Positions 1 through 64,000 of a stretch of 64,000 nucleotides of DNA are shown here, piece by piece (positions within the stretch are counted from its first letter, which is position 1; each line of letters starts with the position of its first letter). The notes beneath the pieces were generated by a model, which did no database searches, was not told the origin of the DNA, and saw only the letters and a program-made list of their open reading frames with translations. Origin of the DNA: Felis catus (lineage: Eukaryota); contig NC_058368.1 in the NCBI RefSeq assembly GCF_018350175.1, forward strand, positions 56,856,001 through 56,920,000, in the 5' to 3' direction. The translations under genes were made by a program, and so were the position numbers.

Positions 1-1292
1 CCTCCATTCATATGCATATAACTTGTTTTGAAAATTTTAACAGTTTTATTGAAGTACAATTGATATACAGTTAGATGCACAAGTGTAAAGTGTACAGTTT
101 GACAGGATCTGGCATATGTATTCATCTATGAAAACATCACAATCAAGACAATGACTCGTCCCCCAGAAGTTTCCTTTTGTTACTTTACATCCACATCCTT
201 ACATCTTTCTTTGTCCCATTCATCCCCAGTCAACCACTGATCTGCTTTCTATTACTGTAGATTAGCTCATATTTTCTATAATTTTATATAAATGGAATGA
301 TACAGTATGTATGATGTGATACAGTATGTCTAGTTTGTACAGTATGTTTTTGTCACTCAGCAAAACTAGTGGAGATTCACTTATATTGTATCTGTTCATT
401 ACTTTCTTTGCTGAATAGTGTTCCATTATAAAGATATACAATGTTTATTGTTTCCAAGTTGACACATATGTGTGATGTTTTCCATTTTTGACTATTACAT
501 ATAAAGCGCTTAAGCAAAAGTACTTACACTGACATATAGTTTTATTTACACTTGAAGTAGGAGTAGAATAACGGGTTCATGCTTAACTTAAAGAAATGCT
601 TTCTGAGGTTGGTTCCCCCATTTTTTATTCTTCCCGGCAGTATATGAGGATTACAGTTGCTGATACTAACCAACGCTTTTTTTTTTATGTTTACTCTTTT
701 TAATTTTAGCCATTCTGAGAGGTATGTAGTAGTATTTCATTGTTGAGTTTGGATATTCTTAATAATCAATAGTCTTGAGAATATGATCATTTGCTTATTG
801 TCTATATAGCTTTTTAGATGAAATACTTGTTTGAATCTTTGTCCATTCTTTTTAAATGAAGCTGTTTTCCTTCCCTTATTATTGAGCTGTGAGAGTTTTT
901 TGTTTTTGTTTTTGTTTTTAAATTCTGAATTCCCATCTTTGATACATGATTTATAAATGATTTTTTTTTCCAATTTTCCTTATCTTTTCATTATTTGAGC
1001 AGTGTCTTTTAAAGAATAGTAGTTTGGAATTTTAATGAAATATAATCTATATGTGTTTTTGGTGATTGTGTTTTTAGTGTCATATCTGAGAAATCTGTGT
1101 CTCACCTAATTTAACAATGCTTTTCACTTATTTTTTCTAGACATTGTAATCTTTGAGTTTTTCCATGTGGTGTCTGATCGATGTTGACTTAGTTTTTTCT
1201 AGATAGTGAGTTAATAGTTGTTTATAATGATTAGTGGTATTTATTAGTGAATCCATTTGGTGCTAGAGATTTCTTCTTGGGAAATTTTTTTT

Positions 1293-1588
<296 letters not shown>

Positions 1589-1764
1589 TTTGGGAAAATT
1601 TTTTTAAGTGTAAATTTAATTTTTAATAGATACAAGACTATTTGTTTATTTCTTCTTGAATGAGCTTTTGTAGTTTTTGTCCTTCAGGAAGTTTATCCAT
1701 TTTCTCTAAATTATTAAGTTTATTCTTATACAGTGGTCATGAGATTACATTTACAGATACTTTA

Positions 1765-2257
1765 TCATTTTTTTATAATGATTATTTCTTTTTAAGGGAG
1801 AGAGAGAGAGAGAGAGAGAGAGAGCATGTGCAGAGGAGGGGCAGAGAGAGAGAGGGAGACAGAATCTGAAGCAGGTTCCAAGCTCTGAGTTGTCAAGGCA
1901 GAACCCAACATGGGGCTGGGACTCACAAACCGCTAGATCATGACCTGAGCTGAAGTTGGACGCTTAACCGACTGAGGCACCCAGGCACCACAATTTTATT
2001 TATTTATTTTTAATTTTTTTAAATGTTTTTATTTATTTTTGAGACAGAGAGAGAGACAGAGCATGAGCAGGGGTGGGGCAGAGAGAGAGGGAGACACAGA
2101 ATCCTAAGCAGGCTCCAGGCTCCGAGCTGTCAGCACAGACCCTGACGCAGGCTCGAATTCAAGGACTGTGAGATCATGGCCTGAGCCGAAGTCCGACCCT
2201 TAATCGACTGAGCCACCCAGGCGCCCCTATTTTATTTTTTAATATTTATTTCTTTTT

Positions 2258-2294
<37 letters not shown>

Positions 2295-2691
2295 CATGAA
2301 TGGGGGAGGGACAGAGAGAAGGAGACACAGAATCTGAAGGAGGCTCCAGGCTCTGAACACAGAACCCAAGTGGGGCTCTAACTCATAAACAGTGAGATCA
2401 TGACCTGAGCCGAAATTGGCCACCCCAAACCGACTGAGCCACCTGGCCACCCCAAACATTTACAGATTTTTTTTAATTTTTTTTTCAACGTTTTTTATTT
2501 ATTTTTGGGACAGAGAGAGACAGAGCATGAACAGGGGAGGGGCAGAGACAGAGGGAGACACAGAATCCGAAACAGGCTCCAGGCTCTGAGCCATCAGCCC
2601 AGAGCCTGACGCGGGGCTCGAACTCACGGACCGTGAGATCGTGACCTGGCTGAAGTCGGACGCTTAACCGACTGCGCCACCCAGGTGCCCC
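1765..2691 (-). mobile_element. Tandem stack of four Can-SINEs (about 1765-1989, 1992-2227, 2230-2453, 2468-2691)
   Basis: Four consecutive SINE bodies in the same orientation. The last has the motifs shared by the least-diverged copies here (caacgttt, gccatcagccc, gtgacctggctg). Confidence 0.93.
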
Positions 2692-3584
2692 AAGATATTT
2701 TAATATCTTTAAAATCTGTAGTGATTTAATCTGTGTACATCATGGTATCGATAGTTTGTGTTTCCTCTCTTTTAGTCTTGATCAGTTTGACTAAGATTTA
2801 TTAATTTAGTTTGTATTTTCAAAGCCTGCACCTTTCCCTAGTTATGTATGATGACATTCCAATTCCAGCCTTATATGCAGTTGCTTTTGAATACCCTAGA
2901 CCTTAATATCTGGCTCCTAAAATGGGAAAAGAAAAAAAATGAGGGATGAAGATTTAAAGGCCTTTAAATCACCTGGAAAATCGTTTCAGTGAGAAGGGGA
3001 GGGGCTTGCAACAATTTGGGGAAGGTAAAACAACAATGGCCACACACCTCTTTCCACTCCTTAGATCAGAAGCAGTAGACAGTGTTCAAAGCCTAGATCC
3101 TCAATATTTGGAGAACAGGGTCTTGTTTTTGGCTCCAGCAATGTGGACAGGCTCCTGCCACACTGGCAGGTAGGAGAAGGGAGCTGCTACAGATCTAAGC
3201 ATGAAATTGACAGAAATTAACTACAATTTGCCCTCTAAGCCTTCCCCTAACACTTGGAAGTCTTCAGTAGGCTCCAGAGTTCCAAAATAGTTACATCAGA
3301 GGGATTCTTGCTGTGTAATTATTGCCAGGATGAGGAGACAGTCCTGGGGCTTCCTACTCTGCACTCTTCCCAGAATCCTCCTCCTATGTTAGTCAATTTT
3401 AAACTCCCTTAAAAGACTTTAGAATCACAATGAAATTTAAATTTTGATTCTGCCCTTCAGTGGTGCAATAACCATGAACAAGATGTTTAAATTAATTAAA
3501 CTCCATTTTTTTCTACTTTTTAACCTATAAAATGGGCTATTATTATTAATCTGGAATACATTTATTGGATTAAAATATTTAATT

Positions 3585-3807
3585 TATTTTTTTTTAATTT
3601 TTTTCAACGTTTATTTATTTTTGGGACAGAGAGAGACAGAGCATGAACAGGGGAGGGGCAGAGAGAGAGGGAGACACAGAATCGGAAACAGGCTCCAGGC
3701 TCCGAGCCATCAGCCCAGAGCCCGACGCAGGGCTCGAACTCACGGACCAGGAGATCGTGACCTGGCTGAAGTTGGACGCTTAACCGACCGCGCCACCCAG
3801 GCGCCCC
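3585..3807 (-). mobile_element. Young feline Can-SINE inserted into a MIR relic
   Basis: 14-bp TSD taaaatatttaatt at 3571-3584 and 3808-3821; flanks resemble MIR (ctataaaatggg). Confidence 0.95.
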
Positions 3808-4850
3808 TAAAATATTTAATTCATATAAAATAGCTGAATAATATGTATAGTAGACACTAAATTAATGTTAGTTTTTATTATGAGGTTGTTTTTACACATT
3901 CAAAATACCTTAATCTTGTGTACCATAAGGTGTTTACAAAATGCTGGAGCAAAATCAAACAAAATACAAATACAGAAAAGTGACATAAAAGAGGAAAAGA
4001 GAATTAAAAAGAAAAATATAAAAGCTATTTTAGAACATTGTATGCCAGTTGAAAAAAAAGCAACCCATAAATACCTCTATTTTTGTTGTTCTTGAAAAAT
4101 CCTGACATAAGTTTCTTTGGATTCTGCTTTTTTTATTCCCTAGAGGTGTTCCTTTTGTGAAAGAGAGTTTCTGACAATCAAACAATTAATCATAGAGAAA
4201 CATATTCAAACTGTACAAAGTTCCTTGTCAAGGTAAAGAAAAGATATTCCACTGAGCTTGGGGAATAACTTTCATACTTTTATATATCACTGTATATACA
4301 TTAATTACATTTTGCATATAATTATAAACAAATCTGTTTTGAGGGACTATAAAAGCATTCTGTTTATAATGACAGTGTTAATATGGCTTTAAACTTTAGA
4401 CTTTTTCTACAGAAATGACCTTTGCTACTGATTTGAACATATAAATGGCACTGAAATATATTTATAACTTTATAACTGTCACCAGTAACATAAGTAGGAG
4501 AAATTGTTTGAATAACATTTCACTAGTCTGTCACCTTCATAGATAACATTGGATAAATCATGGAAACCCTGTGTTTTATTCACAGTAACTTTGAAAAATA
4601 TATGATGTATTACGTTTTTCTGATTTTGAAACATGATTCAGTTGAAAGGAAATAAGTAGATGACGTTGTTAGATATTTCTTGAATAACATATATTAAGTC
4701 TACTGTTACTTCATTAAGTCTTTACTACCAATCATTATTATAATTTTCTTTAAATATAAAAAAGGAAAGTAATGACATACTTCATACATTTAAAGAAAAA
4801 AAAACATGATTAAAAGTAAAAGGATAAAATAATATGTTATTGTGTTGTCA

Positions 4851-5015
4851 GGGTGGCTCAGTCAGTTAAGTGTCTAACTCTTGATTTCAGCTCAGGTCAT
4901 GATCTCAGGATTTGTGAGATCAGGCCTTGTGTTGGTCTTCACACAGGGCATGAAGCCTGCTTAAGGTTCTGTCTCTCCCTCTGCCCACCCCCACCCTCTA
5001 TCTCTCAAAAAATAG

Positions 5016-5018
<3 letters not shown>
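4851..5018 (+). mobile_element. Older Can-SINE followed by (AT)n (5019-5062)
   Basis: gggtggctcagtcagttaagtgtctaactcttgatttcagctcagg head. Confidence 0.85.
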
Positions 5019-5067
<49 letters not shown>

Positions 5068-6869
5068 GTATCATTAATATTATCTTTAAAATTATTCTAA
5101 AGAGAAATGGAATATATCAGTTTGGGATATATTTCCTCAAAATAACATGAATATACTTTACTAAACTAAGTAATTAGCAATTATTAGCTTATATTTCTTT
5201 AAGGACATAAAAGAAGTGAACATTAATGAGAATTCCATGGTGAAAAGGAAAACAGAATTCTGTACTGGAAGACTGTAAGCTAAATATATATCATCAATGA
5301 TTTTTCACTTTTAATAAAAAATATCTCCAGTTGTAGTTTTTAAATTAGTTATGGGAAAATATGCTTTTTTGAGGTTTGTTGGTTCTAGGAGAACTATTGA
5401 AAAGCAAAAATGTTTTTAATTTTTGTTGTTTGTTTTATGTTAGATCAGGAGTGAAAGATACTGAATTTATAATCCTTCCCCTCCCCCACCACTATTTTTG
5501 TCCTTTTGTTTTTGTTTGGATAAATTCTATCAATATGCTTTCAAATTATTATTTATCCTGTGAATCTAGTCTGTTCTAGTCTGTTCTTTAGCCCATTATA
5601 AGAGTACTTCATTTCTGATATGTCCTTTTCTAGCATTTGCTTTTTCTACATCATCTCACTTTTCTGCTGAAATTCATCATTCGTTACATGTGCTATTCAC
5701 TTTTTCCACTTCATTTTAAAACATTTTTGTGATAGTTTCATTCAGTCCCCTGTCTTAAAACTCCAGCAGTTAAGCCATCTCTCAGTTTCTTCTCTTTACT
5801 GTTTCCACTCTTGTACATAGTTTATGATTACTTGCTTTGATGCGTGTCTTATAATTTACCCCAGAAAGGGACACAATCTTTTTTTTATGTCAAGAAAATT
5901 GTGTAAAGAACTGAGTCAATATAATATTTAATAAAATTGGATGTGGGGTTTGTTACATCTTTGGTATTTTCAGGTCACCATCCATTGACTTCAAATATTT
6001 TGATGTTGGGATCAAAACTTCTGCTCCAGAGAGAGACACAAAATTCTTTAAGTTTTATAACCTATTTCCCAGTGTTCTGAAACATTTGAGTGTTCTTTCT
6101 GCTTTACAGCCTGTTTGCCAGCTTTTTCTAGCACCAGGAAATTTTCTTTGCCCTCAAGCCCAACCTCTGGTTATACGTACTATTCAGGTACAATCTGTCC
6201 TCCCTGTTGTCCCCATGTAACCTTGAGTGTGCTGCAGCAGGTAATCAGTGAGTATCCGGGATGTCCCAACTTTCAGCAGCCCCACACTACTTTCAGCCTG
6301 GGTTAAGGAAGGCACTAAATGCTTTAGGGAACTCTTTCTCACATCTTCTCTGCTCTCAGCCTTCTGTATACCAACCTATATACTTGTTGGATTTGGTACT
6401 TCCTTTGTGGCATTAAAAAAATATAATTTTGTAGCTAATCAAGCTTTTTATTATTAGGGTTGAAGCAACAGTGCTTTGTAACACCTACATTTTTAAACAG
6501 AATTTGAAGTTCTAATGCCTTCAATTTTATCTGTCTTTTTTAAATTAGTAAATTGAAATTTACTGAGAACACAAGTATATTCTTTCAATTAATATGTATG
6601 TAGCAGAGTAAAACTTTTACATCAGCATATATTTATTTGCCCTAAAACTGTTCATTTATTTCTGTTTACTCAATCTACATTGTGAGCTTTATTTGATTAG
6701 TAACTAAGAATTATTTCTCTCTGCTTTACAAAAACTTTCAGTGTTAAACATATAGTAAAAAGACTAGTGAATACTTACTGCTGAATAAATCTAGAGTATA
6801 ATTTTATTTGCTAACTTTGTAATATTTTTCAATATTCAAATATGATTACCTTTAAAAATAACATACTTT

Positions 6870-7024
6870 GGAGCACCTGGGTGGCTTAGTCATTCAGCTC
6901 TGGTCATGATCTCATGGTTCTTGAGTTCCAGCCTTGCAAGAGCTCTCTGCTGTCTGTGGCACAAAGCCTGCTTCAGATCCTCTGTCTCCTCTCTCTGCCT
7001 CTCCCCCAATCATGCTTACTCGCC

Positions 7025-7055
<31 letters not shown>

Positions 7056-7085
7056 AAAAATAAATAAACCTTAAAATTTTTTTTA
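6870..7085 (+). mobile_element. Can-SINE with a small deletion in the tRNA head
   Basis: gagcacctgggtggcttagtca head, CT tract and aataaataaa tail. Confidence 0.88.
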
Positions 7086-7384
7086 AATATGCTTTAATCT
7101 TGGATTTATTCCATAATGTTTTTCTTTCTTTTTTTAGATATAGAGAATATAGTGTTGTATGTAATTATCTCATTTTAAATATTTATCTTTTATCATAAAT
7201 ACAATTTTAAAATTACCTCTAGGCCTATGAAGACCTGAAATTGAAAATTTATACTGTAAGCAATCTAGATACTTTTCTTAAATTTGTAGCCATTACTCAC
7301 AGTAGTTTTCCCTCTAATATAGACAAGAGCTGTATTTCAGTTTTCTGGGCTAGGGACAATAGCTCTTCTTTGCTTTTCTAAAGC

Positions 7385-7385
7385 A

Positions 7386-7453
<68 letters not shown>

Positions 7454-7478
7454 ATATGTATATATATATATATATATT
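7385..7478. repeat. (TA)n microsatellite
   Basis: Directly visible. Confidence 0.95.
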
Positions 7479-7819
7479 TTTTTTTTTATTTACTCAGGTT
7501 GTTTCAGAGAGTTGTGGTATGGAATCTTTCAGAAAACAGAGTATAACCATGTGGCAAATTTATTTCATTAACAAAGTTATTTACATTAAATCTAATTCTT
7601 CACCTGATCAGAAGTAGAAACTCTTAGCAGTTTCCACTGTATTTTAATGGCCTCAACATCACTGTATTTAGATGGGCCCATCTACTTTGAGAATGTGATA
7701 GGAAATAAAAAGCATGTGTACTACTTGGCTTAAACATTATTGATATCTGTATTTTCTTTGGCATTTCAGGTGATCAAAACAGATTTTACTGCTTTGCTAT
7801 TTGTTTCACTATTTAATTT

Positions 7820-8041
7820 AATTTAATTTTTATTTAAAAAATTAATGTTTATTTATTTTTGAGAGAGAGAGTCAGTGCAAGCAGAGGAGTAGCAGAGAGA
7901 GAGGGAGACACAGAATCTGAAGAAGGATCCAGGCCTTGAGTTGTCAACACAGAGCCCGATGTGGGGCTTGAACCCACAAACCGTGAGATCATGACCTGAG
8001 CTGCAACTGGATGCTTAACCCACTGAGCCACCCAGGCACCC
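7820..8041 (-). mobile_element. Can-SINE
   Basis: 14-bp TSD tcactatttaattt at 7806-7819 and 8043-8056. Confidence 0.93.
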
Positions 8042-8136
8042 ATCACTATTTAATTTTAAAGAAATCTTAGTTTACCTATGTTGAATAAACTGCTTGCAAA
8101 GACCCAAAGCTAAAACTTGAAGATCTCTACCAGATT

Positions 8137-8523
8137 TTTCTTTATTCTTTATTTTTTTATTTTTTTATATTTTCTAATTTTTAATTATTTTAAATGTTCA
8201 CTTAAATCCAAGTTAGTTAACATATAGTATAATAATGGTTTCAGAAGTAGGATTTAGTAATTCATCACTTACATATAACACCCAGTGCTGATCCCAAGAA
8301 ATGCCCTCGTTAATGCCCATCACCCACTTGGCCCATCTCCCTGACCCATTTTTCTTCCAGCAACCCTGAGTTTGTTCTCTGTTTTAAGAGTCTCTTGTGA
8401 TTTGCCTCCCTGTCCATTTTTATCTTATTTTTCCTTCCCTTCCCCATGTTCGTCATTTTGTTTCCTAAATTCCACGTAAAAATGAAATCATATGATATTT
8501 GTCTTTCTCCGACTTATTTCACT
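8137..8523 (-). mobile_element. 5'-truncated carnivore L1 (3'UTR only)
   Basis: Resembles the L1-A/B 3'UTR (aacacccagtgct, caaccctgagtttgttctc); poly(T) tail; TSD taccagatt at 8128-8136 and 8524-8532. Confidence 0.88.
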
Positions 8524-9224
8524 TACCAGATTGTTTTACACAGGTCTGTTTTATACAGATTACTACCCAGAAATCAGTGCAAAATTAATTAATATTTATG
8601 TTTACAAAATAACATCAAAGATTAAACTTTGTTGACTTTAAAAAATAAGAAATAAAAATGTTTACAAAATAAAACTAACAGAATTGAGAAAAGTATTCAT
8701 TCATTTGCTCTTAAAATTAGAGGAATATATTTCTAGAGCACTAAAGATCTCCCAAAAAGGGAATGTTTTTATTCTTTTGAACTTTTTTTGTACTAGAAAT
8801 TCTAGTGCTAATGCTGTCAACTTTAAAAGCAAGGTCAAATTTGATGCAATTTGCAGTGAATGTGCTACTCAGTTTAAAATAGTTTAAGAAAGTAGTATAT
8901 AGCCGATGACTACAATCTATAGCACAATTGATTTTTGTAACATTTTTTGTGCACTTAACTGTTCAATTTTGCAATGTGGTCATTTATCACCTAAATACAG
9001 CTTTTGAGACAAAAGTAATAATTTTTCATTATATAACTTAACATTTCATTGGATTGAAGACAGTTACAAGGGGTGAAATTTAATTTTCCTAGTTATGTAT
9101 TTTTGGGAAAAGTCTATAAATCAATTGAATTTGTCTGATTTTTCCCATGAATTTATTTTATACACAAACAAAATGACATTATTACCAAAATTTTAAAAAA
9201 ACACTAAATATTCCTTTAAATTAC

Positions 9225-11465
9225 CAATTTTTGTTTTGTTTTTTTTGTTTTTCCTTTCCTACACCCGCCCCCTCCCCAACCTTCCCACTGGTACCCATCA
9301 GTTTGTTCTCTGTAGTTAACAATCTGTTTCTTGGTTTGTCTCTCTCTCCTTTTTTTTTTCATATGTTTTATTTCTTAAAGTCCACATATGAGTGAAATCA
9401 TATGGTATTTATCTTTCTCTGACTTGTTTTGCTTAGCATTGTACTCTGTAGCTCTACCCATGTTGTTGCAAATGACAAGATTTCATTATTTTTTATGGTT
9501 GAATAATATTTCCTTGTCTATATTATATACAATGTCTATCCATTCATTTATCAATGGACACTTGGGCTGCTTCCATAGTTTGGCTATTATAAATAATGTT
9601 AAATAAACATAGGGGTGCATGTATCCCTTCGAGTTAGTGTTTTTGTGTTTTTTTTGTGTTTTTTGTGGTTTTTTTTTTTTTTTTTTTTTTTTTTTTGGTG
9701 AAGGGATATAAATACCCAGTAGTATGAGTGCTGGATAGTAGGGTGGTTCTATTTTCAGTTCTTTGAGGTACCTCCATACATTTTCCACAATGGCTGGACC
9801 AGTTTTCATTCCCACCAACAGTGTTCCTTTTTCTCCACAACCTTGCTAACACTTGTTTCTTGTGTTTTTGATTGTAGCCATTCAGACAGGCATGAGGGGA
9901 TATCTCATTGTAGTTTTGATTTGCATTTCCATGATGATGAGTGATGTTGAACATGTGTTCATGTCTCTGTTGGCCATCTGTGTGTCTTCTTTGGAGAAAA
10001 ATCTGTTCATGTCTTCTACCCATTTTTAAAATGGCTTATTTGTTTTCTGGATATTGAGTTGTTGTATGTGTTCTTTATATATTTGGATACTAACCCTTTA
10101 TCCGATATGTCATTTGCAAATATCTTTTCCCATTCAGTAGGTTGCCTTTTAGTTTTGCTGATTGTTTCCTTCACTGTGCAAAAATGCTTTATTTTGATAT
10201 AGTCCCAATAGTTTATTTTTGCTTCTATTTCCCTGGCCTCAGGAGACATCTAGAAAAATGTTGCTAAGATCGATGTAAGAGAAATTATTGTCTGTGCTCT
10301 AGTCAAAGATTTTTATGGTCTAGTATTTTCAGGTCTAGTATTTAGAACTTTAACCCATTGTGGTTGTTTTCATTTAATTTTTTTTAATGTTTATTATTTT
10401 TGAGAGAGAGACAGAGCATGAACATGGGAGGGGTAGACACAGAGGTAGACACAGAATCCAAAGCAAGCTCTAGGCTGTGCGCTATCAGCACAGAGCCCAA
10501 TGTGGGGCTCGAACTCATGGACCAAGAGATCATAACTTGAGCCAAAATCAGATGCTTAACTGACTGAGCCACTCAGGTGCCCCAAACCCATTTGAATTAA
10601 TTTTTGTGCGTGCTGAAAGTGAGTAGTCCAGTTTTATTCTTTTGTATGTGGCTGTCCAGTTTCCCCAAAGCCATTTGTTGAAGAGACGGTCTTTTTCTCA
10701 ATATATATTCATTCCTCCTTTGTTGAGGATTAATTGACCTATAATTGTGGGATTATCTACTTATATTCTGTTCTATTCCATTCATCTATGTGTCTGTTTC
10801 TATCCCAGTAAAGTACTCTTTTAATTACTACTGCTTTGTAATATAACTTAAAGTCTGGAAGAGTGATACTTCCAGTTTCATTTTTCTTTTTCAAGATTGC
10901 TTTGGCTATTTAGGATCTTTTGTGATTCCATACATATTTTAGGATTGTTTATTCTAGTTCTGTGAAAAATGCTGTTGGAATTTGGATAGGGGTGGCATTA
11001 AATCTATAGATTGATTTGGGTGGTATAGACACTTTAACAATATTTATTCTTCCAATACATGACCATGGAATGTCTTTCCATTTCTTTGTGTCATCTTCAG
11101 TTTCTTTTATCAGTGTTATATAGTTTTCAGAGTACAGATCTTTCTTAAGTTTATTCCTGGATATTTTATTGGTTTTGGTGTAATCATAAATAGGATTATT
11201 TTCTTCATTTCACTTACTGCTACTTCATTATTACTGTGCAAGAATGCAACAGATTTCTATATGTTGATTTTATACCCTGTGACTTTACTAAATTCATTTA
11301 TCAATTCCAGTAGTTTTTTGGTGCAGTCTTTTCAGTTTTCTATATATACTATTATGTTATCTGAAAATAGTGAGAGTTTTACTTCTTCCTTACTGATTTG
11401 GATGCCTTTATTTCTTTTTGTTGTTGAAGTGCTGTGGCTAGGACTTCTTGTAGTATGTTGAATTT
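9225..11465 (-). mobile_element. 5'-truncated older carnivore L1 (ORF2 C-terminal half plus 3'UTR) interrupted by a SINE
   Basis: ORF fragments 9486-9818, 10016-10249 and 11332-11523 match ORF2p ([24 protein letters not shown]). Confidence 0.92.
10376..10583 (-). mobile_element. Can-SINE inside the L1
   Basis: SINE body; aacccatt repeated on both flanks. Confidence 0.9.
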
Positions 11466-11649
11466 GATCTTTCAGTAAGATTACAAATTTCTCAAGGACA
11501 AAAACAATTAACAATGCAATCAAATATTATAATCATTATAAATTAAGAGAGAGTTATTTTATCTTATTGAGAATTAAAATAAACAATAGTGCATAGTTTT
11601 TTTCTTGTGGAAAACAAAACTAAATGGAAAAGTTTCATGGAAAAATATG

Positions 11650-13665
11650 ACTAGGGAAGGACATTAGTGAGCTGGGTGAATAAGGTTTCTCTCACACATA
11701 CGCTTTTCTCAACAACAATTTAGCATCCATCCATAGGAAAAAAAATATGTTTTGGGGGGCTTTATGATCTAGCATTATGTGCCAAGGGACTTGGGAGAAG
11801 TTTTCCCCACTCATGCATTGGATAATGGATGTACAGACTTTGGTCCTGGCTGTAGACCCATTAATCAGCTCTGGCCCCTCTTGGCTACAGTCTAGGAGCT
11901 CCTGGAGAACACTGACTTGTGCAATTACCCATGGCCAAGAGATTTTTTTTAGGAAGAGTGTAGTCCAGTGGACAAATTTTAGCTCATTGTTGGAGCAAAA
12001 AGTCTAAGATTACACTCACTGGAGAAGGTAAAAACAGCTTGACTTTACCTGTCAACCAACCTCCAAGGCAACACAGTTTAGTGCCCACAGAGTCTGTTAC
12101 TTTTCCCATGGGAGAAAGTGACAGTATGTAAGTGAGTCCCCAGATTCCTCAGCTGTGTGGGATACTGCCAAAAGGACCCTTTGTCTCTCACCTCATTCAG
12201 AGTACTCAGTCATGAGAACTTGACTTGGGGTTGGTGACCAGCTGGAAGAATAGCAACCAGGGCTTGGAACAGAATGTGTCAAAGGGATTGGATCCTACTA
12301 ATTGCATTAGGGATTCCATCAGGAGGCCTGCACATGAACCTCTCCACCTCACCTCTGAATCCTTCAAACGTCTCATAAGGATGTCCAGCACAATTTGTGC
12401 CTCAACCACATACTCTCCCACCCTGTGGCCAGCTCCCTGTGTGTACTCATGATGGCAGCAAGAGCAAGATTTGGCAGATGGCTAGTGAGCACTTGCAGAA
12501 AGCCAGCCTGAATCAAAGCCAGCCTGCAGATCAGAGAGAGAGCACAAACTTGAGTATTTAGTATTGCCCTTGGGAGAAAAAAAGGAGGCTGTCACCACAC
12601 AGCCTAGTTAATTGCAGGATCATGAGAAGGCATATAAAATCAAGAATTCTGACCAAGAGAAAGCAAATGTGCAGGTTGATACATAGAAGGTCTCAGAAAA
12701 ACATCAGAATCAGGAGCAGAGGAATGGAAGGTATTTCTCTTCTAAAGTCAGACAGGAGAGACTGGAAGAGGTAGTTGCTACAATAAATGCAAAGACAGCA
12801 ACACAAAAGTTCAAGGAACATGAAAAATCAAGGAAACATGACACCAGCCAAGGAAACATAATACCAGCCATATAGTAAACATATAGTAAACATATAGTAG
12901 TAAACATATAGTAAAGACGTGGACTTTCGTGATTTAATAAAGAATTTGAAATAGCTGTTTTAAGGAAACTCATTGAACAATGAGAAAACACAAGTAAACA
13001 ATTAAATGATATCAATCCCACTTATGGTTATTTATCCAAAAGAAATGAAATATGGGTCTTGAAGAGATATATGCACTCCTGTATTTATTACAGCATTCTT
13101 TATGATACAACCTAAATGTTTTTGACAGGTGAATGAATAAAGAAGAGATATGATGTTTAACAACAGGATATTATTTAGCTATGAGAAAAGGAAATTTTGC
13201 CATATGTGACAACATAGATGCATTGTGAAAACATTATGCTAAGTGAAGTAAGTCAGAGAAAGACAAATACTGTATGATCTCACTTTTATGTGGAATCTAA
13301 AAAAGCTGAATTCATAGAAACAGAGTACAATAGTGGTTTCTGGGGAATGAGAGACCTGGAAAATGGGGAGATGTTGGTCAAAGTGTACAAACTCCCAGTT
13401 ATAAGATAAATTCTTGGTATCTAATATACAGCATGGTGACTATTACTAGTATTTTATATTTCAAAGTTTCTAAGAGGGTAGATTTTAAATGTGTCCCCAC
13501 TCCAAAAGAAGTTGTAACTATGTGAGGCATAACTATGACGGAAGTATTAACTAACCCTATTTTTGTAATCATTTTGCAGTATTAAGTGTCCCGAATCATC
13601 ACCTTGTACATCGTAAACTTACATAACGTTAAATGTCAGTTATATCTCATTAAAGCTGGAAGAAA
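11650..13665 (+). mobile_element. Old L1MA-like element: 5'UTR/ORF1 start joined near 13010 to ORF2 end and 3'UTR
   Basis: ORF1-like start (gaaaaatcaaggaaacatgacacc, gaatttgaaatagctgtttta) is followed directly by caatcccactt, attatgctaagtgaagtaagtcag and tatatctcattaaagctgg. Confidence 0.7.
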
Positions 13666-15397
13666 CACATGCAAATTTTAAATATATAAATATGATAAGG
13701 AGGTGAAAAAGGAGAATAACATCATGAATAATATTTTGCAATGACAATGTTCAATATGTAATTAGAATAAAAAGAGTTAAATACTGAAAATAAAACTAAA
13801 TAATTTTTGAATTACCGATAGGGAAAATTAATAAGGAAAATCAAATTGTATCAATAAAAGAGATGAGACATATCATTAAAATGTATCTTTACACCAGCGA
13901 TGCCCTCATGAAATATTTCAGAGTAGAAAGTTTCAGAAATCAATCCTGGCAACAAAAATTCTATGAGCCGTCAAGAACTATGACAATCAAGTATCACAGA
14001 GCTCTGGAGTATAGTTAGGACACTGACAGCATTGAAAGGGGTGCACAATGAATAAAAAGGTAAATTTGGGTGGATTTTTGCATTTGCAAAGCAGCTACCA
14101 TCTCTCTTCCTCTAGTTCCATGAGAGGCAGCTGTGGGATTGGTAGATCAAATTACTGATACCTGTACCTGGTGTGGCTTCCTGGTACCAGTTGGGCATAA
14201 GAACTTTGCTTCCCAAGGATTAAGGGGAGTGGGGAGTGTTTTGATTTGCCTGCTGGTTCTCTGAGGGACCAGTGCAGGGGCTGGCCATTGTTTAATATTC
14301 AAGGCAATCTGTCATGTCACTGGGTGATTGCAGAGATAATGGAACCAAGTCTTCAGTGACCATACGGAGGAGGAATATAGTTCTGGAAAAATAGTTTGGA
14401 CAAGTTGCTAAACAAAAGATAACTGCATACAAACCACCCCCCCCCCCCACCGCCACCACACACACGCACACACTGGCCCATCCCAACAACAAGCAACATC
14501 AGCCATCCTGGAGAAGAATAATTTTAAAAGATTTTAAATGTTCAACAATATAAATGGAGAAATAAAGAGACTATGAAGTTCTATGTCCTACTGTTTTTCC
14601 TATTTTACTAATTTTTCCAAAAAAGTGAAAAATAAGACCTGTAACTTCTGGAGGCAAAAATGAAAAACAAAAAAGCAAAATACAAGTATTAAGTACTATT
14701 CATGTGATATGAATATCATTTGAAGATTCTTCTTGCTACTTTTCCAGTACCCTGAGCTTAATCCTCTGCAGTCAACTACAATTTACTATAGTAATAAATG
14801 GCTTAAAATGGTTTATACTTTTGTCCCTTTACCACAAATAGATCACATTAATATCTCTAGAATGGCTCTTGAAATCCAATTTTATTGTTTGGTTTTTGAG
14901 CCAGGAAATATGCGTATTTCAGTGTCATTAAAATCATTCTACATCTATAGAATATACCACCATGTTTTGGTAACTCTGATTTTCTAATAGAGAAAAAATA
15001 AAGCCAAAATAGAAGAAAAATAAGAATAAAGAAGACATTCTGGACTCTAATTTGTTATCTGAACAAGTTTTCTCAGGATGGCAACTTCAGGGGAAGATAT
15101 GCAAGATAGCCAAGACTTTAAAGCAGCTGCCAGGGAAATTTCCTAAGTTTAAAAGAAGAAATAAAATATTTAAGGGACTTGGCTAAAATTTTCAGCTCTC
15201 AGACCTATACAGATTTGATGACTCTCTTTAGAAAAAAAAAAGCCTGGAGGGGAGGGGAGACTGTGAAATGTATTAAAATAAATTTTAACCCCCAGGAATT
15301 TCCCTTACAGTTGTCTGAAAAAAAATCAAGATAGTAGCATATAACTCAAAATCTTATGCAAGGATATTAATATAAAACGTACTTTATGGATATATAT

Positions 15398-15886
15398 AGA
15401 CAGTCTCCAACTTATGCTTCAACTTAGTTTTTTAAGTTTATGATAGTGCAAAAGCAATATGCATTCAGTAGAAACCATCCTTCAAATTTTGAATTTTGAT
15501 CTTTTCCCAGACTGGCAATATTTGGTAGATATTCTATCATGATGTTGGGCAGTGACAGACAGCCATAGCTCCCAGTAGACACACAATCACGAGGATAAAA
15601 AACTGGTACACATAGAAACATTCTGTACCCATCCAGCCATTCCATTTTTCACTTTCATACAGTGTTCAGCAAATTACATGAGATATTCAACACTTTTTTT
15701 TTTTATAAAACAGGATTTGTGTTAGATTGTTGTCCTTAACTGTAAGCTAATGTAAGTGTTCTGAGCACAGTTGAGCTAGGCTAAGCTGTGGTGCTTGGTA
15801 GGTTAGGTGTATCAAACACATTTTTAACTCATGATATTTTCAACTTACAGTGAGTTTATTGGGACATAACTCCAGAAAGATCAATG
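15398..15886 (-). mobile_element. TcMar-Tigger non-autonomous DNA transposon (MER47/Tigger5-like)
   Basis: Matches my recalled consensus (ctaggctaagct, gtaggttaggtgtat, gatattttcaacttac); degenerate TIR at the left end. Confidence 0.75.
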
Positions 15887-16669
15887 TGTGTGTGTATGTT
15901 TTGTATGCATGTGTGTGTCCATCTATATGAAAGATTTGTTACATTATAAATATGTTTTGATTTTTTTAAGTTAGTATAAGGAAAAAAAATCCAATTTTAA
16001 GCTGTGCTCAGTTTTTTAAACCAAATTCTCAGCCTCATTTCATGAACCTAAAATCTAAGAATAACATCTGAGTGTAACACTGTCTTATTCCTATTCAATA
16101 TTCATATTCACAGAGGCTCAAGCAATTCTGTCTATGCAGTTTATCTTTTCTCTCTCAAGTCCCTGTGTTGTTGTTGTTGTTGTTGTTGTTGTTAGTGAAA
16201 CCAGGGCTGATCTTCCTGTTTCCTGCTGTCCAAAATCACTCTCTCTCTCAAATGTGTTCTGACTGTCCTAACTAGCTTAGGTTAGTATTTTTGAGACTTG
16301 ACTAGAAAAGCTTATGTGAAATTTTGAAATGAGTGCTGTGGAAATAGCTCCTTATTTTGAAAGGAAAAAAAGAGTTTGACTATTTCTCTAAATTGTATAG
16401 CATGTCAAAGCTCATTTGAGTGAAAACCAATTTCCTTCATAAACTGGGATCTGTTCATCTGTCCATTTGCTTTTCTAACATGACACTACATTCTTAATAC
16501 ACTGATCATTTTGTTTTGTTTTCCAAATATGTAATTGTGCTGCCTCTACTTTTTCACACATGGCTATATTCTGTAACTAAAACGACTGCTTCCTCTTCAT
16601 TTTTCCCCTTACATTTCATCTGACATTTCCTGTCATCTTTCGGCCCTCAGTTTAAAAGTGTACCCCTGA

Positions 16670-16883
16670 GGAGCACCTAGGTGGCTCAGTTAGTTAAGCG
16701 TCTCACTCTCAGTTTCAGCTCAGGGCATGATGTCATGGTTTGTGAGTTCCAGCCCTGCATCTGTCAGTGTGGAGTTTGCTTGGAATTCTCTCTTTCTCCC
16801 TCTCTCTCTCTCTCTCTCTCTGCCCCTCCCTGCTGTCTCTTTCAAAAGAAATAAATAAACTTTAAAAAAAAAAAGATTTAAAA
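16670..16883 (+). mobile_element. Older Can-SINE next to a carnivore L1 3' tip (about 16888-16950)
   Basis: TSD-like agtgtac(c/a)cctga on both sides; tgtacacctgaaactaatataacactgtat is L1 3' terminal sequence. Confidence 0.85.
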
Positions 16884-19599
16884 AACAGTGTACACCTGAA
16901 ACTAATATAACACTGTATATAACTATACTGGATTTAAAATAAAAAACTTAGCCCTCCGCAAAAAGTATCACATACAATCTTATTGGAATATTCACATAGA
17001 CCCAATAAAACTGATATTCTGCCAATCCTGTTTTACAGGTAAGCAAACTGTTGCTTAAGGACACTTAAGTTCACAAAACTATTGTGTTAACATTAAGAAA
17101 TTCCAAAGTATCTTTGCTTTTAAGAAATGTAACATAATGCATTTAAAAGAATATTCAGAGTGTTAAAGAATATGATTTTGATGGTAATCCCAGTTGAACA
17201 CTTCATGTTTTTAGCTACACACATAGGTAAAAAGGGTTTTCCTTGAATAAAAGTAACCCACTATTTTTCCTAATTTTACACTGGAAATTGTAAGCATTTT
17301 ACAGACTTTTATCATGCAAGTTTCCTTTCAAGTATGATTATCAAAACATAGAATTCAAGTTCAGCTTCTCATTTCCCCTGAGACCTCTTTTCACAAAGTG
17401 CACACATGCAGTGTCCGTACTTTTTAATTTGGGAAAGTTTATTTAATAAACTGAATAGGTATAAAGAGCTAAATACTTTCATACGAAGTAGTAATGATCC
17501 AAATCTTAATGCAGATGTCAGAAAAAAAAATTACTATTGTAACAAAATTGTAATTGTTCCTTTTTAATTTTGCCTGCTCTTGAAACAAAGAAGCAGCATG
17601 GGTTTTATACTTGTAGAGAGGATATGTTCATATTGTTTTCTACACTGCTACCTTCTAGGAATGCTCTAAAGTGTCATGTACACACTAAGCCTTAAGAAAG
17701 ATCATTAAAGACGTCATACTGAAAGCTTCATGTCGACCTCCTTCTTATAATTATATTTTGACAAGAGTAGTTATTTTATTGCATTTTATTCAACCCAAGT
17801 ATAATTTGGTATAACCTGCCAAATTAGAAAGGGTCTCTACATAGAAAGGCATGTAATTAATGTACTACAATTCTGGAAGGGTCAAATGTACATATCCATG
17901 TAATGAATAATTGTCACTTAATACTATTCAACCATGAAAAAAGAAGGGAAGTCCTGCCGTTTGTGACAGTATGGTGTGATATATTTATTTCATCCTGCTC
18001 TTCTCTTCTTGCCTATTGGCTTTTTTATCTTTAGGCTTGTTGCTCAGGTCAAAAGAGGTCACAGCACCAGTAATCACACCACCACTGAATTCAAGGCGGA
18101 CAAAAAGAGTAGGGTTTTTCACTTATCTTTTTTTGGGTGCAACATTCTTCAAATAAAAAGACTTCTTAATACTCAAGACTAGAATTGTACTATGGGTCCA
18201 TTCTTAAAATGAAGAATGAGAATGGAGGAGAATGAAGTAAATATTTCCCACTTACTTTAGAAATGGCTTATCCTGGATTTAATGGAGGAGCCAACCTTTA
18301 TTGAAACACTATACCAAACATAATTGCATAAGGAATTACATGCAGGAGGAAGAAATGTGTAGATTTTGTGTAAACAAACAGAATCTGATACATTCTTAAA
18401 AACTCACAAATTTTAAGCAGTTAGTGGAACTGCTCAAAAGCAAGATCTAAATTTTGTTTGAATTTGACAAGTAGTGGGAATTGTGTCTAGACCAATAACT
18501 TTCACTTCTCTAACTATCTTTAATTTCTAAAATATTTGGTCATGGTCTTTTGATGTAAATCAAATGCCTTCTGAATTCCACATCTTTCTTTCCTTATTTT
18601 ATATCCCATTCATTAAGTCAGTTTGAAACTTGGTGATCTTGGGGCAATTACTCCTCTCTACCATCCATAAATTTTATGGAGTTTTAAAAATGTTTGTCTG
18701 TGTGACTCTGTAAAAACATGATCATCTTTATAATCTGCACCATTTAAAAATTTTCTTCATTACTATTATTTTAAGTATAGAGTTAATTTGTTTTATAAGC
18801 TGGTTCATAGCTCATTTTTTTTAATGCTTTTAAGTCTTCCATCATGTGGTTGTTTTTCTAGTGACAGTGTTTACATATGTTAATAATATAGTTCTCAAAG
18901 AAAAATGTCATGTAATAAAAATAAAGGCCATGGCTAAGTTCACATGTCCATAATAGCATAGGTAGCTTGTGGTTTTTACCATGAGATAAGCTAATACCTA
19001 TATAATGCCAATAATACTAGACATTGGAATAGAAAGAGATTGCAAAATAGTTTACTAGTTTCAAATATTTTAGTGGCATTTGTTATGCATGTTTTGATTC
19101 AACCTTATTTTTTGTTGTTACTGTTTATCAATTGTATCCTATCAGCTGGTTAAATTCAGTGGTTGAGACTCCCTCTGGCTCTGAAATGACAGGAGTGTTT
19201 GGGATGAATATTGACTGGAAGCAGTAGGGTCAGAGAATCTTTCCCTATCCTGCTAAGGCACGAGTGAAGAAAGGGCCAGATGTGAATTAGAAGAAATTTT
19301 GCATGCATGGAAGAAGATACTGAGAAACCATCTAGCTATAGGAAATAAAATATCAATCCACATTAATGGAAATACTATGAGTTTTGTTGTAGCTCAAATA
19401 AAAATGAAATTCTGAGATTTTCTGAAAAGATTAGAACAAGTTAATGTAATTTCCCCTTCTTATTTCTGAAACTAAATTTTAAATTGTGTTATCTATTTCA
19501 TACATTTAATTTTTAAGCATTTTATTATCCTTCAAATATCACCAGCACTGTGTAAAGCATATAAAGTATATATTGTATTTAGTTATGTTTATAATTTTA

Positions 19600-19831
19600 T
19601 TTATTTATTATTTATTTTTTAATTTTTTTTAACCTTTATTTATTTTTGAGACAGAGAGAGACAGAGCATGAATGGGGGAGGGTCAGAGAGAGGGAGACAC
19701 AGAATCTGAAACAGGCTCCAGGCTCTGAGCTGTCAGCACAGAGCCCAACGCGGGGCTCGAACTCACAGACTGAAAGATCATGACCTGAGCTGAAGTCGGC
19801 TGCTTAACTGACTGAGCCACCCAGGCGCCCC
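19600..19831 (-). mobile_element. Can-SINE
   Basis: 20-bp TSD tagttatgtttataatttta at 19580-19599 and 19833-19852. Confidence 0.96.
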
Positions 19832-20387
19832 ATAGTTATGTTTATAATTTTAAAATAACACAATAATAATTGTATTCTTTCAAGGATAGAAAATAGATAT
19901 CTGGGTAGATTATGATTTCTCTCTAAAGTAAAGATGGAATGCAAATCATACCATTCGTTTTCTCAAGTGTGCAAAACACGGTCAGCTAATGTGGGCACAA
20001 GAGTTGGTTTCACAGGGCATAGAGGCTAGATTCTAGGAATAGCTTGCTTTCACTGGTTAGTTTTCCAACAATAACTAGTGCTATATTGGGTAGACCAACA
20101 CCATTATGGAAGATGAATTATGGGCCATACACATCATCAATTTGTGAAGACACTTGTTCGGTTTGCTTTTCATTTTTCCTGCTACAGCGGATGTGCATAG
20201 AAGAGATTTTTATAAAAACCATTATGCAAATATATTAAAGGGAATATATTTCATCAAGCTGCTAAGACTTACTCAGTCTTTAATACTGTATATTAATTTA
20301 GTATTTTTTAGAATCCCAAAAATTTGAAAATACTGATTGAGAACTGAAAATTTGCTGACTTAGACAGGAAGTAAGATATTCCCTTAC

Positions 20388-20458
20388 ATCACTTTCTCCC
20401 TGATTCATGGAAACATCTAGAACACGGGCCGTGAAACCAAAGCACGAACAGATGCTAC
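20388..20458 (-). other. Candidate 71-nt exon (unidentified transcript)
   Basis: Minus strand reads ttccattattctttaaatAG|GTAGCATC...AGTGAT|GTaagg; three CpGs retained in CpG-poor surroundings. Confidence 0.3.
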
Positions 20459-20712
20459 CTATTTAAAGAATAATGGAAAAATCATAACTTCAAGAAAAAA
20501 GCTGGCTGTGGTGGCCTTGGCATTGGCCCTTATTAATAATATACTGTCAGCTTAAATGAGGGAAAGGGCCATAGAAACACATGAGTGAAATGACACAACC
20601 AACACAATGGTGACTAGGCTTTTAGATTTCTTTCTCTTTTGTAAATAATGAAATTCTCCTATCCTTCTCCATATATACCCTGGAGTTCCGTTCATTGGAA
20701 AAGATAACAATA

Positions 20713-20933
20713 GGGGCGCCTGGGTGGCGCAGTCGGTTAAGCGTCCGACTTCAGCCAGGTCACGATCTCGCAGTCTGTGAGTTCGAGCCCCGCATCGGGC
20801 TCTGGGCTGATGGTGGCTCAGAGCCTGGAGCCTGTTTCCGATTCTGTGTCTCCCTCTCTCTCTGCCCCTCCCCCGTTCATGCTCTGTCTCTCTCTGTCCC
20901 AAGAATAAATAAAAAACGTTGAAAAAAAATTTA
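20713..20933 (+). mobile_element. Young feline Can-SINE
   Basis: 15-bp TSD gaaaagataacaata at 20698-20712 and 20934-20948; CpGs largely intact. Confidence 0.96.
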
Positions 20934-21265
20934 GAAAAGATAACAATAGATTCTATAATAAGTATATTTTAAAGTCATTGTGAGAAGAGATTTATAAATA
21001 TATACTTTCACTTGCTTTTGCAATGAACTCATTGCAAAGCTATACTAAAACATAATGGCATTGACTTAGCACATATTGCATTAATGCTGAACCATATTTC
21101 CCTCAGATTTGCATGTAATGTCATTTTGTCATAATTCCTAGACTTGAAAATGTGTCATAACTGGCTATCTCCCAGGAACTCTGGACTCACACATAGTGTG
21201 ATGAGAATAAGAATGTATTTAATTAGCCAATAATCACTCAGCTGTCCTTTTTTGTTTTTTTTATT

Positions 21266-21305
<40 letters not shown>

Positions 21306-22109
21306 ACAACAATATACTCTGGGGCAACTTAAAAATAAGGGTTAATTTGTGCTCAATTAATAATCATACCCTGTGTCTGATCGGAGTTTACATCAGACAA
21401 TGAAATGTGCTTTAAATAGCTTTTCTGTAAGAGAGGCTGAAGGAATAAAGAGGTGCAAAAAGATGAATAGACAAAATGCAATGGGGTATATTTGCTTCCT
21501 TGTATGTAATGTGCACAAACCAAGCTGGTTTCCATTTTAGGGCATTCTGATATCAATTGCTTTGTGCTGGTAAAGCATACTGTGTTATGCAGTTTTCCGT
21601 GGAAATAATCCCTGCCTTAAGGGTTTACAGCTTGAACATTCAGAACTGTCCAACCAATACAATTCAGACATATGCAGCTTAGCAAGCTGACTGGTAAAAA
21701 AGCTGGCACTGAACTCTTAGTTAAGATCCTGCATCAGCACCAGGGACACAGGCACAAACAAGGATGATCTGTTCTGTGACATAACCAATGAACTTGCAAT
21801 TAAAGGCAACTAACAGATTTTTAGAGTTCTAAAACTCTAAACACTAATATTAAACTCTATTAAACTCAATAAAGGATAGTGAAATATTAGCTTCTCTATT
21901 CTTAGCATGGTTTAGTTTTGCATAAAAATCCAAGTTTCTAGTTCATTTTTAAAAAGAAACTGAGTGTGATTATTGAAAAATGCTGGTGATGTTAAGTCTC
22001 CTTCTATACTCATTTTTTTTTCTGGCAACATTCTTGGGGGGAAACTTCAAGCATATAAATGCGTAGTGGTGAGTTACAGGGATTTCAAGCAAGAGTAAAT
22101 GAAATACAT

Positions 22110-22323
22110 TTTTAAATTATTTTTAAAATTTTTATTTATTTTTGAGAGAAAGACAGAGCATGGGTGGGGGGCAGAAAGAGAAAGAGAGATATAGAATCTG
22201 AAGCAGGCTTCAGGCTCCGAGCTGTCAGCACAGAGCCTGACATGGGGCTCAAACTCACAAACTGTGAGATCATTACCTGAGCCAAAGTCGGACACTTAAC
22301 CGACTGAGCCACCAAGGCCCCCC
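22110..22323 (-). mobile_element. Can-SINE
   Basis: 14-bp TSD taaatgaaatacat at 22096-22109 and 22324-22337. Confidence 0.93.
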
Positions 22324-22894
22324 TAAATGAAATACATCTTACAATATATGTTTTATTTAATCAAAAGATTATTTAATGAGTTTCAAAAGCATTGCCTATA
22401 TACATTCTTAAAAATCTTATCATATGTATAATATATCTGAATTCATATGAAGTACAAAATATTTTTAAAATGTCATTGAGTAATAGGAAAAAGCCTTGAT
22501 TTTTTAATACTAGATATAATAAACATATTTGTATACAGAAGGACACTATTCTGTAGTCCCTGTCCCAACATTTCAAGATACTGTATGAAATAGACCCATT
22601 CTGATATGACAATACAAGATATAAAAATGAGCAATGCTGAATACATTTACATTGTTTGCACATATCCCTGCTATTTTACATAGATATACCAAGGATACTG
22701 AATCCATTCATGTTGATGTCAGGAGTAAACGTGCTTACTTAAAATTTAGAAATCATTTTATATAGAAACTGTATTATGTATATAGTAGTCATATATATTT
22801 AAAGTTTAGATAGTAAATGTAGCACAGTTTTGCTTCTAATTTTATAAAAATCTGTGGTCTATATGAGGACCTAATTTCTTTTTGAGCCTTTTTT

Positions 22895-23083
22895 GTGTAA
22901 ATTTTATTTATTTATTTTGAGAGAGAGAGAGTGTGTGGGAGGGGCAGAGATAGAGAGAGACAGAAAGAATCCCAAGTAGGCTTTGCACTATCAGCATAGT
23001 GCTCAAACTCACAAGTGTGAGATCATGACCTGAGCCAGAATCAAGTATTGGATGCTTAACCAACTGAGCCACCCAGGTGCCCC
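22895..23083 (-). mobile_element. Older Can-SINE
   Basis: Head (+ strand tgagccacccaggtgcccc) and GA tract. Confidence 0.85.
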
Positions 23084-23274
23084 TACAAAGAAAGATTTTT
23101 TTAAAATGGTACTGAAAAGAATAGAGTCAAACTATCATAAAATGATTACATGTTAAAATATGTGAAGTGCAATATAGATGAGGTTTAGACAAGGTGATAT
23201 TTAAATGGATGACCACTTATTCTCTATTAAAGTAGTAAAAAATGTTTTATAACACTGGAGTAAAGAAAATTATA

Positions 23275-23278
<4 letters not shown>

Positions 23279-23357
<79 letters not shown>
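23279..23357. repeat. Compound (GT)n(AT)n microsatellite
   Basis: Directly visible. Confidence 0.95.
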
Positions 23358-23359
<2 letters not shown>

Positions 23360-25410
23360 GAACCACATTCATAGTAGGAATAGCTCTTAGTAGAGTTTCA
23401 AAAGGTACCAAATTATATATGTCCAGGCACAAGGTATTCAAAAATTCTTGAATGAATAACTGAAATCCTACTTAAACTTCAAATAGAACGATATACTTGG
23501 GAAGTAATGTAGCTATCCTCTGCATAAAGAATGCGTGCTTGCTCTATCTCCGCAGGATAGCAATGCAGAGTCTGGTTGGCTTCTCTGTCCAGGGTCAAAT
23601 TGGGATCTCTGCGTCGCTCCCTTCCTCTGTTCTCCACCTTTTCATCTTCACCACAGGCACAGCTAAACCATCACAAGCCTTGGTCTACTGGGCCAAGCAT
23701 CCCTTCCTGCATGAGGGAAGGTAAAACAGAAGGATTCCTTTTCCCAGGCAGACTGGCTGCCCAAAGAACTGAGTGAGGAAGAGGCTGAGCTACAAGAGTG
23801 TATATTTCCCCTTACATTTGATGTGACTCTAAATATTGGATATGAAGTCCCCATTCATTGCCCAACTAAGGAAACTCACTGCAACATTGATAGCATTGTA
23901 TTTGCTTTCTCAAACTTGTGTGTGTGTGTGTGTATGTGTGTGTGTGCGCGCGCATGTGTGTGTTTGTGTTTCTCTCCAAAAACTTTAAGAGAAAGTAAGG
24001 CTTTCCCATCTCAGTTGTATGACTGAATGAGGACAGGCACCATAATGGTCTCAACCACCATAAATCACATTCATGAGAGCCTTTGTTCCCTGGACTTTCA
24101 TCACAGATGTCAGCATCCCCCCTGTTATCTCGCCTGAAGCAGGATCACATTTACAGAAGCAGGCCATTTGATTCCTATTACACTTTGTGAGTTCTCCTTC
24201 CTCTGACAGAACAAGAGCAGTATTCTGGTTTAGAGCTCTTGAAATTGATACTACTGGGATAGGTGTTACTATAACAAAGGCAAAGCACAAAGAAAGCCAT
24301 TGTGAATTCTTCATGTTGTGATTAGAAAAGAAACATGTTCTGTCCATATTCACTTTGTTATTCAAATAGTGTTTTGGACATATTTTTCTCCTCGTCTGCA
24401 GTTCAAACCTCTCCAGGTAAAGGCAAGAACAAACTAAAGCCTTGCCTTGGTTCTGAGGTGTTCAATTGCAGTAAGATGGCCTCTCTAGAATTGTGAATAC
24501 TTGTTTCTAAAATAGATACCTATGTGTCCTTCTGTGTCTTTCTTTAGTATGGATTTTGTTTTTCCAGTGCAAAACATGCCAACTGACATATATTTTAAGT
24601 TAGAACCAATGTTAAAAAATAGTGCTGTATTTTCATGGCAAAAAAAAAATATTTTTATTTTCTATTTTCTTCTGCCTTTGAGATTTCTGTTTCAGATCTC
24701 TTCATGGGAAATGCAGATTCTTGTGGGGGGCATCCACAAATTCTGTTCTCCAGGATGGAAACGTCACCAGTGACCAGCAATTCTCAGGTTAAACATACTT
24801 TGGCAGAGGTTTAGAGAAGGCTGTCAGTGCCACTATGCTGTAAAACTTATGTAACCCAGAAACCATACAAAATGATATTCTATGAAGAGACTCTGATTTA
24901 TCTCTTTGATATAATTACTATAAGTCTGCTCTATTATTTTCCTACAGCTCCCCTTAAAATGGCACTTTATTTGCTATATCCAGTGGAGATACAACTAGCA
25001 CTCTGATTATCCCTTGTCTTACCAAAGTTTAATGAAAGCCTGCAATGTGCCAGGTAATACATTGGGGTTAGAAAGGAGGCAAAATTAAAACATCTCAGTC
25101 TTCACAGAACTCCTGTCTACTAAGAGATACAGAAAAGCAAATAACCTGTTAATAAATCAGTAAAATAAATGTTGTCATGATGGAAATAGAGGTGTTTTGG
25201 CTCTTAAAAAGTGCTGATCCTAATACACAAAAATATTTATTAATTCACCATAAACTTTACCTTTACCTATATTGGTGCTTGATTTGTCTGTATTAATCCA
25301 GGTTCTAACAGGTAGCTTCCTACATCATAAATTTCTAACTAGCTTTTGCTCTGGTACATTCAGTGAGTTAAACCACAAATCTACCTGAAAAAAAAAAAAG
25401 TTGTATGGGT

Positions 25411-26004
25411 TAATGTGGAGAACAAAGGCAAAAGAAAAAAAATAAATTTCCTCACGACTTATAGCCGAGATAAGTCCTTGAGACAGGCCCAGTGACCTTC
25501 ATCTAGGAACTCAACTGCCTCGATATTAATACATTAATACGTTGCTAAGGGCAAAAGGCAACCTTAGCTTAACATTAGCCCAACCTCTAGGATCCTGTAA
25601 GTCTCCTTTAACATATAAAAATTCCTTTGGAAACTTCCTTTATCTCTACCCCACTCTCCAAGATATATGTTAGCAATAATCCTCCATGCATTTGGCCCAC
25701 TGATTTACATCTGAATGGTCTCATGTCTAAGGTTTTCCAAGACAATAGTAAAGGACCTTTTCCTAATAACAGCTAGCCCCCTGAAGGTCCTAGAAACCTT
25801 GCTTCCAAACTCCTTAGAGACTTTTGCTATCCTTAGCCCCCTCCCAACTTGAAAGTGTATAATCAGCCACTCACAACTCCAGTGCAGCTCTTTCTGCCCG
25901 TGGATCCTGTCACTGTGCTTTAATAAAACCACACTTTTTGCACCTAGGACACCTCAAGAATTCTTTCTTGACCATTCACACCAAACCCCAACATTTTCAC
26001 ATCC
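25411..26004 (+). mobile_element. Solo ERV LTR (carnivore LTR family)
   Basis: Degenerate inverted termini taatgtgga...ttcacatcc, TATA-like gtataat, AATAAA near 25922. R/U5 is homologous to the LTR at 45113-45626. Confidence 0.8.
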
Positions 26005-26325
26005 CAGTACTTGTTATTCCATGCCCTTGCAAATAGGATTTATACTACCACACTGACCTTTGCCACAACTTGACTGTGTTTTAAAACAGATTGTTTTGTT
26101 TATATATGGAAAAAGATGGTCTGGCCAATGAATAGGAAGAATTTCATTGATTTGCATCTTTCTAGGGAAAGTGATGGATAATGGAAGTTATCAATATCAG
26201 AATAAAAATGGAGAAGGAAAAATGAACAGGGGAATTAATAGGAAAACAGATACATGAAGTAGAAGGAAAATCAAGGTGTAAAATAGAAATAATTTGGAGT
26301 TTTTAAATTGAATTTAAGACTGTTT

Positions 26326-26373
26326 TTCTGTTTTGTTTTTGTTCTGTTGTTTTAAAATTTTTTAGTGTTTATT

Positions 26374-26425
<52 letters not shown>

Positions 26426-26591
26426 CGCTTGTGGGGGAGGGGAAGAGACAAAGGGGGACACAGAATCCAAAGCAGGCTCCAGGCCCTGAGCTGTCAGCAC
26501 AGAGCCCTACACAGGGCTTGAACTCAAGAACCAAAAGATCATGACCTGAGCCTAAGGCAGGCATTTAACTGACTGAGCCCCCAGGTGCCCC
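26326..26591 (-). mobile_element. Can-SINE directly abutting the 3' end of L1-A
   Basis: SINE body; diverged TSD tttaagac(tg/ca)ttt at 26313-26325 and 26592-26604. Confidence 0.92.
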
Positions 26592-26835
26592 TTTAAGACC
26601 ATTTCTTTTTTTTTTTTTTATGAAATTTATTGACAAATTGGTTTCCATACAACACCCAGTGCTCATCCCAAAAGGTGCCCTCCTCAATACCCATCACCCA
26701 CCCTCTCCTCCCTCCCACCCCCCATCAACCCTCAGTTTGTTCTCAGTTTTTAAGAGTCTCTTATGCTTTGGCTCTCTCCCACTCTAACCTCTTTTTTTTT
26801 TCCTTCCCCTCCCCCATGGGTTCCTGTGAAGTTTC

Positions 26836-29800
26836 TCAGGATCCACATAAGAGTGAAACCATATGGTATCTGTCTTTCTCTGTATGGCTTATTTCACTTA
26901 GCATCACACTCTCCAGTTCCATCCACGTTGCTACAAAAGGCCATATTTCATTTTTTCTCATTGCCACGTAATATTCCATTGTGTATATAAACCACAATTT
27001 CTTTATCCATTCATCAGTTGATGGACATTTAGGCTCTTTCCATAATTTGGCTATTGTTGAGAGTGCTGCTATGAACATTGGGGTACAAGTGGCCCTATGC
27101 ATCAGTACTCCTGTATCCCTTGGATAAATTCCTAGCAGTGCTATTGCTGGGTCATAGGGTAGGTCTATTTTTAATTTTCTGAGGAACCTCCACACTGCTT
27201 TCCAGAGCGGCTGCACCAATTTGCATTCCCACCAACAGTGCAAGAGGGTTCCCGTTTCTCCACATCCTCGCCAGCATCTATAGTCTCCTGATTTGTTCAT
27301 TTTGGCCACTCTGACTGGCGTGAGGTGATATCTGAGTGTGGTTTTGATTTGTATTTCCCTGATAAGGAGCGACGCTGAACATCTTTTCATGTGCCTGTTG
27401 GCCATCCGGATGTCTTCTTTAGAGAAGTGTCTATTCATGTTTTCTGCCCATTTCTTCACTGGGTTATTTGTTTTTTGGGTGTGGAGTTTGGTGAGCTCTT
27501 TATAGATTTTGGATACTAGCCCTTTGTCTGATATGTCATTTGCAAATATCTTTTCCCATTCCGTTGGTTGCCTTTTAGTTTTGTTGCTTGTTTCCTTTGC
27601 TGTGCAGAAGCTTTTTATCTTCATAAGGTCCCAGTAATTCACTTTTGCTTTTAATTCCCTTGCCTTTGGGGATGTGTCGAGTAAGAGATTGCTACGGCTG
27701 AGGTCAGAGAGGTCTTTTCCTGCTTTCTCCTCTAAGGTTTTGATGGTTTCCTGTCTCACATTTAGGTCCTTTATCCATTTTGAGTTTATTTTTGTGAATG
27801 GTGTGAGGAAGTGGTCTAATTTCAACCTTCTGCATGTTGCTGTCCAGTTCTCCCAGCACCATTTGTTAAAGAGGCTGTCTTTTTTCCATTGGATGTTCTT
27901 TCCTGCTTTGTCAAAGATGAGTTGGCCATACGTTTGTGGGTCTAGTTCTGGGGTTTCTATTCTATTCCATTGGTCTACGTGTCTGTTTTTGTGCCAATAC
28001 CATGCTGTCTTGATGATGACAGCTTTGTAGTAGAGGCTAAAGTCTGGGATTGGGATGCCTCCTGCTTTGGTCTTCTTCTTCAAAATTCCTTTGGCTATTC
28101 AGGGCCTTTTGTGGTTCCATATGAATTTTAGGATTGCTTGTACTAGTTTTGAGAAGAATGCTGGTGCAATTTTGATTGGGATTGCATTGAATGTGTAGAT
28201 AGCTTTGGGTAGTATTGACATTTTGACAATATTTATTTTTCCAATCCATGAGCAGGGAATGTCTTTCCATTTCTTTAAATCTTCTTCAATTTCCTTCATA
28301 AGCTTTCTATAGTTTTCAGCATACAGATCCTTTACATCTTTGGTTAGATTTATTCCTAGGTATTTTATGCTTCTTGGTGCAATTGTGAATGGGATCAGTT
28401 TCTTTATTTGTCTTTCTGTCGCTTCATTGTTAGTGTATAAGAATGCAACTGATTTCTGTACATTGATTTTGTATCCTGCAACTTTGCTGAATTCCTGTAT
28501 CAGTTCTAGCAGACTTTTGGTGGAGTCTATCGGATTTTCCATGTATAATATCATGTCATCTGCAAAAAGCGAAAGCTTGACTTCATCTTTGCCAATTTTG
28601 ATGCCTTTGATTTCCTTTTGTCGTCTGATTGCTGATGCTAGAACTTCCAGCACTATGTTAAACAGCAGCGGTGAGAGTGGGCATCCCTGTCGTGTTCCTG
28701 ATCTCAGGGAAAAAGCTCTCAGTTTTTCCCGTTGAGGATGATGTTAGCTGTGGGCTTTTCATAAATGGCTTTTATGATCTTTAAGTATGTTCCTTCTATC
28801 CCGACTTTCTCAAGGGTTTTTTATTAAGAAAGGGTGCTGGATTTTGTCAAAGGCCTTTTCTGCATCGATTGACAGGATCATATGGTTCTTCTCTTTTTTT
28901 TTTTTGTTAATGTGATGTATCACGTTGATTGATTTGTGAATGTTGAACCAGCCCTGCATCCCAGGAATGAATCCCACTTGATCATGGTGAATAATTCTTT
29001 TTATATGCCGTTGAATTCGATTCGCTAGTATCTTATTGAGAATTTTTGCATCCATATTCATCAGGGATATTGGCCTGTAGTTCTCTTTTTTTACTGGGTC
29101 TCTGTCTGGTTTAGGAATCAAAGTAATACTGGCTTCATAGAATGAGTCTGGAAGTTTTCCTTCCCTTTCTATTTCTTGGAATAGCTTGAGAAGGATAGGT
29201 ATTATCTCTGCTTTAAACGTCTGGTAGAACTCCCCTGGGAAGCCATCTGGTCCTGGACTCTTATTTGTTGGGAGATTTTTGATAACCGATTCAATTTCTT
29301 CGCTGGTTATGGGTCTGTTCAAGCTTTCTATTTCCTCCTGGTTGAGTTTTGGAAGAGTGTGGGTGTTCAGGAATTTGTCCATTTCTTCCAGGTTGTCCAA
29401 TTTGTTGGCATATAATTTTTCATAGTATTCCCTGATAATTGTTTGTATCTCTGAGGGATTGGTTGTAATAATTCCATTTTCATTCATGATTTCATCTATT
29501 TGGGTCATCTCCCTTTTCTTTTTGAGAAGCCTGGCTAGAGGTTTGTCAATTTTGTTTATTTTTTCAAAAAAACAACTCTTGGTTTCGTTGATCTGCTCTA
29601 CAGTTTTTTTAGATTCTATATTGTTTATTTCTGCTCTGATCTTTATTATTTCTCTTCTTCTGCTGGGTTTAGGCTGCCTTTGCTGTTCTGCTTCTAGTTC
29701 CTTTAGGTGTGCTGTTAGATTTTGTATTTGGGATGTTTCTTGTTTCTTGAGATAGGCCTGGATTGCAATGTATTTTCCTCTCAGGACTGCCTTCGCTGTG

Positions 29801-30661
29801 TCCCAAAGCGTTTGGATTGTTGTATTTTCATTTTCGTTTGTTTCCATATATTTTTTAATTTCTTCTCTAATTGCCTGGTTGACCCACTCATTCGTTAGTA
29901 GGGTGTTCTTTAACCTCCATGCCTTTGGAGGTTTTCCAGACTTTTTTCTGTGGTTGATTTCAAGCTTCATAGCATTGTGGTTCTGAAAGTATGCATGGTA
30001 TAATTTCAATTCTTGTGTACTTATGAAGGGCTGTTTTGTGACCCAGTATATGATCTATCTTGGAGAATGTTCCATGTGCACTCGAGAAGAAAGTATATTC
30101 TGTTGCTTTGGGATGCAGAGTTCTAAATATATCTGTCAAGTCCATCTGATCCAATGTCTCATTCAGGGCCCTTGTTTCTTTATTGACCGTGTGTCTAGAT
30201 GATCTGTCCATTTCTGTAAGTGGGGTGTTCAAGTCCCCTGCAATTACCACATTCTTATCAATAAGGTTGCTTATGTTTATGAGTAATTGTTTTATATATT
30301 TGGGGGCTCCGGTATTCGGTGCATAGACATTTATAATTGTTAGCTCTTCCTGATGGATAGACCCTGTAACTATTATATAATGTCCTTCTTCATCTCTTGT
30401 TACAGCCTTTAATTTAAAGTCTAGTTTGTCTGATATAAGTATGGCTACTCCAGCTTTCTTTTGGCTTCCAGTAGCATGATCAATAGTTCTCCATCCCCTC
30501 ACTCTCAATCTAAAGGTGTCCTCAAGTCTAAAATGAGTCTCTTGTAGACAGCAAATAGATGGGTCTTGTTTTTTTATCCATTCTGATACCCTATGTCTTT
30601 TGGTTGGCGCATTTAATCCATTTACATTCAGTGTTATAGAAAGATACGGGTTTAGAGTCAT
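26836..30661 (-). pseudogene. Disrupted ORF2 of L1-A
   Basis: Split into 4 ORFs. Versus L1-B: +1 T near 29981 (at SDH), T5 to T6 near 28817-28822, CGA to TGA at 28099-28101, and GDFN to GDLN. Confidence 0.93.
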
Positions 30662-30711
30662 TGTGATGTCTGTATGTTTTATGCTTGTAGTGATGTCTCT
30701 GGGACTTTGTC

Positions 30712-31604
30712 TCACAGGGTCCCCCTTAGGATCTCTTGTAGGGCTGGTTTAGTGGTGACAAATTCCTTCAGTTTTTGTTTGTTTGGGAAGACCTTTATCT
30801 CTCCTTCTATTCTAAATGACAGACTTGCTGGATAAAGGATTCTCGGCTGCATATTTTTTCTGTCTAGCACCCTGAAAATCTCGTGCCAATTCTTTCTGGC
30901 CTGCCAAGTTTCAAAAGAGAGATCAGTCAGGAGTCTTATAGGTCTCCCTTTATATGTGAGGGCACGTTTACCCCTAGCTGCTTTCAAAATTTTCTCTTTA
31001 TCTTTGTATTTTGCCAGTTTCACTATGATATGTCCTGCAGAAGATCGATTCAAGTTACGTCTGAAGGGAGTTCTCTGTGCCTCTTGGATTCAATGCCTTT
31101 TTCCTTCCCCAGTTCAGGGAAGTTCTCAGCTATGATTTCTTCAAGTACCCCTTCAGCACCTTTCCCTCTCTCTTCCTCCTCTGGGATACCAATTATGCGT
31201 ATATTATTTCTTTTTAGTGTGTCACTTAGTTCTCTAATTTTCCCCTCATACTCCTGGATTTTTTTATCTCTCTTTTTCTCAGCTTCCTCTTTTTCCATAA
31301 CTTTATCCTCTAGTTCACCTATTCTCTCCTCTGCCTCTTCAAGCCGAGCCGTGGTGGTTTCCATTTTGTTATGTATTTCATTTAAAGCGTTTTTCAGCTC
31401 CTCGTGACTGCTCCTTAGTCCCTTGATCTCTGTAGCAAGAGATTCTCTGCTGTCCTGTATACTGTTTTCAAGCCCAGCGATTAATTTTATGACTATTATT
31501 CTAAATTCACTTTCTGTTATATTATTTAAATCCTTTTTGATCAGCTCATTAGCTGTTGTTATTTCCTGGAGATTCTTCTGAGGGGAATTCTTCCGCTTGG
31601 TCAC
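30712..31604 (-). pseudogene. Disrupted ORF1 of L1-A
   Basis: Start ATG changed to GTG at 31604. A 1-bp deletion near 31090 (ggatt vs ggattt in L1-B) splits the frame. Confidence 0.92.
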
Positions 31605-33229
31605 TTTGGATAGTCCTTGGCGTGGTGAGGACCTGCAGGGCACTTCCCCTGTGCTGTGGTGTATAACTGGAGTTGGTGGGCGGGGCCGCATTCAGACCTG
31701 ATGTCTGCCCCCAGCCCACCGCTGGGGCCACAGTCAGACTGGTGTGTGCCTTCTCTTCCCCTCTCCTAGGGGCGGGATTCACTGTGGGGTGGTGTGGCCC
31801 GTCTGGGCTACTTGCACACTGCCAGGCTTGTGATGCTGGGGATCTGGCATATTAGCTGGGGTGGGTAGGCAAGGTGCACAGGGGCAGGAGGGGCAGGCTT
31901 AGATCACTTCTCCTTAGGTGATCCACTTCAGGAGGGGCCCTGTGGCAGCGGGAGGGAGTCAGATCCACTGCCGGAGGTTTGGCTCCGCAGAAGCACAGAG
32001 TTGGGTGTTTGCGCGGAGCGAGCAAGTTCCCTGGCAGGAACTGGTTCTCTTTGGGATTTTGGCTGGGGGATGGGCGGGGGAGATGGCGCTGGCAAGCGCC
32101 TTTGTTCCCCACCAAAATGAGCTCTGTCGTCAGGGGGCTCAGCAGCTCTCCCTCCCTTTGTCCTCCAGCCTTCCAGCTTTCTGAGCAGAGCTGTTAACTT
32201 ATGACCGCCCAGACGCTAAGTTGTGCTTGCTGTGGGAACACAGTCTGTCAGGCCCCTCCGCTTTTGCAAGCCAGACTCGGGGGCTCTGCTTGGCCAGGAG
32301 CCGCCCCTCCGCCCCGGCTCCCTCCCGCCAGTCCGTGGAGCGCGCACCGCCTCGCCGCCCTTCCTACCCTCTTCCGTGGGCCTCTCGTCTGCGTTTGGCT
32401 CCGGCGACTCTGTTCTGCTAATCCTCTGGCAGTTTTCTGGGTTATTTAGGCAGGTGTAGGTGGAATCTAAGTGATCAGCAGGACGTGCGGTGAGCCCAGC
32501 GTCCTCCTAAGCCGCCATCTTCTCTTCTGGGTCCTAAAAATCTTTTTCAAGACCATTTCTATAGCAAGCTTCCTTTGCCCCTCCATGAACATAAATGTAA
32601 CTAAATCAACCCCCCTGAAAACTGATGAGAATCAAGAAACCAATTAAAAACCAAAAATAAAAAACATTTAAAAGAGCAACTTGGACACAAATAAATAGAA
32701 GAGGCAAGAAATTTCTTTTAATAACAAAAGGAAGATAAACAAAGGAGAAGGTCAGTTAGAAGTCAAATAAATTTCAAATAACTTAATAAATAAAAGTGAA
32801 ACTCTAATTCTGTTATATATAAGTACTACTTTTGAAAGATGTCCTTGAAAAATATTTAATCATTATGCTACTTATTTCTGATAAACAACATGAGGAAGTT
32901 GTTTCTATTTTTGGTCAACTTCCAAAATGGTACAGATATCTTTCTCATTGAAGCTCTAACAGGACACAGATTCTTTTGCCTTGTTGTAGCCAAGGTTGTT
33001 TCAATATTTTTTAACACATTGTAATCCCATAATAAAAACTGAATTAATTAATGTCCACTATAATGTATAGCCAAACCTGTTACAAGTCATATGTGAAAAA
33101 AAATTATTGTTTTCATAAATATTTTATAAAGAAACCCATACTGGATATATGGATTAGAAATAATGATTGGATTATCAAATTTAGATAAAACATTCAAGAG
33201 AAAGTTGATTCAATAAATGTGTTTCAATA

Positions 33230-33608
33230 AAGTCTTGCCATTTGCAACAGCATGGATGGACCTTGAAAACTTTATGCTAAGCGAAATAAGTCAGAGAAAG
33301 ACAAATACCATATGTGGTACTCATATGTGGACCCTAAATAAGCAAATAAAACCAAGTCCTGGAAATGTAATATATAGCATGGTGACTATAGATGTTAACA
33401 CTGTGTTGTATATTTGAATGTTGCTAAGAGAGTAAATTTTAAGAGTTCTCATCACAAGAAAAAAGACTTCTCTATATGGTGACAGATGTTAAGTAGACTT
33501 AATGTGGTGTTCATTTTGCAACATATCCAAATATTGAATCGTTATGTTGTACACCTGAAGCCAATAAAACATATGCCAATTATGCCTCACATTACAAAAA
33601 AAAAAAAA
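33230..33608 (+). mobile_element. L1 3' fragment (older L1MA/carnivore type)
   Basis: ttgccatttgcaacagcatggatggacc, atgctaagcgaaataagtcag, tgtacacctgaa and an A tail. Confidence 0.85.
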
Positions 33609-34377
33609 CACACAGGAAAGACAGAAGTTGGTGAAGTTCATACTGCTGATAACCTTCAGGAATGTGTTAGGCCCTTCTAGCCACTCAGGTAGGTGCCTTC
33701 CACGCACTCTCTGCTGGTGGTGTAGCATTTCATATTTTATTTCTTTGAAAGTCTCAAACTCAAAAGACTAGACTATATATTTTTTTCTCTTTTAACTAGT
33801 AAGAGTAGCATGTAGTTTATATTGGGTTAAACATGAAAAAAAATTAAAATTAATCTCTTAAAACTATAGGATAACTCAGTAAATTGTAGCAGATTGAGAA
33901 ACCTCAGGTTATGGAGTCAAATAAAGGAGATTAAGAAAATTAGCCAGACAATATGAGTTTCTCTCTTGCTCCTTTGTTATTTTCCTGGCCAAATATGCAA
34001 GGAGTGTGATATTGGAAGCAACTTTTGTGAACAGAGATTCTGATGCATTCTCCTGGTTTGTCTTCTCAAAGTATTACAGCATTGACTACATGATTGCACT
34101 TGCCTCTGCCACCCAACTGGCACTGAAAAAAAAGTGTTGGTAATTTAATAAGTATGTAATGCACTCACATAGTAAGGCAATTCTAGTAGCACAGCAATTA
34201 GTGAGAATGAATATGCTCCCACTTGTTGGCTAACTATATATTGTTTTACATAATGGGAATTGTATTTGTCTAGTCATAGTTGCTTTTAAATCCCAACTCA
34301 AATAAGTGTGAGAATATTGGCAATTTACTTAACCTCCCAATGCTTCAATTTTCATACTTCTAAAACGGGCATTTTGA

Positions 34378-34617
34378 GGGGCGGCTGGGTGGCTCAGTCG
34401 GTTATCGGGTAAGTGTCCGACTTCGGCTCAGGTCATGATCTCACAGGTCATGAGTTCAAGCCCTGCATCAGGCTCTCTGCCTTCAGTGCAGAGACCACTT
34501 TGGATCCTCTGTCTCCCTCTCTATCTCTGCCATTTGCATGTGTGCACTGTTTCTCTCTCTCTCTCAAAAATAAATAAACATTAAAAAGAACTCTACATTT
34601 AAAAAACTAAAAATAAA
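34378..34617 (+). mobile_element. Can-SINE within a MIR relic
   Basis: TSD-like aaa(c/t)ggg(c/t)attttgag on both sides. Confidence 0.9.
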
Positions 34618-35137
34618 AAATGGGTATTTTGAGTAAAACATGGTTCTGAGGTGACTTAATATGTAAAATTATATAAAATTATATATATGTATATATATAC
34701 ATATATATATTCACTTAAGTGAAGGGTGTGGAACATAGAAAGTGCTCAAGAAATGGTAGCCCATAGTAATAATAGTGATTAGTCATTTATTATGTCCCAG
34801 AGGTTTTTCTTATATATTTAAAATAATTATCTGGATTTGAATTCATTGCCAACTTTAATGCAATCTATAGTTTTTCTTTAATTTTAGTTTGGCTCCGTTG
34901 TTTCTGTAGAAGTTTGCTAACATTGCATTGTTGATTCTTTTCCATTGTGTTCTTTGATTACTTGAGAAAGTTATTATTCTTCCATAGGTCTAATAAATCC
35001 TCTACTTTATAATCTTTGTTTTGAAGGAAAAAGTGATACTTAGTTTAAGTCAGGTGGATGAAGTTCGACAGTAGAGGGAAATGCAAAAGCAAGTTTTTCC
35101 TTGGTATACCTGAGGGGCCTTTGAAAGTATATTTTCC

Positions 35138-35355
35138 TGGGATGCCTGGGTGTCTCTGGGTTGAGCATCCGACTCTTGACTTGGGCTCAGGTCACAATAC
35201 CAGTGTCCTGAGATTGAGCCCCACCTCAGGCTCCCTGTCAGCTTGGGATTCTCTCTCTCTGCTTCTCTCTCTGTCTCTCTCTCTCTCTGTCTCTCTCTCT
35301 CTCTCTGTCTCTCTCTCTCTCTCTCTCGTTCTCTCTCAAAATAAACTTTAAAAAA
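35138..35355 (+). mobile_element. Older Can-SINE
   Basis: gggatgcctgggtg head, long CT tract; TSD-like aaagtat(a/c)tttt(c/t)ct. Confidence 0.85.
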
Positions 35356-35599
35356 AGTATCTTTTTCTGGGACATTATGGACATTCTTAGGATATTTGAG
35401 AAAATGCACTGGGCTACCAAATCCCACACAAAGTTTACAAATAAAAATAAATAAGACATGCTATCCAGCCAGTGATTCAACATTAGTTGACCATGTATTA
35501 TTTACTACCTCATCTATTACTCATTGTTCCATGCCTGTTATGGACACAGAGACTATTCTGACATAGATTCTGAATCTTGGATTTCACAGAACAGAGATG

Positions 35600-36430
35600 T
35601 GCATGGGATTCTCCATTTGCCACTTCCAATTTATGCTCCACAATTTACCATGCAACTTGAGCTTCAGGAAGCTGATTTTAAGACATTAGTGGGCTCCCTT
35701 GTCCTCTTCTTTATTGGGTTCACTCAGCTGGCTGCTCTGGAAGGAGATTAGGGATCAGGGCAGAGAGAGAGCAGTAGAGCTCTTCCCACGGCTGCCTCCG
35801 TGACAAGCTGCTGAGAGGTGATGTTCATCTTCACCCAAGACCATATGCCCTCTTCAGATTCCAGCTATAAACTCCTCACCTTGTCCCTTTAGCCCCACGA
35901 TAGTAATTCTTCCACCTGTGGATGATGCCAGGGCATTTCACCATTCTTTGTTGGTTTCCCTGAACCTTGGTACTCAGCTTAAACCACTTTAACTAAGCAC
36001 ATTTCAGTGTACAAAAACAGACCAAACACTGTGAAAGCAGGAGGAAGGAATGCACTGCCCAACTTAATCCAAGAATAAACCTAGTTACTTAGAAATGCAT
36101 AGCTCAGATGTTCCTTCAAGGATGGACTTTTTGGTACAACTCCTGAGCATGCTCTCAGCAGAAAGCCTTCACCTTGTTCTTGGCCCTTTCAGGATTTGCT
36201 TCACTTGCATGACTCTTCTTGTTTGGTGGTATAGAGCCTGGCCATGTTGGCTCAACTCAGGACAAACCTGGAAGGCGTTGTGGTTTCTGAGTTTCTCCAT
36301 GGGATTAGAAGAGACTGCTATTGTACTTGAATTGCATCTCACCCTCTCTCTGTCTACCTCTACCTCTTTCCATTCCCTTCCATGGGGTTGATCCCACAGG
36401 CCCTCCTAACACCCTGTGTGCCAGGTTGTC
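35600..36430. mobile_element. Possible ancient ERVL/MaLR LTR relics
   Basis: General resemblance only; family not assignable. Confidence 0.3.
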
Positions 36431-38011
36431 ACAGAATGTGTATTATCAGTTAACTCTCCACTGTACCTTCTCTTTCCTGTATATAGTATTTTTAATGAAG
36501 GGGGTCATAAATTGAATTTCAAAACATTTTTGGGGGGCTCACTAAACAAAGAAAATACAGTGGTAATAGTGCAGGCAAAACAATCATTTAAATATAAGGT
36601 AGCTTATGGTTTATATATTTTTCATTCCACTTTTTATTATAACATATTATTTTGTATTTTGCAACTGGAAAAAGCACTGCAGATTTTATAGAGAAGTGTT
36701 ATGGATGCCACATGGTGATGCAGCATTATGTTTAAAAATATATGTACATAGAGAAACCAAGAAATTTATCTATCAAAAAGAAATCAACTACATGCCCTGA
36801 AATGTGACCCAGATATAAGAAACAATCTAGCTGGGCTGACGATCAACTTGATGTCCTCTGACATTTTTATTTTGGTTCTCTCTGAAAAGGTGTCCTATTT
36901 TTCAGTTTTTAAGATGTGGAGAAATTTCTTTTACTGTTTGTCACAGTTAAGAGGAAAAAGTAGGAGTGAATCAAAGGTTATGTAATTTGATAATTTGGTA
37001 TTTTCCTACATTATTTTATTGTTTACAGTCTATATTTTTACACTTTTATTGAAATAAAGTAATATGCATGAATTTCTCTCTACCAAACCTTGGTTGTCCA
37101 TATATTATAACATTATAAATATATAGCTCTTAACAGGTCCCTAAAAAACATATATACTGAATGAAATAACTTGGAAAATAGTTCCTTTTCAAGACTCCAG
37201 GTCATGAAAGTTGTTTAATAGATTAGTTTAGCTCAGCTGTAACTGAAACCCTTTGGAAGAATAATAAAGTACTCATTGGGACCTTTCCTCCACTTATTAG
37301 ACTTACCGCAAGATGAGAAAATAAACTCAAATAAACACCTACCTTTAAGGTAACTGTTATTTACGAATTTGATTACTTGTAGAGGAATGGGTTTTCAGTT
37401 GATATAAATGACAGTCCCAACTATCTTTCTCTCTAGGCTATATGAGAGAAAGCTAGAAATTATCAAAGAACATATACTTTGGTGATAATTCCTAGGAGTT
37501 CTGGGGCATTTCTCTATCCTTTTGTGGTAGAGGTGACACATTTCCATTCCCTCAGAATCATATGAGGAAGGCTCAAGTGAACCCATTTGGAAAGTCAAAG
37601 ATGTTCTTGCAAGAATGTAGACTTGCATCATACTCCCCAGGTACAAACACTCAAAGTTTCTCCTCTGTACCTCCCTCTGGACTTGAAGATGGAACAGAGA
37701 GTTACAAAGGAGCATGCATGCCCTGAAGCCTCCTGAAGTTTATTGGACAGAAAAAGGTCTGCCTACTTCTTTTTTTTTTTTTTTTTTTTAATATGAAATT
37801 TATTGACAAATTAGTTTCCATACAACACCCAGTGCTCATCCCAAAAGGTGCCCTCCTCAATACCCATCACCCACCCTCTCCTCCCTCCCACCCCCCATCA
37901 ACCCTCAGTTTGTTCTCAGTTTTTAAGAGTCTCTTATACTTTGGCTCTCTCCCACTCTAACCTGTTTTTTTTTTTTTTCCTTCCCCTCCCCCATGGGTTC
38001 CTGTTAAATTC

Positions 38012-41000
38012 TCAGGGTCCACATAAGAGTGAAACCATATGGTATCTGTCTTTCTCTGTATGGCTTATTTCACTTAGCATCACACTCTCCAGTTCCATCC
38101 ACGTTGCTACAAAAGGCCATATTTCATTTTTTCTCATTGCCACGTAATATTCCATTGTGTATATAAACCACAATTTCTTTATCCATTCATCAGTTGATGG
38201 ACATTTAGGCTCTTTCCATAATTTGGCTATTGTTGAGAGTGCTGCTATGAACATTGGGGTACAAGTGGCCCTATGCATCAGTACTCCTGTATCCCTTGGA
38301 TAAATTCCTAGCAGTGCTATTGCTGGGTCATAGGGTAGGTCTATTTTTAATTTTCTGAGGAACCTCCACACTGCTTTCCAGAGCGGCTGCACCAATTTGC
38401 ATTCCCACCAACAGTGCAAGAGGGTTCCCGTTTCTCCACATCCTCTCCAGCATCTAGAGTCTCCTGATTTGTTCATTTTGGCCACTCTGACTGGCGTGAG
38501 GTGATACCTGAGTGTGGTTTTGATTTGTATTTCCCTGATAAGGAGCGACGCTGAACATCTTTTCATGTGCCTGTTGGCCATCCGGATGTCTTCTTTAGAG
38601 AAGTGTCTATTCATGTTTTCTGCCCATTTCTTCACTGGGTTATTTGTTTTTCGGGTGTGGAGTTTGGTGAGCTCTTTATAGATTTTGGATACTAGCCCTT
38701 TGTCCGATATGTCATTTGCGAATATCTTTTCCCATTCCGTTGGTTGCCTTTTAGTTTTGTTGGTTGTTTCCTTTGCTGTGCAGAAGCTTTTTATCTTCAT
38801 AAGGTCCCAGTAATTCACTTTTGCTTTTAATTCCCTTGCCTTTGGGGATGTGTCGAGTAAGAGATTGCTACGGCTGAGGTCAGAGAGGTCTTTTCCTGCT
38901 TTCTCCTCTAAGGTTTTGATGGTTTCCTGTCTCACATTTAGGTCCTTTATCCATTTTGAGTTTATTTTTGTGAATGGTGTGAGAAAGTGGTCTAGTTTCA
39001 ACCTTCTGCATGTTGCTGTCCAGTTCTCCCAGCACCATTTGTTAAAGAGGCTGTCTTTTTTCCATTGGATGTTCTTTCCTGCTTTGTCAAAGATGAGTTG
39101 GCCATACGTTTGTGGGTCTAGTTCTGGGGTTTCTATTCTATTCCATTGGTCTATGTGTCTGTTTCTGTGCCAATACCATGCTGTCTTGATGATGACAGCT
39201 TTGTAGTAGAGGCTAAAGTCTGGGATTGTGATGCCTCCTGCTTTGGTCTTCTTCTTCAAAATTCCTTTGGCTATTCGGGGCCTTTTGTGGTTCCATATGA
39301 ATTTTAGGATTGCTTGTTCTAGTTTCGAGAAGAATGCTGGTGCAATTTTGATTGGGATTGCATTGAATGTGTAGATAGCTTTGGGTAGTATTGACATTTT
39401 GACAATATTTATTTTTCCAATCCATGAGCAGGGAATGTCTTTCCATTTCTTTAAATCTTCTTCAATTTCCTTCATAAGCTTTCTATAGTTTTCAGCATAC
39501 AGATCCTTTACATCTTTGGTTAGATTTATTCCTAGGTATTTTATGCTTCTTGGTGCAATTGTGAATGGGATCAGTTTCTTTATTTGTCTTTCTGTTGCTT
39601 CATTGTTAGTGTATAAGAATGCAACTGATTTCTGTACATTGATTTTGTATCCTGCAACTTTGCTGAATTCCTGTATCAGTTCTAGTAGACTTTTGGTGGA
39701 GTCTATCGGATTTTCCATGTATAATATCATGTCATCTGCAAAAAGCGAAAGCTTGACTTCGTCTTTGCCAATTTTGATGCCTTTGATTTCCTTTTGTTGT
39801 CTGATTGCTGATGCTAGAACTTCCAGCACTATGTTAAACAGCAGCGGTGAGAGTGGGCATCCTTGTCGTGTTCCTGATCTCAGGGAAAAAGCTCTCAGTT
39901 TTTCCCCGTTGAGGATGATGTTAGCTGTGGGCTTTTCATAGATGGCTTTTATGATCTTTAAGTATGTTCCTTCTATCCCGACTTTCTCAAGGGTTTTTAT
40001 TAAGAAAGGGTGCTGGATTTTGTCAAAGGCCTTTTCTGCATCGATTGACAGGATCATATGGTTCTTCTCTTTTTTTTTGTTAATGTGATGTATCACGTTG
40101 ATTGATTTGCGAATGTTGAACCAGCCCTGCATCCCAGGAATGAATCCCACTTGATCATGGTGAATAATTCTTTTTATATGCCGTTGAATTCGATTTGCTA
40201 GTATCTTATTGAGAATTTTTGCATCCATATTCATCAGGGATATTGGCCTGTAGTTCTCTTTTTTTACTGGGTCTCTGTCAGGTTTAGGAATCAAAGTAAT
40301 ACTGGCTTCATAGAATGAGTCTGGAAGTTTTCCTTCCCTTTCTATTTCTTGGAATAGCTTGAGAAGGATAGGTATTATCTCTGCTTTAAACGTCTGGTAG
40401 AACTCCCCTGGGAAGCCATCTGGTCCTGGACTCTTATTTGTTGGGAGATTTTTGATAACCGATTCAATTTCTTCACTGGTTATGGGTCTGTTCAAGCTTT
40501 CTATTTCCTCCTGATTGAGTTTTGGAAGAGTGTGGGTGTTCAGGAATTTGTCCATTTCTTCCAGGTTGTCCAGTTTGTTGGCATATAATTTTTCATAGTA
40601 TTCCCTGATAATTGTTTGTATCTCTGAGGGATTGGTTGTAATAATTCCATTTTCATTCATGATTTTATCTATTTGGGTCATCTCCCTTTTCTTTTTGAGA
40701 AGCCTGGCTAGAGGTTTGTCAATTTTGTTTATTTTTTCAAAAAACCAACTCTTGGTTTCGTTGATCTGCTCTACAGTTTTTTTAGATTCTATATTGTTTA
40801 TTTCTGCTCTGATCTTTATTATTTCTCTTCTTCTGCTGGGTTTAGGCTGCCTTTGCTGTTCTGCTTCTAGTTCCTTTAGGTGTGCTGTTAGATTTTGTAT
40901 TTGGGATTTTTCTTGTTTCTTGAGATAGGCCTGGATTGCAATGTATTTTCCTCTCAGGACTGCCTTCGCTGCGTCCCAAAGCGTTTGGATTGTTGTATTT

Positions 41001-41836
41001 TCATTTTCGTTTGTTTCCATATATTTTTTAATTTCTTCTCTAATTGCCTGGTTGACCCACTCATTCGTTAGTAGGGTGTTCTTTAACCTCCATGCCTTTG
41101 GAGGTTTTCCAGACTTTTTCCTGTGGTTGATTTCAAGCTTCATAGCATTGTGGTCTGAAAGTATGCATGGTATAATTTCAATTCTTGTAAACTTATGAAG
41201 GGCTGTTTTGTGACCCAGTATGTGATCTATCTTGGAGAATGTTCCATGTGCACTCGAGAAGAAAGTATATTCTGTTGCTTTGGGATGCAGCGTTCTAAAT
41301 ATATCTGTCAAGTCCATCTGATCCAATGTCTCATTCAGGGCCCTTGTTTCTTTATTGATCGTGTGTCTAGATGATCTGTCCATTTCTGTAAGTGGGGTGT
41401 TAAAGTCCCCTGCAATTACCACATTCTTATCAATAAGATTGCTTATGTTTATGAGTAATTGTTTTATATATTTGGGGGCTCCGGTATTCGGCGCATAGAC
41501 ATTTATAATTGTTAGCTCTTCCTGATGGATAGACCCTGTAACTATTATATAATGTCCTTCTTCATCTCTTGTTACAGCCTTTAATTTAAAGTCTAGTTTG
41601 TCTGATATAAGTATGGCTACTCCAGCTTTCTTTTGGCTTCCAGTCGCATGATAAATAGTTCTCCATCCCCTCACTCTCAATCTAAAGGTGTCCTCAGGTC
41701 TAAAATGAGTCTCTTGTAGACAGCAAATAGATGGGTCTTGTTTTTTTATCCATTCTGATACCCTATGTCTTTTGGTTGGTGCATTTAATCCATTTACATT
41801 CAGTGTTATTATAGAAAGATACGGGTTGAGAGTCAT
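38012..41836 (-). CDS. L1 ORF2p (APE endonuclease, reverse transcriptase, Cys-rich domain), 1274 aa from the ATG of MTLNPYLS
   Basis: Uninterrupted ORF with EN motifs NVNGLN, QETH, YAPN, GDFNTP, KIDH and SDH, PIP-like [16 protein letters not shown] and [18 protein letters not shown]. The track ORF starts at an upstream GTG (41890); the first ATG is at 41836. Confidence 0.97.
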
Positions 41837-41886
41837 TGTGATGTCTGTATGATTTATGCTTGTAGTGATGTCTCTGGGACTTTGTC

Positions 41887-42780
41887 TCACAGGGTCCCCC
41901 TTAGGATCTCTTGTAGGGCTGGTTTAGTGGTGACAAATTCCTTCAGTTTTTGTTTGTTTGGGAAAACCTTTATCTCTCCTTCTATTCTAAATGACAGACT
42001 TGCTGGGTAAAGGATTCTCGGCTGCATATTTTTTCTGTCTAGCACCCTGAAAATCTCCTGCCAATTCTTTCTGGCCTGCCAAGTTTCAAAAGAGAGATCA
42101 GTCACGAGTCTTATAGGTCTCCCTTTATATGTGAGGGCACGTTTACCCCTTGCTGCTTTCAGAATTTTCTCTTTATCCTTGTATTTTGCCAGTTTCACTA
42201 TGATATGTTGTGCAGAAGATCGATTCAAGTTACGTCTGAAGGGAGTTCTCTGTGCCTCTTGGATTTCAATGCCTTTTTCCTTCCCCAGTTCAGGGAAGTT
42301 CTCAGCTATTATTTCTTCAAGTACCCCTTCAGCACCTTTCCCTCTCTCTTCCTCCTCTGGGATACCAATTATGCGTATATTATTTCTTTTTAGTGTATCA
42401 CTTAGTTCTCTAATTTTCCCCTCATACTCCTGGATTTTTTTATCTCTCTTTTTCTCAGCTTCCTCTTTTTCCATAACTTTATCCTCTAGTTCACCTATTC
42501 TCTCCTCTGCCTCTTCAAGCCGAGCTGTGGTGGTTTCCATTTTGTTATGCATTTCGTTTAAAGCGTTTTTCAGCTCCTCGTGACTGTTCCTTAGTCCCTT
42601 GATCTCTGTAGCAAGAGATTCTCTGCTGTCCTGTATACTGTTTTCAAGCCCAGCGATTAATTTTATGACTATTATTCTAAATTCACTTTCTGTTAAATTA
42701 TTTAAATCCTTTTTGATCAGTTCATTAGCTGTTGTTATTTCCTGGAGATTCTTCTGAGGGGAATTCTTCCGCTTGGTCAT
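41887..42780 (-). CDS. L1 ORF1p (coiled-coil, RRM, CTD RNA-binding protein), 297 aa from the ATG of [10 protein letters not shown]
   Basis: Open frame with heptad coiled coil, [13 protein letters not shown] and YPASLS motifs. The stop lies 50 nt upstream of the ORF2 ATG. Confidence 0.95.
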
Positions 42781-43710
42781 TTTGGATAGTCCCTGGCGTG
42801 GTGAGGACCTGCAGGGCACTTCCCCTGTGTTGTGGTGTATAACTGGAGTTGGTGGGCGGGGCCGCAGTCAGACCTGATGTCTGCCCCCAGCCCACCGCTG
42901 GGGCCACAGTCAGACTGGTGTGTGCCTTCTCTTCCCCTCTCCTAGGGGCGGGATTCACTGTGGGGTGGTGTGGCCCGTCTGGGCTACTTGCACACTGCCA
43001 GGCTTGTGATGCTGGGGATCTGGCGTATTAGCTGGGGTGGGTAGGCAAGGTGCACGGGGGTAGGAGGGGCAGGCTTAGATCGCTTCTCCTTAGGTGATCC
43101 TCTTCAGGAGGGGCCCTGTGGCAGCGGGAGGGAGTCAGATCCGCTGCCGGAGGTTTGGCTCCGCAGAAGCACAGAGTTGGGTGTTTGCGCGGAGCGAGCA
43201 AGTTCCCTGGCAGGAACTGGTTCTCTTTGGGATTTTGGCTGGGGGATGGGCGGGGGAGATGGCGCTGGCGAGCGCCTTTGCTCCCCACCAAGCTGAGCTC
43301 TGTCGTCAGGGGGCTCAGCAGCTCTCCCTCCCTTTGTCCTCCAGCCTTCCCGCTTTCCGAGCAGAGCTGTTAACTTATGACCTCCCAGACGCTAAGTCGC
43401 GCTTGTTGTGGGAACACAGTCCGTCAGGCCCCTCCGCTTTTGCCAGCCAGACTCGGGGGCTCTGCTTGGCCGGCGAGCCGCCCCTCCGCCCCGGCTCCCT
43501 CCCGCCAGTCCGTGGAGCGCGCACCGCCACGCCGCCCTTCCTACCCTCTTCCGTGGGCCTCTCGTCTGCGTTTGGCTCCGGCGACTCCGTTCTGCTAATC
43601 CTCTGGCGGTTTTCTGGGTTATTTAGGCAGGTGTAGGTGGAATCTAAGTGATCAGCAGGACGCGCGGTGAGCCCAGCGTCCTCCTAAGCCGCCATCTTGC
43701 CGCTTCTCCC
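42781..43710 (-). promoter_or_regulatory. L1-B 5'UTR / internal Pol II promoter (CpG island-like) with YY1 motif CAAGATGGCGG near 43689-43699
   Basis: GC/CpG-rich stretch in an AT-rich background. The YY1 consensus sits about 12 nt from the element 5' end, as in other mammalian L1s. Confidence 0.85.
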
Positions 43711-43740
43711 AGGTCTGCCTACTTCTAAAAGAGGAAGAAA

Positions 43741-43762
43741 GGGAGAGAGAGTGAAAGAGAGA

Positions 43763-43823
<61 letters not shown>

Positions 43824-43841
43824 AAAGAAAGAAGAAAGAAA
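43741..43841. repeat. (GA)n/(AAAG)n purine microsatellite
   Basis: Directly visible next to the L1-B TSD. Confidence 0.95.
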
Positions 43842-44052
43842 ATATGACTACCTGTGTAACATATAGCCCATTAAAAACACATGCCTTTCAGATGTGTACA
43901 TAGCTGGAATTAAAACAAAAATAGTTACCTTTGTAAATGATTACCATTTTCTGACTTTAAATTATGTTTGTCTCTTGATGAGTGTTGTTTTTTCTTTCAT
44001 CACTTGGAAGTGAGTGAAGTAAGTAAGTAGAAAAGTGTTTTTCTAAATTTTA

Positions 44053-44277
44053 TTTTATTTATTTTTTTATTTTTTTAATGTTTGTTTATTTTTGAGAGAG
44101 AAAGACAGAGCGTAAGCAGGGGAGGGGCAGAGAGAGAGGGACACACAGAATCTGAAGCAGGCTCCAGGCTCTGAGCTATCAGCACAGAGCCTCACTTGGG
44201 GCTCAAACCCACAAACTGTGAGATCACGACCTGAGCTGAAGTTGGATGCTAAACCCACTGAGCCACCTAAGTGCCCC
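44053..44277 (-). mobile_element. Can-SINE
   Basis: 17-bp TSD tgtttttctaaatttta at 44036-44052 and 44278-44294. Confidence 0.95.
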
Positions 44278-45112
44278 TGTTTTTCTAAATTTTAGGAAAT
44301 CATCACATATTTACTGTCTATTCTAGGTAGTTAGCACTAGTCTGTCTTAGGAATTGAGAACTTTTTCATTTCTGCTTTTTTTGTTTTTGGTGTTCATTGG
44401 ATAAAATTCTTACTTTTGATAGTAAAATACCCATCAACATTTTTGCTTTAATTTATGTTTATTTGGGGTATCTTTAACAAATTGAATCCTTTTTCCTCAT
44501 GTATTTTAATGATCCTATAACTTTCATGTTTATTCTTTAAATCCAGTAAACTGAATGAATTGATGGTGAAATATTAAAACAACTATGCACTTCTGGAATA
44601 ATCTACTTTGGGATGTACTAGCTTTTTTTATATACATTTCTGGATTATTTTTTCTAATACTTTGTTATGGATGTTTTTATCTATATCCACAAGATATCAA
44701 TGGATCAGTTGATAGATAAATAGCAATGCATTCTATCAGTAGTTGTCTGATTACAGAATCAGGTAATGCTGGCCTCTAAAAATGAGTTGATAAATATATC
44801 CTCCTTCTCTAGTCTTTAAATGTTTGGTAAAATTCACCAGAGAATTGATCATGGTGTAGAAAATTCTTTTCAATAATGTTTTTCATTATGAATTCAATTT
44901 TTACATAGATGTTCAGATAGATAAAATAATATTGTGGGTTTTTTTCTCTATGTTCATTTTGGTCTGTCAATTACACTTAAAATATTTGAAGCCCTGTCAT
45001 TAGGCACATCGCCATCTATGATAGTTATCTGTTTTTTATCATTGATTCTCTTAACATTATACAGTCTTCTATCTCTGATAATGCAACTTGTCTTAGCGTC
45101 TATAATTGCTGA

Positions 45113-45626
45113 TGATGGGGTTTTGAGGTGATGGAGCAGGGGAGTTCGGAGCAATGGCCAAGAAAGAATTCTTGAAGACTTCTTTGGTGCAAAAAAAGTG
45201 ATTTTATTAAAGCATGGGGGACAGGACCCATGGGCCAAAAGAGCTGCACTGGGGTTGTGAAAAGTGACTGGTTATATACTATGAAGTTGGGGGAGATAAA
45301 GTCAAGAGGAAGTTTCTCACACATTACTGGAGGCTAAGCTATTGTCAAACTAAGGTGGTTTTTCCCTCTAGCAAAGCATTAATATTAACCCAATAGGGAG
45401 TTCCTGGACTTTAGGCTATTGGTAAAATTGCCCTATTTTTGTAATTGTACTAAGATATTTATAAACTGATGGAAACTCTTTTCAGTTTAACAGTTTGTTT
45501 TCTGACCCTTCCTTTGTTCTTGGGCAACCAGAAGTGCCTGAGGAATATCACACATATCCCACCTGGGGGTGGGGGGGTGTGCTAGCTTGTGCTTTGTCCT
45601 CAGCTTGCCTTTTAGTCCCCTCATCA
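45113..45626 (-). mobile_element. Solo ERV LTR (carnivore LTR family), 514 bp
   Basis: TGATG...CATCA inverted termini, 5-bp TSD gctga at 45108-45112 and 45627-45631, TATA and AATAAA on the minus strand. Confidence 0.9.
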
Positions 45627-46488
45627 GCTGATAATATTGTTTTATCTGCTTTTTTTCATGCATAGTATTTGTTATAGTTCTTTCTTCCACCTACTTTCAA
45701 CATGTTTGTTACTTTATATAGAATGTATGTTGCTTGCAGATGATACATAAATTTTTTATTAAGCTGATATCTTCTTTTATTGAAATGTTTAGGAAGATCA
45801 TGTGGTGTTCAAGTCTGAAGTCTTGCTCTTTGTTGTGTACTGGGTCCCTCCAACCTTTGTTACTTTATTCTTCCTTTCTTGACTCATTATGTTTGACTCA
45901 AATATTTGCATTTGAATTCCATTTTATCTACTTTCTTAGATTGTGGTTCTGCTATTTTTATATTTTAGTGACTATTCTAGGTATTACAATATCTACCAAT
46001 AATTATCACAGTCTACCTCCAAGTGACAATATAGTCCCTCTTGCATAAATAAGTAAACTTATTATATATTATCACATACACAACTCTTTCCTTGTCTTTT
46101 ATGGATCATAGTTAATTACCTATTTTATTAACATCATAACAGAATATATAATTATATGTATGTTATTGCTTTAAATATTTAGTTGATCATTAAAGAATTT
46201 AACAGGTGGCTCAAAGGAAATATAATAAAGTTTACCCACATGTTATCATTCCAAATAGCAGTCATTCCTTTCTGAATCCTAACTTGCATCTAGTACCATT
46301 TTTCTTCATATATCATATTAAATAAAATAAAGGACAAAAAAAAACACTTGATCACAGTCATTGCATAAAAACTTTTTAGAAGTTAGCACACTTTCATAAT
46401 AAAAATACCGAGCAAACTAGGGTTAAAAGGTAACCTCCTCAAACTCACAAAGGGTGTTTACAAAAAGTTTAGACATAATTGCAGTCTT

Positions 46489-46936
46489 TTTTTTTTCAAC
46501 ATTTATTCATTTTTGAAAGACAGAGAGAGACAGAGCACAAACAGGGGAGGGCTAGAGAGAGGGAGACACAGAATCCAAAGCAAGCTCTAGGCTCCAGACT
46601 GTCAGCACAGAGCCTGATGTGGGGCTCGAACTCACAGACCATGATTCATGACCTGAGCTGAAGTCGGCCGCTTAACTGACTGAGCCACCCAGGCGCCCCA
46701 TAGATAATTTCAGTCTTTTTTTTTTTTTTAATGTTTTTATTTATTTTTGAAAGAGAGAGAGAGACAGAGCATGAGCGGGAGAAGAGCCGAGAGAGAGGGA
46801 GAAGTAGAATCCGAAGCAGGCTCCAGGCTCTGAGCTGTCAGCACAGAGCTCGATGCAGGGCTCGAACTCACAAACTGTGAGTTCATGACCTGAGCTGAAG
46901 TCGGACTCTTAGGCAACTGAGCCACCCAGATGCCCC
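46489..46936 (-). mobile_element. Two tandem Can-SINEs (46489-46699 and 46718-46936)
   Basis: Three copies of the target ataatt(g/t)cagtctt bracket and separate them. Confidence 0.95.
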
Positions 46937-48058
46937 AATAATTGCAGTCTTAATGGTGAAAAGACTTATGGGTTGCTGATAAGATTAGAAAGACTGTGTT
47001 GGCTCTCACCATTTCCATTCATCATTATACTGGAAGTTCTAGCCAGTGTTATCAGGAAAATAAAAGAAAAAACTAAATAAATGCCAGCCAGATTGGAAAG
47101 AAAGAGATTTAAAGGTGTATTTGTTTGTCTATTTGTTCTTCTGATCATATGATCTTAGAAGTAATCCATTAAAATCCAAAAAAAACAAAAACAAAAAGCT
47201 GCTAGAAATAATGAGGTCAACAAGTTCATAGGATATAAGATCCAGATACCAAAACCAATTGATTTCTAGACATTAGTAATGAAAAATCCAAAAATGATTC
47301 CAAAATTGTTTTACTTATCTTTGTATTATTTTTCTTTCTTTTATGTATAAAACATCCTTTCAATTCTAGAATTAAGTAAATATTCTCCCAAATTTCCCTT
47401 TAGTTTTTGTATGATTTTTCATTATATTTAGTTATTTAATCTTACCTGTTATTTAGACAAATTTTTCTAAGTAATAAAGGAAATTACTCAGAAATATTAC
47501 CAGATTAACTTTAAGCTTTATTGTATTATTTCGTTATATTATTTTATTAATGGCAAATATATAAACAGGGGAAATGAAAAAAAATTGATTAAACTTATCA
47601 ATTAATATTTATCCCAACTAGACTGCCATATCTGATTTTCTTCCCTTTTTTTGAGGATGTGTTGAATTTGCCTGTTACTTCTTCTGAATGCTTTCAAAAT
47701 ACTTTAGCTATGGTTAAGAAATGATGCCAGTTTTTACTCTGAAGATGTATCAAATATAAAAAATAAAGTGCACAAACATCTTGGCAATATTTTGTTTTCC
47801 TACACAAGAACATGATGGGTTTCTATAAATGCTCAATATCTCTGAGATAAGTTTCTGGATTTATTTACTTTTAAGATAAGACAATAAAACAAATGACTCA
47901 AAAGATTTGTCTATAGCTATATCCATTTACTCAAGAAGAAAATATTTATTTGGCTATAGACTTCTGTGGAGTTGAGGCCACATCCAAGTGTACATACTAT
48001 AAATTTTACCTAAGCGCCTTCTTTGATCTTAGCAGAAGCCTGCAGAGGTCATGTACAC

Positions 48059-48221
48059 CCCTGCTACTTAGGGTGTGATCTTCAGACCAGTGGCATCTGT
48101 ATTGCCTACAAACTTGTGAGAAACAGAACCCCAGGCCTACTTCTGACCTACTGAAATAGGACCCACATTTTAACAAGATCCCCAGGTGATTCTTATGCAC
48201 TTTCAAGTTTAAGAGGCACTG
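48059..48221. mobile_element. MER5A-like hAT-Charlie MITE
   Basis: gacctactgaa, cattttaacaagatccccaggtgattcttatgcac and aagtttaagaggcactg. Confidence 0.8.
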
Positions 48222-48599
48222 ATTAATGCCACCTATAACTTATAGCTAGAAAACAACTTCAAGGAGGAACAAACCACAATATAGTGGAAATAGTGCTATT
48301 GCCAATATTGGTAAATATAAGATTTTTCCCGTTATTAATGACATTTGTTGGAATTGGTCTTTAAGCACAACTTAGTTTACTAAAGGCCCATTTAATTGCA
48401 GTGCAAGTTTTATGAATGTTGGAGACTGTGTAACATAAAGCATCACTTGTAAAGGTATATCCCAAATTCTGAATACAAGAGAGAAGCTCAGTAATTGTTT
48501 TTGGACAAAATAGTGAATGAGTGATTTAATGAATGGCTATGAAAGTGAACTAAAATGAAAATACAAGTCTCAACACTTCTCTGTTAAAGAAATAAATAT

Positions 48600-49132
48600 C
48601 TGTTATTAGAATACTATTCATTATCTCACAGTATCCATGTGTCAACTCTGGGTGCATGTTACATGGGTCCTCAGCCCAGGGTCTAATCAGGTTGCAGTCA
48701 GTACCACTCAGTGTTACAATCTCATCTGAAGCTCAGAGTCTTTCTCTGTCCAACTTACTTGTTCAAAGATTTCAGTTCCTATTATTTAACAGACTAAAGT
48801 CCCTGCTTTCTTGCTGGGTGTCAGCTGGGATCTGTTCTCAGCTACTAGAGACAGCTAGCCATTCCCTGCCTTGGTTTTTGGCCCTTTCTACAACATGGCA
48901 CTTTGCTTCTTCCACTCTAACAAGAGAGTCTTTCTCCAGTCTTCTATGGTGGAGTCCTGTATGATATAATACTGTTAGTATTATGACTCTCTCATCGTTT
49001 TGATCACATAACATGATCTCATCAAGGCAGCAGCTATCCAGAGTTGAGCCCATTTATATTTAAGAAGAGGGGAACACACAATGCATCGGCATCAGAGAAT
49101 CTTGGGGAACATCTTTGAATTCTGCCAGCACA
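48600..49132. mobile_element. MLT1-type MaLR LTR relic
   Basis: ttatctcacagt, gggtcctcagcccagggtct, tctcatctgaagctc and aattctgccagcaca. Confidence 0.65.
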
Positions 49133-51949
49133 GAATTCACATATGAAGAAACTTATAAAAGAACACAAAAACTTCCTTGACCTCAAAGAACTGACTCAGA
49201 AGCCCTAAGAACACATCCCAAAATCTATTTTTCTGCTTCCAGAAAGATACAAGTCACAAAATGATACTAAGTCACAAAGATAATACATTGAACACTCCAG
49301 TTTTTACTAAAAAGTATGTTTTCCCTAATACATATCCAGTATGTTCCATATATATTCCTGTGTTTGTAAGTGAAGTTTTTACTAATGTGTTCTATCCATC
49401 AAATACTTGAAATATAATATCATTCCTTCTCTTAATTTTACCTTCTTTGAGCCGAATAAAATACAAAGTGCTGGTTATATGATGCTTGCTGCTATACGCA
49501 ATAATATTCTAGTGCATTTATTAGATTTTTAAAGAGTCAGACTGTAAAAAAATACTAAACAATGAAAAGTCTGATAATTTGGAAAGAAGAATATGATTTG
49601 GTGAAAATGCAAATTTAATTGGAAAAGCCACACACATTCACTGTAGGGCTAGATTATTTTAAAAGGTAATTCATTTGATAGAATTTTATGGTATACATTA
49701 TGTAAGAATGATACTTCAAAATAATTTAAGAGGCTTTTTTTCTGCCTTTCTCTAAACTGTTAAAATCAGAAGATGGAAGAACATGAAAATGTGATACCTT
49801 TGCCTTGATTATTACCTTTCAATCATATAATAATATCATGCCAAGCTGTTATAAGCCAGTGCAGATCAAGGAAATAAAAAGACAGAATTATACATGACTA
49901 CTAAAAATAATTTTTACAGGAATTAACCTTGAGACAAGTGTAATAAGTATAAACTACTTCTCTGTAAAGATAATGCATTTGGCTTTTTTTTTTCTTTCTT
50001 CATTCTTACAAACTGATTTTCCCACGGAGTGTTAATAATAAATAAGTTATTGTCATTAAAACTACATGGACCTTGGTTGAGAATGGGTCTCGGTGGTAAC
50101 CTTAGAAGCTGACTTTAATAAACTCATTTTCATTTTTCTTCATTTTATTAAAGCCCAAAATGCATAGAGTAACCATAATTTCAATGAACACAATTGTATT
50201 GTCAAAAAATTGTTTGATGACAAATGAATCTTATTTTTTAAAGAATCTCTCATGATAATTTTGATTGCTCATTATCACATATGCTATACCTTTGATTTGG
50301 CAGTTTTCATTTCCATTGTATGTTTTTTTTCAGGGCTTCGCACAATGCAAGACAATGATATAACTCAGTGGCTTGGATATCCTGGCACAGTATCTAAGGT
50401 CTCACAGCACACTGCGTGGTTTAATAGAACTCCTCTGTTCTTACACCATAGCAAAGTCCGTAGGCAAAGTGAGACTGAAATTTTAGGATAGGGCTTCAAG
50501 GTGTATCTGGTCTTTTAGCCCCTATGCAATGGAGTTTCAAAATAATGTGACTTGCATCTTAATGGCATATGTAAGAACCCAAAATTTAAATACTTTTTTT
50601 CCCATTTGAGGAACATATTGATTTTAATAACTCCAAATGTAATGCAACCCACACACTCTCACATATTAACACCCCCAGAGCATACTTCCTATGATAAGTT
50701 CAATATTTCATACAACAAATGACTAATGATTATTCTGACCTAAATATCAGTGATGCCTTACCATCTGTTGTTCCTGGCAGAAATGTCCAGGCCTCAGGAG
50801 ACCTGGCAGAAAGGGCTGAAGAGACAGACGCATCTGAGGTATCCACATCACTCTCTGCAGTGCCTATATGTCCCTTCTCTCTTCTGACATGGTCCACTAA
50901 GGACCTTTCGTGAACATGAGTAGCATGGTACCTGCTCTTTTACCACACACTCTTCTTGCCTTATCAGTATCTTCACAGCATTGTGAGTAAGATAAATGGA
51001 GACAAGATGGGCAAGAATGGGAAGGACATGAGCAGGGTGGGGTCATGGTCAGTGGTCAGTGAAATGGTCAGTGCTTTTCTTGGGCAGAGACTTGGCTGGA
51101 AGCACAGTCTATTAATTATAGCAACTCTGGGATGCCCATGATCCATGTATTGTGGAAGCTAGATAGTCCATCTATGTAGAGCTGAATATCTACATTTTGT
51201 AGTTGAAAGAGTCTCTAAGAAACATGTTGAATATACAGATCCAAAGTCTAATTCATACAGATTTGGTCTCAGTAGTAAAGGGGAAAGCAATGAAATTAGC
51301 ATTTTAACAACCAACCCAGTGTCTTTCAAGAACAGACATTCCAAATCATCAAACTGTATGACTCAGTATAGAAATTTACAGATCATTGGCTCCCATGACA
51401 CTCAGGGGTTCTGAGAGGAAGGAGAGAATCTTTGGAAAGCCATAAATGTGGTTTACTTTCTTTTTTTCCTGGGAAAGGGGTAAAAAAAAAAAAAAACAAA
51501 ACTGGAACTCCTCATGAAGCTGACTCATGACTACAAATCTGAAAAGTTTTAACTGTTCCAAAGTATGCCTGTCCCCAAGAAAAGAACATTTAGTTTTGTA
51601 GTAACCAAAATAAAGAAGTTTAAATGTTTTAACTTTCTGGAAGTAGGCTCTTTATCCTTTTAAAATACTTTCAAACATATATTTAGAAAATATAGTATCT
51701 ATAGAATTAAAGGACTGAATGTTTAAAGTGGGTAAATGTTTTCTGGCACTGTACTTTTTGGAACCAACCTCTGGACCTCTATTTTAAATAGTCTGAGTGG
51801 TGGGAAATAATCATAGCATCCAAATATAGGTTTATTTTGTACAAGACACTGCTATTTGCTTTATATCACTGCTTTCTGTTTTGTCTAAAACAATTCCCTT
51901 CTTTGGGAAAAGAGCTAGGATACTTCAGGATGGTTGAGGAAGCTAGCCC

Positions 51950-52052
51950 AAGTGACCACAATATTAGCATATCTAATATAAAGTCCATAATGTTAGCATA
52001 TTTAATATAAAAGTGACCACAATATTAGCATATCTAATATAAAAATCCATAA
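51950..52052. repeat. Minisatellite-like repeat: about 30-bp units arranged with a 61-bp period
   Basis: aagtgaccacaatattagcatatctaatataa occurs at 51950 and 52011 with a variant unit between. Confidence 0.9.
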
Positions 52053-52657
52053 CAATTCTATCTTACATAATCATATATTTATATAAAATTTAAAGTACCA
52101 CTTAAATTATTTAAAACCTAAACCTTCAAGTAATTTAACATTCCAACAAGATCAATGACATTTATATTGTAGCTTCTCAGTTTAAGTTTTCATTATCACA
52201 AACTTCCTGAATCACTACTCTATATCCCTAAGATTAATATTTCCCCAATTCTTCTAATCTTTAGAACAATCCTGAAGTGTCAGTATGATTATCCTACTTA
52301 ATGCATATGAAAGATAATTCTAAGGAGAGCAAGTAGTTTCCCAAAGTCACATACAACTAGTGCTTATGCAATCTATCATTTGAACAGACGTCTGCTCTAA
52401 CCTTAAACCCATAATCTTCCCACTCTACTTTTTGTCCTGTGAGAAAGAAGCCTGATTTTTACAAATAATAAAAGATGAGACAGAGAGAAATAGGAAAGTA
52501 GGGTGGAAGATTGAGCTGAAAAATACTGTTTAAATGTAATACAATTATAAAAGAGTAAGACTATATACTGCTCAATAAAGAATAAATACGGAATGTTTTA
52601 TCTTTAGTGTCTACATTGTATCCAACCTTTACCAGGAGCCAGGGAGAGTAAGACACA

Positions 52658-52877
52658 TTTTTAAAATTTTTTTTAACTTTTTATTTTTTAGAAGAAGAGA
52701 GAGAGTGGGAGCAGGGGAGGCACAGAGAGAGGGAGACACAGAATCCCAAGCAGGCTCCAGGCTCTGAGCTGTCAGCATGGAGCCTAATGCAGGGCTTGAA
52801 CTCATGACTCATGAACCGTGAGATCATGACCTGAGCTGAAGTCAGACACTTGACTGACTGAAGCACCCAGGTGCCTC
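52658..52877 (-). mobile_element. Can-SINE
   Basis: SINE body with an internal ctcatga duplication. Confidence 0.9.
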
Positions 52878-53076
52878 AAAACACTTATTTTAATTCCTAA
52901 AGAGTAAACAAGTAATCCAATGATAAATTTTATGATAAATGTCCAATATACAGTAAAGAATGGATACTCTATGTTTTGAAAGTAAACAAAGGTATAGTCA
53001 AAGCCCACCTTTATGAGTAGTTGAACTTCTCTGTTCTGTGTCTGGTCGTGTGGTTGGGTCTTATCTTGCCCCCAAA

Positions 53077-53592
53077 TGTTGTGGGCTGTTTTGACAAACT
53101 ATGAAGACATTTTTCCTTTCCCTATATCTCTAATCTTGAAATGTGACTTTTTAACTCCTCCTATTAAGGGGTGGAATCTTTCTTACCCCTTGAATATAGG
53201 TGGCTTTAAAGTTTGCTTTGGCCAAAGTGACTGTAATAGCAAACATGAGGCAAGAATAGCCTTGAAAATTGCTTGTGCACTAAGCTTGCAGTCTGGCTGC
53301 TTGTGGAACTGTGATGCCCTGTGAACAAGCCCAGACAAGCCAGCTGGAGAATAACACATGAGAGAGACCTCATCTATTCCAGCCTTCCTAGGCAAGACAT
53401 CATAAAGCAGCCAGCCCCAGCTATTACCCTGTAGCTGACAGCAGATGTATGAATGATGGGGCCTTGATAAGAACAATTACCCACCTGAGACCAGCCCAAA
53501 TTGCTGACCTGCAACATCATAAGCAAAAAAAATGGTTGTTGTTTTAAGCTTTAAATTTTGGGATAGTTGGTTACATAGGACTAGATAACAGG
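53077..53592 (+). mobile_element. MLT1-type MaLR LTR relic
   Basis: gtttgctttggccaa, ccagcccaaattgctgacc and ttgttgttttaagc. Confidence 0.65.
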
Positions 53593-54778
53593 TACAGATG
53601 ACAAATAGAGAGATGCAGCCCCTTCCACAGGTATTGACTATGACAAGACAAAACAGCATCTGGAGAGAGGGAGAGGGAGGGAGAGAGAGAGAGAGAAACA
53701 ACAGGATGATTTTTACATGTGATGATTGACAGTAGAAGGAGGCAAAAAGTTCAGATAGATCCTCCTGATAAATTCTATCATCCACTTGACATGGAAGGTT
53801 GGGTCTTCAGAGAATCAGGTGATGAGACAGTGAGTTAGATGAGAGTGATAAAAGTTTGAAATATACTTTGTGGAAAAGGGAGAGATGACAAGGGACTCTT
53901 GAAAATGCTTAATGTCCTACCGAATTTGGAGACTCTAAAACTGTTGGGGGATTTGTTACAGATTAACATGAGCCATTCCCTAGAAGTTATTGCACTTTTG
54001 AAGTCCCAGAGAAAATTAAAGGAAGACACATAGCATATAGCTAGCAGAATCTAGAGATTTTATTTCAGCAAATATTATACCCTTAAGCAATTGAATTCAA
54101 TCAAATACTGACTCCAAATCTGGCTCAGAGAAAGACTCTTTTAAAATGATTTCATAAACCAAAAGCTAGGCTCCTATCAATTCTTCCCTGAGAATAGACG
54201 TCAAATCACCCACGGACAAATGGGGAGGAATTATGAGGGGATATTATTAGTTGAGGCTCTTCTTGAGTTGTTTCTGAATTCTTATGGCTGAATAACTTTA
54301 TAATATTCCAAATAGGGCAGGATTAGATGCTCACAGCCAAACACAATCATTCTCATATAATGTTCTAGCAGACATTTTAAACTAGTATTAATTGTCCTTC
54401 AAATACACATGATTCTGCAACTGATAATAAGGATTTTCTTACTATGAATATTGTAACTCAACTTCCTGGGAATAAAAGGAAACTAATTTTATAAATCTGT
54501 AGCTATTCTGCCTGAGGATTAGCTAACAACTCTTCTCCCACAATATGGGATCAAAACCGTTTCCTACATTTTCAGACCTCCCTTTAATTACAATGCAGGC
54601 TACATAAATTTCCTTAACATTATAACCTGTCATGTCTCCTTTTCTCTTCCGTCTCTTCCTTCCTTCTTCCTTCTCTTTCTCCTTTCCTTTCTTCCTTCTC
54701 CAAAGTTTAGTTAATGTTTATACATAAGTGATCTTTTGCCGACAGTTCAAGTGCAATTAGGTAACATTACCCCATATC

Positions 54779-54992
54779 TTTTTTTTTCAAAAATTTTTTT
54801 AACGTTTGTTTATTTTTGAGAGAGAGAGAGAACAAGTGGGGCAGGGACAGAACAAGAGGGGGACAGAAGTTACAAAGCAGGCTCCACATGCTGACAGCAG
54901 AGAGCCTGATGTGGGGCTTGAACTCACAAACAGGGATATCATAACCTGAGCTGAAGTCAGATGCTTAACTGACTGAGCCACCCAGGCACCCC
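54779..54992 (-). mobile_element. Can-SINE
   Basis: SINE body; acattaccc on both flanks. Confidence 0.92.
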
Positions 54993-55189
54993 ACATTACC
55001 CTATAGCTTAAGTTCATTTTAGTCATTCCTTACACTATTCTGCTTTAATTCCTTCATAAAAATTAAATCCATATTTTTAAAATTAGAACAGCATTTGCAC
55101 AGTGTAAAACACGATGAGTTTGCTGTTATTATAGTAGTAGCACATATTGCTACTTGATATTAATTTTAATTAGTTCCTTTGGTATTTAT

Positions 55190-57270
55190 TAATCACCTTG
55201 AAAACTCAAATAAGAGCCTAATAAGATCAGGGACCTTCTCTGCCTTACTCATTGCTGTCTCCTACATTTAAAACAACGCCTAGCTAATATTAGATGCTTA
55301 GTAACTATTTGTTGAAGGAATAAATGCCACAGAAGTCTTCACAGGCTTATGGAAAAAAAATATATATATAGCAATGTAGAAAATTCTAAAATGGAAGTAC
55401 TTTTGAAAGACAGAAAAAATGATGTAGTTTCTTATTTGGGGAAGGGAGATAAACCAAATATTTTCCAGGAGTTGACTTCTGAGTTCAGTCTTGAACAGAG
55501 AGGAAAGAATTGCACAGCATGTGGATATTTGTACTTTATAAACTATGGATGAAATTCTAAAAGCAGACATTAACCGTATTTTCAGCAATAATAGCAATTT
55601 GGTAATAGATATAAAGACTCTAAATATTCACAATATAAAGAAAACCCACATTCTACTTTATAGGCTATGTAGTCATAGTAAAATATCTACGTGAGTTGAT
55701 AAAATGATAATGTGGTACTTGTTGTTTACTGCATTCAGATATTTGCTACGGGCTTTGCATATGTTATGGAATTTAGTCTTTACAACAGCCTTAAATTTTA
55801 TAACAGCAATATTTTATATTATTGTTATTATTAAACATTTGGTTGCAGTTTCTCAAGCATGGCATTTTGTCATTGCGGTCATTTTTATTTCTTGTTTCCT
55901 CTGCCAGGAATGCTTTTCTTCTACATATTCTCATGTTTGGCTTCCTCAATTTATTCAAGTCTTGGCTCAGATATGACTCCATTAGAGAGCTTTTTCTGAT
56001 TACCCCATCCATAACAACATGCCCATTGCTATTTTTTGCCATAACTCATCATTCCATGATAATATAATGTAAAGTACCTGAGAGCCAAAGCTTTCTCTTT
56101 TTTGTTCAACTGTTTCTTTATCAACTAGATGAGTGATCACCAGATATAAATGGTCAATAAATGACTGAAAGGTTGAATGAGATTTTAGTAAAGCGGGTGG
56201 ATTTGGACTCAGGAAAGTTTGGCTTTTGATGCTTTCTCTTTACTACCTATACTGAAAATATTTAATCACTCATCTTCAATCATCTACCGACCTACCAGTG
56301 TCTGCACTCATATTCTCCACTTTTCTCTGTTGCATTGGACTTGGTGTTCCCCCACCAATAATGATGCTCTGATTTATGAGATCCTTCTCATTCTCACTGA
56401 CTTTACTTAAGTAGTTCTCCATTATCTCTGACATTATTAAGTAAAATTTTTCTCTCTATATTGATCATTACCATCAGTCTACAAATATGGTCTAGCATTT
56501 AAGTTCAAAAGCCTCAATGGTTATCTTATTCCAGTTATCAGACCATTTTGTCTAGTTCCCTTTAAATCAAAAATTTCCTTTATAACCCATCCCCACCTTC
56601 AGTGGAATCTTGTCAGTTCTACTTAAATGCCAAGATCGAAGTCACTGACAGTTTTCCTGTTGCCAAATAAGTCACTTTTCTGTCCTTATCATCTGGGCAT
56701 TGTTCTTCAGGTATTTGTCACAGGAAAACATGATTTCTTTCTTAACACACTTTAGTGTTTTGGCTACTCTGACCCCACACTTTTCTGAATTATTTTTCTC
56801 TTATCTTAGTGACCATTGTATGTAAAATATCCATCGTGCTTGACTGCATGACTCAGCCATGGGCTTCTCCTTCTCTATTCCATGTATACTTTCTCTCTAG
56901 GACATTTTGTCCACTCCTAAAGCTGTCCATTCTGTCCATACATTGATTTTTCTGACATTAATACTTCTATTATTAACCTCTCTGGACTCATGCAATTGCC
57001 TCCCTGCCTGAGATCCTGGATCTAACAAGCATGTAAAACTAAATATAATCAAAAACAATTACCAGGCATCACCACAGTCTGGCTTTGCCTCATCCACTAT
57101 TTCATAGTAGATGGTACCACCAGTCACTCAGTTTTCAAGCTAAAAACTAGAAATATTTATTAATTTGTTTTATGTGCTCAACCCCCAAAATTAGTCCATC
57201 ACAAATCCCTGAGCTTTTTCCAAAACATGCTTAAATATCTTCCCATTCTTCTCTTTCCACTGGTACTACT
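55190..57270 (+). mobile_element. L2/MIR relic fragments
   Basis: L2 3' ends (atttgttgaaggaataaatg near 55310; aataaatgactgaaaggttgaatga near 56160) and pyrimidine-rich L2-like body. Confidence 0.55.
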
Positions 57271-57648
57271 TCTCGTGTGAATTAGGCACTCCATAATTGG
57301 TTTATTTAACCTAGTTAGTTGAGTTCAGAAATCCAGATTCTCTAGTTCAAGATATTTCTATTTATTTTTAACAAGGATTAGTTAATTTTATCTACAGAAT
57401 CCACATACTCTACAGATAAAAAATATCTCTCAGGTCAATGGGAAGGAGAAAGTTCAGGCCCCAACAGCACTATACAACAGGGAAATAGTTCAAAATTAAG
57501 GACCCTCATTGCTGTTTTCTGGATGTCAGTTCCCTTCTACCCCTATGCTGGACAAAGCACATTGACTGAGCTTGACTTAGTTAAACACACCCCTCGAACC
57601 TCAGATTTATATCACCTTAAAAATTCAGTGCCCTTAGCAAGCTATTTG

Positions 57649-57666
57649 TTTTTTTTTTTCTTTTTT
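57649..57666 (-). mobile_element. Poly(A)-only retrotransposition insertion
   Basis: T11-C-T6 flanked by perfect 17-bp direct repeats ccttagcaagctatttg at 57632-57648 and 57667-57683. Confidence 0.8.
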
Positions 57667-60600
57667 CCTTAGCAAGCTATTTGAAGTATCTAAAATGAGT
57701 GTTTCAAATTTCAGTAAAAAATAATCTGATTGACTCCTGTTAAGTCAGAGATCCACAAGTATCCTTTTTGAAAATGAAATGTTGACAGTCTCTCAAAAGG
57801 CATGGAGATAACGAAGAAATGTTAAAACCAAAGGCATTTTAAATAATGAAACACCTAATACAAGGGAGAAATTTTGCAAGGATGTAAACTAGGAAAGGGA
57901 ATCATCCAGAGGCCAGAAGCCTCAAGAAAAATCTTAAAGGTGGAATTGGATTAAACTAGATTGAAGACAAACTCAGAAGATGGACTTAAACTTCTCTCAT
58001 CTGGGAAAAGGAAGTATTGCTGAAGATTGAGAAGAGACTACTTTGGAAGGTAAAAAATTCCAATAACTGAATCCTATCAGGAGAGCCAAGTAATGGAGTC
58101 AATACCCAATGATAAGGCTCATGTGGGGCCTAATGCTTATATACACTCTACTTTCTACAAGTTAGTAGCATTAACAGCAGAGACATTGAAAAAATAAAAC
58201 AAACAAAAGCAAACAAAAGCAGAGACAGGAAGATTGTGCCTGGTTTCTGTAGGAACTGCAGCCAAAAAGAGATGTAGAAGAGCACAATTCTCCTTGAGCT
58301 GACAGGCAGCTCAGAGACACAATTTCTACCTTGAACAAAAGCCAGACTCAAATGAAAACTAGATAGAAAAAAAAATGCCAATATAAAACCTTGAACGCAC
58401 CATAAGGAAAAACAAATATTAAGGAATTATTTGTTCAAGATCAACTGTTCCATCTATACTTGCCATCTAATTGACAGAAGATGAACACTGTAACACATTT
58501 ATCCTTACCAGCCAGTCCGCTTTAAATTCTGATAATCTATAGATAGTGGCCCAAATAGATTTCTTCTTTTCAAATGGTGAGAACAATTTCTTCTTAATGA
58601 TGGAAATTTGAAAACATTCTTCAATATGAGTAAACTATTAAACTTGTGGCAAAATTGGGGCTTTTACTTGAAAAACTATTTATAATAAGAGGCAAAAGCA
58701 AAGATTTTAAAGGGTTTTTAAAATAGAAGCTATTGTTGGCTTTGCATAATTGTAAAAAAAAATCCTAAAAACCCAAATATCTGATGATAAAAGATGATAA
58801 AATAGCAGGCCCAATTGATAAGGAAATAGTCTGAAGCATATACTTCAATAACAAAGTGAGTAGGATAAGCAAGGATGATAAAAAGCCTAACATTTTAGTA
58901 GGGTAAATTTATTGGGTGGGGAAGTTTATTATAATTAAATTTGAAAGAGCATCCCTAAAAAAATAAATAAAAACAATATTTTGTGGAGGGGTACCAACAA
59001 GTTTCCCCAAGATGTACAAGAAAAGAGCAAAAGGATTGATGTTTAGGATAATTTAGAGATATGAGAAGACAAAATAAATCAATTATACTTGTGGATAATT
59101 GTCTTTTGAGGAAGCGAAAAATATTATAAACGAAGTAACCAGGATGTAATAGAAGCAAACAAGCAAAAAAAAAAAAATAATTCAAACAAAATCCTGTCTC
59201 TCTGACCTATGGCTTTTTTCATAAAAGTGAAAATCTTCTTCCGTTAGTGAGAACAGGTACAACGTAGGTGTTCTGTAAGTGTGAAGTGGCTTAACACAAA
59301 ATTTTGGAAAGTGGGGGATACTGTCTTACTATGAATTTAAAAAGCCGTAAAGTAGAGCGTATTTGGTAGGAGGGAAGAAAATGATAGATTAATTTTGGAA
59401 TATCTTAATTTAAAATTTTCTTAATAATTAACTTAGGTAGATATACCCTCATGTTATTGAGGCATTGTTAAAAAACATTGACAGTGTAATAATAAACACA
59501 AAGACATAAGAGTTTCTTGGGGGGGGGGGAAAGGCAAATGTATAAATGATACAAGTTTATAAACTTCAAAGTAATCTACTCATATGAGATTTTTCTCTCC
59601 CAAGAAATAAACTGTTCTGACAATGATTTTAGAGTCCAACAATCTGGCATATTCTTAACTATTTGGGAATTAAATCAAAGTATACAATTTTGGCATGCCT
59701 AAAGGTATTTGGAAATGGCACCATTACAGCCTGAAAATCTGGCTAGTCATAGGTTATTGGAAACCATATCATAGCTTGGAAATATGGCCTCCTCCTGCAT
59801 ATTTAGAAATTAAATCAGAACATAACAACTTGGCATATCCAAATTGATCTGGGAAAGTTATCACAGTATAGTGATTTGGAACAACTTCAAGTATCTGGCG
59901 TACCATCACTGTCCAAAACTTAATACTGCACCAGAATCGCAAGTTTCAAAATATGTTGGGATAACTTTTATAAATGCCCTTGCCATTTAAGATTCTAAAA
60001 TTCTAGATAATTTCGTATTTCATATATTGTATGAAAATCATAATTGATTAATTTATCCAGCTAACTAGGATACCTTTGAGTGAAAAGGGTACTATTATTC
60101 AGGGAAACTAGGCAAAAATTGAGACTGTTATAAGCAATAAGTAAGTTTTTTAGCATGCTAAACTGAGCTTAATATATGAGCATAATATTAAGACAGAATA
60201 AACAAAGGACAGAAATCTAACTCCGTATTAGTGGAACTCGCATAAACAGGAAGGAGATAAAAGGAGGAACTTATTGGCTTACAATACCAGCCACCTTTCA
60301 CTCCACCCTCCCAACATAAAAGAGTAGGGAGTAGAGATAGTTCTGGTGTCTTGTGTTAATTTGCTTCTGTTGCCTGACAATATACAGGTTTCTACTAGAA
60401 AGCCCACCAGCTTTACAAGGTCATTTCATTGAGAGATTCTTTTTGGTCTAATTATGGCTAGGAATATTAGGTAATTATTTTGACCCTGTCTTGGCCACAT
60501 GCCCATTCCTGCAGTAAGAATGCAGAATAAATTATAGATGGGTACATGAGGGGATCAAACAAAAAATAGCTACTAAAGACATTTATTTCTTTAAAAATAA

Positions 60601-60855
60601 TATGATAGTGTAGGTAAACCATTTCCTCTGATTCAGCAATAATTCATTATTTTTATATTCCTAACATAATATTAAAAAGTAGTTGTTTAATTGTCAAAAA
60701 TAAAAATTAACTATTACAATCTTTTTCTCTATTTTTGTTACTCAACATATGATTATTAAAATATTTGTTTAAAAAATCAAGCATTTATGTTGTTTAATTA
60801 TTTAAAGTTATAAAAACACTATTTTCATGCTTCCATTTATTTTACTCTTTTAACA

Positions 60856-61064
60856 TTTTTTTAATGTTTATTTATTTATTTTGATTGAGAGAGAGAACAC
60901 ACATGCTAGGGGTGGGGAGGGGCAGATAGAGAGGGAGAGAGAATCCCAAGCAGGATCCATGCTGACAGACCCAATGTGGGGCTCGATCTCACCGACCTTG
61001 AGTTCATGACATGAAATGAAATCAAGAATCCTATGCTTACCCAACTGAGCCACCCAGACATGCC
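60856..61064 (-). mobile_element. Older Can-SINE
   Basis: SINE body; ctcttttaac on both flanks. Confidence 0.87.
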
Positions 61065-61069
61065 TCTTT

Positions 61070-61690
61070 TAACTTCTTATTTTGAGATAATTTAATATAA
61101 AAGCAGATTGCAAAACTACTAGAGAGTTCCATAAACCCTTCACCCAGATTCCCAATTGAATTGCCATGTCTCCTCCAATCTGTGACAATCTTTTGTTTAT
61201 TTTTTTTATAACATTGTCATATTTGCAAAGCACCGATCAGTTATTTTGTAGAAGGTGGATCTTGTCAAAAGCAATTATTTCTGATGTGACATCTCAAACA
61301 GTAAGTTACTATTTCCCTCATTCATTCTCCATTTATTCATTGAAATTCTTCTATAGGGAGGAATAATCTCTTATCTTTATTCTGTTATTTATTTATATCA
61401 GCATAGACTCATGAATATTTGCTTCTTTGGGTTTTAATCTCAAGCCATGCTGTTTATTTTGTCATTCAAGTTGTTCCTTATTTGCTTCCCCAAGCACTGG
61501 AACCAACTAGCTATTCAAAGAGCCCTGATTCTTTTCACTGAAAAATAGTATTTGGAAACCAAGATATGGGTAATAGTTTTGATCATTGCTACTACAGTTT
61601 CACTGCTTCTAGTACAACTTAGTGGATAGAGCTAGGGAGTATATGCATATACATAAACCCATGCTAACCCACACATCTATATTTAAGTAT
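61070..61690 (-). mobile_element. L1MC-like 3' relic followed by a TA-rich low-complexity tract (to about 61875)
   Basis: gagagttccataaacccttcacccagattccc and tatttggaaaccaagatatggg. Confidence 0.6.
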
Positions 61691-62959
61691 GTATGTATTT
61701 ATCTGCATATATTTTTGTGTATATGTATATATAATATATGCATATATATACACATATCTAATTATGTGTATACATATATCTCTGTGCATATATATATGTA
61801 GATATATAATTTGTATGTACATCCATATAAATAGACAGGAGATGTGTATGTATATTTATGTGTATATATTTATAAATCCTTTCATAAGCCACCATACAAC
61901 TATAAGACCTCCACATAGAAATAAAATCTTATAGCCAATCAATTAATTAGAATAAAATAAAGGCCCTGTATCTATAGAACTTTCAGCTACTAAATTTCTA
62001 TTATATCACAAAACTTGCTGAGGTTTTATATTAATTTAATATAATTAAACAATAAAGTTATAAAGTTCATTATTTAAAATTCTACTTACTCATGCAGCAA
62101 ATTAAATTTTCACTCAATACTTGTTCACTTTGGATCTATACATAGTAAAATAAGTATTTGGGATATGTAAAATGATACATAACTATCATTGCCTTTGATT
62201 TTAGCAATTGCTACAATTGTGATTTTGCTGCAATATCAACTGTGAAAAATGGAATTTTTAACTGTGTATTTTAAACTGTAAAAGCTACATTCTTATTATA
62301 TCTCACTTGAAGATTTTTAAAAATATTTGCTACCACACAGAGGCCAAAAATGGGAATTGGGAAATAATCTCTATCTATATAATGCAATAGGTAATTGTAT
62401 AATTTTATATAGGAGACATTTTCAGAATTAAGTTGATAAAAATGCACCCAGCATGGAAAACATGATAGTCATTGCTAGGCTACAATATACAGGAATGACC
62501 TTCTTTGTATTTCTTTAATGTCAAATGTTATTTGAATTTTAAAAATTTGCTTTGGAAAAGCTTAATATGGATAGCAAATAAGTAAATGTAAATGTATTTG
62601 AGGCTCTGGTCTATCTTAAAAAAAAAAGAAAACTAGCTATTTTCAAGCTATATTTTATAGTTATCACTAATGTCAATTACACAGCCAGCGACAAATGGAC
62701 AAATCTGCAATGTCGCTTAACTCCCTGATATTAGTCACATTACTATTCAATAATGACACAAGTGTTCTATTGAAAACTAAATAAACACAAACTTACATAC
62801 ACACACAGATGCTATTAAATTTTAGTATAAAGAAACCCTGTGTTTTTAGGAAAACTGGGAATCTGAAAAACTACTTACCTCATTTAACATATATTTTATC
62901 TCATTATATCGAACATCTTTATTACCCAAGCTATTTGTTTATAATAGTACCTTATTTTA

Positions 62960-63790
62960 TAGCTGCCCTTTGGAGAGTCATATCAGGCCAGTATCAACCC
63001 ATTTAATAATCCATTTTAATAAAACCCATTTTAATAAAAATAATAAAGAACATACAAGAAAAAATGATAGATGAATATACCTGACAAACATATATGCAGA
63101 AGTCTTTTAAAATTCTTAGAAAATTGGATCCAGTGGCTAATAAAGAAGGGCAATACTTCATAACCAATTGGGGTTTATCCCCAAAATTCATAGTTACTTA
63201 TAATCAAAACAATAATAACAATGTAAGGTATGACAGTAACTGAAAAAAAGCAAAGTCATATAATCATATTATAAGATTTATATTATTGCTTTCTTAAATT
63301 TGTGAAACCATATGAAATCAGTGAAACCATATGAAGTTTTACTTTGTGGAAATGGTTTTCTATTCATTTAAATTGTATTGTATGTAATATATATGATGTA
63401 CATATCATTTTCTATCCCTTTTATTAACATAGGTTATTTTTTAAAGGATCTTACATATTTCATTTAATTTATCAACTATGCTGGCATACACTGTTGATAA
63501 TAGTACTTTATTCTATCTTTAATATCTATAAAATCTAATGGATTGTATCCTCTTCATTCCTGATACGGTAGATTATATTTTCTGTTTTTGCCTACTTTTC
63601 TTAAAAGAAATTTAACAAATTCTCAATCTTTCCAACAAAACTGTTTTATGCTTTTACCTTCTCTATTACATGTTTTGGGGGGAGATGATTGTTTTCCTGC
63701 TCTTGTTTTTATAATTTAATCCATACTACTTGTTTTGGGTAATTTTCTCTCTTCTTCCTAGCTTCTTTAGGTGACATGAAATTAATGTTT
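62960..63790. mobile_element. Old L1M ORF2 relics in both orientations
   Basis: accaattggggtttatcccc (sense) and ttcattcctgata...atctttcc (antisense). Confidence 0.5.
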
Positions 63791-63947
63791 ACTCCCTTCC
63801 CATTTTCCTCCTTCCCCTGTCTCTCCTCTTCTTCTTCCTCTCCTTCACCTGTTTTTCCTTCTATTTCTCCTTTTTTTCTTCTCAGTCTTCTTCACCTTCT
63901 CTGTTATTACCATTTACCATGATTTAATTTCATCCTAGGAACTGTTT

Positions 63948-64000
63948 AAAATTTTTTTTCAACGTTTATTTATTTTTGGGACAGAGAGAGACAGAGCATG
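63948..64000 (-). mobile_element. Young feline Can-SINE (3' part, cut by the window edge)
   Basis: caacgtttatttatttttgggacagagagagacagagcatg. Confidence 0.9.

Follow-up and report, generated by a model that had tools for sequence, protein, structure and literature searches.

The window (the whole stretch of 64,000 nucleotides of Felis catus DNA that we analyzed) carries on its minus strand a full-length LINE-1 of 5,940 bp at positions 37771-43710, the parts of which are listed in Table 1. The tandem order of ORF1, encoding a protein with RRM and CTD domains, and ORF2, encoding a protein with APE endonuclease (EN) as well as reverse transcriptase (RT) domains, identifies the element as a mammalian LINE-1, a non-LTR retrotransposon of the L1 clade. 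Both ORFs are open, as an earlier note on this DNA had reported.

Table 1. Parts of the LINE-1 copy and its flanking duplication, with positions in the window.
Feature	Positions	Strand	Description
TSD, 3′ copy	37755..37770	−	16 bp; exact 16-mer
Poly(A) tail	37771..37789	−	uninterrupted, 19 nt (20 counting the base shared with the TSD)
3′UTR	37790..38011	−	G-rich tract, internal A run, AATAAA (37799-37804)
ORF2	38012..41836	−	1,274 aa; APE endonuclease, PIP box, reverse transcriptase, CCHC; apparently intact
Inter-ORF spacer	41837..41886	−	50 nt
ORF1	41887..42780	−	297 aa; coiled coil-RRM-CTD RNA chaperone; Pfam PF02994 and PF17490
ORF1 codon 191	42208..42210	−	CAA (Gln) in place of an otherwise invariant RRM Arg; aligns with human R215
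5′UTR with internal promoter	42781..43710	−	930 nt, 63% GC, 54 CpGs
Antisense open frame, putative	43259..43636	+	125 aa when read from its ATG, 172 aa when read from a GTG upstream
YY1-type site	43688..43699	−	element positions 12-23; motif match
TSD, 5′ copy	43711..43726	−	16 bp; exact 16-mer

Hallmarks of target-primed reverse transcription are present, namely a poly(A) tail, a short TSD and a T/A-rich nick site. The 16-mer of the TSD occurs exactly twice, with no third copy (2 × 10⁻⁵ occurrences expected by chance per window), and on the plus strand the pure tail appears as a run of 20 T (37770-37789) whose first T also belongs to the TSD; the perfect duplication and clean A tail described previously were thus confirmed. 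The nick context at the 5′ TSD copy is TTCT/AAAA on the plus strand, which fits what we take to be the TTTT/AA-type site of the L1 endonuclease. ORF2p would have nicked the target at this sequence, and reverse transcription would have been primed on the A tail, with a duplication of 16 bp as the result; the insertion is probably a few hundred thousand years old.

The 5′UTR is CpG-rich, with an observed/expected ratio of 0.58 vs 0.13 in each flank, and bears close to its 5′ end the YY1-type site, so that the retained CpGs and the YY1 motif of the earlier note are both found; the name of the motif, and presumably its function, we take over from human L1. The 5′ end agrees to within a few bases with that of a neighboring L1 and with L001, a locus from a metagenome scan. 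The only sense ATG in the 5′UTR opens a frame of three codons, and a search of the 5′UTR for monomer repeats found none. A second full-length L1, overlooked by the earlier note, lies about 5.2 kb away and is resolved as a separate, broken copy. Outside the L1s, 131 frames of at least 62 aa gave a single sub-threshold, low-complexity Pfam match and hence no host gene, in a search that misses short exons; Rfam gave one weak tRNA match, at the head of a SINE.

ORF2p keeps every catalytic residue that we checked. Pfam matched its EN and RT domains, and the EN residues N13, E42, Y114, D144, N146, D204 and H229 are present, as are the RT residues D599 and F604 and the FADD motif (699-702). We also located the PIP-like motif QTIIREYY (407-414) and the CCHC motif (C1129-x3-C1133-x7-H1141-C1142-x3-C1146). 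Compared with 15 felid proteins, ORF2p has no residue unique to this copy, and at all 34 positions at which it departs from conserved outgroup states it has the felid majority state.

The copy shares 1,167 of 1,168 ORF2p residues with one cat relative (P0244) and 294 of 297 ORF1p residues with another (P0264). Its exact ORF2p is present in UniRef, in a cluster of 780 members, and its exact ORF1p found no match among 15 billion sequences. Judged by sequence, it is a member of the youngest felid L1 lineage, the young domestic-cat LINE-1 family for which L1_Fc is, we assume, the repeat-library name. ORF1p of this family likewise has 297 aa (the family length) and is 95-99% identical to that of the copy, and the ORF2p proteins are 97-99.9% identical; neither Leu29 nor Gln191 of ORF1p is shared by the close relatives compared, and these are its sole unique residues in that protein against the 15 felid proteins. 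Of the cat ORF1p cluster, which has 234 members, the comparison covered 15. From the unique residues (none in ORF2p, two in ORF1p) and an assumed mutation rate we estimated an insertion age of about 0.25 Myr (0.03-0.9). The element is therefore recent, and with an ORF1p 97-99% identical to cat entries it is feline, as had been proposed.

The description "intact" holds for the motifs of ORF2p and for the open frame of ORF1p, but not for the ORF1p sequence itself, in which the copy keeps 31 of the 32 invariant positions. Pfam matched the L1 RRM and CTD domains, and ORF1p also matched human ORF1p structures. The single loss is Arg191, replaced by Gln, a change that the earlier note had overlooked. 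Arginine occupies this position in all 16 close felid relatives (at least 93% identity), in all 19 chosen outgroups and in 28/28 multi-member clusters vs 72/85 single-member clusters (Fisher p 0.036). In human ORF1p the equivalent R215 forms an RRM salt bridge with E165 that is highly conserved according to PMC6428221, and another report states that 16 RRM trialanine mutants lost both protein and activity (bioRxiv 10.1101/721357). In the literature searched we found no study that directly tested a substitution at R215.

Codon 191 was lost in 9 of 28 older copies (75-93% identity), a frequency close to that seen for six other CGN codons, and the recurrent Gln therefore looks like CpG decay. The neighboring dead L1 has Gly at this position. 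Gln occurs in 6 of the 126 relatives that cover the site and also in L001, a 93% identical locus and the only felid-like one of three to which 348 pattern matches of the ORF1p metagenome scan were reduced (L002 and L003 were left out of the comparisons). These occurrences may mean that Gln191 is an inherited, tolerated variant. In addition, the T213-P214 site of human ORF1p is replaced by S-A in 18/18 felid proteins; the felid loop is thus already unlike the human one and may tolerate more change.

We favor, at a probability of roughly 0.65, the reading that this is a full-length young felid L1 in which a change of Arg191 to Gln after insertion weakens ORF1p, with poor or no retrotransposition in cis. 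A methylated CpG in codon 191 would have been deaminated once the element was in place, and the predicted loop salt bridge E142-R191 (human E165-R215) would lose its arginine. Folding or RNA binding of ORF1p would most likely be weakened, and the copy would consequently show little or no retrotransposition in cis. Provided that the locus is transcribed, CanSINEs might still be mobilized in trans by the ORF2p that it supplies.

The converse, that Gln191 is tolerated and the copy is competent in cis and a potential source element, we consider unlikely. It would agree with the two open ORFs, with an ORF2p only one residue away from its sister copy over 1,168 aa, with the intact YY1 site and pure tail, and with 23 CpGs that persist in this copy but have disappeared from the neighbor (7 in the opposite direction); moreover, a comparable dog L1 was cloned and found active, according to PMC13756887. 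Against it stands Gln at an invariant position, and open ORFs predict competence poorly, since only 29 of 142 human L1s with intact ORFs were active (PMC10883270). The claim of a "competent" element is therefore doubtful: self-mobilization is in question because ORF1p lacks an otherwise invariant RRM arginine.

The earlier note also considered the insertion possibly polymorphic. We compared four of 24 listed public runs with the left flank and the 3′ end of the element, a comparison that stops short of the TSD and the T run. In two of the three cat runs (X17 and X19) contig ends lean weakly toward the filled site, and so toward presence of the element in other cats; X15 has no flank contig. 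In X17 and in X19 one contig at single-copy depth covers the 3′ flank as far as the TSD. No extra contig with the 3′ flank, as expected of 3′ transductions, was seen in these two informative cats, where contigs show presence rather than absence. This speaks against cis competence and leaves the proposed "source element" without support. In X21, from a species 10-15% different and too distant for dating, the contig continues for 548 letters without the L1 3′ piece.

Each cat run also yielded 17,600-19,800 contigs on the 1.3-kb stretch examined, nearly all on its 240-nt L1 3′ end. A family of this size leaves room for a partial assembly artifact, in which open ORFs arose by the collapse of reads from sister copies, or in which a base-calling error produced Gln191. 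We regard this as very improbable: collapse would yield family-majority states and not the private Leu29 and Gln191, the exact ORF1p is absent from the sequences searched, the neighbor some 5 kb away was resolved as a distinct broken copy, and Gln191 is the very CpG transition to be expected.

A more serious contender, though still tentative, is complete inertness of the locus in vivo, with a methylated promoter and no RNA; it would then be a well-preserved recent fossil in which neither ORF matters. This overlaps with the weakened-ORF1p reading but denies even activity in trans. Methylation of the element body in the germline is implied by the CpG transition in ORF1 together with the loss from ORF2 of six CpGs that the neighbor has kept, and at three 5′UTR places the copy has the minority state vs its 20 closest relatives. 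Such inertness sits poorly with the 5′UTR CpGs, of which none is lost relative to the neighbor, against 13 in the opposite direction.

The start of the putative antisense frame in the 5′UTR has a strong context and lies 452 nt into the element, and its end adjoins splice-donor-like sites. Many members of the family keep the frame open (308 predicted proteins), and a stop interrupts it in the neighboring L1 and in L001. Its length was equalled or exceeded in 196 of 2,000 shuffles, no Pfam family matched it, and its 50 search matches are all short proteins (72-242 aa). That it is an independently evolved ORF0-like gene of felid L1, and that felid ORF1p, whose T213-P214 phosphorylation site is lost throughout the family, is under regulation so different that the copy is active despite Gln191, seems highly improbable; if true, antisense fusion proteins would be possible from felid L1s, as in primate L1s. 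A reverse ORF of about 1 kb that overlaps ORF1 has been described in tiger and dog L1 (PMC5203782); it is absent here, where the longest antisense frame over ORF1 has 190 codons, stop to stop.

Dog L1_Cf has the same architecture, and the cat ORF2p is 75% identical to a 1,275-aa canid cluster; ORF1p reaches about 57% identity at best with large non-feliform clusters, whose assignment to dog is inferred. According to PMC13756887, one intact L1_Cf copy is active in culture and mobilizes SINEC_Cf and Alu, and 1,410 intact dimorphic copies are reported. This demonstration of activity concerns the dog element. In human L1HS (L1RP/L1.3), EN, RT, PIP and CCHC are collinear with cat ORF2p (structures 8uw3, 8sxt and 8c8j), and the RRM and CTD of ORF1p (2yko, 2w7a) align with those of the copy, although human ORF1p is longer (338 vs 297 aa). 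Human T213-P214 is a phosphorylation site where felids have S-A, and human R215 is met by Gln in this copy. The cat motifs RGK, ARK and YPASL occupy the places of human REKG, ARR and YPAKLS, and we presume that they have the corresponding roles.

We conclude that the element is a real, recent and ordinary L1 that probably jumps poorly instead of serving as an active source. As a single locus it matters little, because L1s in which both ORFs are open occur by the hundred in carnivore genomes (423 in tiger and 424 in dog; PMC5203782, supplement Table 6) and its ORF2p is already annotated. It cautions that open ORFs and motifs do not equal competence. The literature searched contained no report of a cat L1 assayed for function, and the discovery of an active one would accordingly be a modest novelty; the present copy lends itself to a natural experiment on the R215 salt bridge and is not the leading candidate for activity.

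The L1 copy is abutted at either end by a 16-bp repeat found exactly twice in the window (expected by chance 2e-5), which bears out the placement and the perfect target-site duplication (TSD) claimed in the earlier note. Both ORFs are open, as claimed, and the other structural features cited there hold: the 5'UTR retains 54 CpGs (observed/expected ratio 0.58 vs 0.13 in the flanks) and has a YY1-type motif 12 nt in from the 5' end, while the 3' end carries an uninterrupted tail of 19-20 A downstream of AATAAA. Within the 5'UTR, no sense ATG opens more than 3 codons. The nick site reads TTCT/AAAA, which varies on the L1 endonuclease consensus. These features show that the copy was inserted when a full-length RNA of a young felid L1 underwent target-primed reverse transcription. 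A (GAAA)n microsatellite lies beside the 5' TSD, placing the insertion at the edge of a purine tract.

Coordinates of the L1 copy and other features in the window
Feature	Position	Strand	Remark
L1 copy	37771-43710	-	5,940 bp
ORF1	41887-42780	-	open, 297 aa
ORF2	38012-41836	-	open, 1,274 aa
ORF1p codon 191	42208-42210		CAA (Gln)
ORF1p codons 189-190	42211-42216		Ser-Ala
Antisense frame in 5'UTR	43259-43636	+	125 codons; starts 452 nt into the L1
Splice-donor-like sites	~43629 and ~43667		near the antisense frame
(GAAA)n microsatellite	43730-43841		starts 4 bases from the 5' TSD
Neighbouring L1	26607-32548	-	full length
TSD of neighbouring L1	26595-26606 and 32549-32560		12 bp
Added 5' bases of neighbouring L1	32522-32548		~20-25 bases, the first a G
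Older L1 3' fragment	8269-11462	-	largest
Older L1 3' fragment	13111-13294	+	
Older L1 3' fragment	33226-33335	+	
CanSINE	10379-10583		splits the largest fragment
CanSINE cluster	1286-2691		head to tail, ~six copies
CanSINE cluster	46487-46936		head to tail, ~two copies
Weak Rfam tRNA match	54903-54987	-	at a SINE head

Both proteins are mammalian LINE-1 proteins by Pfam and solved structures. A 234-member Felis catus cluster, of equal protein length, matches ORF1p at 97% identity. UniRef already contains the exact ORF2p sequence, within a cluster of 780 members that include named cat and lynx entries. Of the 24 public runs listed, 20, all from one organism, contain each word sampled from the left flank. 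The window is felid and in all likelihood from domestic cat. A scan of 131 frames around the L1 turned up no host gene. The copy belongs to a known L1 family. L1s with both ORFs intact are common in carnivores: tiger has 423 and dog 424, against one in the old felCat5 cat assembly, which the authors of those counts class as a poor draft (PMC5203782). A canine retrotransposon review puts the intact dimorphic copies at 1,410 and mentions one L1_Cf that was cloned and active (PMC13756887); in one human genome, activity was seen for 29 of the 142 intact L1s that were cloned (PMC10883270). We found no functional study of any cat L1 in the literature searched, most subscription papers being outside reach.

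Another full-length L1 of this family sits 5.2 kb from the copy, in the same orientation. It is 98.1% identical and broken: its ORF1 ATG is lost, ORF2 has a stop at codon 854, and there are frameshifts. CpGs kept in the copy and lost in this neighbour number 23, against 7 in the reverse direction (13 vs 0 within the 5'UTR). In a three-way comparison with L001, an older felid-like L1 locus, the copy is the odd one out at 13 of 1,691 columns and the neighbour at 27. At 2.3e-9 per site per year, the two amino-acid changes private to the copy, across ~3,500 non-synonymous sites, correspond to an age of ~0.25 Myr (Poisson range 0.03-0.9). The proposal of a recent insertion is thus supported: the copy is young, though not new. 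The neighbour abuts the head of a CanSINE, and the added bases between its TSD and the usual 5' end, which have no source elsewhere in the window, may be a short 5' transduction that it brought along from the locus it was copied from. The older L1 fragments show 70-76% identity; SINE matches number ~20, and the tRNA match is expected of tRNA-derived CanSINEs.

We compared contigs from four of the 24 runs with the left flank and the L1 3' end, the TSD and T run themselves lying outside the comparison. In X17 and X19, runs from two cat studies, one contig each spans the flank without differences, stopping 43 and 34 letters, respectively, beyond the last compared base; X15 had no flank contig, and X21 is a distant species. 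On a filled allele the last 31-mer holding a flank letter ends at exactly 43; at a heterozygous site left unsimplified, the contig would be expected to stop at 14. The comparison leans towards a filled site in both cats, as a hint only, because the right flank is rich in purines and an empty allele that continues into it could stop at similar places. No further contig with the L1 3' flank was found in X17 or X19, so these runs give no sign of 3' transductions, though contigs cannot prove absence.

ORF2p looks intact. No residue is private to the copy against 15 felid proteins (one from lion and 14 listed cluster members; every position covered at least twice), and it differs from P0244, another cat ORF2p, at 1 of 1,168 positions. 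Of the states conserved across 19 chosen ORF2p from outside the felids, it lacks 34, in every case in favour of the felid majority state. None of the endonuclease, RT, PIP-like or cysteine-rich residues is missing, in agreement with the motifs listed earlier.

By the same kind of comparison, ORF1p is not intact in the way that ORF2p is. We surveyed residue 191, which is Gln in the copy, in 134 relatives, made up of 14 cluster members and the 120 hits listed out of 956. Of the 126 that cover it, 113 carry Arg, 6 Gln and 7 something else, and Arg is present in 16/16 relatives of at least 93% identity. Among the 120 listed hits, Arg191 occurs in 28/28 covering multi-member clusters vs 72/85 clusters with a single member (p 0.036). 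The multi-member clusters share 32 invariant positions, and 191 is the only one at which the copy departs. A second private change, Ile to Leu29, is conservative. In the alignment to human ORF1p, residue 191 directly follows the T-P of RRATPRH (T213-P214) and so corresponds to R215, whose salt bridge to E165 is described in a review as one of a highly conserved pair in the RRM (PMC6428221); the partner glutamate, E142, is retained.

L001, 93% identical, carries CAA at the same codon, which counts against Gln191 as a private lesion. Rather than a subfamily trait, codon 191 fits a CpG hot spot struck repeatedly after insertion, because in relatives of 75-93% identity the arginine is lost in 9/28, much as at six other CGN codons, and because the neighbour has GGA (Gly) there, so that both adjacent L1s are mutated by different base changes. 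We found no experiment in the literature searched that altered R215 itself. In a trialanine scan, only 16% of mutants kept wild-type activity and 16 RRM mutants lacked both protein and activity (10.1101/721357). A functional effect of Gln191 is therefore inferred.

Two family-level features leave the verdict on the copy unchanged. Codons 189-190 encode Ser-Ala in 18/18 felid proteins, whereas outgroups have Thr-Pro (17/19 and 19/19), a phosphorylation site among those called required in human L1 (PMC6428221); two S/T-P sites only are left in the copy's ORF1p. The antisense frame in the 5'UTR, placed similarly to primate ORF0, is reported by gene callers in many felid-like contigs (308 hits, selected for openness), and its start Met is retained in 91 of 108 covering hits; 196 of 2,000 shuffles attain its length (chance probability ~0.1), and a stop interrupts it in the neighbour and L001.

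The earlier suggestion of a competent element is therefore doubtful: ORF1p has Gln191 at an otherwise invariant RRM arginine, though ORF2p looks intact, and we put competence in cis at roughly one in five. After insertion of the full-length RNA, CpG deamination would have taken away the RRM arginine, so that ORF1p, which L1 requires in cis, is probably compromised. Because SINEs are reported to require ORF2p alone (PMC5203782), the ORF2p of this copy could still serve them in trans, provided the locus is transcribed.
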